Below the pieces are notes generated by a model, which worked only from the letters and a program-made list of their open reading frames with translations, had not been told where the DNA came from and ran no database searches. The position numbers and the translations under genes are program-made. From positions 1,568,001 through 1,632,000 of the forward strand of contig OZ241867.1 in the NCBI GenBank assembly GCA_965203175.1: DNA of 64,000 nt. The letters run 5' to 3'. Of this stretch, positions 1 through 64,000 are shown piece after piece (positions within the stretch are counted from its first letter, which is position 1; the number at the start of each line of letters is the position of its first letter). The stretch comes from Candidatus Latescibacterota bacterium (GTDB lineage: Bacteria > Latescibacterota > UBA2968 > UBA8231).

Positions 1-450
1 GTACCCGCGCTCTTTTCTGGCTGGATGAGCTTGGTGTACATTGACGACGCGGCTCGGGGACATATTGTGGCGGCTGAAAATGGCCAGATCGGAGAGCGCT
101 ATATACTCGCGGGCACGGTCGGCAAATTGACCGAACTCGGCCGACTGGTTTGTCGCTTGGCCGGGCGCTGGTCGCCGCCGACCATTCCCGCTCCACTGGC
201 CGCGCCCTACGCGCTCGGCGGCGAGGCCCTGTCGCGCCTGACCCGCAGACCGCCGGTCCTGTCGTGGGAAACCTACCGCCTCGCCGCGCACGGCTTCCGC
301 GCCGACGGCAGCCGTGCCACCGAGGAGTTGGGCCTAGCCTACGCGGACCAAAAGGAAGGATTGACGCAGACGATCAACTGGTACTGGGAACAAGGCTTGC
401 TTAGACGCCGACCAGCCTGTTTCCGCGATTCGCAATTTGCCGACAGATGA
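1..450 (+). CDS. NAD-dependent epimerase/dehydratase (dihydroflavonol reductase/HpnA-like), C-terminal part, truncated at window start
   Basis: Frame is open from base 1. LVYIDDAARGHIVAAENGQIGERYIL and 'DGSRATEELG' match the extended-SDR C-terminus. Confidence 0.75.
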   Translation, partial: VPALFSGWMSLVYIDDAARGHIVAAENGQIGERYILAGTVGKLTELGRLVCRLAGRWSPPTIPAPLAAPYALGGEALSRLTRRPPVLSWETYRLAAHGFRADGSRATEELGLAYADQKEGLTQTINWYWEQGLLRRRPACFRDSQFADR

Positions 451-1523
451 GAGCTGAATTGCCCATACCGCTCCCGCGGATCACTTGGCGGGGTGTCGCC
501 CTGGCCAGCGTGGGCTGGATCCTCTACTCCCTCGCCTTCGCCACGTATTATGCACAGATGGTGCAAATCTCCTTCCCGATGGCAGTTTTCCACCAACTCC
601 ACGGCAACGCGATACTGGCCCTGCTCAGCATTCCCGTCTGGCTTTTGACGGTCCGCCGGATGGATCGGATGGGCTGGGGTTGGAAAATCGCCGTTCACGC
701 GCTCATCGCCCCTCTTTATGCGGTATGCGGCTTTGAAGCAATTGTTTGGTGGGTCCAGCTAATGGCTGGGACGACTGGGGCTCAGCAGATGCGCAACTTC
801 ACCCAATGGACCCTGCTGGGCTTTTTCTTTGTTTACCTTGTGCAGTTTTCCTTTTACCACACCGTGCGTTCGGCCCAGAAGCTACGCTGGCGCGAGCGAC
901 AGGCCGCCGAATTGCTCGCTCTCACCCGCGAGCAAGAACTGGCCATTCTCAAAGCCCAACTCAATCCCCACTTTCTCTTTAATACCCTCAACGGCATCAG
1001 TGCAATGGTCTCCCGCGATCCAGAGGAGGCGCGCCGCATGATCGCCCGCCTGGCCGAACTCCTGCGCTACGCCACCGACAGCTCCGAACAACCGCTGGTC
1101 CCATTGCGCGAAGAAGTAGCGTTTACCCAAGCCTATGTGCAGTTAGAGCAGAAACGCCTAGCCGAACGGCTAAGCGTCGAACTAGACATCGACTCCGAAG
1201 CCCTCGACGCTCCCATACCGCCAATGATCCTCCAAGCTCTAGTGGAAAACGCCATCAAGCACGGCATTGCTCCCGCGCCGGAAGGGGGCAAACTGCTCGT
1301 CCAGATTCGGGCTGCTAAGGAGCTTTTGCGGATCGTCGTGCGCGATACGGGGATCGGTGTAAACGGCCGGTCGCTGGAGGAGTTGAAAGCGCTGGGAACC
1401 GGCTTGAAAAACAGCGATGAACGCCTGCTACATCTCTTTGGCGAAGAGGCTCAGCTCAGGTTACAGACGCCTGCTGACGGCGGTTTCCAAGTCGATTTTT
1501 CCCTGCCCTTGGAGCCGCAGTAA
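447..1523 (+). CDS. LytS/YehU-family membrane sensor histidine kinase
   Basis: N-terminal TM helices; LKAQLNPHFLFNTLN H-box; LVENAIKHG, DTGIG and GTGL ATPase motifs. Confidence 0.92.
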   Translation: MRAELPIPLPRITWRGVALASVGWILYSLAFATYYAQMVQISFPMAVFHQLHGNAILALLSIPVWLLTVRRMDRMGWGWKIAVHALIAPLYAVCGFEAIVWWVQLMAGTTGAQQMRNFTQWTLLGFFFVYLVQFSFYHTVRSAQKLRWRERQAAELLALTREQELAILKAQLNPHFLFNTLNGISAMVSRDPEEARRMIARLAELLRYATDSSEQPLVPLREEVAFTQAYVQLEQKRLAERLSVELDIDSEALDAPIPPMILQALVENAIKHGIAPAPEGGKLLVQIRAAKELLRIVVRDTGIGVNGRSLEELKALGTGLKNSDERLLHLFGEEAQLRLQTPADGGFQVDFSLPLEPQ

Positions 1524-2245
1524 TGAGAGCCCTCATCGTCGACGACGAACCCCTTGCCCGCCAGTTGATCCGCGAATATCTGGCCGATTTCCCCCAGATC
1601 CAAGTGCTGGCCGAATGCGGCGACGGAGGAAACGCGGTAAAAACCATAAACGCCGAACGGCCCGACCTAGTCTTCCTCGATGTGCAAATGCCAGGGCTCT
1701 CTGGTTTCGAAGTCCTGGGCCACCTCGACTTCATGCCCGCCATCATTTTTTCTACCGCCTATGACAAGTTTGCTCTGCGCGCCTTTGAGATCAACGCCGT
1801 CGATTACTTGCTCAAACCCTACGCACGGGAGCGCTTCGCCCAAGCCGTACGCCGAGCATTGGAGCGCAAGGGAAGCATCAACCTCGATTCCTTCCAGGGC
1901 CTGTTGCGGCAAACGACCACCCAAGACCGCTTCCTCGTTCGCGTCGGCCGCCAGATCGTTCCGGTGGCGACGGAGGATATTCTGTGGATCGAGGCCGCCG
2001 GGGACTACGCCAAGCTGCACGCCACCGACAAAAGCCACCTGTGCGGCGCGGGGCTAGGCGATTTAGAAAAAAAGCTCGATCCGCGCCGCTTCCTGCGCGT
2101 CCACCGCTCCGCCATCGTCGCCGTAAACGCGATCGCGCACCTTGAAAGCGACGGCGAAGGCGGTTATGTCGCCACGCTTAAAAACGGTGCGCAAGTGCGG
2201 GTCAGCCGATCCCGCGCCGACCAGATACGGCACCTCATCGTCTGA
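1523..2245 (+). CDS. LytTR-family response regulator
   Basis: Receiver domain (IVDDEPLAR, FLDVQMP, YLLKP) plus LytTR (FLRVHRSAIV, VSRSR); stop/start overlap with the kinase. Confidence 0.93.
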   Translation: MRALIVDDEPLARQLIREYLADFPQIQVLAECGDGGNAVKTINAERPDLVFLDVQMPGLSGFEVLGHLDFMPAIIFSTAYDKFALRAFEINAVDYLLKPYARERFAQAVRRALERKGSINLDSFQGLLRQTTTQDRFLVRVGRQIVPVATEDILWIEAAGDYAKLHATDKSHLCGAGLGDLEKKLDPRRFLRVHRSAIVAVNAIAHLESDGEGGYVATLKNGAQVRVSRSRADQIRHLIV

Positions 2246-2273
2246 CATTTTTCTCGTCGAGCCTCGCCAAAAA

Positions 2274-4289
2274 TTAGTCAGCCAAATACACCACGCTCAG
2301 CCCATAGACGATCAAACTCGGCACCTCAAAATACACTCGTCCGGCGCGCCTGTGATGCGGCAAAACCACGGCCTCCTCTCGCTCCGGATAGAGCCATTCA
2401 ACCCGCTCCACCCTTTGCCCTTCCGGTACCGCCAGCCTCACCTGCAGCGGCCCGACGGGCTGCGGCACCTCGATATCGCTGCTCTCATCCTGGCGATAGT
2501 TGACCCAGTGCAAGACCACTGCCTCGATTCCGTCCGGTCGCCAAGCCCGCACCCGCACGAACCACGGCGCGTCCGTCTCCAGCCACGCCGCCCCGAGCAA
2601 ATCCTTCAAGCCCTTGAGGAATTGCCGTCCCAACGCGTCCCGCTGGGCCACCGGATAGACCGGAACCTCCTGCTCGGGGCGCAGCGCCACTTTTTCCGGC
2701 CCCCATGTCCGTTTGCCCAAGTACTGCACCCCTGCCGGTGCCTCGCTCCGCCAGTCGGCCAACAAGCCCGCTGCATGCGGCGTCCCGTCCACATCCAAAT
2801 CCCCAGTCGCACCGGCGAACACCACCTTGCCGCCGTCGGCCACATAGCGCCGCAAAAAAGCACCCTCGGCCGCTGTCAGACGCTCGATTCCGGGCAGCAC
2901 CAGCGCCGCGTACCCATCGCCCTTGGCCACCAATTGGGCCTCCAAGAGCATGTCGAACAACACGTGGCCATCCTCCATATAGCGCCCCAATTGCTTGAGC
3001 GGCTCCACGCAGTCCGCCTCCTGCTCCAGCTCGGCCCGGCGCGGGTACACCAAGCCCACCTGCGACCAAGGACGGGCCGGATGGATCAATTCCTGGTGAT
3101 CGGCCAAAAAACGCTGATAGCGACACACCGGCCCCATGTAATCGTCCAGGGCGTAATCGCTATTGGCGTCCTGGCCCCAGTGAAAGGCCAGTGCCGCGCT
3201 GTGGTTGGCTCCCGCCTCGGCGATGGACAGGCGCAAACGGTGGCCGTCGTACTTGTTGAGGACCATGGGCTTGCCCCCACTCATGGCGTACGCATAGCGC
3301 GCTGACAAGCCCGTATCGCCCAGGTGCCCCTGGGCCACATTGCTGAAGTTCTTGTTGCCGCCCTGGCTGTACCAGATATAATCCTCGCCCCGGGCCCAAT
3401 CCTCATCCGGCAACAGACAGCGCTCGTCCCAGGCCGACAGCTCGTATTTGTGGTACCACTGGGCCAGTAGCAAATCCGGCTTGAGGGCGCGGCCGTAGTC
3501 CACGAACAACTCGTCGAAGAATTCCTTGCGCCGCCGGTACACCAACTGAGCCAGCAAGCGCTCGATCCGCTGGCGCAAATCTCGCGGTGCCGCAGCGCGC
3601 ACGGCTATAGGGGCGCTGTATTCGGCCGTGGCCGGCGGCCCGGCTGGATCGAGCCCGCGCTGCAGTTCGTCGTCGCTGAATTCCTGGGCCAAATGCTCCA
3701 TCAAATAGTGGCGGCAATGGGCGCACTGGCAGAATTGCTCGAAGTTGTGGTGCGCATTAAAGCCGTCCATGCCCAGTTCAATGGCCTTTTTGACCATGGG
3801 CTTCAACAAAGCCAGCCAATGGGGATTGCACATACACCCGCTATAAGTCCGGTACGGCCTACCCTCTATGGGCCAGCAGCGCAGTTTTCCGCCGACTGTG
3901 CGCTGTAGGGCCGCAGCCACCTCATCGCAGGGGGGCGGTCCCAATAAATCCTCGGTCCAGATCCGCGCCCAATTGCCAAACAGCCCCTTGCCCGTCTCGT
4001 GATCGCCATAGATCCAGCCCATGCTCAACTGCCCCACCACCTTAGCTCCAGCCTCTTGGACGCGCGGGATGAGATCGCCAGCCAGGGCCAGATTCTCCTC
4101 AATGCCAATGCGGGGCATGCCCGCCCAACTGCGCTCGATCTCTGCATCGTCGGCTAGGCCGTAGAACATGGGGCCGTACGTCCCCATCTGCACCAACTGC
4201 ACCCGACCCCGCCGCACGTGCTCGACCAAATCTAGCCGCTGCGGCACCGTCCAGTGCTCGGCCATCCTGTTAAACCAGAATTCCGCCAT
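2274..4289 (-). CDS. Hypothetical glycoside-hydrolase-like protein (TIM barrel + GH42-type trimerisation domain)
   Basis: Long ORF; ATG at 4289 with GAGG RBS; CMCNP.W, CQCAHC motif, then 'VGLVYP...YAALVLPGIERL...RYVADGGKVV'. Confidence 0.5.
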   Translation of the reverse strand: MAEFWFNRMAEHWTVPQRLDLVEHVRRGRVQLVQMGTYGPMFYGLADDAEIERSWAGMPRIGIEENLALAGDLIPRVQEAGAKVVGQLSMGWIYGDHETGKGLFGNWARIWTEDLLGPPPCDEVAAALQRTVGGKLRCWPIEGRPYRTYSGCMCNPHWLALLKPMVKKAIELGMDGFNAHHNFEQFCQCAHCRHYLMEHLAQEFSDDELQRGLDPAGPPATAEYSAPIAVRAAAPRDLRQRIERLLAQLVYRRRKEFFDELFVDYGRALKPDLLLAQWYHKYELSAWDERCLLPDEDWARGEDYIWYSQGGNKNFSNVAQGHLGDTGLSARYAYAMSGGKPMVLNKYDGHRLRLSIAEAGANHSAALAFHWGQDANSDYALDDYMGPVCRYQRFLADHQELIHPARPWSQVGLVYPRRAELEQEADCVEPLKQLGRYMEDGHVLFDMLLEAQLVAKGDGYAALVLPGIERLTAAEGAFLRRYVADGGKVVFAGATGDLDVDGTPHAAGLLADWRSEAPAGVQYLGKRTWGPEKVALRPEQEVPVYPVAQRDALGRQFLKGLKDLLGAAWLETDAPWFVRVRAWRPDGIEAVVLHWVNYRQDESSDIEVPQPVGPLQVRLAVPEGQRVERVEWLYPEREEAVVLPHHRRAGRVYFEVPSLIVYGLSVVYLAD

Positions 4290-4341
4290 TCTATTTCCTC
4301 TGTGCCGTGCCCGGCTCGGAAGGGTGCCTCGGCATAGCGGC

Positions 4342-5784
4342 TTACCGCAGTAGCAGCATCCGTCGAACGAACGCGTTCTGGCCAACTAGGAGGCGGGCTA
4401 CGTAGACCCCGCTCGCCAGGGGCACTCCTCTGTTATTCACTCCTGACCAGCGGACCAAATGCTCTCCCGCTGATCGACCCTCGTCCAGCAGAGTCGCCAC
4501 GCGCTGTCCCGTAATGTTGTAGATGCTCAGACGAACGTGCGCTGGCGTTGGGACGCTGTAGCGCAAGGCAGTGACTGCATTGAAGGGGTTGGGGTAGTTC
4601 GCCAGCGAGATCGCTGTGGGAGTGGCATCGCGCTCGTCGGCAATCGCCGTCTCCATTGGTGCCAGTGGTTCAAAGCTGAAAGAGGTGACGACAACCTCGA
4701 CGTCGCGACCATCGGCCGGTGCCTCTCCATTCAGGAGCCACAGATTCATCCGCACTTGCTCGGCTCCGGTTTCCGGGACGCGATCTCCATGGAAAGACCA
4801 GCGCTGCTCAATGGACTCGCCGGTTCCTTGGGCGATGCTCGCGAAGTCAATGCGGCCTGGCACCCAGGTGAAGGCATGGATCGATTCGCGATCTCCGTAG
4901 CGGGCATCGAATTGGTAGCGATGCCCCGGGAGCGTGTATGGCTGAACGGCGAACTGAGCATTCGGCCCGCCGGCAACTCCCCAGTAGGACAGCTCAATGT
5001 CTATCTCGCGATAACTCTGCTGGGACGCCAAGTCGTCCCACGTGAAGAACCCGAACACTACGCGGGGATCGAACTCCTCGGCGGCAGCGCGCAGCGCAAT
5101 GCGATAGGTCCCGTAGCCAAAGGTCTTGTCGGAGATGACTTCGGTCGCCTGCCAGCCCTCTGCGCGCTGCGCCAGTGTGAGATGGAGACCCTCTCCATCG
5201 ACCCAAACAGCATCGCCTCCGTCGGTGAAGTGATTGGGGCCAGGACCCAAGGGAGCGGAACCGGTCTTTACGTGCCACTGGAGGCCAGCAAAGTCGATGC
5301 GTCGACGATAGGTGCGTACCACCTGAGCCCTGTCGAGAACAGATTGAGACAACGCGGTCGGAAACTCACTCTCACCTCGCATCAGGGGAGGAGAGTCGTC
5401 GGCAGAGATCAGAAACGCGACAATGCGGGTCGCCTCGTGGTCGAGTCCCCCGGTGGTGATATCGCACGTCCAAGTGCCGTCCGGTTCAATGACGGTTGCC
5501 GGTTCGGCGAACGTCGGCTTGGTCCACCAACCACCGCCAACGTGGATGTAGACGGCCACCCGATGGGCCGCGGGCTCGACCTCATGTACTCTTCCTCCGA
5601 GAAGGAGCTCCCTATCTCCCCAAACCGGGATCTCCGTCACCGCAATCGCCTGCCCCTGCTGAACCCTAAGAGAGGGATGCTCTGGAGGTGCTGGTGCTGC
5701 GACGCGAACCAAAGCCAGAACCAGAATGCCAACTTGAAAGACGGCAATGCGCAACAGAGGGTTGTAGGCTGTTTTGCGCTTCAT
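4342..5784 (-). CDS. Secreted GH16-family glycoside hydrolase with C-terminal FlgD-Ig/T9SS-like domain
   Basis: Signal-like N-terminus; FGYGTY and EIDIE catalytic motif; C-terminal LANYPNPFN...IYNITGQRVATL...LASGVY. Confidence 0.75.
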   Translation of the reverse strand: MKRKTAYNPLLRIAVFQVGILVLALVRVAAPAPPEHPSLRVQQGQAIAVTEIPVWGDRELLLGGRVHEVEPAAHRVAVYIHVGGGWWTKPTFAEPATVIEPDGTWTCDITTGGLDHEATRIVAFLISADDSPPLMRGESEFPTALSQSVLDRAQVVRTYRRRIDFAGLQWHVKTGSAPLGPGPNHFTDGGDAVWVDGEGLHLTLAQRAEGWQATEVISDKTFGYGTYRIALRAAAEEFDPRVVFGFFTWDDLASQQSYREIDIELSYWGVAGGPNAQFAVQPYTLPGHRYQFDARYGDRESIHAFTWVPGRIDFASIAQGTGESIEQRWSFHGDRVPETGAEQVRMNLWLLNGEAPADGRDVEVVVTSFSFEPLAPMETAIADERDATPTAISLANYPNPFNAVTALRYSVPTPAHVRLSIYNITGQRVATLLDEGRSAGEHLVRWSGVNNRGVPLASGVYVARLLVGQNAFVRRMLLLR

Positions 5785-5800
5785 ATTGCACCGAGGCCGA

Positions 5801-8090
5801 ATTCCGTCAGAGCAGGCGTGCAAAAGCTGGCCTAACGGCTCCCGTCGGCACCGCGCAGTGCCTCGATGCGCCATGCGAACTCTTCCTCCAGCTGGGAGTC
5901 GCTTCTCCCTCCCAGTTTGACAAACTGGATATAGCCGTCGCCATCGACAAACCAAGTCGTGGGCCAACCCTTGATGTCGGCCGTTTGCACGTATCCGTCG
6001 TCCATTAATACGGTGAAATCGTATTCGTTCTCTACCATGTACTTATCGACCTCGTCGCGCGACTTGTCGTTGCTGATGGAAATCACTTCTACTTCGGGAT
6101 CGTCGAGATAGCGCGCGTGGAACTTCTGATACTCGGGCAGCTCTGCAACACAGGGGCCACACCAAGTCCCCCAAAAGTGAAGAACGGCAATCTTGCCCTT
6201 CAGATCGGCAGAATCGACGAGTTCTCCGTCGAGCTTGGGGAGGGCGAACGGTTCGTAGGTGCGAGCCGTATCGAGCCGTGATTCCAAAATCCGCTCGCGT
6301 CTTCGGGACCTTTCCCGCTCGCTAAACACGGCGAGATACTCGTCGAGCCCTTCGCGCGAGCCGTGCCGGCGCTCGTACAGCGCTTCTAGCGCCTCTTGGC
6401 AGGGATTTTCACCCCAACTTCTGGCCTCAAAACCGGCGATGTAGGACTCCTCAGCCTTGTCGAGCCAGTTGCGGACTGCCTCGGCTACATCCCGAGTCTC
6501 CTCCTCAGTCCTCAAAACGATGGTCTTGGAATCTCGCTCTTGAAGAGCCGCCTCGGCCTCGGTCGCCATGTGCTCGAACACTTGGCCTAAATGGTAGAGA
6601 GCACTGGCGTTTCTCTCCGAGAGCTTCAGCGCCTGCTCGATCTCGTTGCGGCCTTCCTCAATACGACCTGCCTTGTAGCTAGCCCACCCGATGGCGTCGT
6701 GGACGAGGCTCAAGTAGTAGTTAAGGCGACCCTCTTTCCACTCTTCCTCTTCGGCCCTATCCATTATGGCTTGTATGCCACTCCGAGCGAGTTCGGCCGC
6801 CTCTTCGGCGTATGGCGTGTGGTCGGCCATCGAGATAGGAGCTATGGCGTACGTTAGGTGCGGGTTGTCTCGCTCGTAGCGGACCAAGCCGCGAACCGCA
6901 TCGGCGAGCTCCTCGGCCGGAACCGGCTTCATGGCTTCGAGGGTTTCGAAGAGCGTTAGGTACGCCCGCTCGCGTAAGCTATCGTCGTAGAGGGGTTTCT
7001 CTAAGAACCGAGAGACCGCATCGCGGACGAGGCGGAGTTGGTCGCGGTACTCCTGCGAGTCCTCGCCATGCTCGCGCTCGATGCGGTCAAGCTCGGGCTG
7101 TAATCGTTGGTACTCTTGCTGGTAGACCCACGACGCCTGTCTACTCTCGGGAGCCAGCGCCAGCAGCTTCGCTTCAAACTCCGCCGCTTTCTCTTCGTCC
7201 TCTAGGAAGTCGCTATAGACCGTGGCGAGCATGGTTAGGCCGTGTACAGCCTCCGGCACGGCCTTCCGGTACTCGGCAATGCCAGCCTCAATGGCGGGGC
7301 GTCGTTCCTCGGCGGGGAGCAGATCCGTCTCATTGAGAATCTTCCAATGCCAGTAGCGCACATCGGCAGAGCCCGGGGCGAGGCGCACCGCTTCTTCGAT
7401 CATAGCGAGTGCCTCCTGTGGCTTATTGGCCCGGTATAGATATTCCGCGGCGCGCCGGTAGCCGCTGACGTGATCGGGCCAACGCTCTCGCAGCAGGGCC
7501 AAGGTAGCAAGACTCGTATCCGCATAGGCGGGATCCTCTAGTGCGTAACGTGCCCAGTACTCGAGTTCCGCGCGGGCATGGAGGACCTCGGGATGGTGGA
7601 GTGTCGCCTCATCCACTGAGTCCAGAAATGCCAGCCCCTCTTCCACGCTTTTAGACTTAAGCGCCTGAAGATGCGTCGCGGCGAACTCCGGATGGGGCAG
7701 CAGCCTCCAAGCGCGCAGGCTGGGCACAGCCGCCTCGGAATGTTTCCAGTCTGCCAGAAACGCTAGCGCCTGTGCGTAGAGTCCCCACGGGTTATCCGGC
7801 TCCCGTTCCAAGATCGCGTCGGCTTGCTCTTGGATCTCTTTATGCCCGTAGATCTGCCCGTGCAACTGACGCGCGTAGAGCGCCCGTAACTCAGCGTTCT
7901 CGGGCGCGCGGTCCAACCATTTCCGGGCGAGTATAGCTCCCGCTTCGAACGACCACAGCCGATTATGCACCCGCAGCTTCGCTTTCGCTGCTTCCAGCTC
8001 TTGGGACGAGTAGTGCCGCTCGGTTCCGCAGCTAGCACAGACGACGAGAACGACTAGGGAACCGGAGATCAAACGGATTGGGAATTGATA
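5801..8090. repeat. Diverged direct duplicate of 11989-14300 (gene plus about 30 nt downstream)
   Basis: Long collinear nucleotide similarity, e.g. ctaacggctcccgtcggcaccgcgcag at 5832 and 12021, and attccgtcaga at 5801 and 11989. Confidence 0.9.
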
Positions 8091-8096
8091 TAACAC
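5832..8096 (-). CDS. TPR-repeat lipoprotein with C-terminal TlpA/ResA-like thioredoxin domain (copy 1, WCGPC)
   Basis: GTG start at 8096 with GGGAGG RBS; lipobox-like VCASC; TPR-like helices; FWGTWCGPC and GWPTT (cis-Pro). Confidence 0.85.
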   Translation of the reverse strand: MLYQFPIRLISGSLVVLVVCASCGTERHYSSQELEAAKAKLRVHNRLWSFEAGAILARKWLDRAPENAELRALYARQLHGQIYGHKEIQEQADAILEREPDNPWGLYAQALAFLADWKHSEAAVPSLRAWRLLPHPEFAATHLQALKSKSVEEGLAFLDSVDEATLHHPEVLHARAELEYWARYALEDPAYADTSLATLALLRERWPDHVSGYRRAAEYLYRANKPQEALAMIEEAVRLAPGSADVRYWHWKILNETDLLPAEERRPAIEAGIAEYRKAVPEAVHGLTMLATVYSDFLEDEEKAAEFEAKLLALAPESRQASWVYQQEYQRLQPELDRIEREHGEDSQEYRDQLRLVRDAVSRFLEKPLYDDSLRERAYLTLFETLEAMKPVPAEELADAVRGLVRYERDNPHLTYAIAPISMADHTPYAEEAAELARSGIQAIMDRAEEEEWKEGRLNYYLSLVHDAIGWASYKAGRIEEGRNEIEQALKLSERNASALYHLGQVFEHMATEAEAALQERDSKTIVLRTEEETRDVAEAVRNWLDKAEESYIAGFEARSWGENPCQEALEALYERRHGSREGLDEYLAVFSERERSRRRERILESRLDTARTYEPFALPKLDGELVDSADLKGKIAVLHFWGTWCGPCVAELPEYQKFHARYLDDPEVEVISISNDKSRDEVDKYMVENEYDFTVLMDDGYVQTADIKGWPTTWFVDGDGYIQFVKLGGRSDSQLEEEFAWRIEALRGADGSR

Positions 8097-8209
8097 AGAG
8101 TCCCTCCCATTAACGGAATCATCGACCCTCCCCTTCAATCGCCTAAAAAGCGCCGCCATTCTATCATTCTATCTAGAATAAACATTCTAAATCTAGTTCC
8201 CAGCCCGCC

Positions 8210-8241
8210 GTCAATCGACCAGACCCCAGAGACGCTGCCGC
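8210..8241 (-). repeat. 32-bp exact copy of the 3' end of the PhyH gene at 15423-15454 (gene-end remnant)
   Basis: gtcaatcgaccagaccccagagacgctgccgc occurs at both positions and encodes RQRLWGLVD-stop on the minus strand. Confidence 0.85.
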
Positions 8242-9030
8242 TCATCCATCCTCCGCCGACTCCGACAGCTCGGCGGTAACCGGCTCGAACTGGCGTGCCA
8301 CCACCCAATCAGGACGGGGGTTGGCGACGCCGCTCGGTACGTTGTCGATGGCGGCGAAGGCGTAGATCAGACTGTAGCGCTGCGCGGGTGAGAAGTTGTG
8401 GTTCGAGCCGTGCACGATCCGGCAGTCGAAGAAACAGACGTCGCCAGCGTCGCCCTCGATCGGAATGATCATCGACTCATCGGTGATGTACTCGCGCAGC
8501 GCCTCCGGCGTGATGCACCACTGCTTGTAGCTGGTGGTAACCTCGTCGCTGTAGTGGTCCAGCACGCCCCAGTGATGTGAACCCTTCACCAGCGCGATAC
8601 TACCGTTGTTGCGCGTGTTCGGACCCAACATGACCAGCGCAGAGGCCAACCGATCGTCGACGCCGTCATAGCGCCAGTAGCCGTAGTCCTGGTGCCAGAG
8701 CCACACAGTGCCTTCGAATGACTCCTTGTAGTTCAGCTTGCTGTGGAAGATGTAGGCGTCGCTCCCGAAGACCTGCTTGATCGGCCCGGCGATCGGCTCC
8801 GAGCGGCACAGCTCGCGGAACGGCTGCACATTGCGGTGCATGCAGAACACCGAGCGCACCGGGCCGCTCTTCTCGCGCACCACGTGCACCTCCGGCGGGT
8901 TGTCGGCCTGCTCAGACATCATCTCGTCGGCCGCCGAGCGCAATCGCTCGATCTGATCCGGTGGGATCAGTCCGCGCTGTATCAGAAACCCCTGCTCGCG
9001 ATAGGTGGTCAATTGTCCTTTGGTCCACAT
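8242..9030 (-). CDS. Fe(II)/2-oxoglutarate dioxygenase, PhyH family (ectoine/proline hydroxylase-like)
   Basis: HSKLNYK...WLWHQDYGYW, GSH, GDVCFFD...VHGS, R for 2OG binding. Confidence 0.85.
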   Translation of the reverse strand: MWTKGQLTTYREQGFLIQRGLIPPDQIERLRSAADEMMSEQADNPPEVHVVREKSGPVRSVFCMHRNVQPFRELCRSEPIAGPIKQVFGSDAYIFHSKLNYKESFEGTVWLWHQDYGYWRYDGVDDRLASALVMLGPNTRNNGSIALVKGSHHWGVLDHYSDEVTTSYKQWCITPEALREYITDESMIIPIEGDAGDVCFFDCRIVHGSNHNFSPAQRYSLIYAFAAIDNVPSGVANPRPDWVVARQFEPVTAELSESAEDG

Positions 9031-9058
9031 GGGCGTTCAGCCTCCTTCAATGGTCGAT

Positions 9059-10138
9059 CTATACCCGGTAGCGCTCGACCGCGTCCAGGTCCAGGTCCGC
9101 ACCCAAGCCGGGTTTGTTCGGAATTATCACCTGGCCATTCTCTATCTTCAGGGGCTCCTGCAGCAGCTGGTGCTCGAGCAGCAGGAAGAGGGAGACGTGG
9201 GCAAGCGTGGCGTTGGGGATGGCCGCGGCCATGTGCAGCATGAAGAGCACGGAAATCCCCGTAGCTTCGGTGCCCAACTGCATCCAGAAAGGTTTGTTCC
9301 GGGCAGCGCAGATATGGGCGTTGCGCATGGTGTTGGCAACTCTGGCACCTAAAATGAAGTAGTCGTACACGTCCGAATGCAGGGCATCGATGGGTTCGGG
9401 GTTGCCCATGTGGTGCGCCAGGGGGTAACCCAGTTTCCGCTTGAGGGTCCGGTAGCCTTCGATATCGCCCTGGGGAATGGGGGATTCCAGGCAGTGGACT
9501 TGAGGATATCTCTTCAACTCCCTGCCGACCGCGAGGGCGCGTTCGAGCGTGCCGAAGGTCTGGTTGGCATCGATGGTGAGCTCGTAGTCTTCCGGGGTTA
9601 CTTCCGCTATCGCGGCTACCTGTTCCACCACGTCGGTGTGGGCGCGGCGCTTGAACTTGTGCACCTTGAAACCCATCTCCAAGGCGATTTTCGCTTCTTG
9701 CTGCATCGTCTCGGGTGGAAAGCATTGCGACCAGTAGGCCAGAGGCGCACTCTCCCGGCTCGGGCCCAAGAGCCGGGCGATGGGCAGACCGAGAAACTGG
9801 CCCATGAGATCGTAGAAGGCCATCTGCAAGGGACCGGGGCTATCGTCCATGATGAACTCGAAAGGACTGCGGCCCACATAAGTCTGAAGCTGATCGTCCG
9901 GAAGGGCCACCCCTTCGCCCAGCCCGATCAGGCCTTCGTCGGTGTGTACCCAGTAGAGGGAGTCCTGCACCGAGGGAGGCAACGATTCCCTCCACTGCTG
10001 ATGAAACTCGTCTTTCCTTTCCTCGAATTCCTCGTCCGTGGCGCGGTTGCCCAGGTTCCAGCCTTTTCTCAGGTGCTCGCGGACCCGCTCCTTGTAGGGC
10101 AGGTCCAAGGCGACGCGTTCTATTCTGGTGATTCTCAT
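9059..10138 (-). CDS. Mandelate racemase/muconate lactonizing enzyme (enolase superfamily)
   Basis: HTDEGLIGLGE, YDLMGQ, KxK (HKFK), IDANQ, LESP, PGLGADLD. Confidence 0.88.
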   Translation of the reverse strand: MRITRIERVALDLPYKERVREHLRKGWNLGNRATDEEFEERKDEFHQQWRESLPPSVQDSLYWVHTDEGLIGLGEGVALPDDQLQTYVGRSPFEFIMDDSPGPLQMAFYDLMGQFLGLPIARLLGPSRESAPLAYWSQCFPPETMQQEAKIALEMGFKVHKFKRRAHTDVVEQVAAIAEVTPEDYELTIDANQTFGTLERALAVGRELKRYPQVHCLESPIPQGDIEGYRTLKRKLGYPLAHHMGNPEPIDALHSDVYDYFILGARVANTMRNAHICAARNKPFWMQLGTEATGISVLFMLHMAAAIPNATLAHVSLFLLLEHQLLQEPLKIENGQVIIPNKPGLGADLDLDAVERYRV

Positions 10139-10316
10139 GGTTCCTTCCTAGCGAAACTTACTTACCGCGCTAGCAGCATTCGTCGAGGTTGTTTTTTTAG
10201 GTATTTTTGATTCCGACACGCTTTTTTTTATTTTCCTGAAATGTTAATAAAATAGCTGGCGGTATCGGAAGTATAAACGGGCATTTGAATCTTGGTCAAC
10301 CCCAATTGGGAGGAAC

Positions 10317-11978
10317 ATGCAATTGACCGGCGGTGAAGCAGTCGTCCGCACTCTCGAAGCACAGGGCGTAGACACAGTTTTCGGGATGCCGGGCGTCCAC
10401 AATCTGGCCATATACGACGCCCTTCGGGATTCGGGTATCCGGCACATCGTCGCGCGGCACGAACAGGGCGCCGCCTTCATGGCCGATGGGTACGCCCGCG
10501 CCACCGGCAGCGTCGGCGTCTGCCTCTGCACTTCCGGTCCAGCCCTGCTCAACGCCGCCACGCCGCTGGGCACCGCCTACTGCGACTCCTCGCCGGTGTT
10601 GTGCATCGCCAGTCAAATACCGTCCTACGCCATTGGCAAGGAGAAGGGGTACATCCACGAGTGCCGAGATCAATTGGGCTGCGTGCGGCCAGTGACCGCC
10701 TGGAGTGAGCGAGCGAATGCAGTGGCGTCAATTCCCGCGGTGCTGAATGAGGCGTTTGCCCGCATGAGAAACGGCCGGCCCCGGCCGGTAGTGGTTGAGA
10801 TCCCGTGCGACGTACTCGACGGGAGGGACAACGCGAAATTCCCCCCCGTGGATGCCACCCAGCCGGCTGCGGCCGACGGGTCCGCAACTCAACAGGAACA
10901 GATCGAACGGGCCGTCCGACTGTTGCGCCAGGCCCGGCGGCCCATCATCTGGGCCGGCGGCGGGGTGACTATCAGCGGTGGCAGCGACCAAGTGAGGCAG
11001 TTGGCCGAACTCCTCGGCGCGCCGGTCTTGACCACGGTCCAGGGCAAGGGTTCGATTCCAGAGGACCACCCGCTGGCCTTGGGGAGCATACCCGTACACC
11101 CGGCCGTCGTCGACTACTTGGCCAGTTGCGACGTCATGCTGGCGGTGGGCACTCGATTCACCGAAGAGGATACGCTCGAGTTCAGCATACAGGTACCGCC
11201 GACGATGATTCACGTGGATATCGACCCGGAGGAGGTCGGTCGGAATTACGCACCAACGCTGGCGGTGGTCGGCGACGCCCGCCACGTGCTCGGGCAGATG
11301 CTGTTGCACCTAGCCGACGATTCGAGCCGGTCCAGCGACCGCGCCGAGGAGGTCGCCACCTTGCGGCAACGGATTCTACGAGACTGCCGAAATTTGGCAC
11401 CGACCGGCGTTGAGTTGGTGGAGACGCTGCGGCTGGCACTGCCGCGCCAAACCGTGGTCGTCAGCGACCTAGCGATCGGTGCCTACTGGTGCCGCCGCTT
11501 GTTAGACGTGTACGAACCCCGCTCCTTCATCTATCCGTGGGGTTTTTGCACCCTCGGATTCGGTCTCCCGGCGGGTATCGGTGCCAAAGTGGCACGACCG
11601 GATCGGCCAGTGGTCGTGCTCACCGGCGACGGCGGCTTCATGTTCAACTGCCAGGAGCTGGCAGTATCCGCTCAGTTCCAGCTTCCCGTGATTGTGGTGT
11701 TGTTCAACAACCGGGGTTTCGGGGTCATGAAACCGCAGCAACAGGTCCGATACGGACGCACCCTGGCCGTCGACTTGGTGAATCCCGATTTCGATCTGCT
11801 GGCTCAGGCCTTCGGGTTTGCAGCGCGGAGGGTCTCCGAGATCTCCGAATTGGGTCCGGCGGTGGCCGCCGCGGTGGAATCGGAAACTACATGCCTGATC
11901 GAGGTGACGGCCGACCTGCCCCTGCAGGTAATGGAGCCGGCTATGCGGCGCATACACCTGGCGCTTACAGCCAATTGA
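10317..11978 (+). CDS. Thiamine-diphosphate-dependent enzyme (acetolactate synthase-like)
   Basis: VFGMPG, RHEQGAAFMADGYAR, GDGGF...NN ThDP motif; GGAGG RBS. Confidence 0.92.
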   Translation: MQLTGGEAVVRTLEAQGVDTVFGMPGVHNLAIYDALRDSGIRHIVARHEQGAAFMADGYARATGSVGVCLCTSGPALLNAATPLGTAYCDSSPVLCIASQIPSYAIGKEKGYIHECRDQLGCVRPVTAWSERANAVASIPAVLNEAFARMRNGRPRPVVVEIPCDVLDGRDNAKFPPVDATQPAAADGSATQQEQIERAVRLLRQARRPIIWAGGGVTISGGSDQVRQLAELLGAPVLTTVQGKGSIPEDHPLALGSIPVHPAVVDYLASCDVMLAVGTRFTEEDTLEFSIQVPPTMIHVDIDPEEVGRNYAPTLAVVGDARHVLGQMLLHLADDSSRSSDRAEEVATLRQRILRDCRNLAPTGVELVETLRLALPRQTVVVSDLAIGAYWCRRLLDVYEPRSFIYPWGFCTLGFGLPAGIGAKVARPDRPVVVLTGDGGFMFNCQELAVSAQFQLPVIVVLFNNRGFGVMKPQQQVRYGRTLAVDLVNPDFDLLAQAFGFAARRVSEISELGPAVAAAVESETTCLIEVTADLPLQVMEPAMRRIHLALTAN

Positions 11979-12020
11979 TTCTGGCTAGATTCCGTCAGAT
12001 CAAGCGTTCGCAAGCTCGCC

Positions 12021-14306
12021 CTAACGGCTCCCGTCGGCACCGCGCAGCGCCTCGACGATCCATGCGAACTCTTCCTCCAGATGGGTGTCACTCCCCCCTC
12101 CCTCTTGGACGAACTGGATATAGCCGTCGCCATCGACGAACCAAGTCGTAGGGAAAACATTGACACCGGCCTCTTGCACGTACCCGTCGTCCACCAACAC
12201 GGTAAAATCGTATTCATTCTCCGCCATGAACCTGTCGAGCACGTCGCGCGCGTTGCCTATGGAGATGTCGTTACTGATGGAGATCACCTCCACTCCGGGA
12301 TCGTCGAGATAGCGCGCGTGGAACTTCTGATACTCAGGCAACTCTGCGACGCAGGGGACACACCAGGTCCCCCAGAAATGAAGAACGGCGATCTTGCCGT
12401 CGAGACCGGCGGAATCGACGAACTCTCCGTCGAGCTCGGGGAGGACGAACGGTCCGTAGGTGCGGGCCGTATCGAGCCGTGATTCTAGAATCCGTTGACG
12501 TCTTCGGGACCTGTCCCGCTCGTAAAACGCGGCGAGATACTCGTCGAATCCTTCGCGCGAGCCGTGCCGGCGCTCGTACAGGGCTCCTAGCGCTTCTGGG
12601 AAGGGATCTTCACCCCAGCTTCGGGCCTCAAGACCGGCGATGTAGGACTCCTCGGCCTTGTCGAGCCAGGTGCGGACTGCCTCGGCTGCATCCCGAGCCT
12701 CGGTCTCAGTCTGCAAAACGACTGTCTTCGAATCTCGCATTTGCAGAGTCGCCTCGACCTCGGTCGCCATTTGTTCGAACACTTGGCCCAAATGATGGAA
12801 CGCACTGGTGTTTTCCCCCCAGAGCTCCAGCGCCCGCTCAAGCTCGTTGCGTCCTTCCTCGACGCGACCTGCTTTGTAGCTAGCCCACCCGATGGCGTGG
12901 TGGAGGAGGCTCAAGTAGTAGTTCAGCTCCTCCTCCTCCCACTCTTCCTCTTCGGCTTTAGCGATCACGGCTTGTATGCCATCCCGAGCGAGCTCGGCCG
13001 CCTCCTCGGCGTAGGGTGTGTGTTCGGCCATCGAGAGAGGAGCGGAGTATGTTATATGCGGGTTGAGTCGCTCGTAGCGGACCAATCCGCGCACCGCATC
13101 GGCGAGTTCCTCAGCCGGAATCGGGTTCATGGCTTCAAGGGATGTGAAGAGCGTTAGGTACGGCCACCCGCGGAAGCTATCGTCGTAGAGGGGCTTCTCT
13201 AAGAACCGATAGGCTGCGTCGCAAATGAGGCGAAGCTGGTCTTGGTACTCCTGCGAGTCCGCGCCATGCTCGGGCTCGATGAGATTAAGCTCGGGCTGTA
13301 ATCGTTGGTACTCCCGTTGGAACTTCTCTCGGTGGATCCACGACGCATGGCGACTCGCGGGAGCCAGTGCCATCAACTTCGCCTCAAACTCCGCCGCCTT
13401 CTCTTCGTCCTCCAGTACGTTCCGATAGGTCGTGGTGAGTAGGGCTAGGCCGCGTACGGTCTCCGGGGCCGCCTTCCGGTACTCGGCGATGCTGGCCTCG
13501 ATAGTGGTGTGTCGCTCGTCGGTAAGGAGCAGATCCTCCCTGTTGAGGATGTTCCAGTGCCAATAGCGCACTTCGGCAGAGCCCGGTGAGAGGCGAATGG
13601 CCTCTTCGATCAGCGAGAGCGCCTCCTGCGGCTTGTCGGACCGGTAGAGCTGTTCCGCAGCCCGAAAGTAGCCGCTGACGTGATCGGGCCAACGCGCTCG
13701 CAGCGTGGCCAAGGTAGCGAGGCTCGTGTCCACATAGGTGGGATCCTCCAGTGCGTACTGTGCCCAGTACTCGAGTTCCGCGCGGGCATGGAGGACCTCG
13801 GGATGCTGGCGTGTCTCCGCATCCAGGGAGTCCAGAAACGCCATCCCCTCTTCTACTTTTCTGGGGCGAAGCGCCTGAAGGTGCGTCGCGGCGAACTCCG
13901 GCTGGGGCAGCAGCTCCCAAGCGCGCAAGCTAGACTCGGCTGCCTCGGAGTACTTCCGATCCGCCAGAAACGCGAGTGCTTGGACGTAGAGCCCCCACGG
14001 GTTATCCGGCTCCTGTTCCAAGATTGCGTCGGCTTGCTCTTGGATTTCTCTGAGCCCGTACAACTGTCCGTGCAACTGACGCGCGTAGAGCGCCCGCAAC
14101 TCAGCGTCTTCAGGCGCGCGGCTCATCCATTCCTGGCCGAATATGGCTCCTGCCTGGAACGTCCACAGCCGATTGTGTGCCCTCAACTTCGCTTTCGCCG
14201 CTTCCAGCTCTTGGGGCGAGTAGCGCTGCTCGGTTCCGCAGCTAGCACAAACGACGAGAACGGCTAGAGAACCAGAGATCAAACGGATTGGGAATTGATT
14301 TTTCAC
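12021..14306 (-). CDS. TPR-repeat lipoprotein with thioredoxin-like domain (copy 2, WCVPC)
   Basis: Paralogue of 5832-8096; GTG start overlaps the upstream stop (GTGA); FWGTWCVPC. Confidence 0.85.
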   Translation of the reverse strand: MKNQFPIRLISGSLAVLVVCASCGTEQRYSPQELEAAKAKLRAHNRLWTFQAGAIFGQEWMSRAPEDAELRALYARQLHGQLYGLREIQEQADAILEQEPDNPWGLYVQALAFLADRKYSEAAESSLRAWELLPQPEFAATHLQALRPRKVEEGMAFLDSLDAETRQHPEVLHARAELEYWAQYALEDPTYVDTSLATLATLRARWPDHVSGYFRAAEQLYRSDKPQEALSLIEEAIRLSPGSAEVRYWHWNILNREDLLLTDERHTTIEASIAEYRKAAPETVRGLALLTTTYRNVLEDEEKAAEFEAKLMALAPASRHASWIHREKFQREYQRLQPELNLIEPEHGADSQEYQDQLRLICDAAYRFLEKPLYDDSFRGWPYLTLFTSLEAMNPIPAEELADAVRGLVRYERLNPHITYSAPLSMAEHTPYAEEAAELARDGIQAVIAKAEEEEWEEEELNYYLSLLHHAIGWASYKAGRVEEGRNELERALELWGENTSAFHHLGQVFEQMATEVEATLQMRDSKTVVLQTETEARDAAEAVRTWLDKAEESYIAGLEARSWGEDPFPEALGALYERRHGSREGFDEYLAAFYERDRSRRRQRILESRLDTARTYGPFVLPELDGEFVDSAGLDGKIAVLHFWGTWCVPCVAELPEYQKFHARYLDDPGVEVISISNDISIGNARDVLDRFMAENEYDFTVLVDDGYVQEAGVNVFPTTWFVDGDGYIQFVQEGGGSDTHLEEEFAWIVEALRGADGSR

Positions 14307-15397
14307 GGTGCAGATCCCGTTTGCAAAAACGCATTTAAGGTATCCAAGTCCATGCCCTCAATGCCCAATTCGCGCACACTCCGCCCCGTGGCCCACCCAT
14401 CAGCCCCCATCACCACGGACCCAATATCCACCAACCCGCGCATCAAAGGCGCGTCCACGCCGTATTGCGCGCCCACATCGTGCCAAGTTGAAAGGCCGTA
14501 TGGAATATCCTCGCTGAGCCAACGGCTCTCCAGCGACCCAGGCGCTTTGAGTTGCGTGAGCATTCGGCTGCCATTAATCGTTGCCCACAAATCCCCCCTA
14601 GGGCCAAAACCCGCGCGGTAAAACGCTTCATCGGCTGCTATGAGATCGCAACCCAAAGCTGTTGCGATGGCCCTCCGCTCTGCATCCACGGCCATGATCG
14701 TCTTTGCCACCGATGGGGATACCCCTTCTTCGTAGAAATAGAACTCACCGTGCGAATATTCGATTCGTCCTGCGTTCATCAACACACCCGCAGGATGCAC
14801 GACCGGATTCATCGCGGACAAACCACAGGCCATCGCGGTGGGATAGGTCTGAATGCCCGGGAACAGCGGCGACAGACGAGCGCGCACGCGATCTGTTTCT
14901 GTTGCTGGCAACACCCCCAAGCCCAAGCCCGTCACGGTACCCCAAATCGTCGCGGTATCCGGCGCTGTTTTCCGACACACATAAGGCGCGGTATCCACCT
15001 CCGCCAGTGCGATGTCTCCTACTCCTTGGTCGCGCAATAGCGTCGCCCATTCCAATGTGCCCAATGTGCCCGGCATCAGCACGACCATGTGTTCGGGCCT
15101 GAGATGGGGGGCGCAGGCAATGGCAAATGGTTTGTGGGCATACGCCGGCACGATTAACAGAATCAAGTCAGACGCATTCAGAGCCGCTTCAATATCCGTG
15201 GTCATGCAGTGAATTTTTGCAGCCCCCACCTCTTCGACCCCCACCAAATGAATCACGCCTTGGTCGCGCACCGGATCGAGCTCGTGCCCAAATTCTGGCA
15301 ATTCGCAAAGCGTAATAGCAAAACCTTTCAGGGTCAGATTTGCAGCCGTGGCAAATGCCGTATTGCCGCCGCCGAGAATGGTAATGTGTTCAGACAT
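14303..15397 (-). CDS. NAD/NADP-dependent opine (octopine/nopaline) dehydrogenase family protein
   Basis: ATG at 15397; ILGGGN Rossmann motif; NPVVHP, FYFYEEG, RWLSEDIPYGL. Confidence 0.85.
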   Translation of the reverse strand: MSEHITILGGGNTAFATAANLTLKGFAITLCELPEFGHELDPVRDQGVIHLVGVEEVGAAKIHCMTTDIEAALNASDLILLIVPAYAHKPFAIACAPHLRPEHMVVLMPGTLGTLEWATLLRDQGVGDIALAEVDTAPYVCRKTAPDTATIWGTVTGLGLGVLPATETDRVRARLSPLFPGIQTYPTAMACGLSAMNPVVHPAGVLMNAGRIEYSHGEFYFYEEGVSPSVAKTIMAVDAERRAIATALGCDLIAADEAFYRAGFGPRGDLWATINGSRMLTQLKAPGSLESRWLSEDIPYGLSTWHDVGAQYGVDAPLMRGLVDIGSVVMGADGWATGRSVRELGIEGMDLDTLNAFLQTGSAP

Positions 15398-15423
15398 GGA
15401 AGTATCCTTTTTTAGTTCCTGAG

Positions 15424-16200
15424 TCAATCGACCAGACCCCAGAGACGCTGCCGCGCCTCGGGCCAGTCCGGCCAGTCGGGATGCAGGTGCTTCAGCGCCG
15501 CCAAGTCGCGCTTGCGGCCGCCCGGCGGGAAGTAGTTCCAGCCCATAGCGCGCCGCGGACCGGCGGCCGTCTTCACCCCGGTGGCGTGCCAGCAAGAGGG
15601 CGTCCACACCAAAGTCCACCGTGGGTCGAGGACGACCTCGACTTCGCTAGGATGGCGGGCGAAGCAGTGCGTCGGCACCTCGTCGTGGGTGCCGGTGGCC
15701 AGTTCGAGTTGTAACAATTCAGCCTCTACCTCCTCGCGAGAGCGGTGCTGGCTGCCGGGCAGCACCCGCAGCGGTGCGTTGCTAACGTCGTGGCGATCGA
15801 GGGCAGTGCGGAAGGATACCTGCTTCACTTCCGGCCCACCGTCCACGTGCCAGTGGACCTGCCGCTGCGGCCGGCCATCGGCACTGACAATCTTCGAGGC
15901 GTCGCCGATGCCGCAGGCACCTACGTGTACCTCTTCGGCGTCCAAAATCCGCTGCGCCGCTTCGACCAACTCGGGGTGCTCCACCATCTGCAGCAACGGC
16001 TCGCCGATCATCAGGAACTGGCAGGCCAGTCGATTGCAGCCCTCGGGGAACTCGGTGCGCTCCCACTCCGGCTCGACCTCCTGCTGCCGGAAGTCGATCT
16101 GGCGCATGCCCTCGACGCCGAGGGGGTTGGGGATCAGGAAGAACCCGTTGCGCTCGAAGTGGGCGAGCTGTTCGTCAGTGAGGTCGAAAGATCCGTCCAT
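15424..16200 (-). CDS. PhyH-family dioxygenase
   Basis: LTDEQLAHFERNGF, WHVD, VLPGSQ, WHA...R. Confidence 0.8.
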   Translation of the reverse strand: MDGSFDLTDEQLAHFERNGFFLIPNPLGVEGMRQIDFRQQEVEPEWERTEFPEGCNRLACQFLMIGEPLLQMVEHPELVEAAQRILDAEEVHVGACGIGDASKIVSADGRPQRQVHWHVDGGPEVKQVSFRTALDRHDVSNAPLRVLPGSQHRSREEVEAELLQLELATGTHDEVPTHCFARHPSEVEVVLDPRWTLVWTPSCWHATGVKTAAGPRRAMGWNYFPPGGRKRDLAALKHLHPDWPDWPEARQRLWGLVD

Positions 16201-16346
16201 CAGGTATTCCCTAAGACGCTCGCAAGGTCTAAATCGAAGAAGCAGCGCTGCATCATCGGCGGGCCTTTGCTAAGCGTATAGCGGGCATTAGATTGTGCCG
16301 GCGCAAGGTAGTGAATCCGCTCTTGCCTTTCAAGGAGGAAAACGCC

Positions 16347-17000
16347 ATGGGATTTGAAGTGTACGATTGTCGCCGGGATATCCGCAATATTCTGGTGCGG
16401 CCGCAGATCCGCGCCCGCTTCTGCCGCTTAGAGCCAGGCACCGGCTCGCTCGACGCTTGGCACACGCACGACTTGGGCGACGAGATCTTTATCATTCTAT
16501 CGGGTCGGGTGGAGTTCAAAATCAACGGCGAGGTGAAAGAAGTTGGGCCGGGGCAAATGTGCTACGCCCTAACCGACGAGCCGCACTCGGTGCGAGTCAT
16601 CGGCGACGAGCCAGTCTATATGTACCTCTCGGTGACGCCGCACATCCAGCCGACGCATACGTTTTACGACGAAAAGGGCGAGCGCCAGCCGCCCAACTTC
16701 AGGCCGTCGAGCGATTACAATACCGAGACAGATTCGACCACGCCAGTGGCCGAGTTAATCGACGGCCACATCGATGCCGTGCGTGCCCTAGCGGCCCAAG
16801 CACAGGAGAGCGCGCGCATCCAAGAGGAGCGGGGCCAGGAACTCAAGCAGGCCCTAATGGCCGGCGATATGGAAGCGGCCGACCGCGTGCGCGAGGCCAT
16901 GTGGGAACCGCTTTTGCAGCTCTTCAAGCAGACGAGCGCCGTGGCGGATGGCTGGAATGGATTGGCACCCCGGGCGGGGTCGGTCGATGCGGTATATTGA
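16347..17000 (+). CDS. Cupin-domain protein
   Basis: AGGAGG RBS before ATG 16347; WHTHDLGDEIFIILSG...PH cupin motifs; helical C-terminus. Confidence 0.8.
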   Translation: MGFEVYDCRRDIRNILVRPQIRARFCRLEPGTGSLDAWHTHDLGDEIFIILSGRVEFKINGEVKEVGPGQMCYALTDEPHSVRVIGDEPVYMYLSVTPHIQPTHTFYDEKGERQPPNFRPSSDYNTETDSTTPVAELIDGHIDAVRALAAQAQESARIQEERGQELKQALMAGDMEAADRVREAMWEPLLQLFKQTSAVADGWNGLAPRAGSVDAVY

Positions 17001-17054
17001 GTCGTCGCAAAACCACCGTCCTACCGCAGCGAAAACCGCTGTGTATCCGGCGGA

Positions 17055-17501
17055 CTACTCCACGCCCGTTTTCACGGTACCACAATAGAACTTGTAGTAT
17101 CTATGCTGCTGCAGTCCTAGCTCCTCGTAGAACGCGGCTGCTGGCGTCGCCTCATTGGCAATTAGGGACATGGATACTTTCGATTCCCCGATTTTGTCGA
17201 GCAGATGACGTACCAGTCTTCGTCCGTGGCCTGACCGCCTTTGATCAGGTTCGATAAAAAGCTCCTGCATGTAATAGTTGATTCGGTCTTGCCAGGGATA
17301 GCAGTATCCGAACATCGCTCCGATCACGTCATCTTTGTCGAGGGCGACGAGGCAATGCTCGGGATCGAACTTCCAGAATCGACTGAGGTAGTGATGGGCC
17401 TGGGTGACACTCCACGATTCCTCGTACGGCCATTCGGAGAAAACCTGCACGAATAGACACGCGCAATCTCGCAAGTCCTCTGATGTGATGGCCCGTATCA
17501 T
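17055..17501 (-). CDS. GNAT-family N-acetyltransferase
   Basis: LFIEPDQRRSGHGRRL acetyl-CoA motif; AAFYEELG. Confidence 0.85.
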   Translation of the reverse strand: MIRAITSEDLRDCACLFVQVFSEWPYEESWSVTQAHHYLSRFWKFDPEHCLVALDKDDVIGAMFGYCYPWQDRINYYMQELFIEPDQRRSGHGRRLVRHLLDKIGESKVSMSLIANEATPAAAFYEELGLQQHRYYKFYCGTVKTGVE

Positions 17502-17567
17502 TCTACGTACTCCTCATATTCCGCCTCAAAAATCATTGTCTGGTCTTTAATTCTTGGCTAGGCCGTA

Positions 17568-17870
17568 TTAGTCCTCCGTCTCAACGAGCGACCAACGCTT
17601 GCCCATGCGCTCAAGTTCAGGAAGATGCTCAGGCCAATCATGTAAAGTGGCTGGATCAAAATCAGCCCCATTCGGCCATACCAGAGTATGGACCTCAGGA
17701 TCAATCCGAACTTGATTGAATAAGGATACATCGCGCAGTGGACCGAATAATTCACCTTTCAATATGGCTTGGAAAGCGATAGTCTGTTCCGTCTCATCGT
17801 CAAAACAAACTCGAAGTGTATAGGGTGCTTGTATTTCAAAAGAGATCACTCGGTATATGGGATGACTCAT
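17568..17870 (-). CDS. DUF2442-domain protein (putative antitoxin)
   Basis: YTLRVCFDD...GELFGPLRD..LF.QV...TLVWPNGADFDP; ATG at 17870 with GGAG RBS. Confidence 0.8.
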   Translation of the reverse strand: MSHPIYRVISFEIQAPYTLRVCFDDETEQTIAFQAILKGELFGPLRDVSLFNQVRIDPEVHTLVWPNGADFDPATLHDWPEHLPELERMGKRWSLVETED

Positions 17871-17881
17871 GTTGATCTCCT

Positions 17882-18151
17882 TTATTGAAGAGGGTCGATT
17901 TTGAAAGGTGCTTGACCTGATTGTAACCGTTCCCAATCTGTCAGTAATTCTTCATGGTGTAACTCCATCCAAGCCTCAACTAGGCGCTGCTGTCGCCGGG
18001 AAAGTTGTCCCGCGATCAGTTCAATGGTATCAATGGCATATACACCAACATCCTCTTGGTAATAAGCGTGAAGGTGAGGTCGGTGATGAGGTGCATGAGG
18101 CTCGGCATACATTCGTATTATGATGCCGAAAAATCGGGAAATTTCAGGCAT
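17882..18151 (-). CDS. DUF4160-domain protein (putative toxin)
   Basis: MPEISRFFGIIIRMY..PH..PHLHA...W...H..EL..W...IDPL. Confidence 0.85.
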   Translation of the reverse strand: MPEISRFFGIIIRMYAEPHAPHHRPHLHAYYQEDVGVYAIDTIELIAGQLSRRQQRLVEAWMELHHEELLTDWERLQSGQAPFKIDPLQ

Positions 18152-18162
18152 TTGTCTCGGGA

Positions 18163-18654
18163 TCAGGTAACTTCGTTCAGCCTTCCGGTGGCGCAGTCAT
18201 AGACGAAGCCCCGCACGTCGTCCTTATTCGGGATGAACGGGCTGGCCTGAATGCGGGCGATCGACTGCCGTACGTCCTCCTCGAGATCGCCGAACGCCTC
18301 TAGGGCAAAGGCCGGGCGGATGCCGGTATCGGCCGCGATCGCGTCCTTCACGTCGTCGTCGCGGAATGTCAGCATGCCGCAGTCCGTGTGGTGGATGAGC
18401 ATGATCGAAGTCGTGCCTAACAACCGCTGCGAGATCGTCAGCGAACGAATCGCGTCGTCGGTTATCACGCCGCCCGCATTCCGAATCACGTGCGCGTCCC
18501 CTTCTGCGATCCCCAGCAGGCTGTGCGTGTCGATGCGCGCGTCCATGCAGGCCACCACCGCTAGGTTCAGCCTTGGAGGCAGGGGAAGGTCGCCCTTATC
18601 GAAGTTTTCGACATAGCGGGCGTTATTCTCGAGAAGTTCATTGATAATGGCCAT
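18163..18654 (-). CDS. Beta-class carbonic anhydrase (clade D; COS/CS2-hydrolase-like)
   Basis: CMDAR, RNAGG and HHTDCG Zn ligands; ATG at 18654. Confidence 0.88.
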   Translation of the reverse strand: MAIINELLENNARYVENFDKGDLPLPPRLNLAVVACMDARIDTHSLLGIAEGDAHVIRNAGGVITDDAIRSLTISQRLLGTTSIMLIHHTDCGMLTFRDDDVKDAIAADTGIRPAFALEAFGDLEEDVRQSIARIQASPFIPNKDDVRGFVYDCATGRLNEVT

Positions 18655-18822
18655 CAGAAATTTCCTTTCGCCGTCGGTTGCGTCTGCGTCAGTCCATGTC
18701 CAGCGGGACGATGCAGACCGTGATGATATTTGTATAAGTAAAATCAAGTCGATGAACGCCTGCAATGATCGGGCAAGCTACCTGATTAGCGTTTGCGATC
18801 CTTGTTATTAAGCGGCTCGAAA

Positions 18823-19359
18823 CTATTCAGACCAGAGTCGCTCGAATCTCAATCGCCCATCACCGGCTTCTTTGAGTGCGAATACGTCTGGATTCGATAG
18901 CGATTCCCATCCAGCGTAGCCGAAATTAGGGTCCAATGAGTTCAGGATCAGACTCAAGAGATTGCCATGGGTTACCGCAATTGGGAACCGGTGATCACCG
19001 TCGAGTGGCTCGGTGATGGCGGCCCAGCCGCGGTCTAACACTTCGCGTGCCGACTCGCCTCCCGGTACCCGCAATTCCAAGTCTCCAAATGAATCGCGGA
19101 CCACCTCGCGCCAGTTGTCAATCGGACTCCCCGAGAGCGTCCGTTCAATTAGGCGGAGATCCAAGTGGACGGGCAATCCCACTGTGGCAGCAAACGGTTC
19201 AATGCTTTGCTGTGCCCGCGCGTAGGAACTGGAGACAATTATATCGATCGGATAATCGGACAAGAACCTAGCGAGTGCTTCCGCCTGTTTTCGCCCAATC
19301 TCTGTCAGCGCCGCATCCGGGTCTTGCCCTGATGACTGACAATGTCTAATCAGCAACAT
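18823..19359 (-). CDS. Histidine phosphatase (phosphoglycerate mutase) family protein
   Basis: LIRHC (RHG variant), SSYARAQQS, GGES, VTHG. Confidence 0.85.
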   Translation of the reverse strand: MLLIRHCQSSGQDPDAALTEIGRKQAEALARFLSDYPIDIIVSSSYARAQQSIEPFAATVGLPVHLDLRLIERTLSGSPIDNWREVVRDSFGDLELRVPGGESAREVLDRGWAAITEPLDGDHRFPIAVTHGNLLSLILNSLDPNFGYAGWESLSNPDVFALKEAGDGRLRFERLWSE

Positions 19360-19366
19360 AGCTTGA

Positions 19367-20296
19367 TCACGACCACCTAGATTTCAGGTCCACCTCAATT
19401 TCCTGCCAAGGGACTTGCAGTTTTGCGGCTGCGGCCATTAACGCATACACGACGCCGTTGAACTCTTCTGGAATCCCCGTTTCCTGCGTAAACGCTCTCA
19501 CAAACTCAGCCGATTCCTCGCCGACCTTCTTGCAAATCGCATTGCTGTCAGCAAGGAGCTTTGACGTACTGGAGCCGGTGGGCTTTTGCGCGACTGCGGA
19601 TATTCTCCGGTACTCCTCTTCCCATGGATTGACAATTTCCCGTCCGATCAATGAGATGTCGCTGAATCGGACGACCTCGGCGACCTTGAGTCCGGTCTTG
19701 GACATTGCGCTCTCGGGCGAGCGTTCGCCGCGATACACCACCTCGACACACCAATCGTGCGTACCCTCTGCTACCGTGTTTTCCGTGTCTCCAGCATAAG
19801 CAACGATACTGATCTGCAGCTTGCTGGATTGGAAGCGCTGCGACAGATACTGGCGCGAGGAGAGGTCGTATTTCTTGTTCACGGCAATGGACACCACTGC
19901 GGACGAATCTGGAATCTGTCCTTCGCGATTCAACAGACAAAGGGCCGGCCGATAGAACTGAGCATTTGGATCGAACCAATCGTAGGTATTGAGGACTCCA
20001 AGTGGAGAATCCCCAGCGCCCAGCATGTACTCGTCGAATAGATCGTCTCCCGTGAGTCCGTACGCGACTTCTCCCCGTAGGAGGCAATCGTCAACTCGTT
20101 GGGGCACATCCTCGCCCCGCGCCGAAATTATTTCGAGGGCTCCCACGCTCTCGTCAGTTCGGATAAACTCACCTCCGTCGCTAACGCCAATCTCACTCAG
20201 GAGATTGTTCACGTACTCATGCAAACCACTGTTCTTGGGAATGTAGAGTTTGGCCTTTGGTTCAGGAACGAATAAACCGATTGCTTCGCGAAACAT
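19367..20296 (-). CDS. Divergent ATP phosphoribosyltransferase (HisG-like) fused to a phosphoribosyl-ATP pyrophosphatase (HisE-like) domain
   Basis: N-terminal IPK, RGEDVP, YGLTGDDLFDE, GDTE, VEVV (HisG); C-terminal SSTSKLL...ICKKVGEESAE...EE...VY (HisE). Confidence 0.7.
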   Translation of the reverse strand: MFREAIGLFVPEPKAKLYIPKNSGLHEYVNNLLSEIGVSDGGEFIRTDESVGALEIISARGEDVPQRVDDCLLRGEVAYGLTGDDLFDEYMLGAGDSPLGVLNTYDWFDPNAQFYRPALCLLNREGQIPDSSAVVSIAVNKKYDLSSRQYLSQRFQSSKLQISIVAYAGDTENTVAEGTHDWCVEVVYRGERSPESAMSKTGLKVAEVVRFSDISLIGREIVNPWEEEYRRISAVAQKPTGSSTSKLLADSNAICKKVGEESAEFVRAFTQETGIPEEFNGVVYALMAAAAKLQVPWQEIEVDLKSRWS

Positions 20297-20385
20297 TTGT
20301 TACTCCTTTTGCACACGGTTAGGTCAATATCCGGTCAATCCGACCAACGTGCAATGACAGGTCTCCCTCCGGTCGGATAGAGGAA

Positions 20386-21723
20386 TCAAGGGTTTGGAAT
20401 TCGTCGGATCCACAGGCGAATTTGCGCCGGGGTGGGCCGTCGAACATTTCCAGGGAGCGCATTTATCCGGTCCTCTACTTGCGCGGCAGATGAAGCGGCC
20501 AAATCCGCCAGCGAACGAATGCCGGCTTTGACCAGCAAATTGCCGTATTCCACTCCAATGCCTTGGTGCAGGTACAGTTCGACGAGGCCACGAGTACCTT
20601 GAGTGCGTTCTCGACCCAACGCCCCTTCCATTTGCCGCCAAATTTCCGCCGACTCTCCAGCTTCCAAATCGGTCAGATAGACGATGCCCTCGTCCTGCAA
20701 AAAAGCGCGAGCAGCCGGATCCAGACTGTCCACTTTGGCCAAGCGCGGCTTCACCGAGCCGACGTTCAAGTAGATGTAGTGGTTGACCGTCAGAGCGAAA
20801 GCCGCGGCCAAAAGAACGATGACGAGCGCATTCCAGACCTTGGTTGGCCTTGGGCGCTGGTCCCGGTGCGCTCCCAATGGCGGTGCCAACCTGTACCACA
20901 CTAACAGGCGATAGACTAGAGCGCATTCCACGGCAAAGGGAGGAAAGCCCAAAAAGCCGGCCAGCGGCATTTCAAAAAGTTTAAACTCTTCAAAAAAGGG
21001 TACTGTGTAGATCCACTTAACTTGGGCCCAATAGTTGAAGAATTCCCACAGACCTCCGGCGATAAATCCGGCCAGCAACTGGCGAGTCAGTGGTGTGTAA
21101 TCGCCGCGTGCCAATTGATGCAGCAAGCTGTCGGGCAGGCGGCGATATTCGACAGGAGCTAAGAGCAGGATAAAGGCCAGCCAAGTGAGCGGGAAGAAGA
21201 AGCGCGGCCACACAAGGACCAGCGCTAGCCCGATCAGGCCGGCTATTTGCAGGAGGGGTAGACGACGAGGAGTCAGCGACCAACGACGACCCTGCCAACC
21301 GGCAACCACGCCGCGCAGACCCAAGTAGTATTCCAACCACAGCAGACCGGGGAAAACAGTGGCAAAGGAGAAGACCGCGTTCAGCGTCTGCAAAACAAGG
21401 TGGTCGAGGACGAAGATGTAATACCAGTTTTGCAGACGGAAATTGATCAACTCAAAGGCGTACCACCCCACTGCGGACCAAAAAAGAATCAGCAAAAAAG
21501 CCGGACCGCAGCGGGCGATGAGCGAGCGCCCTTCCCGCCACTGGATGAGTCGGTCTAGAGTCCAGATAATACCGTACCAGGCGAATAGGTAAAACAAGGT
21601 GGTCACAGGTTCCACCCGGCGCAGCATGAGGACAAAGGAAATCCCGATGAACAAGGGGCCTAATAGAAGCAGCAGCGCGGACTGGAAACGGCGCGAATCC
21701 AGCGGCGCGGAACAGGTGGTCAT
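20386..21723 (-). CDS. Multi-pass membrane protein with C-terminal DUF4332/HhH-like domain
   Basis: ATG at 21723 overlaps the upstream stop; many TM helices; WEFFNYWA..KW.Y, FEMPLAGFLGFPPF; GIGVEYGNLL..AGI. Confidence 0.65.
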   Translation of the reverse strand: MTTCSAPLDSRRFQSALLLLLGPLFIGISFVLMLRRVEPVTTLFYLFAWYGIIWTLDRLIQWREGRSLIARCGPAFLLILFWSAVGWYAFELINFRLQNWYYIFVLDHLVLQTLNAVFSFATVFPGLLWLEYYLGLRGVVAGWQGRRWSLTPRRLPLLQIAGLIGLALVLVWPRFFFPLTWLAFILLLAPVEYRRLPDSLLHQLARGDYTPLTRQLLAGFIAGGLWEFFNYWAQVKWIYTVPFFEEFKLFEMPLAGFLGFPPFAVECALVYRLLVWYRLAPPLGAHRDQRPRPTKVWNALVIVLLAAAFALTVNHYIYLNVGSVKPRLAKVDSLDPAARAFLQDEGIVYLTDLEAGESAEIWRQMEGALGRERTQGTRGLVELYLHQGIGVEYGNLLVKAGIRSLADLAASSAAQVEDRINALPGNVRRPTPAQIRLWIRRIPNP

Positions 21724-22631
21724 TGGGAAGAATCGAGTTCCAAAACTGCGGCCAAACTGTCGCCTTGGTGGACGCGGTTGAAGACCCGCAGACACAAGAT
21801 CAAACCCGCTTGGGTCGATGCCACTTCCTCGCGCCGCTGCCCCAGATGATCAACCACTGTGCCGATCACATCGCCCGGTTGCACCGGCGCTTTCAATGTA
21901 ACCCGAGGCTCAAAATAACCGGCAAAGGGCGCTGGGTAATTGACTTGTATGTGACCAGAGTTTTCGCGGTCGTCTTCCACGGTGTACTCGGTGCGCAGGG
22001 GCGGCAGAGCACGGTCGATCATGTCCACTTCGGCCAAGACGTTCAAGCAGCCCTCGAAATAAGCATCCGCGCCCTCGGGATCGCACGTGCCACCCCCCAT
22101 CCACTCGGCGTAGATGGCCGGCACCTTGGCGTCGCGGGCCACTGAGAGCGTGCGTCCGTCGAGGCGAGCCGAAGTGCCCCAGATGATGGGCATATTCAGC
22201 GCTCGGGCCATGCGCCGTTGTACATCGAGGATAGCTTTATCGGGGTGCAGGGCGTATCCCACGGTAGGATAGAATTCCATGACTATCCCGCCGCTGTGCA
22301 GGTCGATGAGATAGTCGGCCCGGCGGATTTCCTCGCTGACGGCGTGGGCCGTGCGCTCGGTGATCGAGCCGTCGGGCCGGCCCGGGCAGGTGCGAGCCAA
22401 GTCCAACTCGTCTTCAGCCGTGCGCTGGCCGCGCCAATAGGCCGCCTCGTTGACTACGGGGATGGCCGTGAGGCGACCCCGCAGGTCCGCTGGATCGAGG
22501 TAGTCCAGCAGGCGGCGAATGGCTGCCATAGACTCGAACTCGTCGCCGTGGACGCCGCCCAGGATCAGCAGGTTGGGACCTTTTTGGGCCCCTTCTATTA
22601 CTTGTTGTTGCAGGGTGATTGTCGGAGTCAT
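21720..22631 (-). CDS. Succinylglutamate desuccinylase/aspartoacylase family (M14-like) protein
   Basis: GGVHGDE, DLAR..PG, IDLHSGG, C-terminal biotinyl-like barrel. Confidence 0.88.
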   Translation of the reverse strand: MTPTITLQQQVIEGAQKGPNLLILGGVHGDEFESMAAIRRLLDYLDPADLRGRLTAIPVVNEAAYWRGQRTAEDELDLARTCPGRPDGSITERTAHAVSEEIRRADYLIDLHSGGIVMEFYPTVGYALHPDKAILDVQRRMARALNMPIIWGTSARLDGRTLSVARDAKVPAIYAEWMGGGTCDPEGADAYFEGCLNVLAEVDMIDRALPPLRTEYTVEDDRENSGHIQVNYPAPFAGYFEPRVTLKAPVQPGDVIGTVVDHLGQRREEVASTQAGLILCLRVFNRVHQGDSLAAVLELDSSQ

Positions 22632-22670
22632 AGATGGGAGACTGCCTTTCGATCCACAGTTGGCTGTCTT

Positions 22671-23627
22671 TCAACTGTCATCGCGATAAGGACCTGTATC
22701 AATGCCGGGTAGGGTATGCTCCAAAAGGTCTAGCGTTTGGCTGGTGAAGTACGGGTGTCCGGGTTCGGGCCAACCGAACAGGCCGCGCACTCTGGGTGTG
22801 GTGGCCGTGAAAAAGGGCAGCATGTGATCGCGTTCGCCGTAGATAAAGGGATTGGCGAACCGGGTCCAGCGATCATTATCGCGGCGACACATGGACAGAG
22901 TCCAAAAGGCGCGCTGCTTGCGCTTATTGGCAAAGGGTTGCGCCGCGTGTACTAGGTAAGACGAGTAGAAGAGAGCCGCCCGCCGCCGACCCGTGGCGGG
23001 GACCGGAGCGGACAGTTCGGTGGCTTGGCGCAGGTCTTTGAAGGATCCACCCGCGGCGTTGTCGTGGTCCAGCGCCCGCACAAAAGCGGGACCAGCTACT
23101 TTGTGCGAGCCGGGAATGACCAGCATGGGGGCACCGTCGTCTTCGACATCGTGCAGGTACACTCCCGAATTGACGTAGTCGAAACGGCCTATTTGGTCGT
23201 GGGGCGGCAGCAGGCAATTGGTGTAGTGGTCGATGTGGTAGCCCTCCCAAGGATTGTCGGGATGGCGCTTGTCAGTAGGCCCCGAGCGCATAAAAAGGTG
23301 GGCATTGCAGTAGCTGGCTTTTGCGTCCAAGCATTGCTCAAAAACGTCGAGATAAGTCTCGTTTTCTATCAGCCGATCCAAAGCCGGCGCGCCCACGGGA
23401 AATTGCGAGCGGCCCTCGGAGTGGTCGTGCGTGGTGGTGAAGCCGTCCGAGACTCCGGAGGCATTGCCGCGGTCGCAAGCGGCCAGCCATTGCTCGAAGG
23501 ATTGACCGTAGAAAATCTGTTCCATCGCCGCTAGAGCGGCATCCATCTCGTCGGCAGTGAATAGGTCGGGGACAATGATGTAGCCGTCGCGGTGGAATTG
23601 GTCGAGCTGGGCTGGCGTTAGGCTCAT
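22671..23627 (-). CDS. PhyH-family dioxygenase
   Basis: QFHRDGY, YHID, IPGSH, LVHA...R. Confidence 0.82.
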   Translation of the reverse strand: MSLTPAQLDQFHRDGYIIVPDLFTADEMDAALAAMEQIFYGQSFEQWLAACDRGNASGVSDGFTTTHDHSEGRSQFPVGAPALDRLIENETYLDVFEQCLDAKASYCNAHLFMRSGPTDKRHPDNPWEGYHIDHYTNCLLPPHDQIGRFDYVNSGVYLHDVEDDGAPMLVIPGSHKVAGPAFVRALDHDNAAGGSFKDLRQATELSAPVPATGRRRAALFYSSYLVHAAQPFANKRKQRAFWTLSMCRRDNDRWTRFANPFIYGERDHMLPFFTATTPRVRGLFGWPEPGHPYFTSQTLDLLEHTLPGIDTGPYRDDS

Positions 23628-23759
23628 GGGGTCTCGATCTAGTAAGGTTGAGGTTGATTTTCAAGCGGTTGGTGGTAAGATACCGCACTCGACTAGCGAG
23701 TCAACTCAAGGAGGAAACCGGCCTTCAATGAGATTTCCGAACTTTTTCTCCTTCGTCTT

Positions 23760-23786
23760 TGAACCTGTACTTTCCGGGCGGCGTCT
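23760..23786 (+). promoter_or_regulatory. Candidate ECF-sigma promoter TGAACC-N16-CGTCT
   Basis: TGAACC at 23760-23765, a 16-nt spacer and CGTCT at 23782-23786, about 20 nt upstream of the sigma ATG; matches the AAC/CGT consensus of many ECF promoters. Confidence 0.6.
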
Positions 23787-23805
23787 TTATTTCCAGAGAG
23801 CCTTG

Positions 23806-24405
23806 ATGCAGATACCGGACCCACAACTCATAGCGCAAATAAAAGAACGCGATGAACGCGCATTCCAGCAGTTCTTTGAGCGCTATCGGGAGCAGATCCA
23901 CGATCACGTGCGCCGCATCGTTCGCGACGATGCGAGTGCCAACGATGTAGTGCAGGAGGTTTTCTTGCGAGTGTGGAACCGGGCCGGCCAATGGAGCGGT
24001 CGAGGGGCTGTAGCTGCTTGGCTGTTTAGCATCGCCACTCATCTCTCCCTGACTCACCTGCGCACCGTGCGAAGGCGGCGGGAACAGCGGCTGGAAATGC
24101 TGTCTGAAACCGTGGAGCAGGAGACGCAGCAAGTGCCCGAATGGATGATTGAGGCGGCGTCCGAGCGCCCCGACGCCCAAGTGGAACGGGCCGACCAGCA
24201 GCGCTGGTTGCGGCGACAAGTACAAGAACTGTCCGAGGACAAGCGCGAGGTTTTCCATCTGATCTACGACGCCCAAGTAGAAGTGCGGGACGCCGCCGAC
24301 CGCTTGGGCATTCCCGAAGGCACCGTAAAGTCGCGGCTGCACCACGGCCGCCGCCAACTCTCACAGGCTTGGCAGGCCATCCATAACCCGGAGGAGCATG
24401 AATGA
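23806..24405 (+). CDS. ECF (sigma-70 group 4) RNA polymerase sigma factor
   Basis: Region 2 (AFQQFFERY, DVVQEVFLRVW, WLFSIA) and region 4 (LGIPEGTVKSRLH); likely ATG at 23806. Confidence 0.92.
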   Translation: MQIPDPQLIAQIKERDERAFQQFFERYREQIHDHVRRIVRDDASANDVVQEVFLRVWNRAGQWSGRGAVAAWLFSIATHLSLTHLRTVRRRREQRLEMLSETVEQETQQVPEWMIEAASERPDAQVERADQQRWLRRQVQELSEDKREVFHLIYDAQVEVRDAADRLGIPEGTVKSRLHHGRRQLSQAWQAIHNPEEHE

Positions 24406-27400
24406 CATTGAATCTCGACGTACCTTGGCATAGGGAGTCCTTTGACCTTTTCGTCCACCAGCGACTGCCCCAGCTTTTGGGCGAGCGCTTGCCGCTGGCC
24501 GATTATCAAGTCGAACAACAGGACTCCTATACTTTTTCCATTAAACTGAGCTTGGGACTCGGCGATGCCCCGGTCGAGGTTGAGTACCGAGATTTGCCTC
24601 GGCCCGACCGCGATGGTCTTTTCCACATTGAAGGCAACTACCGGGTCGTGGTCCCCTATCCCGACCGGCGCGAACTCGCTCAAGCGCGGATTCTGTGCGT
24701 GGGCGAGCAGCTCTACGACTTTATTGACCAAAGATTGGAAGCGGCTCCTGAGCAATTGGCTTGGGATGGCGACTTAGTGCGGAGTTGGCTGCCGCTAGAC
24801 GCTTGGATGCGCGACTTCCACTTGGAGGCAACTTCCCAGTACCTCCAGGCGACCAACTGGCTTGACCGCTATACTCATCTGCGGCGGCTGACTTTGATCC
24901 CCATCGTTGACGAGCCTTTTGTCGACCAAGACGTTTTCCCCGACAGCCAATACGGCCTAGTGTGCCCCCACTGCACTCCCGAGGGACCCAATATCGGCCG
25001 AGTGCTAGAAGTAGCCCGCGGTGCCCGCATCCGCGACGGCAAGCTCGAACGGATCGACGAAGCGCCCGACAGCATCTTGGGTTTTTCGGCCTCCATGGTG
25101 CCCTTTCTCGAACACGACGATACCAATCGCGCTCTGATGGGCATCAATATGATGCGCCAGTGGACGAGCGCCGCCGATACCGCGGCACCGGTCCACGCCA
25201 CGGGTTGGTTCCGCCAGCAGCACGATCAGCGCTTGGCCTCCAAGGGCCACAAACCCGAACCAGCCCTAGTGCAGACGGGATACGAGCCGGAGGCCGCCGA
25301 CTTTTGGGGCGGGTACAATCTGCTGACCGCCTTCGTCATGTGGGATGGGGACACGTTTGAGGATGGCTTAGTCATTAGCGAGTCGGCCGCGGCGCGGATG
25401 GACTTTCCCGCCGCAGTGGGGGTGGGCGACAAACTAAGCAACCGCCACGGTGCCAAAGGAGTGGTGGCGCGCATCCTGCCCGACGCCGACATGCCGCAGT
25501 TGCCCGACGGTACGTCGGTAGAGCTCATTTTGAGTCCGACCAGTATGGTCTCGCGGCTCAACTTCGGCCAGCAGCGCGAGGCGGTCATGGGTCGCATTGC
25601 CCGAGCCGAGGGGACTCCGGCGGTGGTGCCGCCTTTCCAAGCACCCAGCGAAAAAGTGTTGAAAGCGCGTCTGGTTGAGGCGGGACTGCCCGAAGACGGC
25701 ATGGAGCAACTGACCCTCAAAGGCGCAAAGCTGCCCTATCGCAGTACCGTGGGTTGGGTGTACTGGGGTCTTCTGGCGGCCCACACTGCGGCCGAGCACT
25801 TGGAAACCGCGGTGATAGGAGTCGGCGGACCAGCGCTCGACATGATGGCCTACGGAGCTTTGAGCGAGGCCGGGGCCGTAGCCAATATCCACGCTTTGTT
25901 CAACACGGCCGCGGCTGAGCGGCCCGACGCCGATGCGCTAGGCCAGCGTTTGGCTTCTGACCCAATATCCCCGTCTCCGCCTCCGTCTCCACGCTTTGCT
26001 CTATTGCAGCAGTTGTTGGGTATGGCCGGGATACGGGCCGAGTTGGCGGGCGGGGCATTGCGCTTTGCCTTTGCCGAGCCGAAGGGATTGACCTTGGCTC
26101 GCCCCGTGTCGCACCCGTGGGCACCGGGACGCCAAGTAGGGACGGTGGGAGATCCCGGCGCTTTGCCTGCGGGGATCGAGTTCGACCCGATTCGAGGCTG
26201 CTACGAGGATTTGGTCGAAGCTAATACGCGTTTGCAGCGCATCATCGATAGCGAAGCGCCCGAGGCTCTGGTCGGGCCAGCAGTGGCACAGGTGACCCAA
26301 CGGGTGGAGGATTTTTTTATCGCGTTGTTGCGCCCGGAGCACCTCCACTTTCAAGCAAGACCGCTGTTTAGCGGCCGGGCCGCGCTTGTCTCTGGTTTTG
26401 AGTTGGAGCTCGACCAAGTGGGCCTACCCGAGGAGATGGCCTGGAATTTGTTCGGGCCTCAGGTAGAGCGGGAGATAGGTCGCGCCGAGGAAGTGGCGCA
26501 GCGTTCGCCCCGAGCGGCTAAGGTTCTGGACGCGATCATGGAGCGCTCGTGGGTGCTGCTGTACAGCGCCCAGCGGGTGCTAGTTGACGATGGCCCGGCG
26601 TCCACCGCAGTGGTGGCCTTTCGTCCGCAGCGTTTGGCCGGGGCCGCAGTGCGCGTCCATCCGCGCATTTGCCGACTGATGGAGCTAGATTTCGACGGCG
26701 ATCAGATCGAGGTGTTTTTGCCCCTCACTGAGGAAGCCCAGGCCGAAGCCGAAACTGCGCTGTCGGTGGCCGGGCACATACAGCGCGACGCGGATATATG
26801 GCGCTACGTGACCGACAACTACCACGGCATGATATGGGGCTTGGCGCAGCTTTGCCGCACGGAGGAAGGCCGCGCCGAAGTGGAACGGCTGACCGGAGTG
26901 GCCGTGGATGGCAGTCGGCTGTTCGTCAAGCACGACCTCAACCGCTTATTAGCTCAGGTGCTGCAGCGCGAGGGCCTAGAGCGAGCACTGGAGGTACTCG
27001 ACCAGCTAACGCGGCGCGGCTTTGAGGTCTGCAAGCAGTCGGGGGCCTCCTTCAATCCCTTCCTCGGTTCGAGCAAGGAGTGGCCTGAGCAACCCGAGGA
27101 AGCCGATTGGGACGAGTGGCAAATGTACAGCGACGAGTTAGTGGCAGCTTTCTACCAGCAGGCCGATTTCGACGACAACGACTTGGGGCCTTTGGCTCTG
27201 TTGTCGCTGTCGGGGGCGCGGGGCAACCAACAGCAGTTGATCCAATACGTGGGCGGCGGTCTGCTCTATCGGGAAGATGGCAGTCTATTCGCTCAGCGCG
27301 GTTGTTGGCGCGACGGCCTGTCGGTAGAGGAAACCAAGGTGCGGGCCCCGCGTGCCTTATGGTGGGGTCTGGCCGCCGCCAACCAGCGCTGGATTGAGGC

Positions 27401-27566
27401 GCAGGAAGCGGCCCAACAGCCCGTCCGTGCCGATTACCACGTTTTGGGCCGGGCCGCCAAGGCCGCGCAGCCGGGCGTAGTCTTTGCTAGAGCGGCTGAG
27501 CGCGGAGAGACCGATCCGCTGACCAGCCTATTCAGCCGGCTCTTTGCAGGGCTACCAGCGAACTAG
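24402..27566 (+). CDS. Miniature single-chain RNA polymerase beta-beta' (RpoB-RpoC)-like fusion protein
   Basis: Ordered RpoB motifs ([60 protein letters not shown].GQ) followed by RpoC motifs (SGRA, QVGLP..MA, DFDGDQ, SGARG). ATGA overlap with the sigma gene; GGAGGAG RBS. Confidence 0.9.
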   Translation: [1054 protein letters not shown]

Positions 27567-27579
27567 GTCTCAATCAATG

Positions 27580-28428
27580 TTACTGTACCACCGCTTCGTC
27601 GCCCAAATGCTCGCGGATCCACGCTTTCAGCGGCACGTCTTCTTCTTTCGGCGAGGTGTAGCCGTGCCCGCCGCTCGGACCGGCACCTAATAGCTGCTGC
27701 CGGATCGGATCGCAGCGGTCCATCAGGTGATCCACCGTCATGTCGTCGCGTGGCCGCAACCAGCGGTAGCTATAGCCGTAAAACAGCGCCCTGCGCGCGT
27801 CGGGCGAAAAGTTGTGACCGGCTGCATGCCAGATCCGCCGATCAAAAAACACCGCGTCTCCCGCCGCCACTTGGATCGGCGTTGTGCCTACTGGATCTAA
27901 GTCTTCGTCCTCGGGCATCTCGATCTCGTTTTTCAGGTGCGAACCGGGTACTGCGTGGAAGTTGCCGCGATTGGTCTCAGTGCAGTCCGTGAGAAAGTAC
28001 GCCACCTTGAGCGAGACCCTCGGCCGGGGCTGAGTCTCCATGTCGATGTTGAGCCGCCCACTGTCTTGATGCCAACCCAGCCGCTTGCGCGCGGGCACCA
28101 CGCCGTCTAAAGGCGGAGTGACGATCAAGTGCGAGTGGTAGAGTTGAATGTGCCAGCCCAAAATCCCGAAGACCTTGGCAAACGTCTTTGGCCAGTCGAG
28201 CAACTCCAAAAAGAGTTCGTCTTTGCCGATAAAGTCGAAAAAGTTGTGCATCTGGTGCTTTTCCAGCCCCTTTTGCAGCCGGGCCTCGGCGTCGAGGCGA
28301 TCGACGACGGGGATGAGCTGGGCGACTAAATCCAAGGGCAGCACATCGCGGACGATGAAGAAGCCGTCTTCGTCAAATTGGCGGCGCTCCTCCTCGGTCA
28401 ACGTATATTGCAGGCAGGTTGCATCCAT
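27580..28428 (-). CDS. PhyH-family dioxygenase
   Basis: FDEDGF, WHQD, VPGSH, GDAVFFD..IWHA, RR. Confidence 0.85.
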   Translation of the reverse strand: MDATCLQYTLTEEERRQFDEDGFFIVRDVLPLDLVAQLIPVVDRLDAEARLQKGLEKHQMHNFFDFIGKDELFLELLDWPKTFAKVFGILGWHIQLYHSHLIVTPPLDGVVPARKRLGWHQDSGRLNIDMETQPRPRVSLKVAYFLTDCTETNRGNFHAVPGSHLKNEIEMPEDEDLDPVGTTPIQVAAGDAVFFDRRIWHAAGHNFSPDARRALFYGYSYRWLRPRDDMTVDHLMDRCDPIRQQLLGAGPSGGHGYTSPKEEDVPLKAWIREHLGDEAVVQ

Positions 28429-28502
28429 GAGAAACCTCCAAATTGTAGGCAGTTCAATAGTATTTCAATTAACGGACATTACGCACAGGCTCCTAGGTAT
28501 GG

Positions 28503-28588
28503 GATGCTTCGCTTTGCTCAGCATGACAAGTGCTGGTTTGCTGCTTCACCGAGTCATGCTGAGCGAAGCGAAGCGGAGTCGAAGCATC
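28503..28588. repeat. REP-like intergenic inverted repeat
   Basis: gcttcgctttgctcagcatgac ... gtcatgctgagcgaagcgaagc form an imperfect long stem. Confidence 0.75.
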
Positions 28589-28617
28589 TATACCTCAATG
28601 CCCATGCGTAACATCAT

Positions 28618-29739
28618 TTAATAATGGCCGGGCAATCGCCGCACTGCCCCCGGTACTACCGGATCGCCACGGTGGGCACTCGCCACGGCCGCAAAACACA
28701 GCGCCAAACTCGCCAGATTAGCATGGGCACTATTGCTAGACTCGCGGCCCTCCTCGACGGCGCAGAGCAGTTCGGCCATGGTCCCGTGAAACCCCTGCTC
28801 AAACCACGTCCCCACAAGCTGCGGCCGGGCCACACCCGCTGCGGTGTACAAGATGACTTCCTGCGCCGTCAAATCCACGCCGCTAGCCCCTATTGTGCCC
28901 TCCGTGCCGACCAGATACGTGCGGTCCTGTTGTCCTTGGCGAGTGTTGCCGTTAAAGAAGATCGTCGCTTGCGCGCCCGCGCACTCAATCGCCGCTTGGG
29001 CCAAAAGCGGCGGCTTGGCATCCTGATCGGCTCCGTGCCGAGCCGAGGCGTGGACCCGTTGCGGCGTCTCATCTCCTAAAAGTACCGCCGCCATATCGAA
29101 CCAGTGCATCCCAAAATCGTAGAGCACCAGATCTTCCACCGCGTCAAAGGCGGACCCAGCGATCCAGTTGTGATCCCAATGCACGGCGAACTCGACGCTC
29201 TGCACTTGGCCGACCAAACCAGCGGTCACAGCGTGGCGCATGTAGCTAAAATGTGGTGCCCAGCGGCCATTCTGATTGACAGCTAGTTGCACGCCGCGCC
29301 GCTCGGCCCGCGCAATGAGCGCCTCGCCCACATCCAAGTCGAGCACAAAAGGCTTCTGGCTGAGGACGTGTTTGCCCGCGTCAATGGCCGCTTCAAGGAT
29401 CGGCAACCGCTCCTGCGGATGGGGCGTAACGTCCACCACCTCGATATCGTCGCGGGCGAGCAGATCCCGATAGTCGAGGTACGTATCGGCCGCTGGGTAA
29501 AACTCCCGCTGCCGCTGCTCGACGCGCTCCCGGTCGCGGCTGCACAGGGCTGCGACCTCATAGCCGGCGTTTTTATAGGCCCGCAAGTGCATCTCGGAGA
29601 TGCCGCCGCAGCCGATCAGGCCGATCTGTGGACGATAGGTCGCCGGATCGCACGGTTGGTAGGGCAAGTCCGGGGCTGCTACTTCGATCTCCGACCCGGT
29701 TTTGCCTCGGCCATAGCCGCTGTCTTGGCTTTCCGCCAT
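28618..29739 (-). CDS. Gfo/Idh/MocA-family oxidoreductase
   Basis: IGLIGCGGI, GKHVLSQKP, LYDFGMHWFD. Confidence 0.9.
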   Translation of the reverse strand: MAESQDSGYGRGKTGSEIEVAAPDLPYQPCDPATYRPQIGLIGCGGISEMHLRAYKNAGYEVAALCSRDRERVEQRQREFYPAADTYLDYRDLLARDDIEVVDVTPHPQERLPILEAAIDAGKHVLSQKPFVLDLDVGEALIARAERRGVQLAVNQNGRWAPHFSYMRHAVTAGLVGQVQSVEFAVHWDHNWIAGSAFDAVEDLVLYDFGMHWFDMAAVLLGDETPQRVHASARHGADQDAKPPLLAQAAIECAGAQATIFFNGNTRQGQQDRTYLVGTEGTIGASGVDLTAQEVILYTAAGVARPQLVGTWFEQGFHGTMAELLCAVEEGRESSNSAHANLASLALCFAAVASAHRGDPVVPGAVRRLPGHY

Positions 29740-29742
29740 GAG

Positions 29743-30819
29743 CTATTGAATCAGAGACAACGTGCGCTTCTGCGCGGCGCTCTGGTAGGCCGTATCGACG
29801 ATCTGTTGACCGATGCGACACAGCTCCGGCGAGAGCGCCCCTTCAATAGGTTGGTCCTCTTCAATGCAGTGAATCACGTACTGGACGGGATTCTGAAACG
29901 GCGGTTCGAGCGCGTCCACCGGTCGTTCTTCGGTTGCTGGCTGCGCCCGCGTCTGCACGCGGATTACCTCCTCGTAGTCGTAGGAACTGATCGTGCCCTC
30001 GGTGCCGACGATGACGAAGCCGCACTTGGGCTGGGGTTGCAGGGTCCAGGGGTCGGTAAAGGTGCCCCAGCGCGTCTCGAATTTCGACAGACCCCGCTCG
30101 TAGCGCGCCACCGCAATGCAGTGTTCATCCACTTCGAGCCCTTGAGGCTGATCTACGGTGGCCGTCACCTCAATCGGTGCCCGGCCGTCCATGTACCAGG
30201 TGCCCAACGTGGTGCCGTACCCTAGGTAGTCCAGCAGCGAGCCGCCGCCCGCGGCCTTTTTGTAAAACCAACTCGTGGGTTTTTCCCGCTCGACGACATC
30301 GGCGGTGCGCTCCACTTTGTCGGCGAGGTGCCACAGCGGCCCTCGGTTGCCGTCGTAGTAGTGGACTTCGATCACCTCGCCGATCTCGCCTTCGGCAATG
30401 AGCCGCCGCGCCGTGCGGTGCGGCGGATACCAAGCCAGCGGCCAGTTGATCGCCAACAGTTTGTCCGTCCCCTCCATGGCCCGCTGCATCTGGTCCGCCT
30501 CGGCGAGGGTGGCGGCGAAGGGTTTTTCCATGATGATGTGTACGCCGAAGGGCGCGACCTTTTCGGTCCATTCCCCGTGTTCAGCGGTAGCTGGGCACAA
30601 AAGAACAATGTCCGGCTGGGTCTTCTCCAGACACGCCCGGTAGTCGCTGAAAACCCGGTCGGCCGGAATGGCGAAATCCGCACACGCCTGCTTCATGCGC
30701 TCGGGCTGCTCGTCGCAGATGCCGACGATTTCGACATCTGCGTGCTCAAAGGCCATGCGCAAATTGTCGCCCATGTGCAGATGGTCGAAGTTGATCCCGG
30801 CGATTTTCCACTTGCTCAT
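29743..30819 (-). CDS. Gfo/Idh/MocA-family oxidoreductase
   Basis: HIIMEKPFA, GGGSLLDYLGYG. Confidence 0.88.
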   Translation of the reverse strand: MSKWKIAGINFDHLHMGDNLRMAFEHADVEIVGICDEQPERMKQACADFAIPADRVFSDYRACLEKTQPDIVLLCPATAEHGEWTEKVAPFGVHIIMEKPFAATLAEADQMQRAMEGTDKLLAINWPLAWYPPHRTARRLIAEGEIGEVIEVHYYDGNRGPLWHLADKVERTADVVEREKPTSWFYKKAAGGGSLLDYLGYGTTLGTWYMDGRAPIEVTATVDQPQGLEVDEHCIAVARYERGLSKFETRWGTFTDPWTLQPQPKCGFVIVGTEGTISSYDYEEVIRVQTRAQPATEERPVDALEPPFQNPVQYVIHCIEEDQPIEGALSPELCRIGQQIVDTAYQSAAQKRTLSLIQ

Positions 30820-30822
30820 GGT

Positions 30823-31659
30823 TTAGCTCGCAAGCTGTGCCCAAGCGGTTACATGGGGCGGCAGGGCAAGCGGACGTTTCGCCTTCACCACTTCTTGCCG
30901 AACCCGCTCGGCCATCGTTTCTACATCGACCTCTTCCGCCGTGGCGATCCCGAATTCTTCTATGAGCGGGAGCATGCTGCGAAAGCTGTTGGCAGCGAAT
31001 TCGTACCCGGCCCAAGACTCCGGGCCGCCGACCGGATACTCGCAATGCATGTATGGCTCGGGCAGGCCGGCCTCGACGAATGCGCGGTACAGGTTGAAGC
31101 CCATATCGATATGCGCCCCGGCCTGCTCAAACAGTCCGATAGCCCAATCGATTAGCTTGTTCGTTTGGGGTGTATCTGGATTATACATCTGTCGATAGGG
31201 GGTAAAATCAGCCTCCTGAAAAGCCACGATCCCCCCCGGGCGCAGGCGAGTCGCTAGCTGTTTCAGGGCGTCGGCGGGATCGGCCATGTACATGAGGACC
31301 AGCCGACCAGTTACGGCGTCGAAATCGTTTCCCACGTCCAAGGTCCGGGCGTCTCCCGCGACGAATTCGACGTTGGTAAACCCGGCGGCCTGTGCCCGTG
31401 CCCGCGCCGTTTCGAGAATCTCTGGATTTACATCCACGCCCACGACGGCTCCTTCTGGCCCGACCAACTCGGCGGCTGTCAGGGCCACGTCTCCGGGGCC
31501 GCTGCCAATGTCGAGTACCTTCATCCCGCTGCTGATGCCGGCCTCTCTAAAAAAGCGCCGCGTCACAGCGTCGTACAGTTGCGACTGCAGAATCAGACGC
31601 TCCTCCTCCCCTTGGGTGCGTCCCATCGTATATGTTGCATCGCTCTTCGATTCGCTCAT
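30823..31659 (-). CDS. Class I SAM-dependent methyltransferase
   Basis: VLDIGSGPG, VGVD, FDAV, LRPGG. Confidence 0.9.
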   Translation of the reverse strand: MSESKSDATYTMGRTQGEEERLILQSQLYDAVTRRFFREAGISSGMKVLDIGSGPGDVALTAAELVGPEGAVVGVDVNPEILETARARAQAAGFTNVEFVAGDARTLDVGNDFDAVTGRLVLMYMADPADALKQLATRLRPGGIVAFQEADFTPYRQMYNPDTPQTNKLIDWAIGLFEQAGAHIDMGFNLYRAFVEAGLPEPYMHCEYPVGGPESWAGYEFAANSFRSMLPLIEEFGIATAEEVDVETMAERVRQEVVKAKRPLALPPHVTAWAQLAS

Positions 31660-31897
31660 GGGATTCAATCCTCCTTTTCTGAGCTAGCTTTTTTGGGTGC
31701 GACAGTTCCTAGGTGTTGGGCAACCACGCAGGCTACCCATTGTCCACAGAGCACCTAGTGCGCTGAGGTCAATCCGGTATTCAAGATATTTTCGCGCAGA
31801 AAGTCAAACGCCGCGATCCTGTAAGCTATCACTCCACCCGGCTTGTCCCCGGTAGCCAATCGGCCAATATTAGGCCCAATTAACGGGGAGTACAACT

Positions 31898-32791
31898 ATG
31901 CGCTTGGGCGTGGGATTCTGGAGCGGCGTCAACCCCGCCAACATCGACAGCACCTTGCAGCGCTTAGCTCGTATAGGCGTCAAAGGACTCGGCCACATCG
32001 CCGCGCACGATTGGCACCCGGAACAGTTGCAGCGGTGCCGAGACGCGGTCGAAGCGCAGGGCTGCTTTATCGGCGAAGTGACCCTGTACCACTGTGGCTG
32101 GCCCCTAGCCAGTCCCGATCCCGACATCCGCCGAGAAGCCAGCGAATCCTTATCTCAAGGCTTCCGCGCCGCCCGCGCCCTCAACGCCCACTGCGTCGGC
32201 ATCAGCGTCATTGCCAACGGTCCCGAAGAAGGCGACCTGTGGTCCGACGAGGTCTGGCACCGGCTGGTACAGGGCATCGCCCAAGTAGCGACCGAGGCCG
32301 AAAACCTAGGCATCGATTTGGGCATCCACCCCGGCAATCGCGGCCCGCTCGACGCACCCGCACAACTGCACCGCCTGCTCGACGACGTGGCCTCGCCGAG
32401 GCTCAAAGTGATCCTCGATCCGGTCAATATGACTACCCACCGGACCTATTACAATACCACGGCCTTCCTCGACTACGCCTTCGATTTGCTAGGCCCGGAC
32501 ATTATCGCAGCCCACGCCAAGGATGTGTCCTTGGACATTTCCCACTGGGTGACCAAACTCGACGAAGTGCCCCTAGGGATGGGCCAACTCGACTACGAGA
32601 CCTATCTGAGACGTTTGGGAGACTTGGACGCGGACGTGCTGCTCACCATAGAGCACTACCGAGACGTCGGCGTTTCGGGCACGGTCGCCTCGCCAGTGTA
32701 CGTCAACTACCCCGACACAGACTGGGAAAACACGCGGGCGCGCAATTACATTCACGAGTTGGCGCAAAAGGTGGGCGTGGAGGTCCATTAA
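31898..32791 (+). CDS. Sugar phosphate isomerase/epimerase (xylose-isomerase-like TIM barrel)
   Basis: DPVN, HAKD, LG.G.LDY, IEH. Confidence 0.85.
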   Translation: MRLGVGFWSGVNPANIDSTLQRLARIGVKGLGHIAAHDWHPEQLQRCRDAVEAQGCFIGEVTLYHCGWPLASPDPDIRREASESLSQGFRAARALNAHCVGISVIANGPEEGDLWSDEVWHRLVQGIAQVATEAENLGIDLGIHPGNRGPLDAPAQLHRLLDDVASPRLKVILDPVNMTTHRTYYNTTAFLDYAFDLLGPDIIAAHAKDVSLDISHWVTKLDEVPLGMGQLDYETYLRRLGDLDADVLLTIEHYRDVGVSGTVASPVYVNYPDTDWENTRARNYIHELAQKVGVEVH

Positions 32792-32796
32792 TGATC

Positions 32797-32826
32797 CGCA
32801 GATGGACGCAGATGGACGCAGAATGG
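32797..32826. repeat. Short tandem repeat (cgcagatgga)x3
   Basis: cgcagatgga cgcagatgga cgcagaatgg in the intergenic region. Confidence 0.7.
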
Positions 32827-32915
32827 TATTGACAAGATAAGCCGCTTCTCGAATCGTTCAGCTCATTCAGGATGGCTATATCGGCCCGCTTTTTTGCAAC
32901 AAAAAGGATCGCGCC

Positions 32916-34487
32916 ATGAACCAACCCAAGATCATGTACTACCACGACGGTCGGCATCCCCACATCTACCGCTACGAGCCGCCCATGGCCCCCGAGGAAT
33001 ACGTCGCCTTGGTCGATGAATTGGCCGGCACCACGGTCGAAGCCATCGCCTTCTGCTTGGGCGAGGGCCGCACCATGCTGCACGACACTCGGGCCAGCGA
33101 GTTGATGGGGCACAATGTCGAGGTCTGGGATCACTACGTCTTTCGCCGCGCTTGGCAAAACGCCAAGTCCCTCATCGACGCTGGCCACGATCCCTTGCGC
33201 TTGGTCTGCGACCGTGCCCACGAGTTGGGCATTCAGGTTTATCCCCTCCTGATCGTCCAGCGCGGCGGCGTTGACCACGCCTCGACGCGCTGCTCCAATT
33301 TCCGCATTGAGAACCAGCATCTCGAAATTGGCGCGGCTGGCGATCTCGACCCGGACTACCCCGGCTTAGACGGCCTCGACTTCAAGCACCCAGAGGTCCG
33401 CGACGAGCGCTTTGCCATTGTCGAAGAAGTGATGAGCGAGTATCCATCCGACGGCTTTGAACTACAGCTCAACCAAATGCCCTATTTCTTCCACCCCGAC
33501 GAAATCGACGCTGGCCGCACCCTGATGACCGACTGGATCGGTCGGGTCCACGAAGCAGTCAAACACAGCGGCACCGACAAAGAGCTGGTGGTGCATATTC
33601 CCGACCGCCTGGAAGATTGCGCCCGCGCCGGACTCGACCCAGAGGAATGGGTCAAACGGGGTCTAGTCGATGTGATCGTCGCGGAAAATTTCGGCGAGAA
33701 CTACCGCTTGAAAATGCAAGCCGACTACGCGGAATTCCTCGGCCTCACCCAAGGGACGCCCTGCCGCCTATTGGCCCCCCTAAACGGCATGGTTTTTTCC
33801 GACCGTCTGCTCGACGCACCCTTGTCCATGCTGCGGGCCGCGGCCTGCAATTTTTGGGATCAAGGCGTTGACGGCCTTTATGTTTCCGAGTGGTTCCACT
33901 TGTGGCCGTACGAGGCGTCCTTTTACGAAAAGCTCAGAGAGTTGCCCTACCCCAGCATTATGGCAGCCAAGGACAAATACTACTTCTTGCTCACTAACAC
34001 CCAAGACGGCCCCGCAGTCAGTCGGCCCAATCCGCTACCGCGTCAATTGGATCTGAACCAACCCGTCGAATTGGAATTGACCATTGCCGACGACTTGCAA
34101 AAATGGGGGGAGGCCGACCGCGTCCACGAAGTTTTGCTGCGCTTCCGCATTCACGGCAATGTCGAGACCGATCGCATCCAATTTGCGCTCAACGGCCAAA
34201 TTTTGCCCGACGACCTGCGGCGCAAGATCAATTCGCTCTACAACATGGACGGCCCGCGCTATCGGGTGATGGGCGGATACTGGCACATTTTCAAATTGGA
34301 CGCGGCCCACTGGCCGGTGCGGGGTAAAAACCGCATTGAAGTGACGCTGTTGGAGCGCGACGCGGATTTAGCCGATCCCTACTGCACCCTGACCGATGTC
34401 GAGTTGGAAACTAAGTACCTCAAGGGCAGGAATTTCCACCGCACTTATGTCGATCCAGACTTGGGACCTTCCGAGCACAAGGTGTAA
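32916..34487 (+). CDS. Glycosyl-hydrolase-like (GHL10/DUF187-type) TIM-barrel protein
   Basis: DPL..VCDRAHELG, LDFKHPEVR, DGFEL, GVDGLY; similar architecture to 45765-47378. Confidence 0.6.
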   Translation: MNQPKIMYYHDGRHPHIYRYEPPMAPEEYVALVDELAGTTVEAIAFCLGEGRTMLHDTRASELMGHNVEVWDHYVFRRAWQNAKSLIDAGHDPLRLVCDRAHELGIQVYPLLIVQRGGVDHASTRCSNFRIENQHLEIGAAGDLDPDYPGLDGLDFKHPEVRDERFAIVEEVMSEYPSDGFELQLNQMPYFFHPDEIDAGRTLMTDWIGRVHEAVKHSGTDKELVVHIPDRLEDCARAGLDPEEWVKRGLVDVIVAENFGENYRLKMQADYAEFLGLTQGTPCRLLAPLNGMVFSDRLLDAPLSMLRAAACNFWDQGVDGLYVSEWFHLWPYEASFYEKLRELPYPSIMAAKDKYYFLLTNTQDGPAVSRPNPLPRQLDLNQPVELELTIADDLQKWGEADRVHEVLLRFRIHGNVETDRIQFALNGQILPDDLRRKINSLYNMDGPRYRVMGGYWHIFKLDAAHWPVRGKNRIEVTLLERDADLADPYCTLTDVELETKYLKGRNFHRTYVDPDLGPSEHKV

Positions 34488-34618
34488 CGAGCGGGGCGGG
34501 TTTGCAGCGAAGAAAACCGGGGATTTTCAGTTTCTTAGAATTACTGCGATCCCATCCTACAGGGATTTCGTGTGGTCAAGGCACTAACACAAGGCACTGA
34601 CACGGCGACGGAACTAGC

Positions 34619-34882
34619 TTAATGCTCGGTGTCTTTGGGCGGATTGGGATCACGTCCTGGCGCAATCGTGTCCTTGCTTCTGATCTTGCCATTGACGCCT
34701 TTTGTGGTCAATTCGCCGCCACCTTGGTTTTGGAGCATCTGGCGTGCAGCCGCGTTAGCTGCCCGCTGGGTATCGTGCTTGCTTGACGCCCTTTCAGCGT
34801 CGTTTCGCTTGTTAATCCATTTGTCACCGCTCTTGTAGACGGTACGGTCTCTGCCCTTACCGCCACCTTTGCCTGTGCTCAT
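34619..34882 (-). CDS. DUF2188-domain protein
   Basis: W..K...A.RAS..HDTQ.AA..AAR......GGEL..KG.NGKI..KDT...G.DP.PP. Confidence 0.8.
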   Translation of the reverse strand: MSTGKGGGKGRDRTVYKSGDKWINKRNDAERASSKHDTQRAANAAARQMLQNQGGGELTTKGVNGKIRSKDTIAPGRDPNPPKDTEH

Positions 34883-35898
34883 GTTTCAGTCTCCTTAGTT
34901 GAGGGTTCGGAAGCCATGCCTGCGGTCAGTTTTTCGATCAGTACCAGACAGTTGCAAACGGTAGCCGCCCGAATAACGAGACGCTGCCCGACGCGATATG
35001 TGGTGTCGCCGGTGCGGTCGATGTAGTCGGCGTCAACTATGCCCTGCGCGTGTGCGAGGAGATGACGCTGCTGAAAATAACATGTGAGTGTGTCGAGTTC
35101 GGCAGAAGTGAGGTAATCGCTGTATCGTCTGCCTGTGACCGCATGCCAGAGGTTGCTGCCTTCGGTAAGGTTTTGGAAGGCGTGGCGGCGTGGCGGCGAA
35201 GAGGACGGATACCTCGCATACAACGCCTCCGCGTAGCGTTGGAAGGCCATAACAGCGTGTTGCAGTCCGTTTTCGACAAGCAGCCGCGCAGTCGTCTCGG
35301 AGATGTCCCGATCGGAAATAGCTGTACGGATGCTATCGAGCTCATCGAGCGCGTTGCGAATGCTGGTGATGGACTGGTTGAACATCAGATCTACTGCGTT
35401 GTGTCCGCAGACAGGACAAAAGAAGGCTGCACCAATGACTGCATAGCGGCATTCGCATTTAGAGCAGATGATCTTGATCTGCATTGATTCCGCTGCGGTC
35501 GGTAGCGGAATAGGACGAGGACGACTATTCACGTTCATCGTCATGGTGATCAAGCTATTGCGGGGTTGTCGGCGATTCCACCGATCGGCGTCGCGCTTCA
35601 TGGCACGGTCGATACGGCGCTCTATATGAGACAAGGCAACCCTCTCCGCATGCTCGCGCTGTTCCTGAGTCTGCCATGCGTTGGAATCAGCCGTATAGCC
35701 GCAGAATGGGCAAAAGACTTCTTCATCGCGCACCTTGTCGCTCCAGTCGTCCTCGTGGATTTTGAACGAGAACTGACACTCGGACGACGGACACTGGCGG
35801 TCGAAGTACCCATCAGCATCCGAGGGTAGGGTTACGGTTACTGATATCTCGTGCCTGCCATCGAGGCGGTGCAACTCGCGTAGCAATTCGTCAAACAT
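34879..35898 (-). CDS. Zn-finger protein with C-terminal HEPN-like domain (putative RNase effector)
   Basis: CPSSEC, CPFCG, CSKC, CPVCG; C-terminal FQN and RHLLAH (Rx4H). Confidence 0.6.
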   Translation of the reverse strand: MFDELLRELHRLDGRHEISVTVTLPSDADGYFDRQCPSSECQFSFKIHEDDWSDKVRDEEVFCPFCGYTADSNAWQTQEQREHAERVALSHIERRIDRAMKRDADRWNRRQPRNSLITMTMNVNSRPRPIPLPTAAESMQIKIICSKCECRYAVIGAAFFCPVCGHNAVDLMFNQSITSIRNALDELDSIRTAISDRDISETTARLLVENGLQHAVMAFQRYAEALYARYPSSSPPRRHAFQNLTEGSNLWHAVTGRRYSDYLTSAELDTLTCYFQQRHLLAHAQGIVDADYIDRTGDTTYRVGQRLVIRAATVCNCLVLIEKLTAGMASEPSTKETET

Positions 35899-35910
35899 CG
35901 AGTATCTCCA

Positions 35911-36783
35911 TCATCGCCTAAACCTCGGTTGCCAGGATTCTATCAGGGCTTCTTCTTCCTCAATCTCCTCGGGATCGGGCAGGTTGAGGGCAGTCAGGAC
36001 CGTAAGGGTTTTGCCGTATTTGCCAAGGCCAACTACTTCCTCAGTAATTTCGACGCTATGAGGTCCGTTAAACCAGTCCTGTAGATCGGACATGTCTTCG
36101 TCGTGGTCCGCGTCGCGGACACGATCCTCATCCTGATTAAAGGCAAATGTCTTGGTGTTTTTGGGGAGGGGATGGCGTTTGCGAATCCAGTCGAGGCCGT
36201 CCACTTCTTTCAGGGCATCAGACATGAAACAGTAGTCTATACGATCACCAATGCTTAGAACGATAGCTACGGGGTCACGGGTACATTGCGTATAACGGAT
36301 TGCGGTCGCGGTCCGGGAGGTCTGGCAAAGATCGGCTAAGAAGTCGATTGCAGCCAGTCCGTCGCCGGCGTCTCGCATGGCTTTGGTAAACAGGAAAGTC
36401 GGCATCAGGAGGCCTGCGGCAAAACGATCAGCTTCCATCTCGTAGCGGTCACCGGAAGTGAAATCAGCGCGTGATTGGTGGGAGCCGTTGACGAGTACGG
36501 CGTCGATATGGCCGGGCAGAAAGTAATGCCCGAGTTCGTGCGCGATACTGAAGTGCTGAAATCCGATGTTGTCAATATGGGTAGCATAAGCGATCCCGAA
36601 TTGGTCGCCGACACGCAGCAGCATACCGGAAACGCCAGGCACGCGGGTGGGTTTGGGGTAGACCTCGATGCCGAGACTTTGCGCCAAAGTGATTGGATCA
36701 ACGGGTAATGTGGTGATGCCGTGGTCCTTGACGACTTTCTCGCCGACGAGGGTGGCAAACCAGTAAGGATCGTTGTGGTTCAC
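35911..36783 (-). CDS. ImmA/IrrE-family Zn metallopeptidase
   Basis: FSIAHELGH, E.EADRFAAGLLMP. Confidence 0.9.
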   Translation of the reverse strand: MNHNDPYWFATLVGEKVVKDHGITTLPVDPITLAQSLGIEVYPKPTRVPGVSGMLLRVGDQFGIAYATHIDNIGFQHFSIAHELGHYFLPGHIDAVLVNGSHQSRADFTSGDRYEMEADRFAAGLLMPTFLFTKAMRDAGDGLAAIDFLADLCQTSRTATAIRYTQCTRDPVAIVLSIGDRIDYCFMSDALKEVDGLDWIRKRHPLPKNTKTFAFNQDEDRVRDADHDEDMSDLQDWFNGPHSVEITEEVVGLGKYGKTLTVLTALNLPDPEEIEEEEALIESWQPRFRR

Positions 36784-37136
36784 TCGTCGGACTTTCGCTT
36801 GGTAGCCCTTTTGGAGAGGAGTTTGAGGAAATCCTCGGCAATGTCGCGGTCTTCGCTCGTCAACAGGTCAAAATGACGGTACAGCCTGTCAGCACCGGCC
36901 AACGCATCGGTATCGGTGACGCGACCGAGTAGGTAATCCGTGGTGACGTCGAGGGCGTCCGCTAGGCGGCGGAGATTATCGAAGGATGGCTTGCGAGCTC
37001 CGGTCTCGAAATGAGAAATAGCAGAGGCTTGCATGCCTGAGCGTTTTGCCAGTTCGCCTTGGCTAAGGTCTCGCTTCTCTCGGGCAGCGCGAAGGCGCTC
37101 GGGAAATCTACCGGTAATTGGGGTTGACTCTTCCAT
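36780..37136 (-). CDS. XRE-family helix-turn-helix regulator
   Basis: LSQGELAKRSG...ISHFETG.RKPS...LADALDVTTDYLLG. Confidence 0.92.
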   Translation of the reverse strand: MEESTPITGRFPERLRAAREKRDLSQGELAKRSGMQASAISHFETGARKPSFDNLRRLADALDVTTDYLLGRVTDTDALAGADRLYRHFDLLTSEDRDIAEDFLKLLSKRATKRKSDE

Positions 37137-37261
37137 GCGGATTCCGTATAGTCTTCTATAGACGTATTCGTAAACACCATTTTGGCCTTTTTTTGGCCCT
37201 TGGTGTAGACGAATTATTCATAATATATATGACGGTAACGGCAAGCACAAGGAGGAAAACC

Positions 37262-37675
37262 ATGGCCGCCAAGAGTTACATCCTTAACTTTAAGGGATAC
37301 TGGCCCGAACCCAATATCGCTGGTCTGCCCGCTGAGTCTGGCATCTATTGTGTCTATGCGTGTACAAACCACCCCAACGAGGTTCGGATCCGGAAGCTTC
37401 TATACATCGGCGAGTCGGATAATATCTGTGAGCGTGTGAAGGGACACGAGCGTTGGGACGACTGGAGGAGCGAGCTGCAACTCGGCGAGGTGCTATGTTT
37501 CAATGCTGCGCTGATCAGTCCGAAGTCGGATCGGGAGCGGGCGGAGGCAGCGATGATCTACGAGCATAAGCCACCTTGCAACGTCGAGTACGTGAATCAC
37601 TTTCCGTTTGACACGACTTCGATCCAGACCACGGGCAAGACCTGCCTGCTGAAAGCCCGCTTCACGGTGCCCTAG
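37262..37675 (+). CDS. GIY-YIG nuclease family protein
   Basis: SGIYCV, LYIGES, R..H, E, PPCN; AGGAGG RBS before ATG 37262. Confidence 0.85.
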   Translation: MAAKSYILNFKGYWPEPNIAGLPAESGIYCVYACTNHPNEVRIRKLLYIGESDNICERVKGHERWDDWRSELQLGEVLCFNAALISPKSDRERAEAAMIYEHKPPCNVEYVNHFPFDTTSIQTTGKTCLLKARFTVP

Positions 37676-37883
37676 ACCATGCGGCAAGGGCTGGGCTCGA
37701 CGCTACTCGGAGGTGGGCGGTGGACAAAGCGATGAACCGGGAGTATTGCAGTGCCATCATTCCCAAGATGATTACGCGGATTAAAATGTTATAGGCCAAT
37801 CCGGGCACGCCAAGTAGCACGATGCTGCTATGTATTAGGCACAAGATGAATATGCCGAACACCGCGCTGACGACCGTGCCGAG
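37662..37883 (-). pseudogene. 3' fragment of a sugar ABC-transporter permease (RbsC-like)
   Basis: Reads LGTVVSAVFGIFILCLIHSSIVLLGVPGLAYNILIRVIILGMMALQ, like the permease C-terminus. It has no start and begins right after the upstream gene's stop. Confidence 0.5.
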
Positions 37884-37884
37884 A

Positions 37885-39126
37885 TCATCGCTCCAACACC
37901 GTCCCCTCCTCCACCAACCGCGCCATCATCTGAGCGAATTCAGGCGTGCCGTCGTCGTCCCAGTACTCGGTCTCAATGGGCGCGGCGTAGCTGTGTGGCA
38001 TCCCGCCCCGGGTCCAGTCGGGCCGGATCAGGAAATGGCGCGTCGTCAGGGGGTCGTATCTGTTGTACATGCGCGTCCCATTGGCGAATTGCGATTTGAC
38101 GATCCACGGCTTGATAGGCGGCAATTCCCGGCTCGCTAGCCGTTCCAACTCGTCGCGGTCCAAGGTCAAACCTAGGCCGGGTTTTTCCGGCACTCGAATG
38201 AGTCCGTTGACAGGCTCTAGGCGCTCGCTCACCACCTCGTCCTTGAGAATTTCGCTGCTGTCGACAAAGTGAAAGGTGGCGGAGGGAAAGGTCGCCATCA
38301 TGTGGCAGACCATGGCCCGGGTGATCGTGCCGCCCACGTTTTGCAACATGAACGGTATATTGCCAGCGGCGAACAAACCGGCGGCGCGGATTGCATCGCC
38401 AAATTTCTGGTGGCCGCGCATGTACACGTCTCCCGCCCCCATCAGCACCTCGTACGTGGCGTCCAGCGGCGCTTGATGGCGGACGATGGGCAGGGGAATG
38501 CGCCGGCGCAAGTCAATCGACGCCAAGGTGTCGCCGGCATTGATCGAATCTTCAAAGCAGCCGGCAATGGGATATTGGGCCAACTTAGCCAGCAGGTCCG
38601 GCATGTAGTCATCGGTGCCGCCGCCGGTGAAATCGTAGTGGATCTTGAACCCGGGCGGGGCCACGGCCTGCATGGCGTCGGTCTGATCGAAGACATTCTC
38701 AAAGGGCGACAGGTGGAACTTGAGCCAAGTGTAGCCTTGGGCGGCGTATTGTTCCACGGCCTCGGCCATGTGGCTGGGGGCGCTCGACACAGTCCAACTG
38801 CCCACCGGCACCCACGAGCGGTACTTCTGGCCGAAGAGCTTGTACACTGGCACGCCTACGGCTTGGCCCATCAAATCGTACATGGCCGTGCCCAGCCCGA
38901 TGGAGACTTCGTCTCCCATCCACTCGAAGGGGTTGCTACCCACATATTGGTCAATGACTTCCTGCGGCTCGGTGCGGCCGCTCTCGCCTAGGCCGATCAG
39001 ACCGGTATCGGTGTGGGCCACGTACACCGTGCGCCGGGTCACGCCTTGGTAGTGGCTGACCGGATAGGCGATCCAGTCTTGGTACTCTAGGCTGATTTCG
39101 TGTACTTCTATCTCAGTGACTTTCAC
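37885..39126 (-). CDS. Mandelate racemase/muconate lactonizing enzyme family protein
   Basis: HTDTGLIGLGE, YDLMGQ, PVYKLFG, PEKPGLGL; GTG start with AAGGAGG RBS. Confidence 0.85.
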   Translation of the reverse strand: MKVTEIEVHEISLEYQDWIAYPVSHYQGVTRRTVYVAHTDTGLIGLGESGRTEPQEVIDQYVGSNPFEWMGDEVSIGLGTAMYDLMGQAVGVPVYKLFGQKYRSWVPVGSWTVSSAPSHMAEAVEQYAAQGYTWLKFHLSPFENVFDQTDAMQAVAPPGFKIHYDFTGGGTDDYMPDLLAKLAQYPIAGCFEDSINAGDTLASIDLRRRIPLPIVRHQAPLDATYEVLMGAGDVYMRGHQKFGDAIRAAGLFAAGNIPFMLQNVGGTITRAMVCHMMATFPSATFHFVDSSEILKDEVVSERLEPVNGLIRVPEKPGLGLTLDRDELERLASRELPPIKPWIVKSQFANGTRMYNRYDPLTTRHFLIRPDWTRGGMPHSYAAPIETEYWDDDGTPEFAQMMARLVEEGTVLER

Positions 39127-39164
39127 GACGCCTCCTTATTGGTTTGGTCGTTAAAAACCGCAGA

Positions 39165-42100
39165 TCAGTTTTTGACTGCGAAGAGAATTTTGTAGAGCAC
39201 TGGCACGAACAGCAAGGTGATCACAGTGGCAAAAAGCAAGCCCACCATGATGGCCACCGCCATCGGCTCCCACATCAACCCACCGCCCAAATAGAGAGGA
39301 ATAAGCCCCAGCGTCGTCGTGCAAGTGGTCAGCAAGATGGGACGAAAACGCTGTTGAGCTGCGGCGACGATCGCCTCTAGGGGGTTTTCCCCGGATTGGT
39401 TCAATTCGATTTGTATGCGGTCTATGAGCACGATCGCATTGTTGATGATGATACCGGCCAGCGCAATCAATCCGAGAAAGGCGAAAAAACCAAAGAACGA
39501 GCGGAAGACGAGCAATCCGGCAATGACCCCGATCAGACCGAGCGGAATGGTGCTCAGCACGATAAAGGTCTTGCGGAAGGAGTTGAACTGGACAATCAAC
39601 AACGCCAGAATGATAAAACCGGACAGCGGCAGCTTGGCGACGACCGCGCTCATAGCCTCGCTGCTCTGCTCCGACTCGCCGCCCAACTCGTAGCGATAGC
39701 CCCGCTTCCACGATTCGCTGTCTTCTTCGAGCCAAGGGATGAACTCGTCGGTGATGTCCTGCGCCGTAAAACCGCTTTTGGCATCGCAGGTCACAGTTAA
39801 GGTGCGGTACAGGTCGCGCCGTTTGATCTTGGCGAGTTGCCACTGAGGCACGATCTGCGCCACTTGTCCCAGCGGCACGTTTTTGCCCGAACCTTGGGCG
39901 TAGATGTTGATGCTCTCCAGTTGGCGCACATCCACATCCTGACTGCTTTCGTTGCGCAGGACAATGGGGAGACTCTGGTCGCCCTCGCGGAAAGCTCCCG
40001 TATTGAACCCCGTGAGCGCGGTCTGCAACGAAAGGGCGATATCCTGGTTGGTCAGGCCGGCATTCCGGGTCTTGGACTGGTCGATGTCAACGACGACTTT
40101 TTTGATCTTGGGGCCCCAATTGTCGCCGATATTCTGCGCAGTGGATATTTCGTTGAGTTTTTGCTTGATGCGCTCGGCGAGACCGAACAGTTCGTTGGGA
40201 TCCGGCCCTGTTATCCGCACGGCCACGTCACTGCCGCCTCCGCCTCCCGCCAACCGCGAAACTCGTATTTCGGCATCTGGAAAGGAGCGGAAGCAAAAGG
40301 CATCCAGACGGTCAATTACCCACTGGTTGTCGTCGCCCGAACTGGTATTGAGCAACATATGGGCGTACCCCGAGTTGGCTTCGCCCGACTGATAACCCTG
40401 GTCGTAGGAGGGCGGCCCCTCGCTGACAAAGGTCGCCCAGTCCGTTACCCCGCGCTGGCGGTTTTTGCTCACCAAAAGGCTATCCGCGATATACGACTCG
40501 AGCCGTTCCACCCGGGCAGTCGTCGTCTCGATCTTGGTCCCTAAGGGCAAATTTAGATTTACCGTCAACAGATTGCGCTCGCTGTCGGGAAAGAAGATGA
40601 ACGGCAAAAAACCAAAGCCGAAAAGCGACAATACAAACAAACCAGCGATGATCCCCATAAATGAATAGGGGCGACCAAGGGCCTTGAGGAGTAGCTCTCT
40701 ATACTGGCTGTTGAGACGATCGATAAAAGTGCTTTTCTCGGACTGAGAGGTCTGCTGTTTCACCCGGATGAAAAACACCGCCAACAACGTGATCATGGTC
40801 AGGGAGAGCAACCAGGAAGAGAGCAGGGCTATGGTAATCACGCTGAACAGCGGCCCCATCATCTCGCCCATGATGGACGCGGCCAGAAAGAAGGACAAGA
40901 ACGCGGCTGAAGTGGTCAGCGAAGAGACTAGAAGCGGTACGGCTAGCTCCCGAGCCGATTCGATGGCCGCCTCTTTGGCGTCGGTGCCCTTTTCCATTTT
41001 GACCACAATCGCTTCGGACACCACGATGGCATTATCCACCAACATGCCCAGCGCCATGATCAGGGCCGCCAACGACACCTGATTGAGACCGATATCGAGC
41101 ACGCCCATGATGAAAAGGGTCGCGATAATGGTCATGGGAATGAGGCTGGCCACCACTAGGCCGGTGCGCAGTCCCAAAAAGATCAGCATGGACAACAGCA
41201 CGATAGCGACGCTTTGCAAGAGATTGTTGGTGAAATTGGCGACCGATTTCTCTACCTCAAAATCTTGGGAGGCCACTCTGTTGAAGGTTATTCCTATAGG
41301 TAGCCGCGCTTGGTAGAGGGCTACGAGTTGGTCAATTTCCTCACCCAACTTGATGATATTGGCCCCTTCGCTGAGCGCCACCGAGAGCGACAGCCCCGGC
41401 TGACCGTTGATTTTGACCAAGCGCTGCTGGGGCGTTTCATAGGCCCGCACGATGCGGGTTACATCGCCGAGGTACACGCTCCCGTCCTTGCCCACCGAGA
41501 TCAACGTCCTCCCCAGATCGTCTAGGTCGGCGTAACTGCCGGTCGGTTCGAGCACTAAGCGTTCATCCTCTAAGCTGACCTCGCCGCCAGAGAAAACGAT
41601 GTTAGTACTGGCGATGCTGTTCTTGATCTTCTGCGCCGAGAGGCCCAACTCGGCCAGCCGGGCGTCGTTGAATTGCAGGTATATCCGCTCCTCTTGGATG
41701 CCGCTTATTTTTACCTCGGCAGCGTCGGGTAGCTTGATGAGGTCGTCGCGCAGGTCTTTGGCGTAGGTCTCGAGTTCGGCAAAGGTGAAACCATCCCCTG
41801 TCAGGCCGATCACAATGCCGTACACCACCCCGATCCCATCGTCATTGACCTTGGGGCCGTAGATGCCCTCGGGCAGGTCCGAGCGGATGGTCTCAATTTT
41901 GCGGCGCAATCGGTCCCATACGGCTTGGAGTTCTTCTGGAGGTACTTCCTGTTTGAGTGCTACCGACACTACCGATAGCCCGGTCCGCGATTCACTAGTG
42001 ACAGTTTTCAGCTCGGGCAACTCTTGCGCGACTTCTTCAATCTTGCTGGTGATCAGGGCTTCGACTCGCTGGGGACCGGCACCGGGAAAGCTAGTCACCA

Positions 42101-42239
42101 CTGAGGCGACGCGGATCGTGTACGGGGGCATACTGTCGCGTGGCATCGTCTGATAGCCGACCAAGCCCAGCAGCACAACGACGATCAAGACCACGACGGT
42201 GACGCGGTTGTTTTCTAGGGCGATTTGGGTGAGGTTCAT
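39165..42239 (-). CDS. RND efflux transporter permease (AcrB/AcrD/AcrF family)
   Basis: 1024 aa; GMLVDNAIVV, RFRPILLT, two TM blocks. Confidence 0.95.
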   Translation of the reverse strand: MNLTQIALENNRVTVVVLIVVVLLGLVGYQTMPRDSMPPYTIRVASVVTSFPGAGPQRVEALITSKIEEVAQELPELKTVTSESRTGLSVVSVALKQEVPPEELQAVWDRLRRKIETIRSDLPEGIYGPKVNDDGIGVVYGIVIGLTGDGFTFAELETYAKDLRDDLIKLPDAAEVKISGIQEERIYLQFNDARLAELGLSAQKIKNSIASTNIVFSGGEVSLEDERLVLEPTGSYADLDDLGRTLISVGKDGSVYLGDVTRIVRAYETPQQRLVKINGQPGLSLSVALSEGANIIKLGEEIDQLVALYQARLPIGITFNRVASQDFEVEKSVANFTNNLLQSVAIVLLSMLIFLGLRTGLVVASLIPMTIIATLFIMGVLDIGLNQVSLAALIMALGMLVDNAIVVSEAIVVKMEKGTDAKEAAIESARELAVPLLVSSLTTSAAFLSFFLAASIMGEMMGPLFSVITIALLSSWLLSLTMITLLAVFFIRVKQQTSQSEKSTFIDRLNSQYRELLLKALGRPYSFMGIIAGLFVLSLFGFGFLPFIFFPDSERNLLTVNLNLPLGTKIETTTARVERLESYIADSLLVSKNRQRGVTDWATFVSEGPPSYDQGYQSGEANSGYAHMLLNTSSGDDNQWVIDRLDAFCFRSFPDAEIRVSRLAGGGGGSDVAVRITGPDPNELFGLAERIKQKLNEISTAQNIGDNWGPKIKKVVVDIDQSKTRNAGLTNQDIALSLQTALTGFNTGAFREGDQSLPIVLRNESSQDVDVRQLESINIYAQGSGKNVPLGQVAQIVPQWQLAKIKRRDLYRTLTVTCDAKSGFTAQDITDEFIPWLEEDSESWKRGYRYELGGESEQSSEAMSAVVAKLPLSGFIILALLIVQFNSFRKTFIVLSTIPLGLIGVIAGLLVFRSFFGFFAFLGLIALAGIIINNAIVLIDRIQIELNQSGENPLEAIVAAAQQRFRPILLTTCTTTLGLIPLYLGGGLMWEPMAVAIMVGLLFATVITLLFVPVLYKILFAVKN

Positions 42240-42246
42240 AGGCGTC

Positions 42247-43356
42247 TCACTCTTGCAAAAGGCGCACTTGCATCCCGTTCAAGAGCGATCTGAGGCCCGC
42301 GGTCGCGACCAACTCCCGGTCGGCGAGCCCCTCTTCCACGACAAAACCGTCTGCCAACAGTTTGCCGATGCGAATCGACCGACGATGGACCGTCCCCAAG
42401 CCCTTGGCGACCTCATCAATGACAAAGACATATTGGCCGTTGGCATCTTCCCCTACCGCTTTAACGGGCACCACGAGCGGATCCTCCGAAGGCTCGCCGG
42501 TGCCAAAGCGAAACTCCACCTCGCCGGCCATACCGGGCCGAATGGATGGGGAAGGAGCGTCGAGTTGCACAACGACCGGATACGTGCTAGAGGCGTCGAG
42601 CGCGTATGCTATCTCGCGCACTTGGGCGGCAAAATCTAGTCCGGGCAGAGCGGAAAAACGCACGCGCACTGGCTGTCCGGTCTGGATTTGGGCGATATAG
42701 CCCTCGGGCACCCCTACCTCCATTTCGATGTCCTCGCCCGCGCTCAACTCCACCAAGGGCGCGCCGGCTTGGATCACTTCGTTGACCTCGTTGTGGACTG
42801 CGGTGACTATGCCAGCGACAGGGGCGTATATCTCATTGTATCCTAGCTGGCGCTCCTGCAAATCCAAACTCTTCTGGGCCGATTCGTAACTGGATGTGGC
42901 CGAGGCAAAGCCGTTTTTGGCCTGTTCGTACTCGGCGAGGGAGACATTGTTGGCCTCGTAGAGCTGCCGCACGCGAATGAGCCTAGACTGGGCATTGGCC
43001 TTTTGCACGCGGGCATTTTCTAGCGCGGCCTTGGCCCGTTGATGCGCGAGAACTGCATCCCGGCTATCGAGCGCGGCAATGCGCTGACCCGCTCCGACTT
43101 GGTCGCCCACCTTTACGCTGATCGATTCGATAAGCCCACCCGTTCTGAAGCTGAGCTTGGCTTCGACGCCAGCTTTGGCAGTGCCGGCAAAACGCTGGCT
43201 CTGGACGGCACTGGCGGGACGGACTTCGGCGTATTTTACCGGGCGAATGGGTTCGGCGACCTGTGGTTCACCGCCGCAGCCAACCCACAGGCCCATCGCC
43301 GCCAGAAAAACCCCGGCAGCTTCGCAATTCCGCTTTGGCATGATACCTCGCTTCAT
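42247..43356 (-). CDS. RND efflux membrane fusion protein (periplasmic adaptor)
   Basis: Lipobox-like VGC; VKVGDQV..G; IYAPVAG; RPGM. Confidence 0.92.
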   Translation of the reverse strand: MKRGIMPKRNCEAAGVFLAAMGLWVGCGGEPQVAEPIRPVKYAEVRPASAVQSQRFAGTAKAGVEAKLSFRTGGLIESISVKVGDQVGAGQRIAALDSRDAVLAHQRAKAALENARVQKANAQSRLIRVRQLYEANNVSLAEYEQAKNGFASATSSYESAQKSLDLQERQLGYNEIYAPVAGIVTAVHNEVNEVIQAGAPLVELSAGEDIEMEVGVPEGYIAQIQTGQPVRVRFSALPGLDFAAQVREIAYALDASSTYPVVVQLDAPSPSIRPGMAGEVEFRFGTGEPSEDPLVVPVKAVGEDANGQYVFVIDEVAKGLGTVHRRSIRIGKLLADGFVVEEGLADRELVATAGLRSLLNGMQVRLLQE

Positions 43357-45704
43357 GGTGCATTTTTTCTTTTGGCGAAGAAGGCCGTCAAGCGCCCGAC
43401 AAAGGCCTCCTGCTCCTCTGAAGTCATGAACATGGTGTAGCCCCCGATGCTGTTTTCCAACTGCAGATAGCTGACCAAGTATTCATAGACGGCTCCAGCT
43501 TCGGCCTGACGGGCGGAAAGGGCGGCGCGTTGGGCATCCACCAGTTGGGTGATTGCCAGTTGGCCCTTCTGGTACGCGTCCTGCACCAGTTCAAAGTTCT
43601 TTTGCGCGCTTGCAGCGGCCACCTCGGCAAAGTGTATGTTGGTGCGCTTGGATACCAAGTTCGTCATCCGCACCCGGACGGCCTGGGAGAGTTGCTGGCG
43701 CAAACTCTCCTCTTGGAGGTGAAGCTGCTGCTGCTGAATCGCAGTTTGGTCGATGGCGATCTTGCGCTGGTTGCCCTGAAAGAGGGGATAGGCGAAGTGG
43801 AGGGCCAAGTTCCAAGTGCCGTTGACAGGATCGGGGGAGGCCGGCGGCATTCCCTTGCCAGCGCGCCAGAAGGTGTAGTCGGCCTGTCCGCGCAAAGCCA
43901 CTGTAGGCAGGTAGTACAGCCGGCGGTTCATCTGTTGCTGGCGTTCGGCTACTTTCATATTGGCCGCTAGCTGCTTGAGCGAAGGCATGTTTTGCAGGGC
44001 CTCTGCGACGAGAAAGTCGGTCAGAATCTCCACATCGCCGGCCCGGTCGATCAGAGGACCGATGCGGGCTGGGTCAAAGCGGCCAAAAAGTTCGTCGGAG
44101 AGCCGGGCATCCTCCACCTCGAACTCCTCGCCAATATCCGTCCGATTGAGCAAGCGGTTGAGTTGCACTTTGGCTAAGTAGAGGTTGTTGAAAGCCTCAA
44201 TCGAGGCTTGGGTGGCCCGAGCCACTTCGCTCTCCCAGCGGAATACGTCGGCCACGCCGGCATAGCCGACGGCATTGCGGGTACGGGCGATCTTCAGGTT
44301 GCGGCGCGAGACCTCGAGATTCTCATCTTGAATGCGCACCCCGGTCTTGGCCAGCAGGATATTGAAATAGGCCGTCGCCAAGTTCAGCACCACGTCGAGC
44401 GCAACCAGATCGGCGCGATGGCGGGTGGCCTCGGCTAGGTACTGCTGGATTTTGACGTTGGCAAAGACCTGCTCGGAAAACAGTACCTGTTGCACGGTAC
44501 CCGTACCCGCGCCGGTGCGCTCGGGCTGTTGACCAAAAGCGCGCTCGGCGACATCTGGGTCCACTTGCAACAGGGTGGTCGAGGTTTCTACAGTGGGCAG
44601 GAGAGACGATTTAGCTCGGCGCATATCTTGGCCGGCCAAATCGACGTTGCGCTTTTCAATGCGCAGGTCGAGGTTGCTCTGCAAGCCTTCGGCGATAACC
44701 TCCTGCAAGCTCAAGCGTCGATCGCTAATGGGTTCGTCGGCCTTGAGGAAGCGGGCGGAAAACAGCGCTTCAAACGAGAGGTCGAAATCGATTCGGCGGA
44801 TTGTTGCGGCATTCAGCACCCATTGCTCGTCGAGATTGTGCCGCACGGGCATTGCCGCCAGTTCCTCGCCCAGCGCGACTCCCTCGACGATCAGGGCCAG
44901 CTTGCGGAAAATCTGGTCTCGGCCGCTCTCGTCGCCGATACAGGCCATTATTCCCGCATCCACATAAGACCGGCTCATGGCAAAGGAAGGCAGCTTGCGC
45001 TCGGCGAGGGACTCAGCCAGTAGGCCGACCTCCTCGGGTGAGCGCTCGAAAACCACCGCCAGATAGACCGCGTCAACCGCTTCGCTCAGCGCTGGGAGCG
45101 GCGCTTCCTTTCCCCAAAAAACCAACTCCACCTGGGCCCCGTAAGGCGCTGCAAGGCGTTCGAAGAAACCCGCGAAATCCAGCTTGCCTTTCAGGTTTTC
45201 ACTAATGATGACAGCTAGGTGAGCAAAGGGATGGATCCGGTGGAACGCCGCTAAGTCCTTTTGGATCGAGTGGGTACTGAGGACGTAGGTAAAATTGCGC
45301 ACTCCAGAGACGCCAGGCTCGACGAGGGGCATTTGCTGTAATTCCACGTCCAGTATCCCCACGGCGATCGTCGGTTTGGGTAAGGCACCTTGGCCAGCTA
45401 GCATCGCGGCACTGGCCGGCCCGGCGGCAATGATCAGATCGACCGCGGGGTCGTTGGCTAGGGACAGATAGTCTGCGTGCTCAGCGGAGAAACGCATGTG
45501 CTCGGGGAGGAAATGGACCGACGTATCGACCCCTAGCACCTTGTGGATTTCCTCCTGCAGGAGCGCCAACTCACTCCCTGCATCGGTTGCCTCGGGCCCA
45601 AAATCGAGCAATAGACCGATATAGAGGTCGCTCTTTTCAATTTGGGCATGCGTCGGTAGTACTAAGCCCATGACCAAAACGGCGGATATAGCTATTCCCA
45701 GCAT
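43353..45704 (-). CDS. TolC-family outer membrane protein with N-terminal substrate-binding-like domain
   Basis: C-terminal OEP repeats (LSLQEVI, LLPTV, YYLPTV, YQKGQ); about 300-aa N-terminal alpha/beta domain; ATG at 45704 with GGAG RBS. Confidence 0.85.
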   Translation of the reverse strand: MLGIAISAVLVMGLVLPTHAQIEKSDLYIGLLLDFGPEATDAGSELALLQEEIHKVLGVDTSVHFLPEHMRFSAEHADYLSLANDPAVDLIIAAGPASAAMLAGQGALPKPTIAVGILDVELQQMPLVEPGVSGVRNFTYVLSTHSIQKDLAAFHRIHPFAHLAVIISENLKGKLDFAGFFERLAAPYGAQVELVFWGKEAPLPALSEAVDAVYLAVVFERSPEEVGLLAESLAERKLPSFAMSRSYVDAGIMACIGDESGRDQIFRKLALIVEGVALGEELAAMPVRHNLDEQWVLNAATIRRIDFDLSFEALFSARFLKADEPISDRRLSLQEVIAEGLQSNLDLRIEKRNVDLAGQDMRRAKSSLLPTVETSTTLLQVDPDVAERAFGQQPERTGAGTGTVQQVLFSEQVFANVKIQQYLAEATRHRADLVALDVVLNLATAYFNILLAKTGVRIQDENLEVSRRNLKIARTRNAVGYAGVADVFRWESEVARATQASIEAFNNLYLAKVQLNRLLNRTDIGEEFEVEDARLSDELFGRFDPARIGPLIDRAGDVEILTDFLVAEALQNMPSLKQLAANMKVAERQQQMNRRLYYLPTVALRGQADYTFWRAGKGMPPASPDPVNGTWNLALHFAYPLFQGNQRKIAIDQTAIQQQQLHLQEESLRQQLSQAVRVRMTNLVSKRTNIHFAEVAAASAQKNFELVQDAYQKGQLAITQLVDAQRAALSARQAEAGAVYEYLVSYLQLENSIGGYTMFMTSEEQEAFVGRLTAFFAKRKNAP

Positions 45705-45764
45705 CGAGTGGTCCACTCCAATGGGTTCGAGCAAAGTGAACTAACTGTCAAAGGACGTAAAATT

Positions 45765-47378
45765 CTACCGGCGGTACTGCAAATAGATTTCCACCTGCTC
45801 AACCCTCAAGGGTACCCGCAACCGCTCGTCCCGCTCTAGCAGACGCAGCCGGACTTGGTGGATGCCGCGTCCCACCTGTGCTGCGGTCAAGTTCCAACAA
45901 AGCCAAGCGTTCTCCGACACATCACTCGGATCGGCCGCATCTTCAGCCGCGGCATTGCGCACCATTGGCGCTGTCAACACGACCCCATCCAACATCACTT
46001 CGATCTGATCGGCAGGCGACCAGTGGGCCATTTCGATTTGCAACTCGGCACTTATCAACTCGCCTTCGGTCTCGACCTCGTCGCCGACGCGGACGTGAAA
46101 GACCGGCCCACTGTCCGTCAGCGTGGGATACAGCGTCACCGGAATCTCGCCGTACAGGCGGTCGTCGCGCTCGGCATCCACTCGGTTCCCAGTCTTGGGA
46201 CCAATGCTGCGGTGCAGGGCGGTGTACACTTTGTCTAGGCCAGTCAGTGTTTCTATCGATCCCATGGTAGTGAGCAGCGGTCGATGCGTCTGGGCATGGC
46301 CGTGCCAGTTGAACACGTACACGCCGTCCGCCCCACGCGCTAGCTGGTCCTGGGCCAAGCCGCGGAACCAATCCACCCGCCACACCCCGGGAGGTCGCAA
46401 GCGCCGCGCCTGTTGCCGCCCGTCTGAGTCAAAGCCAGCGTAGAAGCGCACGCCGTGGGGCTGGCACAGCTCGACAAACTGCTCGACCTCGGCCCCTGGA
46501 TCAGTTCCCGAATTGCCGCCGCTGATAACCATATCGCACAAGCCATCCCGCACCCAAGTCTCGACATCGTAGCCAATGCGGCGGCAGGCTTCAAAGGTCG
46601 TGGCCACCCGCACGGCCACGTGAAAGGGCCGTCCCCGTTCCTCGGCAATCTGGTCGGTCTGCGCTCGCACGGCCCGCATGAGATCGGTCAAAACGTAGCG
46701 CAAGCGGTACGCATCGTCGGCGGGCAGGTGAAAGGCGTGCCGCTGCCAGTCCAATTCGACGCCATCCCAATCGGCCAAGCGGCAGGCCTCGACAACGCGC
46801 TGCAAGATATAAGCCCGCACTTCGGGAATGGCCATATTCCACGAAGTCGAAGCCCAGCCCGGTGCCTGCTCCTCGCCCAAGAGCCACTCGGGGTGCTCCT
46901 GCCGCAGCGGCGTCAGCTCGGCCCGTTGCAAGCCTCCCAGATCGCCCGGCCGCAAATCCCAAAAGTGGTTGTCGTTCATGCGCAGCGACGGCAGCACCGC
47001 CATACCCAGTTCGCGCCCGCGCTGCACCAGTGCTCCGTACAGATCGTCCCCCCGCTCGAAAAAGGCGCGAATGTTTTCGGTGTGGCGCATAGTCTGCACT
47101 GAATCGTAGCGTCGCTCGGTCGATGCGCCTACCACATCCAATTGCTGCGACGGCCAAGGCACTTCGTGGACGCCCACGCACCAGCACAAAGCCCCCACCT
47201 GGGTATCGGCTAAGGGCGCGTACACTTTGTCGAGGAACTGATCCAGCGATTGAGGATACTCGCTGTACCCGTGGGGCGCACCGTCCCAGTTGTACACAAT
47301 GCCGTAGTTGGGCGCGGCCGTTCGCTCCGCCATAGCTTCCTCCAGCGCGTTAAGTTGGTCCAGCAGGCTGTGCTGCAT
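45765..47378 (-). CDS. Glycosyl-hydrolase-like (GHL10-type) TIM-barrel protein
   Basis: SLRMNDNH, HPEW, PEVR, DGVELDW.RH, GADGVYVFN. Confidence 0.65.
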   Translation of the reverse strand: MQHSLLDQLNALEEAMAERTAAPNYGIVYNWDGAPHGYSEYPQSLDQFLDKVYAPLADTQVGALCWCVGVHEVPWPSQQLDVVGASTERRYDSVQTMRHTENIRAFFERGDDLYGALVQRGRELGMAVLPSLRMNDNHFWDLRPGDLGGLQRAELTPLRQEHPEWLLGEEQAPGWASTSWNMAIPEVRAYILQRVVEACRLADWDGVELDWQRHAFHLPADDAYRLRYVLTDLMRAVRAQTDQIAEERGRPFHVAVRVATTFEACRRIGYDVETWVRDGLCDMVISGGNSGTDPGAEVEQFVELCQPHGVRFYAGFDSDGRQQARRLRPPGVWRVDWFRGLAQDQLARGADGVYVFNWHGHAQTHRPLLTTMGSIETLTGLDKVYTALHRSIGPKTGNRVDAERDDRLYGEIPVTLYPTLTDSGPVFHVRVGDEVETEGELISAELQIEMAHWSPADQIEVMLDGVVLTAPMVRNAAAEDAADPSDVSENAWLCWNLTAAQVGRGIHQVRLRLLERDERLRVPLRVEQVEIYLQYRR

Positions 47379-47430
47379 AGTTTATCAGGACAATTCACCG
47401 GAAACCTAACGAAGAGAGGACTATCACACC

Positions 47431-48462
47431 ATGAGCTACTACCTCTACGTGCCGATCTCGACGGACAACCAATTGCTCGTCTTTGCCATGGATGCCGATT
47501 CGGGCCAGCTCGAACGCAAGCACCAGATCACTCTGAGCAGAAGTGGCTACACGGTTGCCGCCGACCCCAAGCGCCAGTACCTGTACGTCGGCTTGCGAGA
47601 CGGCGACGACCACGCCATTGGCAGCTACGCCATCGATCCAGCCACCGGGGCTTTGACCCCGATCGGCGAAGTGGCGGTAACAGCCATGCCCTGTTATTTG
47701 TCCCCCGACCACACAGGTCGCTTTCTTTTGGCCGCTTATTACGTCGGCGGCATGGCTACAGTCCACGCCATCGGCGGCGACGGCGCTTTGCAGGCCCCGG
47801 CTGTCGATACCTACGAGACCGAGCGCTTTGCCCACTACATTGCCACCGATCCCTCCAACCGCTATGCCTTTGTGCCCCACGTCGAATCGGCCAATTCGAT
47901 CTACCAATTCCTCTTTGACGCCGATACCGGCAAACTAAGCCCCAACCCAGCCGTCCCCATTCTGGCCTGCGGAACGGGCGAAGGGCCGCGCCATCTAGCG
48001 TTCCACCCCCACCTCGACGTGGTGTACGCCGATAACGAGCAAGGCTCCAGCGTTACCGTGTACCGCTTCGACACCAGCCAAGGCACGCTGCAAGCGGTGC
48101 AGACCGTATCGACCCTGCCCGAAGAAGATTTTCCCGGCCGCGAAGCCAACAGCAACGCTCAGCTCCACATCCACCCCTCCGGCAAGTCGATCTACGCCTC
48201 CAACCGAGGCCACGACAGCATCGCGATGTTCGCCATTGATCCAGCCACCGGCTTAATCCGCTCCCTAGGACAACAGCCCGGCGAGGCCACTCCGCGCCCC
48301 TTTGCCATTGAACCCGAAGGCAAGTTCATGTACGGTGGCGGCGACGGCTCCACGCGGCTGGTCTCCTACCGCATCGACGAGATCGGCCGCCTCGAACCTT
48401 TTGGCGCGCCCTACGAGTTGGGCGGCAGCACCTGCTGGATATATCCACTGCGAGTGGGTTAA
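47431..48462 (+). CDS. 6-phosphogluconolactonase-like beta-propeller (lactonase family)
   Basis: GPRHLAFHP, YASNRGHDSIA, PRPF. Confidence 0.85.
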   Translation: MSYYLYVPISTDNQLLVFAMDADSGQLERKHQITLSRSGYTVAADPKRQYLYVGLRDGDDHAIGSYAIDPATGALTPIGEVAVTAMPCYLSPDHTGRFLLAAYYVGGMATVHAIGGDGALQAPAVDTYETERFAHYIATDPSNRYAFVPHVESANSIYQFLFDADTGKLSPNPAVPILACGTGEGPRHLAFHPHLDVVYADNEQGSSVTVYRFDTSQGTLQAVQTVSTLPEEDFPGREANSNAQLHIHPSGKSIYASNRGHDSIAMFAIDPATGLIRSLGQQPGEATPRPFAIEPEGKFMYGGGDGSTRLVSYRIDEIGRLEPFGAPYELGGSTCWIYPLRVG

Positions 48463-48491
48463 AGGATTCACTCGGAAAGTCAGGTCCAACG

Positions 48492-50462
48492 ATGTCCACC
48501 CAAGCCAAAAACCTGCTGCCCAACGCCAGCTTCGAACTCGACTTTGGCGACCACGTATGCACCAACTGGGGCGATACCCAAAACGAACTGAGCCTGCACG
48601 TGCGGGCCGCCGACCAAGTACCGGAAAAAGACCCCATCAGCGCCGCCATTCCAGATGCCATTGACGGCGAACGGGCTGCCCGCGTGGAGACGGAGGCCAG
48701 CGGAGACGAGGCTGTCGGCCACTTGCTCTCTCCCCTGATAACAGTCGATCCCTGTGCGCCGCACACCATTTCGATCTACGCCCGCAGCGACCAAGAGGGA
48801 GCACAATTGGAAATTGGCCTGTGGACCGGCCTAGTGGACTTTGGCCGCGACGCCGACCGCTTGAGTTTCCCCATGCCTCTTTCCACCGCTTGGCAGCGCT
48901 ACCACTTCACCACATCCACCGACGAGTTGGAAGAGCGCGCCGTGGTCCACTTCAAAGTCACGGCCCCGCAAGCCGAAGCCGTGGTCTGGTTCGACGCGGC
49001 GCAAATGGAACGCGGGCCGCAGGCGACTCCTTTTGAAACCCGATGCGCTATTGAAGCGGCAGTAGCAGGACGGCGCGACAAAGCCCTCATCCACCTCGCC
49101 GACGCGCCATTGGAGCTGTACCTGACGACCTACAACCACACCAGCGAGCCGAGTAATACACCCATCACGCTGGAAATCAGCGAGTTGGTCGGCGGTCGGG
49201 CGATCTTCGCCCACACGCTCACCGATCCGGTTCCGCCGGGCCGCACAGAGGGCAAACTAAGCCTCGACTTCCCCTTCATCGGCGAATTCCGCGCCCGCCT
49301 CCTCGACGGCAGCGGCCAACCCATCGCCCCTGAAGACTATATCTTCGTCAACTACCCGGTCTTTGAAGCCGACTACCAAGGCGTCATCTACGCAAAACAC
49401 AGCGCCATACGCGAAATTCCGGCCGAGCGCAGCGTCCTGCCCTGGACCAACGACCGCAACTGGTACGCCGAGCCCCAAGCCACTCTCATCGTCACCGACG
49501 ACGACGCCATCCACGCCCAAATGAGCGACGGCCACACAGTCATGCGCACCCGCGACGGTGGCCGCACTTGGGACGATTTGCAAGTCACCCAAGTAGTCAA
49601 CACCGTCTTGCGCGACGGCACTTTTTTCGCAGCGGAGAACAAAGACGGCTATCTGCAAATATCCCGCTCCAGCGACAACGGCCAGTCCTGGCGGGATTTG
49701 GGCCGCATCGACCCAACTAGGGAAGTCCAAGTCGGCCCCATCGAACAATTGCGCGACGGTTCCCTCATCATCCCAGTCGGCGTTGGCGGCCGGCAGGCGA
49801 CCGGTCCGCAAATCGTCTATGCCTTCCACTCGCGCGACTTGGGCCAGACCTGGTCTGACGGGGCTCCGATCTGCCCGGGCGGCGAGCCGCAAATCCTCGA
49901 ATTGCAATCGGGTCGCCTACTCGCTTTTTGCCGCAACAACCCCTCGGTGCCGCACAACGACTTGCAACGCCCCTTCCGCAACGAAGGCCCCTGGCGCTTG
50001 TGGCAGCGCTTCCAGGGCACGCGCGGCTTGGCTTCCTATACCAAGCGCATGACGCTGGCCGAATCGGACGATGGCGGCCACACTTGGCACAGCCAGCGAC
50101 CGGCGACTTTGCTGCTCGAAGAAATGCACGGAGCCGGCATTCAATTGCCCGACGGCCGGGTGGTTTTCCTCTACACGCACCGCGGCCCGACTTGGCGCGG
50201 CGGCGAACGCGCCAAAGTGAGCCACGACCAAGGACGCACTTGGCGCGACGAACGCTACTTTATGACCGCGACTCCTTCGTACCCAGGCTATTCGGCAAGC
50301 TGCGTCCTACCCCCTCACTTAGGCGATGGCCAAGAGGGCATGATTTTGTCGCTAGTCGGCGAGCGCTCGGAGCGCAATTGGGGCAGCGAAGGCCCCCCGA
50401 CCGCCGAAGGTTTTCAATACATGCCACAAGTCCAAGCCATCCGCTGGCGGCCCGTGGACTAG
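48492..50462 (+). CDS. Sialidase/BNR (Asp-box) repeat protein with N-terminal carbohydrate-binding-like domain
   Basis: NLLPNASFE; Asp-boxes TRDGGRTW, SSDNGQSW, SRDLGQTW, SDDGGHTW, SHDQGRTW. Confidence 0.75.
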   Translation: MSTQAKNLLPNASFELDFGDHVCTNWGDTQNELSLHVRAADQVPEKDPISAAIPDAIDGERAARVETEASGDEAVGHLLSPLITVDPCAPHTISIYARSDQEGAQLEIGLWTGLVDFGRDADRLSFPMPLSTAWQRYHFTTSTDELEERAVVHFKVTAPQAEAVVWFDAAQMERGPQATPFETRCAIEAAVAGRRDKALIHLADAPLELYLTTYNHTSEPSNTPITLEISELVGGRAIFAHTLTDPVPPGRTEGKLSLDFPFIGEFRARLLDGSGQPIAPEDYIFVNYPVFEADYQGVIYAKHSAIREIPAERSVLPWTNDRNWYAEPQATLIVTDDDAIHAQMSDGHTVMRTRDGGRTWDDLQVTQVVNTVLRDGTFFAAENKDGYLQISRSSDNGQSWRDLGRIDPTREVQVGPIEQLRDGSLIIPVGVGGRQATGPQIVYAFHSRDLGQTWSDGAPICPGGEPQILELQSGRLLAFCRNNPSVPHNDLQRPFRNEGPWRLWQRFQGTRGLASYTKRMTLAESDDGGHTWHSQRPATLLLEEMHGAGIQLPDGRVVFLYTHRGPTWRGGERAKVSHDQGRTWRDERYFMTATPSYPGYSASCVLPPHLGDGQEGMILSLVGERSERNWGSEGPPTAEGFQYMPQVQAIRWRPVD

Positions 50463-50477
50463 GAAACGGATGCCATC

Positions 50478-51188
50478 GTGCTATTCTACGACAACCTCGA
50501 AGAATTCATCTCCCAACAAAGCGCCCAACTGCAAAGCCTGAAACGGGCCAATATCCCCGAAGTCGGCGTCGTCCTCGAGGTCTTGGGACCCAACCGCGAC
50601 CAAGACCGCAAAAGCAATCCGGGCGGCCACTCAGTCACCCAACCAGTAGAGCGCTTGGCCGTCGACTGCCACGGCATTGAAGGCGACCGCCATCGCGGCC
50701 TCACCCGGGCCTCCACTGGCCGCGAAGCTCCGCTCTACAAAAGGAGCCGCGCCATCATCGTCAACCGCCGCCAGCTATTCGCCGTCTCGCCGCACGAGTG
50801 CGCCCTCCTCAGCCAGCGCCTAGGCGTCGAAGTCACGCCGCAATTGCTCGGTGCCAATATCGTCATTGGCCGCGAAGACAGTGCCCCTTTCTGCCTTTCA
50901 AGCACCCCGGTCAACACCTATTTCGTCCTAGCTCCGGCCACCGCAACTCAACCACCGACGCCACCCTTGGCTACCCTGATCCACTACGTCCAGCAAAAGG
51001 GTTGCAGCCTCACTGGAAAGGCCCTAGCCAAAGCCTATGGCGATCCCTCGCTGACTAAGCAGTTCGTCGCCCATGCCGAGCACCATCGTGGCATTCTCTG
51101 CAGCGTCGAATATCCGGTCAAAAGGCCGATCTTTCTCGAACGCGGTCAAAAGGTCTTTTTCCGCTTTCCCATGGGCTGCTGTTATTGA
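50478..51188 (+). CDS. MOSC-domain-like protein
   Basis: GIEGDRH, RQL, LGANIVI, conserved Cys, RGI..SV. Confidence 0.55.
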   Translation: MLFYDNLEEFISQQSAQLQSLKRANIPEVGVVLEVLGPNRDQDRKSNPGGHSVTQPVERLAVDCHGIEGDRHRGLTRASTGREAPLYKRSRAIIVNRRQLFAVSPHECALLSQRLGVEVTPQLLGANIVIGREDSAPFCLSSTPVNTYFVLAPATATQPPTPPLATLIHYVQQKGCSLTGKALAKAYGDPSLTKQFVAHAEHHRGILCSVEYPVKRPIFLERGQKVFFRFPMGCCY

Positions 51189-51988
51189 CCCGAGCCAGTC
51201 TCGCGTTCGACCCGGGCGATAAAATCGCGACACGCCCGAGCCACGGCTTGGGGGCATTCAAGCTGCAAATTGTGCGATACGTCGGCCATCCACTGGACCT
51301 GGATATTGGCCCGCGCCGGGATGCGCAATTGGGCCAGACTGGGCCTGTTCCGGCCCCGATCGCCGTACAATTCCAAGATGGGCAACTCGGTGCGGCAGAG
51401 AAAATCGTACCCGTCCCACTTTTTCCAGTACGTGCGAAATTCCGCTATTTGCGCGTCTGTCCAGCGCCTCAGTACCCGGTGGCGCAGGGCCTCATTGCGC
51501 GCTTGTTGCCGCGGCGAGAGCGTACTGGAGACATCGCCGCCAAAAGCATCGCTCAAGACGTGGTGACTGGTCCAGCCCTCCATAGAAATGATGCCCCGAA
51601 CCTTTTGCGGCTGCACTCGGCCCACCTCTAGGGCGATCATACCGCCAATGCTGTGGCCACCCACATAGCAGCAATCGAGCCCCAACTCATCAATGACGCG
51701 CAGCGCGTCTTGGGCGAATTGCTCAATTGAACCCCCGCGCGGGGGTGGCCAACCGCCGCCGTGGCCACGCACTTCTACGACTGCCAACTGCATGCTCGCA
51801 TCGAGTCCATCAATAATGTCCCCTAAGGCATAGGCGTCATTGAAGCTGCCCGGTATTAGCACCAGAGTCGGGGCGGCACCCGGGCGCACCCAGTAGGAAA
51901 AATGCCCCACGTCCAAGTCTATCCGGCGACCCGCAAAGCCTCGGCCCAAGTCGCGCTTGGCAGCCCCTTCGCCTTTGTCGATCTTCAC
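51182..51988 (-). CDS. Alpha/beta hydrolase
   Basis: RGHG, GHSIGG nucleophile elbow, C-terminal SH. Confidence 0.85.
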   Translation of the reverse strand: MKIDKGEGAAKRDLGRGFAGRRIDLDVGHFSYWVRPGAAPTLVLIPGSFNDAYALGDIIDGLDASMQLAVVEVRGHGGGWPPPRGGSIEQFAQDALRVIDELGLDCCYVGGHSIGGMIALEVGRVQPQKVRGIISMEGWTSHHVLSDAFGGDVSSTLSPRQQARNEALRHRVLRRWTDAQIAEFRTYWKKWDGYDFLCRTELPILELYGDRGRNRPSLAQLRIPARANIQVQWMADVSHNLQLECPQAVARACRDFIARVERETGSGQ

Positions 51989-52067
51989 AAGTCCGTTCCT
52001 TTACTTGGGCATGGATACTACGGGTGAAATTCACTTAAAACAACACTTAGAAGCTGTCTGAAAAACC

Positions 52068-53498
52068 ATGGAACGCGAAACCGTCCTCGACATCGGCACC
52101 ACTAAGCAACTGTTCATCGACGACCAGATCATCGCCCAGACGCACGGAGTCGTCCGCACCTTGAACCAGCCGGCTAAATACGTCGGCAATCCTCTCTTCT
52201 ATCCCCTTTACCGTTGGGAGGGTCGAGTCGAACTCTACGGCACCGTCCTGCGCGACTCGGCCAGCGGCCACTTCCGCATGTGGTACACGGGGTTGGGCGA
52301 CATGGGCGTAGCCCAGATGGGCGCTGAGAATACCTCCAAGTGGGCCGCGATGGGTTTCGACCCGCAAAACCTGCTCTATAGCACCTGCTTTGCCACTTCC
52401 GAAGACGGCATCTTTTGGGAACGGCCCAACCTCGGCTTGGTCGCGTACGAAGGAAGCAAAGACACCAATATTGTGCTCATCAACGCGGCTGGCGGGAATG
52501 TCATTTGCGACCTGTACGATCCCGATCCAAACAAGCGCTACAAGTCGCTGTTTTACGAATCGCGCGATGCCGACGGCACTTCCAACGAAGGCGATGGCGT
52601 CTCCGTGGCCTTTTCGCCCGATGGTTTGCACTGGACCAAGTATTCGGGCAATCCGGTCATTACCCGGGCCAGCGACTCGCATACGCTATTGGGCTGGGAC
52701 GAGTTACACGGCCAGTACGTGGCGTACTGCCGCCCCTCACTCCACGAGGGCAATGAGATCCGCCGCATCGGCCGCTCGGTCAGCGACGATTTCATCCACT
52801 GGACCGATCCCAAGGAGATTCTCGAACCCGATGGGCAAGACCCCGAGGGTCTGCAATTCTACAACATGCAGGTCTTCAAATACGAGGATCTGTACATCGG
52901 CCAACTGATGGCCTACCACACCCCGCCCGAAGAACCCCACATCCACTTTTTTGGCCCTATTGACATACAATTGGCCGTCAGTCGCAACGGCATTTCTTGG
53001 GAGCGGGCGGGGGATCGCCAAGCCTTTATTCCCAACGGCCCGCCCAATAGCATCGACGCTGGCGAAGTGTACGTGGCCCGTGCGCCAGTGGTCGTGGGCG
53101 ACGAGTTGTGGTTCTACTACTCGCCCTGTCCCGTCGAACACGGTCCCACTGGCCGCAGCGGTCCCATCTGTCTAGCCAAACTGCGCGTCGATGGCTTTGT
53201 CTCGGTCAACGCGGGCGCGGAAATGGGTACTCTCATCACCAAGCCCTTTACCTGCCGGGGGGATTCGCTGCGCATCAATACTTCGGCCAAAGGCGGCTTA
53301 GTGGCGGTGGCTGTGCTCGACGAGGAGGGAGTCCAGTGCGAAGGCTTTGGCCGGATAGATTGCGCGCTCTTCGACGGCGATTCGGTCGATCATCAGATGA
53401 CTTGGCGACGGAGTGCGTATGGCGACCTAAAGGGCCGCGTGATTCGCCTCAAGTTCTACCTGCGCGATGCGCGCTTATACGGCTTTGTGCAGCAGTGA
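52068..53498 (+). CDS. Five-bladed beta-propeller glycosidase-like protein (GH32/43/130 clan-like)
   Basis: QLFIDD, SEDGIFWERP, SPDGLHW, SDDFIHW, LRVDGFVS. Confidence 0.65.
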   Translation: MERETVLDIGTTKQLFIDDQIIAQTHGVVRTLNQPAKYVGNPLFYPLYRWEGRVELYGTVLRDSASGHFRMWYTGLGDMGVAQMGAENTSKWAAMGFDPQNLLYSTCFATSEDGIFWERPNLGLVAYEGSKDTNIVLINAAGGNVICDLYDPDPNKRYKSLFYESRDADGTSNEGDGVSVAFSPDGLHWTKYSGNPVITRASDSHTLLGWDELHGQYVAYCRPSLHEGNEIRRIGRSVSDDFIHWTDPKEILEPDGQDPEGLQFYNMQVFKYEDLYIGQLMAYHTPPEEPHIHFFGPIDIQLAVSRNGISWERAGDRQAFIPNGPPNSIDAGEVYVARAPVVVGDELWFYYSPCPVEHGPTGRSGPICLAKLRVDGFVSVNAGAEMGTLITKPFTCRGDSLRINTSAKGGLVAVAVLDEEGVQCEGFGRIDCALFDGDSVDHQMTWRRSAYGDLKGRVIRLKFYLRDARLYGFVQQ

Positions 53499-53531
53499 TC
53501 GGTGGATATCGCAATAGAAAGCAACCGCTCT

Positions 53532-54302
53532 ATGAACACCGAAGAATTCACCGTCATCGCCGGCGACCAACAGCTCCACTGCACCCTAGCCGTGCCCGAA
53601 GCCTCCTTGGCGGGCGACCACTCGGGTCTGCTGCTCAATATTAGCGCCACGGCGCAACTCGCCCTGTACGACGAGACTCAAAACCACCCAACGCATCCCT
53701 TTTTGCGGGCTGGCCACTACGTCCTCAGCTTTGATCTGCCCAACCACGGCGAGCGCATCGACGCCCACGGCGAGAGCTTATTGGGCATGGGCCGGGCCAT
53801 CATGGCCGGCGACGATCCCTTTGCGCAATTCGTCCTCGACGGCCGAGCTGCCCTCGACGCCTGCCTAGATCGCGTTGGGCCCAAGGGCAAAATCGCGGGT
53901 TACGGAGTCTCGCGCGCCGGCTACTGCCTGCTGCGCCTAGCCGCGGCCGATCCGCGAGTAGGTGCAGTGGCTGGCCTCTCCCCGGTCACTGATTGGGGCA
54001 TCCCCGAGGAATTCACCCAGACTTGCCCTCGCACCCATACGTCGCCCCTGCTCATCGATCACTGGGTCGCCCAACTGGCGGATCGGGCCATCTACTTGAG
54101 CGTGGGCAGCCAAGACGACGTGGTCGGCACCGAAGCGTGCGTCCGCTTTGCCATTAAGCTCTTTGTCGAGCAGCGCCGGATCTTGCCCCAAGACACCTTG
54201 CTGAGCCAATTGCACGTAGTGGATTCTATAGGTCATTCGCCGTCGCTGGCCTCGCGGCTACAGGCGACCCATTTCCTGTTGGATTTCTGTAACCGGGTGT
54301 GA
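53532..54302 (+). CDS. Alpha/beta-hydrolase-fold protein
   Basis: FDLPNHG, GVSRAG, DDVVG, GH. Confidence 0.7.
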   Translation: MNTEEFTVIAGDQQLHCTLAVPEASLAGDHSGLLLNISATAQLALYDETQNHPTHPFLRAGHYVLSFDLPNHGERIDAHGESLLGMGRAIMAGDDPFAQFVLDGRAALDACLDRVGPKGKIAGYGVSRAGYCLLRLAAADPRVGAVAGLSPVTDWGIPEEFTQTCPRTHTSPLLIDHWVAQLADRAIYLSVGSQDDVVGTEACVRFAIKLFVEQRRILPQDTLLSQLHVVDSIGHSPSLASRLQATHFLLDFCNRV

Positions 54303-54388
54303 GCCGTGCTTGATTGCAGCGGTTGATTGGGGTATCTTGAGCACCGATTTGTCGGCTGATCTCCTCAACCTCCACTCTGGGGGCCGCG

Positions 54389-55522
54389 ATGAGTTCTTCC
54401 CGCTTTAAATCTCCCGCTTCCGATTTCGATGTCGCCGAATTGGTCCGTCGCCTGCGCCGAGGCCTGCTCCTGTCCTTGGCGCTAGCCGTCGGCCTCATGT
54501 TGGTCTTCGTTGCTCTCAACCCCTTTCGACAAGTCGAGATCAAAGCCCCTCGGCCTCTCAGCACCAAATTTATCAAGCGCGAACCCCGCTTGACCAAGCC
54601 CTTAGAACTGCGCAAGATCCCCAAGCCCAAGCGCCAGCTAGCCCGCCGCCAAGTCCACTTGGCCGCCGCCCGCCTAGATCAAGTGCAGGCCACGACCAAC
54701 TTCAATGTCCGCTCATTGATTTCCAGCCACGTCGGCAACTCGGGTATTAGCTTGTTCAAGCCGATTACCGATAACAATACGAACAGCCTTGGACTCGAGC
54801 CCAAGCTCGTCTCCACCTCGGTGACCAGTACGCGGATGCCGGAACACAAAATCGACATGGCCTTGGAGATGCTCGATGTCAACAGCATGGATACCGGCCG
54901 CTACCGGGCCATGGTCGTGCAGGACGCCGGCGATCCCCAGGCGATCAAGGGCTTCATCAAAATAGCCCATGTGATTTCGGCCCGCGCCGTTACCGATCAA
55001 ATACAGGGCTACAGCAATTTGAATCTGCGCTCAATCGATGCTTTGTGCGACGTCATCAATGAATACACCGGGCTCGAAGCCAAGTTTATCGGCACGATCA
55101 CCTACGACGACAAACGCCTACTTGAACTGCCCATTCTCATCCCCCAGGGGTCCCTCAACGAGACCGAGATGGAAAACTATGCCCGCTATATGCTGTCCGG
55201 GGGCTTCATTATGGGAGGCTACCATCCCGAAGCCTTGGTAAAGTACGGAGGCTTAGTAGAAGGGTATGATTTCTGGTCCGAACGCCTACTCCCGGACCAT
55301 CCTATTTTCAGTGCCTTTTTCTCTCTAAAAGGTGGCACTGGGGGCCATGTTGACTGGAGAGATATTGTCAACGGGTACTTCATCCGCGACCGGATGGTCG
55401 GTATTGGCAACGTAGGCTGGGGCAGCAACCCGCGCTACAATCAGATGGCGGTTAACGTGATCGTCTATGCCCTGACCCAAGAAGGCTCCATCACCCAACG
55501 CCTCATGCAGGGGGTCAACTGA
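54389..55522 (+). CDS. Membrane-anchored DUF4159-like protein
   Basis: N-terminal TM; C-terminal YMLSGGF, LPDHPIFSAFF, MAVNVIVYALTQEG. Confidence 0.6.
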   Translation: MSSSRFKSPASDFDVAELVRRLRRGLLLSLALAVGLMLVFVALNPFRQVEIKAPRPLSTKFIKREPRLTKPLELRKIPKPKRQLARRQVHLAAARLDQVQATTNFNVRSLISSHVGNSGISLFKPITDNNTNSLGLEPKLVSTSVTSTRMPEHKIDMALEMLDVNSMDTGRYRAMVVQDAGDPQAIKGFIKIAHVISARAVTDQIQGYSNLNLRSIDALCDVINEYTGLEAKFIGTITYDDKRLLELPILIPQGSLNETEMENYARYMLSGGFIMGGYHPEALVKYGGLVEGYDFWSERLLPDHPIFSAFFSLKGGTGGHVDWRDIVNGYFIRDRMVGIGNVGWGSNPRYNQMAVNVIVYALTQEGSITQRLMQGVN

Positions 55523-55598
55523 GATTAGTTGTCCTCGGCTTTACAAGATCGGTTCGTCTCCTATACTCACAGAACAACACTTTCCCGAGAGATATCCC

Positions 55599-56405
55599 AT
55601 GGCCATGACCGAAGAAGAACGCTTTCGCTTTGACCTCACCGGCTTTTTGGTGCGCCCCGCCATCCTGAAGCCCGATGAAGTCGCCGCCATCGTCGATCAG
55701 ATCAACCGCATCAAACACGACCCCGAATCGCTGCCGCCCGAACACCGCGACGTGCCCGGTGGCCCGGCCAGCGTACTGATTGACCATCCCCAAGTGGTCG
55801 ATGTAATTCGGGAGATAATTGGTCCTGATATCCGGCTGGAAGGCTGTAGCTGCGTCTGGCGCAAAAAGGGCGAGGAGCACGGCGGGCTACACGGGGGCGG
55901 CCCAGGTCAAGCCGATCCCATCTTTGGCTACCGAGTGAAGAACGGGCGCATCCACGCCGGTATGGTGCGGGTTATTTTTGAATTGACCGATATCGCGCTA
56001 GAAGATCAGAGCACTCATTTCTTAATCGGCAGCCACAAATCGGAATTCCCCATCCACGAAGACCACCTGTCGCTGGAAGAAGGCAAGCGCAGTCCCTTCC
56101 TCACCACGTACGCTTGCCCGGCCGGCAGCGCGGTCTTTTTTACCGAGAACTTGTGCCACGCCGGGCCGGTGTGGCACCGCGACACTCCGCGCGTCACTGT
56201 ATTAAACGCCTATTCGCATTTGGCTACCCACTGGCACCGGCTGAAGATCCCCCCGGCGGTGCTGCACAGTCTGCCGCGCGAAAAGCAGGCTTATTTCCGC
56301 CAGCCTTGGATCGCCGATTTCCGCACCAGCCCGGCGACCCACAATACCACCGAGCGCTTCTTAGACAAAGACGAAGCGCCCGTCGACACGGATCATACGC
56401 CCTAG
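55599..56405 (+). CDS. PhyH-like Fe/2OG enzyme with HxG motif
   Basis: FDLTGFL, LHGG in place of HxD, GSHK, AGSAVFFTE.LCH, R. Confidence 0.75.
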   Translation: MAMTEEERFRFDLTGFLVRPAILKPDEVAAIVDQINRIKHDPESLPPEHRDVPGGPASVLIDHPQVVDVIREIIGPDIRLEGCSCVWRKKGEEHGGLHGGGPGQADPIFGYRVKNGRIHAGMVRVIFELTDIALEDQSTHFLIGSHKSEFPIHEDHLSLEEGKRSPFLTTYACPAGSAVFFTENLCHAGPVWHRDTPRVTVLNAYSHLATHWHRLKIPPAVLHSLPREKQAYFRQPWIADFRTSPATHNTTERFLDKDEAPVDTDHTP

Positions 56406-56459
56406 GGCGTCTAAACCAATCGAAGCTGGCAGATACAATCGCGGGTTGTGAATTTCCAG

Positions 56460-57581
56460 CTAGAAACGCGCCGCTGAAAGAGGCCCGGGGTCGCGTCCAT
56501 CCAGAGCCAGTTCCACCATGCGCTCGGCGGCCAGCAGGCCAATGGAGTTGCCGTAGCCGCTAAAACCGAGGGCAAAGACTGCGTCGGGCAGGTCCGAGAG
56601 CGCGCCGACAGCTACCCGGCGATCCGGTGTGAAGCCGTGGATGCCAGCCCAGTGGCGCTCGACTTCAAAGGAGATGCCCGGGAACCAGTGGCGCAAATAG
56701 GCCTCGAGGTGCTGTATCAGGTTGGGGGTGACGGCGTCCTCGGCGGTGTACTCCTGCTCCTCAAAAAAAGCCCGGGCACCGCCAATCATCAAACGTCCAT
56801 CTTCAAGTTGGCGGAAGTAATCGTACTCAGTGATGCCGGCGACTTGAAGCAGCGGTTCCACCGGGGTAGTGATGAGGATCTGGCCGCGCACGGGGCGCAC
56901 GATGCGGCGCAAGTGCGGGTGCATATCGCAGCCGTACCCATTGGTGGCGATGTACACCTTGCGGCAGCGGATGTGGGCGCGGCGCCCGCGCACTATCAGT
57001 CCCTGGCCCTCTGGTTCGATGCGATAGACCTCATTGTGGTCGTAAAAGGTGGCCCCAGAAGCAGCGGCAATGGCCTCGGTGAGGCGCGCCGGCTGCACCA
57101 TGAAATCGCCTTCCACCTGTAGAGATGCCGCGTACCCAGCGCCGTAGGGATCGCTGTGAGCAAACTCGACCTCAACGCCGTCGGCGGCAAAGGCGCGGGC
57201 CCACTTTTCCAGTTCGCGAGCATCGGCTTGGGTTTCGGCGAGGTGGATGGCACCCTCTTCCCAGGGCACCTCGTACTGCTTGGCCAAGGCGCGCATGCGG
57301 GCGACGTTGTCGCACACCATGTCGAGGATTTGGCGGGCGGCTGGGCGGCCCACTTGGGCGATGAGAGTGGGGTACGTCTCGCGCTGCGAGGTCAGCACAA
57401 AGCCGGCATTGCGGCCCGAGGCACCGGAGGCCACAAAGCGGGCGTCAACTAGGGCGACGTCGCGGCCCCGCTGGTGCAGCAGGGTGGCTGCGTACGAGCC
57501 GACAATGCCGGCACCAATCACCACATCGTCGTGTTCGGCCTGCTGTGGCTCGGATACTTCTTGCCATTTAGATACGGTCAT
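56460..57581 (-). CDS. FAD-dependent oxidoreductase (DAO/PuuB-like)
   Basis: VVIGAGIVG, GASGRNAG, YFRQ, WAG, GFSGYG. Confidence 0.88.
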   Translation of the reverse strand: MTVSKWQEVSEPQQAEHDDVVIGAGIVGSYAATLLHQRGRDVALVDARFVASGASGRNAGFVLTSQRETYPTLIAQVGRPAARQILDMVCDNVARMRALAKQYEVPWEEGAIHLAETQADARELEKWARAFAADGVEVEFAHSDPYGAGYAASLQVEGDFMVQPARLTEAIAAASGATFYDHNEVYRIEPEGQGLIVRGRRAHIRCRKVYIATNGYGCDMHPHLRRIVRPVRGQILITTPVEPLLQVAGITEYDYFRQLEDGRLMIGGARAFFEEQEYTAEDAVTPNLIQHLEAYLRHWFPGISFEVERHWAGIHGFTPDRRVAVGALSDLPDAVFALGFSGYGNSIGLLAAERMVELALDGRDPGPLSAARF

Positions 57582-57651
57582 AGGACCTCCAAGGTAAGGT
57601 TAGCTACTCCGGAATCGCCCTCAGTTGCACAGATCCATCGTTGGATCGCCC

Positions 57652-58629
57652 TCACCCCTCCTGCTTCTCCATATCGCCTCCACTCGCTACCATGCGCTCG
57701 GGAGCGCCATTCGCATCGGTCGCCAACGCTGCGCACAGCGTGCCGAACTCGGGGCGGGCAAAGGGCAGATGGGTCCGGCCTCGCGCCAGAATGTGCTTGT
57801 AATTAGCCGCCGGTCCCTCATAGGGTGCTCCGTGGTTCCACGGCACCCAAGAGCGGGCGTTGCAATAGTGGCTGACAAAAGCCCGACGCCAGCGGTCGGG
57901 CGACTGATTGGGATGGGAGCGGTGCAGAAGGTGCGGATGGAAGAACACCACATCGCCGGCCTCAACCACCACCGGCACTGCATCACCGTAGTGCCGCGCC
58001 ACTCTCGACAGCGTATTGACCTCGTCGTCGAGATGGCTAATCCCCTCTACAGTCTCAATCTCATCAAAAGCTCCCTCGGCGTGGACCAGATGTCCCCGGC
58101 CTTCGTCTGGATAAATAGGCTCGTGGTTTGAGCCGGGCGCGACCCACAGACAGCCGTTCTCCTCGTCGGCCCGCTCCAAGGCCAACCAAGCGCCGATAAG
58201 AGTGTCCGGGTACGTCGTAATATAATAGGAATCTTGGTGCCAACCCTGTCCGCCCATGCCCGGCGCATTGAAAAACTGCATAGTCTGCAAAGCCAGCACA
58301 TCCGGCCCGATGAGCGCCTCCAAAACGTCCAAGACGCGCGGGTGCAACAAAAAGCGTTCGCAGGTGGCGTCCCAGCGGTGCAGTTGATGCACCCGCGTGA
58401 AACGCTGCACCAACTCCTCGTCCGTCGCCTCAGGAGACGGAGGCTCCTGACCGGGAACGTCGATTTGGCCCTTGAGCATGGCCATGACGTGCGCTTTGAG
58501 TTCTTCCACTTCTTCCAGATCGACCAAGCGCTCGACGACTAGGAACCCCTGTTTCTGATACTGGGCGTATTCCGCTGTGGAAACTTTGTAGCGATCAGGC
58601 CGCTGGTCGGCCACTGGTTTATAGCTCAT
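57652..58629 (-). CDS. PhyH-family dioxygenase
   Basis: QGWHQD, ENGCL.VAPGS, GDVVFFH..LLHRS, RR. Confidence 0.88.
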   Translation of the reverse strand: MSYKPVADQRPDRYKVSTAEYAQYQKQGFLVVERLVDLEEVEELKAHVMAMLKGQIDVPGQEPPSPEATDEELVQRFTRVHQLHRWDATCERFLLHPRVLDVLEALIGPDVLALQTMQFFNAPGMGGQGWHQDSYYITTYPDTLIGAWLALERADEENGCLWVAPGSNHEPIYPDEGRGHLVHAEGAFDEIETVEGISHLDDEVNTLSRVARHYGDAVPVVVEAGDVVFFHPHLLHRSHPNQSPDRWRRAFVSHYCNARSWVPWNHGAPYEGPAANYKHILARGRTHLPFARPEFGTLCAALATDANGAPERMVASGGDMEKQEG

Positions 58630-58654
58630 TTTTCCCTCCGCGTTGGCAATCCTC

Positions 58655-59683
58655 TCACAGCTTCTCCCGCACGGCCCTCACCCCAGCCACCATGTTCTCT
58701 AGCTTCTGCCGCGCTGCCCAGCGCGCCGTTTGGCTCAGCCCGCAATCGGGCGCAAAGGAGAGCTTGTCGGCCGGGGCATATTTCAAGCATGCCTCCACCC
58801 GCGCCGCAATGTCCTCTACGGTTTCAATATAATAGCTCTTCACATCGACGATTCCCACGGCCACATCCATCTTTGCGACAATCTGGCCGATGATCTCCAG
58901 TTCGGCGAACTCGCGGCTGGCCATCTCGACGTGCATCTCATCGACCTGCATGTCCAAGAAGGCCGGGAACATGGGCGCGTAGCGGCGCAGTCCCACGGCG
59001 CGGCCCTTGTAGTTGCCAAAGCACAGGTGGGTCGAGAGCCGGCACTTGCCCGCGACGGATTCGACCGTGCGGTTGAAGATATCGACGAAGCGCGCTGGAT
59101 CCTCGCGGTGGGCATAGCAACTCATCGACGGCTCATCAACGGTCAGCTCGGTGCAACCCGCCGCACAGAGAGCCTCCAACTCGCTCCGCACAATCGGCAA
59201 CAGCGCCTCGGTCACGGCCCAGCGGTCCGGGTACTGGTCGTTGGGGACCAGTCGGCCACTCAACGTGTAGGGCCCCGGCACACTGGCCTTGAGCGTCGGC
59301 CCTGCTGGTGCCAACCGCTTGAGCCGTGCAAACTCCGCCACTGCGCCCAAGCCGTGCGGCGCTTGCAACAGTCCAGTGATTGCGTGACGTCCTCGCTGGT
59401 CGTGGGCGGGTGGGCCGAAGCGCCTCGGCGGTGCGGACTCTAGGTCAATACCTTCGAGATAGCCGTAAAAGGAGAGGTTAAAATCAAAGCGGGTCTGCTC
59501 GCCATCGGTGACCACGTCCAACCCAGCGCGCACTTGGTCGCCGAGCGCGGCAACGACTGCGTCGTCCTGCATCTCGGCAATATCGTCCGGCCCAAAGGCA
59601 TCGAGGTGCTCAGCCGCGTGTTCGAGCCAGCTCGGGAAGGGGTAAGAGCCGATGACGGTGGTGAGCAAGGGACACTCTTTCAC
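58655..59683 (-). CDS. Cobalamin-independent methionine synthase II family (MetE C-terminal-domain-only) protein
   Basis: TTVIGSYP, TDGEQ.R, DEP, HLCFGN, PDCGL; GTG at 59683 overlaps the ROK stop. Confidence 0.85.
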   Translation of the reverse strand: MKECPLLTTVIGSYPFPSWLEHAAEHLDAFGPDDIAEMQDDAVVAALGDQVRAGLDVVTDGEQTRFDFNLSFYGYLEGIDLESAPPRRFGPPAHDQRGRHAITGLLQAPHGLGAVAEFARLKRLAPAGPTLKASVPGPYTLSGRLVPNDQYPDRWAVTEALLPIVRSELEALCAAGCTELTVDEPSMSCYAHREDPARFVDIFNRTVESVAGKCRLSTHLCFGNYKGRAVGLRRYAPMFPAFLDMQVDEMHVEMASREFAELEIIGQIVAKMDVAVGIVDVKSYYIETVEDIAARVEACLKYAPADKLSFAPDCGLSQTARWAARQKLENMVAGVRAVREKL

Positions 59684-60657
59684 GGCTGGCCTCCATCGAC
59701 CTTTTCCCAAGCAATTGCCGCGGTACCCAAAACGCCGGCGTGGTCGCGCAGCTTGGACAGCACGACCGGCACGCCTGCGCCCGCTGGATGGCGGAATAAA
59801 TGTTCGTTCACTTGCTTTTGCAGCGGTGCGAGAAAGTGCTCGGCCGCATTGGTCGCCCCGCCGCTGAGGATGATGCGCTGGGGAGCGTACACGTGTACTG
59901 CACTCACCAGCAGCCAGCCCAGATTGCGGGTCCAGTGCTCCAGCTCGTCAATGCAGAGCCGATCTTGGCGCTTCACGCCGCGGATTATGGCCTTGAAATC
60001 GATCGCGTTGGAGTCCTTGAAGTACTGGTCGCTCAAGACCGAGGGAATGCCGCGCGCCAGCCCGTCCCGCACCTGCTGAGTCAGCGCCGTGGCCGAGCAC
60101 ATCATCTCGGCGGTACCCCGCGCATTGGTCAGGCACAGCCGCCCGCCGAGAGCCTGCATGACGATATGGCTCATCTGGGTCCCGAACTGGAGATGCGGGT
60201 CGCGCAGAATTTTGCCGTCGAGCAAGACCCCAGAGCCAACGCCCGTGCCAATGGTGATCGTCACCGCCCAGTCCAAATCCCGCGCTAGGCCGTAGTACCG
60301 CTCGGCGTAGATGGAGACGCGGCCGTCGTTGTCGGCGATGACAGGAATCCCCGTGGCCTTGGCCAGCCGTTTGACAATGGGATAGCCCTCCAGTCCCTTG
60401 ATCTTCCCCGGCATGTACACCACGCCGACCTCGGGATCCACGGCCCCGGGAAAGCCCAAGCCAATGGCCTGCGGCTTGCCGCCCAGCTTCTGGGAAATCC
60501 GCGCTACTTCATCCTTGAGCGTCTTGAGCAAATTGCCCATGCCCAGCGCAAACCCCGACGGATTGATGCCCGGTGCCAGCATCCGCCCGCCCCGCGTCAC
60601 CGCGCCGCTTTTGGCTCGGGTGCCGCCCACGTCAAAACCAATGACATAGTCTTTCAT
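59680..60657 (-). CDS. ROK-family sugar kinase
   Basis: GFDVGGT, GFPG, DND, TIGTGVGSG, LSGG. Confidence 0.88.
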   Translation of the reverse strand: MKDYVIGFDVGGTRAKSGAVTRGGRMLAPGINPSGFALGMGNLLKTLKDEVARISQKLGGKPQAIGLGFPGAVDPEVGVVYMPGKIKGLEGYPIVKRLAKATGIPVIADNDGRVSIYAERYYGLARDLDWAVTITIGTGVGSGVLLDGKILRDPHLQFGTQMSHIVMQALGGRLCLTNARGTAEMMCSATALTQQVRDGLARGIPSVLSDQYFKDSNAIDFKAIIRGVKRQDRLCIDELEHWTRNLGWLLVSAVHVYAPQRIILSGGATNAAEHFLAPLQKQVNEHLFRHPAGAGVPVVLSKLRDHAGVLGTAAIAWEKVDGGQP

Positions 60658-60671
60658 GAGTCCTCCTTGCG

Positions 60672-61451
60672 TCAACTGACGCACCAACCTGCATCTACGG
60701 TCACCACCGTTCCGGTAATCGCCCGCGCCCGGTCTCCCAGCAAAAAGACCGCCATCCCCGCCACATCCGCCGCGCTCATCATCGCCCCGAGCGGCTGCTT
60801 GTCGCGCATAAACGCCATGATCTCTGCGCTTTCCCCGGCCCGCTTGCTCATGGGCGTCTCCACCAGCGCCGGCGCAATGGCATTGACCCGAATCCCGTGT
60901 GGCGCGTAGTAGCTGGCCATAGCCTTGCTCAGCGACACAATCGCCCCCTTGCTAGCCGCATAAGCGTGCGAGGCAAAAAACTTCCGCTCCGGCGCAAAGG
61001 CCAACACACTTGCCATGTTGAGAATCGCCCCGCGCGCTCCGTCTTCGCGCGATTCCTGGGTCAACATCTGTTGCAGCACGGCGCGGCACACCAAAAACAC
61101 GCTCTTGGCGTTGGCGTCCAATGTCGCGTCCCACCCCTCCTCAGTACACTCGTGCAGCGGCCCATCGCCAAAGCGCCGCCCGCTGATCCCCGCTACATTG
61201 AACAACCCGTCGATCCGCCCCCACTTTTCGACGCAGGCCCGCACGGCCTCGGCGACCTGTTCCCACTGCGTCAGGTCGGCTGCCCGGTGCGCCCCCTGCT
61301 TTCCCAGCTTCTCGGCCAAGGCCCGACAGTTTGCTTCCGTCCGCGAGGTGACAAATACGCTGGCCCCCTCCTCGGCCGCGTGCAGAGCCGTGGCCTCGGC
61401 GATGCCGGTAGAGCCGGTAATTAGACAAACCTTGTTGTCGAGAGTGCCCAC
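60672..61451 (-). CDS. Short-chain dehydrogenase/reductase
   Basis: TGSTGIA, NVAG, YAASK, IRVNAIAP. Confidence 0.9.
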   Translation of the reverse strand: MGTLDNKVCLITGSTGIAEATALHAAEEGASVFVTSRTEANCRALAEKLGKQGAHRAADLTQWEQVAEAVRACVEKWGRIDGLFNVAGISGRRFGDGPLHECTEEGWDATLDANAKSVFLVCRAVLQQMLTQESREDGARGAILNMASVLAFAPERKFFASHAYAASKGAIVSLSKAMASYYAPHGIRVNAIAPALVETPMSKRAGESAEIMAFMRDKQPLGAMMSAADVAGMAVFLLGDRARAITGTVVTVDAGWCVS

Positions 61452-61501
61452 AGGTCAGTGGCAGGGGTTTGTAAATGAGGCGTTGGAACGGAAATTGATT
61501 A

Positions 61502-62272
61502 CTACTCGTACAAATGCTTGAGGCTCTTGCGGTACCCCTCGTAAAACCGCTCTAGCTGCTCTTCCGCGCTTACGTTGCCGACAAACTGATGGCTCGGCAA
61601 TAGCTCCGGCTTGATCCCCCGCGCCAACAACCGCTCGGCCACCTCGCAGCGCAGCATATTCATCATCATCGCGCCGGTCACCGTCGATACCGGCCCAGTC
61701 CGCCACTCCAACCCCTCTAGCTCAATTACGCAGTCCCCCGGCGGACACTGGTTGTCGAGGACGACATCGGCCACATCCATCAGCTTCTTGCCCGACGAGT
61801 GCGCTGGCGGCGATTGGTCGCCGTGCGGTTTCGACAGCATGGCGATCACGGGCAAGCCCCGCGCCTTAGCGCCCATGGCCATCTCGACGATCAGGGGCCG
61901 AATGCCGCTGGTCGAAATCAAGATAAAGGCATCGTGCTGCCCGAATTCGAACCCTTGGAGAATCTCCTCGGCGTAGCCTTCGTACTTCTCTAAAAAGAGC
62001 GGCCCGCGCAACCCGTTGGCGCCGACGATTGACGCATGGTTCGATACCGCTAGCTCGACCAACGCAAAAAAGCCCACGAAACATCCCTGGCGCGGCGTCA
62101 TCTCCTCGCACATCATCCGCGAGTGCCCAGCGCCAAAGAGAAAGACCAACCCGCCGTTGGCAATGCTCTCGGTGCAGATTGCCGCGGCCCGGTCGATAGA
62201 GTTCATTTGCGTATCGCGCAAACGTTGCAACAGCTCCATCGTCTGCGCGTAGTACTCTTCAGCAGCGCTCAT
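61502..62272 (-). CDS. SIS-domain (sugar isomerase) protein
   Basis: FGAGHS, ISTSG, HSSGKKL...DVVLDN..P.GD. Confidence 0.85.
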   Translation of the reverse strand: MSAAEEYYAQTMELLQRLRDTQMNSIDRAAAICTESIANGGLVFLFGAGHSRMMCEEMTPRQGCFVGFFALVELAVSNHASIVGANGLRGPLFLEKYEGYAEEILQGFEFGQHDAFILISTSGIRPLIVEMAMGAKARGLPVIAMLSKPHGDQSPPAHSSGKKLMDVADVVLDNQCPPGDCVIELEGLEWRTGPVSTVTGAMMMNMLRCEVAERLLARGIKPELLPSHQFVGNVSAEEQLERFYEGYRKSLKHLYE

Positions 62273-62290
62273 GCGCGTGATTTCTCCTGT

Positions 62291-63229
62291 TCAAAGCGCC
62301 GCAGCCTCAAATGCGGCGATGGTTTCATCTGCTACGGTGGCCGTGGCGGCCGCGACGTTCCGCTCTAGCTGCTCGATGTTCAGCGAGCCGATGGGATTGC
62401 CGTGAATGCGCTCCTCGCGCAGGCAAAATTGCAACGTCAGTTCCAGCATGTCGATGCCCTGCTCGTTGCACCACAAGCGCATGGCCTCGGCCCGGTGCTG
62501 GTCTTCGCCCCACTTGTCGCGCGGTATAAAGCGCTCCACGGGCACGCCCGTCAGCCAGCCGCGCATGATTGACCAGCCGTTGAGTACTCCGAGGTCGGCG
62601 GTCGCAGCCGCTGGCAGGATGGCATCGGTTGCGCTCTGCCGGAGCAAGTTGTAGTCGCTGAAGCACAGTATCGCGTCGGTGCGACCCGACGCAATGTGCG
62701 CGAGGTGAAAGTCGTGGGGCCTCATGCCATAGCCAATGAAGTCCACGGCGTCCTGCTGGCGCATCCGTTCCAGCCCTTCGAGCGCTCCACCTGCCTCAAG
62801 GGTCGGTTCGATTTCGGACGGGTCGTGGAGGAAGAGCGCGTCGAATTTCTCGATCCCCAAAACTTCTAGCTGATCTTCGGCATCGGCCAAGGCCCGTGCC
62901 GCCGAATAGTCGGGCCGCCCTTCGCCGTAGCCACCCCACGCAGCGGCGCTGTGACAGCATACGCGCCCGCTGATGATGATCTCGCTGCGAGCGATGACAC
63001 CTTCCTTGATCGCGCGGCCCAACTTGCGCAGTGAGTCGCCGTAGCAGCGGGCGCAGTCGAAGTGATTGACGCCCAAATCGATGGCTCGGCGCATCAGGGC
63101 CATGGCCTCTTCGTCGTCAACCGGCCCGAAGTGGCCGCCAAAGCCTTGCGTTCCGAATGGAACTACTGGTATGGAAAGCTCGGTCTTGCCCCAGCGGCGG
63201 CGGGGACAGCAGTTTTTTTCTAGGCTCAT
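62291..63229 (-). CDS. Aldo/keto reductase
   Basis: RRWGKT, GVNHFDCARCYG, LFLHDP, YNLL, IG...EQLERN. Confidence 0.88.
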   Translation of the reverse strand: MSLEKNCCPRRRWGKTELSIPVVPFGTQGFGGHFGPVDDEEAMALMRRAIDLGVNHFDCARCYGDSLRKLGRAIKEGVIARSEIIISGRVCCHSAAAWGGYGEGRPDYSAARALADAEDQLEVLGIEKFDALFLHDPSEIEPTLEAGGALEGLERMRQQDAVDFIGYGMRPHDFHLAHIASGRTDAILCFSDYNLLRQSATDAILPAAATADLGVLNGWSIMRGWLTGVPVERFIPRDKWGEDQHRAEAMRLWCNEQGIDMLELTLQFCLREERIHGNPIGSLNIEQLERNVAAATATVADETIAAFEAAAL

Positions 63230-63453
63230 GACGCCTCCTTTACAGGGCGTTTAGCGGAAGCGCCTTTTTCGCGCTGTGGCAGAGGGTGAAAGTACTATAT
63301 ACCGAGGGCAGAACACGCAAAACCCGCCGAGCAGGCGGTCCCATCCTCAGCCTCCTCTCAGTCGGCGAGTTAGGCGACCGACAGCGCGACGGCTATATGT
63401 TGGCTTTTTCGTTGGCGACGAGCCCACAAGGGCTGTCGTTAGCGGCAGGCGAT

Positions 63454-63699
63454 TCAGACCTCGTCTGAGTCCACACCTTCTTCCGGCGCGAGGACAATGC
63501 GCCCCTCGGCAAAATCCAGCATGGCACTGGCCGACGAATTGGGCAGTTCGTCTTCGGGAATTGCGCCTTCGGCTTCTTTCATTTTGCGCTCTATGTTAAT
63601 GTCTCGTGCGCGTTGCGACAGGCTACGACAGGCTTGAAAGGCGTTGATTTCGCCTTCCAGCTTGAGGGCGACTTCCCGAGAAAACATCGACTTAGCCAT
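63454..63699 (-). CDS. rpoZ: RNA polymerase omega subunit-like protein
   Basis: 81 aa; NAFQAC..LSQRARDIN ... LPNSSASAMLDFAEGRI resembles omega N.Y.....A.RA.QI...KP...A..E...G.I. Confidence 0.55.
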   Translation of the reverse strand: MAKSMFSREVALKLEGEINAFQACRSLSQRARDINIERKMKEAEGAIPEDELPNSSASAMLDFAEGRIVLAPEEGVDSDEV

Positions 63700-63820
63700 T
63701 GTAACTCCCGAGGTAAAAGGTGAATGGGGACGGAAATTATTACAAAACTATAAAAGTTATGCGATTTTGCTAAAACGGGCAACTTTCACGGGTGGCCGAG
63801 CGGCCCGACAGCAGGGCGTT

Positions 63821-64000
63821 CTAGATCGCCCAGTACTTCCACAGGTCCTCTGGCACCTCATAGCGCATAGCTTCGCGCTCGGTGTAGTGCCAGCGGGCGA
63901 AAAGTCCCAGCCGCGGCTTGGAGCGGATGTTGGCCGAGCCGGTGTGGCACAGAAAGCAGTGCCAGAAAATCACGTCTCCGGCCCGCGCCACAAATTGCTC
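63821..64000 (-). CDS. PhyH-family dioxygenase, C-terminal part (runs off window end)
   Basis: Hand translation: EQFVARAGDVIFWHCFLCHTGSANIRSKPRLGLFARW...KYWAI-stop. Confidence 0.75.
   Translation of the reverse strand, partial: EQFVARAGDVIFWHCFLCHTGSANIRSKPRLGLFARWHYTEREAMRYEVPEDLWKYWAI

Follow-up and report, generated by a model that had tools for sequence, protein, structure and literature searches.

The stretch flagged in the window (the whole 64,000 nucleotides of DNA that were analysed) sits inside the gene for a heavily reduced, single-chain bacterial RNA polymerase, referred to here as the mini-polymerase. The gene upstream encodes a sigma factor of the ECF (group 4) type, consisting of regions 2 and 4 only. 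The stop codon of the sigma gene overlaps the polymerase start in a 4-nt ATGA, and a GGAGGAG lies 6 nt ahead of the polymerase ATG. An ECF-type promoter ends 20 nt ahead of the sigma ATG at 23806 (Table 1). The mini-polymerase and its dedicated ECF sigma are a two-gene unit, and the ECF-type promoter ahead of this unit is conserved across phyla. Normal rpoB and rpoC genes are also present in the genome, at 3.92 Mb, and the mini-polymerase gene is therefore regarded as accessory.

Table 1. Features of the sigma/mini-polymerase cassette; positions are those of the window
Feature	Position	Strand	Basis or remark
ECF-type promoter of the sigma gene	23760..23785	+	TGAAC, -35-like (23760-23764); CGGCGTC, -10-like (23779-23785)
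Dedicated ECF sigma gene, 199 aa from M61 of the long ORF 23626..24405	23806..24405	+	Pfam, TIGR02937, homologue starts
Mini-polymerase gene	24402..27566	+	1,054-aa fusion of reduced RpoB (N half) and reduced RpoC (C half)
Beta N-terminus remnant, residues 1-90	24402..24671	+	VIA-align, hhalign; lobes otherwise absent
FED-to-GDK stretch of beta double-psi barrel, residues 319-344	25356..25433	+	Motif positions, hhalign
Second half of beta barrel (GDKLSNRHGAKGV) and beta C-terminal clamp/anchor part, residues 336-556	25407..26069	+	hhalign
Beta/beta' junction, residues 557-591	26070..26174	+	Two beta hairpins with invariant HPW motif; no Zn-binding cysteine cluster
Clamp-helix hairpin, residues 592-642	26175..26327	+	hhalign, AF2, conservation, charge
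DFDGD catalytic magnesium-binding motif of beta' barrel, residues 763-767	26688..26702	+	Aligned to host RpoC DFDGD at 458
Start of bridge-helix region, long helix of residues 975-1004	27324..27413	+	AF2 helix; hhalign to RpoC
Conserved short C-terminal tail, residues 1005-1054	27414..27563	+	Possible RpoC remnant

The mini-polymerase frame is open for 1,054 codons. Its product matched only three Pfam domains, Rpb2_3, Rpb2_6 (E 1.2e-31) and Rpb1_2 (E 8.1e-12), against eleven RNAP-specific domains (six and five, respectively) in RpoB and RpoC of the host. Alignment of the family profile with hhalign gave a probability of 100 for RpoB of the same genome and 99.8 for RpoC, the latter for the whole beta' match. 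Scores under the equivalog models were 160 bits for RpoB (TIGR02013, cut-off 801.15) and 93 bits for RpoC (TIGR02386, cut-off 963.5), in both cases below the cut-off. The AlphaFold2 (AF2) model had a mean pLDDT of 91.1 and a pTM of 0.87, and Foldseek and VIA-align matched it only to beta/beta' chains of RNAP and to the archaeal, eukaryotic and viral equivalents of these chains (E 1e-22 to 1e-18); the fold-search matches listed were either RNA polymerase large-subunit chains or unnamed entries of the viral library. The VIA-align matches (Z 27-30) spanned model residues 1 to about 550. Chance can be excluded for this identification, because of a Pfam E-value of 1e-31 together with motifs that are invariant in the family.

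Both catalytic double-psi barrels are kept, as are the fork, funnel, bridge helix, beta C-terminal clamp part and clamp-helix hairpin, while the lobes, external-1 domain, flap, Zn domain, rudder, trigger loop and jaw are lost. The gaps in the hhalign alignments to host RpoB and RpoC were clean and domain-sized. In the mini-polymerase, FED occupies residues 319-321 (nt 25356-25364) and GDK residues 342-344, so that D321 and K344 are 23 aa apart; GDKLSNRHGAKG occupies residues 342-353. The corresponding motifs of the canonical RpoB of the same genome (P0269), at 766-768 and 1033-1035, are separated by 267 aa. In the hhalign alignment the difference is one unbroken deletion, of the 244 aa of RpoB 783-1026, which falls after query residue 335 and before 336 (nt 25404-25409). 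Query residues 339-405 were aligned by phmmer with residues 1060-1126 of the E. coli beta chain, and K344 therefore corresponds to position 1065 of that chain. Beyond the deletion, query residues 336-474 correspond to RpoB 1027-1166 and 475-556 to RpoB 1182-1263, so that the part matching host RpoB 1027-1263 is retained almost entire.

The remaining losses are of the same kind. The Rpb2_45 external-1 domain and the rudder are deleted relative to the host proteins, and there were no Pfam matches in the mini-polymerase to Rpb2_1, Rpb2_2 or Rpb1_5, the last of which covers residues 747-1281 of host RpoC. The Zn cysteines of host RpoC are Cys 69, 71, 84 and 87; no cysteine is present between mini-polymerase residues 192 and 599. 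The hhalign match to RpoC ends at query 1002-1004 (RpoC 776-778), where Rpb1_5 begins. After the bridge helix the chain continues for just 50 residues, and some 575 RpoC residues, comprising the trigger loop, jaw and rest of Rpb1_5, are without a counterpart. A preliminary description of this DNA had placed the ED and GDK motifs about 23 aa apart, equated K344 with E. coli beta K1065, and concluded that the flap, lobes and Zn domain were missing through deletions following domain boundaries. All of this agrees with the alignments, in which the flap, external-1 domain, rudder, Zn domain, lobes and the region after the bridge helix have each been cleanly removed.

Three short segments may be remnants of domains otherwise lost. 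At the N-terminus, the VIA-align pairing starts at residue 1 of the model and at residues 11-48 of the beta/Rpb2 chains (Z 27-30), and a weak local hhalign match joined query 60-85 to host RpoB 129-154 (E 0.0064). At the junction, the AF2 model places strands at 562-571 and 574-583, H571, P572 and W573 are invariant in the family alignment (49 sequences), and a weak local match to host RpoC 104-129 was found (E 0.11). In the tail, R1017, A1018, P1024, R1030, A1031, L1040, R1046 and G1050 are invariant in the family alignment, and query 1026-1050 showed a weak collinear match to RpoC 1297-1321 (E 0.11). These three local matches are collinear with the host subunits and individually not significant. 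Greedy hhalign over-extended its RpoB blocks before query residue 91 and its RpoC blocks before 590 and after 1004; these extensions were disregarded.

All 61 homologues have D343, R348, G350, F764, D765, G766 and D767, and 56 have D763; on this basis the mini-polymerase is inferred to be catalytically active. That deletions along domain boundaries reflect selection, as had been proposed, is supported by a large family with invariant catalytic residues and by a largely vertical inheritance, which together indicate that the reduced form is under selection. The family is annotated only as 'hypothetical protein' and occurs in at least six phyla, among them the Latescibacterota, Poribacteria, Chloroflexota, Armatimonadota, Planctomycetota and Myxococcota. 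The best 48 representatives of clusters at 50% identity were 840 to 1,101 aa long, and full-length relatives at 87-97% identity were found on many independent contigs. Within its own phylum the gene was present in 66 of 168 genomes and was absent from closed genomes of the same genus. A quick tree was built from 31 rows, these being the genome-locus pairs and the window that passed a full-length filter, with truncated loci excluded. The Latescibacterota (10 rows) and the Poribacteria (7 rows) each formed one clade, and phylum labels changed five times, the minimum possible. Judged from this tree, inheritance of the mini-polymerase is largely vertical within the phyla sampled.

The clamp-helix hairpin is the part of the protein to which the preliminary description had drawn most attention. 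The peptide quoted there comprises residues 595-639 (nt 26184-26318). Query residues 600-641 were aligned by hhalign with the clamp-helix stretch of host RpoC, residues 266-307, and matches of the family profile to solved beta' chains begin at residues 267-269 of those chains. The AF2 model shows a two-helix hairpin, with helices at 592-616 and 621-642 and a turn of four residues between them (pLDDT 91), as expected from the claim that the clamp coiled-coil had been kept. The suggestion that basic residues had become acidic or neutral was likewise borne out, the 42-residue hairpin stretch having a net charge of -5 here and +5 in host RpoC. The mean for 49 family members was -1.7 (range -6 to +2); for 32 canonical rpoC genes it was +3.9, with a range of +2 to +5. 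N608 and P620 are kept in 61 of 61 homologues. The hairpin as a whole is among the less conserved parts of the protein, with a column entropy of 1.79 against a mean of 1.48.

The product of the upstream gene matched Sigma70_r2 (E 5.8e-15), Sigma70 r4_2 (E 2.1e-12) and TIGR02937 (98.5 bits, cut-off 42.9), and its AF2 model comprises two confident helical domains at residues 61-150 and 185-255 of the long ORF. A start at M61 is indicated by homologues that begin at about residue 60, by a pLDDT below 50 for residues 1-60 and by the position of the promoter inside those codons. The protein belongs to a distinct ECF subfamily, scoring 295 bits against the sigma family profile compared with 106 bits for the next ECF sigma of the genome. 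Its region 2 keeps the usual ECF residues with no visible charge swap. The linker between the domains carries a conserved PxWMID motif (P171 in 60 of 61 homologues, W173 in 55 and D176 in 52) that is absent from seven paralogous ECF sigmas of the same genome. In ECF sigmas in general, by contrast, linker residues are described as not conserved in the available text of PMC6648896.

Relatives are encoded by 592 genome stretches, canonical rpoB/rpoC included, and by 229 metagenome stretches; 80 of each were examined. In all 37 genome loci a sigma homologue lay upstream on the same strand, at a distance of no more than about 275 nt in 34, and the same arrangement was seen in 54 of the 63 metagenome loci with at least 700 nt of upstream sequence; in the other nine no sigma gene was found within 1.5 kb upstream. 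The sigma and polymerase genes were the only families common to all loci. No anti-sigma gene or other conserved neighbour was found beside the pair on comparison of the loci, and flanking genes were shared by the closest relatives only.

Of the 37 genome loci, 32 carry a single TGAAC-N14-CGGTGTC motif, placed ahead of the sigma gene; the loci (428,964 bases, both strands) gave no other match with a score of at least 15. The motif was also present in 54 of 63 held-out metagenome loci. The promoter resembles the sigma-E consensus, GGAACTT / GTC (PMC6648896). When the whole genome (6.58 Mb) was scanned with a position weight matrix, the cassette promoter was the best site with a score of 28.4, followed by 20.3, and the control maximum was 17.3. 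No second convincing site was found in the genome, the next three (20.3 to 18.3) being intragenic and antisense. In five Poribacteria genomes the exact pattern gave 17 matches against 4 for a control pattern; five of these are the promoters of the cassettes themselves, and each of the remaining 12 overlaps an ORF of 100 aa or more. Since further good copies of the promoter are lacking in these genomes, a sigma-bound mini-polymerase would have no known template except itself. At two loci, L126 and L127, the promoter lies directly before the polymerase gene without a sigma gene within 1.5 kb.

Whether the sigma factor docks on the mini-polymerase was approached by complex prediction and by co-variation. 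Region 4 of sigma factors docks on the flap-tip helix of beta (PMC6648896), and the flap is absent from the mini-polymerase. With the hairpin charge inverted and sigma region 2 ordinary, the canonical polar interface is not obviously preserved. Prediction of a complex between polymerase residues 290-1054 and sigma residues 61-259 gave a score of 0.50 (runs of 0.53, 0.46 and 0.50), within the 'weak support' band, against 0.00 for the best of three controls. The runs agreed in at least 36% of contacts with a partner pLDDT of at least 66, and the interface was not reported. Among 80 solved complexes, 58 attain the pass mark for such scores, as do 2 of 110 mismatched pairs; scores of 0.60 or less among the passes came from only 7 of the 80 solved complexes and from both passing mismatches. 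As solved sigma-polymerase complexes exist, the pass may reflect likeness only. Co-variation was calculated as mutual information with APC correction from 61 non-identical sigma/polymerase pairs, an underpowered sample with an effective number of 39. Combinations of the hairpin with sigma region 2 accounted for 3 of the top 200 co-varying pairs against 4.1 expected, and those of the hairpin with region 4 for 9 against 2.7, which was treated as noise. Of the proposal that an altered clamp surface had co-evolved with the partner sigma, the altered charge is thus upheld and the co-evolution is not. Pairwise identities of the sigma and polymerase proteins were correlated (r 0.875 overall, 0.609 among distant pairs), a result that says nothing about contact because adjacent genes share their history.

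We lean towards a reading of these data, the most likely of those considered, in which the mini-polymerase is an accessory, catalytically active polymerase that works with its own ECF sigma. The sigma factor would switch on its own operon from the TGAAC-N14-CGGCGTC promoter, and would also work with the mini-polymerase, region 2 docking on the retained hairpin. Extra contacts would be supplied by the conserved PxWMID linker, and are proposed because no flap tip is available for sigma region 4. Counted against this reading are the lack of further good promoter copies here and in the five Poribacteria genomes, the metagenome loci without a sigma gene (9 of 63) and the weak band in which the complex score falls. 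A bolder version, put forward only tentatively, is that cellular bacteria here possess a second, self-contained system of transcription: a single chain of about 115 kDa that would operate without alpha and omega and without flap, lid or rudder, with its own ECF sigma seated on a re-surfaced hairpin and the conserved linker assisting.

Other observations that weigh against a sigma factor acting on the mini-polymerase speak at the same time for an ordinary ECF sigma that works with the host core only, an account we consider rather doubtful. The mini-polymerase would then be the one gene under its control, perhaps sigma-independent, as the prophage enzyme YonO may be, with the hairpin kept for structural reasons or for a NusG-like factor. 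In sequence and spacing the -35 and -10 elements are typical of ECF promoters, as fits a sigma factor on a normal core with its flap, and nothing unusual is seen in sigma regions 2 and 4. The mini-polymerase has none of the flap, lid and rudder by which ECF sigmas are guided on the core (PMC6648896). The hairpin charge is inverted opposite an ordinary region 2, the co-variation signal is absent in the underpowered set of 61 pairs, and in L126 and L127 the promoter stands straight before a polymerase gene. However, this account leaves unexplained the conserved linker, which is unusual among ECF sigmas, and the absence of an anti-sigma or other conserved neighbour. Nor does it explain why, of the beta' clamp elements, the hairpin and the short HPW strand segment stayed when the Zn domain and rudder went, or account for a complex score that is weak and clean of control signal, and that may reflect likeness.

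It is quite improbable that the mini-polymerase serves mainly as a sink for the sigma factor, a negative feedback replacing an anti-sigma, with RNA synthesis secondary or lost. The missing anti-sigma gene, a single clear target in the cassette's own promoter, the retained hairpin and the weakly supported prediction of binding are all in keeping with such a role. Yet little or no variation is seen in the catalytic residues or anywhere in the active-site scaffold (61 homologues; 49 aligned sequences), and a decoy of 1,054 aa would have no need of either.

Less probable again is that the polymerase belongs to a mobile element, such as a phage or plasmid, lodged in the chromosome. Other reduced or single-chain two-barrel polymerases are phage- or plasmid-borne, namely YonO (PMC5467207) and Orf6 of a yeast plasmid (PMC2919709), the distribution is patchy in the phylum and genus, and a transposase-like ORF lies upstream in L126. 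However, a collection of viral contigs yielded 37 pattern matches and 0 confirmed relatives, no PADLOC families were matched, and the only PHROG matches concerned beta- and beta'-like families of full length. Mobile-element genes are not conserved next to the cassette, whose flanks are common to close relatives only, and the single clades of Latescibacterota and Poribacteria in the quick tree, with phylum changes at their minimum of five, likewise count against such an origin. A decaying paralogue or assembly artefact was rejected as having a negligible chance of being correct, given the 1,054-codon open frame, full-length relatives at 87-97% identity, a confident AF2 model and invariant motifs.

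The evidence points to a second transcription machine that is seemingly new to the literature. In a literature search, the coverage of which left most subscription journals outside, no paper describing the mini-polymerase family was found. In the main text of the ECF reclassification paper PMC7826278 the terms RpoB, RpoC, Rpb and RNAP subunit do not occur, and Rpb1, Rpb2, PF00562 and PF00623 are absent from one of its supplementary text files.

To the canonical bacterial RNAP the mini-polymerase is related by clear beta/beta' homology, the same catalytic motifs and the clamp-helix hairpin, and the cassette likewise comprises a standard two-domain ECF sigma and an ECF-type promoter. It differs in being one chain of 1,054 aa instead of two chains that total about 2,600 aa, in having no lobes, flap, Zn domain, rudder, trigger loop or jaw, in the inverted charge of the hairpin and in having no adjacent alpha or omega gene. 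The sigma factor differs from ECF sigmas generally, as characterised in the available text of PMC6648896, in its conserved linker. Full-length RpoB-RpoC fusions (NF007172 and NF011417, about 2,850 positions) join beta and beta' in the same order and keep all domains; the mini-polymerase scored 158.9 and 150.2 bits against their respective cut-offs of 5,372 and 4,632.

YonO, of the Bacillus subtilis prophage SPbeta, is similarly a single chain of about 100 kDa that lacks a trigger loop and is akin to multisubunit polymerases; its overlap with cellular polymerases is described as confined to a few catalytic residues (PMC5467207). The mini-polymerase, in contrast, can be aligned with beta/beta' across some 860 residues, in blocks of 25-45% identity, and YonO is set apart on the strength of its description. 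YonO is encoded by a prophage, whereas the mini-polymerase is chromosomal, paired with a sigma factor and not found in viral contigs. We know of no sigma partner of YonO. Jumbo-phage non-canonical polymerases are not known to require alpha or omega. These multisubunit enzymes are also built of reduced beta/beta' homologues, but by their description they are divided among several phage-encoded chains and have diverged much further (PMC7598289, PMC4666361 and PMC5449584). Alike in size and layout is Orf6, which the yeast cytoplasmic plasmid pGKL2 encodes; this Rpb2::Rpb1 fusion of 982 aa has the same subunit order and, like the mini-polymerase, has lost about half of the subunit sequence (PMC2919709). 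Orf6 is of eukaryotic origin, plasmid-borne and without a sigma factor; Orf6 and the mini-polymerase are probably independent reductions.

Should the pair work as proposed, it would show which parts of a polymerase are truly required for sigma-dependent initiation, a question that to our knowledge has so far been approached only by engineered deletions. On the bolder version it would be the smallest sigma-dependent polymerase known and a natural orthogonal sigma/polymerase pair. Several little-studied phyla would carry an accessory polymerase without known purpose. Orthogonal expression is a possible use for so compact a set of sigma factor, polymerase and promoter, which has almost no other sites in its own genome. 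Should the sigma factor act only through the host core, a conserved cellular mini-polymerase, catalytically intact by its motifs and without known template, would still be puzzling.

Contigs 90-99% identical to parts of both genes were found in four RNA-library runs from three studies. The contigs are assembled and derive from relatives, they show neither strand nor level, and carry-over of DNA is possible. Two of them span the sigma/polymerase junction, at 24266-24966 and 24074-24540, and the contigs together hint at expression of both genes.

The gene encodes a reduced RpoB fused to a reduced RpoC (the mini-polymerase). Pfam searches placed Rpb2 domains 3 and 6 in its N-terminal half and Rpb1 domain 2 in its C-terminal half. 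Sequence and family-profile searches of solved structures listed no matches other than beta and beta' chains and archaeal counterparts of these. Scores against the NCBIfam models for RpoB (160 bits, cut-off 801), RpoC (93 bits, cut-off 963) and fused beta/beta' (159 bits, cut-off 5,372) place the protein outside all three families, including that of full-length RpoBC. The genome, a single contig of 6.58 Mb, carries ordinary rpoB (1,264 aa) and rpoC (1,364 aa) genes 2.3 Mb from the mini-polymerase gene, so that the latter is an additional copy, both fused and reduced. The protein is built like the multisubunit polymerases, and its descent from bacterial beta and beta' is clear.

Features of the cassette and parts of the canonical subunits of the same genome (host RpoB and RpoC) kept or lost in the mini-polymerase
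Feature	Window position	Strand	Mini-polymerase residues	Host counterpart	Remark
Conserved promoter motif upstream of sigma gene	23760-23785	+			TGAAC-N14-CGGCGTC; general form TGAAC-N14-CGGTGTC
Mini-polymerase ORF	24402..27566	+			1,054 codons; encloses 25356-26318, the stretch first described
Beta N-terminus			1-90		remnant
Fork			119-210	RpoB 438-531	kept
Pfam 'external 1' domain				RpoB 549-599	lost
First barrel half			294-335	RpoB 741-782	kept
Second barrel half			336-474	RpoB 1027-1166	kept
Beta C-terminal domain 7			475-556	RpoB 1182-1263	kept
Beta' N-terminal part				RpoC 1-265	nearly all lost, including Cys 69, 71, 84 and 87
Clamp-helix hairpin			600-641	RpoC 266-307	kept
Segment right after hairpin				RpoC 308-327	lost; taken by us to be the rudder
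Active-site barrel			642-821	RpoC 328-519	kept
Stretch reaching start of bridge helix			822-1004	RpoC 561-778	kept
About 575 residues after bridge helix					lost; whole Rpb1 domain 5 with trigger loop

The preliminary description had proposed that deletions followed domain boundaries, removing the flap and sparing the clamp helices in a form under selection; the underlying observation was confirmed, and this structural inference is supported. The FED and GDK motifs occupy residues 319-321 and 342-344, placing D321 and K344 23 residues apart, as against 267 in host RpoB (FED 766-768, GDK 1033-1035). Profile-profile alignment yielded a single clean gap between residues 335 and 336, corresponding to the 244-residue flap region (RpoB 783-1026), and phmmer paired residues 339-405 with E. 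coli beta 1060-1126, in agreement with the E. coli number earlier assigned to the lysine. Alignment to the host subunits showed both the flap (wall) domain and the trigger loop to be absent. The Zn-binding domain and beta lobes are likewise missing as had been stated, the four RpoC cysteines having no counterpart and Pfam finding no protrusion or lobe domain. In VIA-align, residue 1 onward of the model matched beta/Rpb2 chains whose aligned part begins at residues 11-48 (Z 27-30). Weak collinear local matches tentatively suggest that the motif at the extreme C-terminus of beta' also survives, together with a short strand from the beta' N-terminal part that bears the invariant HPW motif. Polymerase residues ~140-200 (window 24820-25000) differ at several positions from the aligned stretch of host RpoB, which we take to line the rifamycin pocket.

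The peptide previously likened to the clamp coiled-coil comprises residues 595-639. In addition to its alignment with host RpoC, the family profile matches solved beta' chains from their residues 267-269 onward, and an AlphaFold2 model built with 49 homologues (mean pLDDT 91.1, pTM 0.87) contains helices at 592-616 and 621-642 with a short turn between them; the helix pair is thus present in the predicted structure. The reported change of basic residues to acidic or neutral ones was also found: the net charge of the 42-residue stretch is -5, compared with +5 in host RpoC, and the shift is general, with means of -1.7 in 49 family members and +3.9 in canonical rpoC (32 genes taken from other loci). 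By column entropy the hairpin (1.79) is less conserved than the barrels (1.04 and 1.37; overall mean 1.48). It retains a fixed pattern of N608 and P620 in 61/61 homologues, with R610, L611, R613, A619 and L623 in most.

A word-indexed search scored 8,000 candidates, of which 568 proteins reached E ≤ 0.001. Full-length relatives at 87-97% identity lie on many contigs, and all seven source-named rows among the matches listed read 'hypothetical protein'. In an exhaustive search of 50%-identity representatives, the best 48 listed were 840-1,101 aa long (E ≤ 1e-185). Of the best 80 loci in species-representative genomes, 37 were family members and the other 43 ordinary rpoB or rpoC; the 37 came from Latescibacterota, Poribacteria, Chloroflexota, Armatimonadota, Planctomycetota and Myxococcota, with one record labelled Gemmatimonadota and one only 'uncultured bacterium'. 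Catalytic residues D343, R348, G350, F764, D765, G766 and D767 occur in all 61 non-identical homologues and D763 in 56. The gene was present in 66 of 168 genomes of the phylum (E ≤ 1e-100), 19 of the 52 high-quality ones, and in 21 of 30 other genomes of the genus. This patchy presence, including absence from a closed 4.5-Mb genome of the genus, indicates that the gene is dispensable. In a quick tree of 31 sequences, Latescibacterota and Poribacteria each formed one clade (support 99 and 100) and phylum labels required five changes, the minimum, a pattern that favours ancient, mostly vertical descent accompanied by losses. Viral contigs yielded no relative. One genome of the same class (G076) carries two full-length copies (C1:1427408-1430581 and 3368600-3371734; 48% and 46% identity to the mini-polymerase studied here).

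Directly upstream lies an ECF sigma gene, which overlaps the polymerase gene by ATGA; GGAGGAG precedes the polymerase start. A sigma homologue was located upstream on the same strand in 37/37 genome loci (within ~275 nt in 34) and in 54 of the 63 loci of an independent metagenome set that extend 700 nt or more upstream. Sigma and polymerase were the only gene families common to all loci, and no anti-sigma, alpha or omega gene was found among conserved neighbours. On the sigma family profile this protein scored 295 bits and the runner-up, among 16 further ECF-like matches in the genome, 106, which makes the sigma its own ECF subfamily. Homologues begin near residue 61 of the long ORF 23626..24405, whose first 60 residues have pLDDT below 50; the true start is therefore the ATG at 23806. 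The gene-caller start is 180 nt too early, and the conserved promoter lies inside these first 60 codons (23626-23805). An ABC exporter gene separates sigma and polymerase genes at two genome loci, L012 and L022, and a 1.2-kb gap does so at a third, L016. The 598-aa exporter-like insert (L012:3162-4958, L022:3017-4723) occurs in one Latescibacterota subclade and may be a clue to the stimulus of the cassette.

The promoter motif occurred once per locus, at the expected place, in 32 of the 37 genome loci, with no other match in 428,964 bases. A model trained on 25 of these loci found it in 54 of 63 held-out metagenome loci. It resembles the sigma-E consensus GGAACTT / GTC quoted in part of PMC6648896. 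Across the window's genome the cassette promoter scored 28.4 and the next sites, all intragenic and antisense, 20.3, 19.7 and 18.3 (control maximum 17.3). The exact pattern gave 17 matches in five Poribacteria genomes versus 4 for the control; five were the cassettes' own promoters and 12 overlapped ORFs of at least 100 aa. From these scans, its own operon is the only clear target of the sigma. Two loci, L126 and L127, have the motif 74 nt before the polymerase gene (positions 1427-1501) and lack a sigma gene within the preceding 1.5 kb. The ORF at L126:261-818 may encode a Y1-like transposase.

We lean, by a little, towards a sigma that both drives its own operon and programs the mini-polymerase. 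Region 2 would dock on the retained hairpin, and the conserved linker would make up for the loss of the flap. The strict pairing of the two genes and the specialised linker favour this, as does the selective sparing of the hairpin amid the loss of most other clamp elements around it. The linker between regions 2 and 4 carries a motif (P171 in 60/61, W173 in 55/61, D176 in 52/61, P182 in 57/61) absent from seven paralogous sigmas in the genome, whereas ECF linkers generally lack residue conservation according to passages of PMC6648896. The same passages place the linker, on a normal core, between lid and rudder and out via the RNA exit channel; the mini-polymerase has neither rudder nor flap, and nothing in it corresponds to the segment in which the lid would be found. 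Complex prediction on polymerase residues 290-1054 scored 0.50 (best of three controls 0.00), classed as weak support; 58 of 80 solved complexes attained the pass mark, as did 2 of 110 mismatched pairs, and at ≤0.60 only 7 of those 80 and both passing mismatches did. Runs agreed in at least 36% of contacts with partner pLDDT of at least 66, and no interface was given; the pass may reflect likeness, since solved sigma-polymerase complexes exist. Alternatively, an ordinary ECF sigma may act on the host core with the mini-polymerase as its cargo, which finds its templates otherwise. We consider this rather unlikely, though it accords with the normal -35/-10 spacing, set on a normal core by the hairpin-to-flap distance, with the inversion of hairpin charge and no matching change in sigma region 2, and with the minority of loci without an adjacent sigma. 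The co-variation check between hairpin and sigma, also in its favour, was null. The earlier proposal that the hairpin binds its cognate sigma and co-evolved with it may hold, with weak support at best.

The nearest analogues of the mini-polymerase are YonO and yeast plasmid Orf6. YonO, encoded by a prophage, is a single chain, has no trigger loop and by its paper's account has only a few residues in common with cellular enzymes (PMC5467207, in part); Orf6 is an Rpb2::Rpb1 fusion of 982 aa from which about half the sequence is gone (PMC2919709, in part). Neither is chromosomal in free-living bacteria or known to be paired with a sigma. Literature searches, whose coverage excluded most subscription journals, found no description of the family. 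The mini-polymerase is widespread and conserved, has a sigma and a promoter of its own, and is unusual enough to merit experiment. Other metagenomic clusters in the ESM Atlas (1,221-1,787 aa, named 'hypothetical protein') contain both Rpb2_6 and Rpb1_2 and, as a lead only, may include further families of fused, reduced polymerases.

A dispersed repeat of ~120 bp lies at window 28496-28612, between genes 27580..28428 (-) and 28618..29739 (-). It has 33 full or partial matches on both genome strands, some partly palindromic, and in four RNA-library runs its contig depth was very high and loose ends were numerous.
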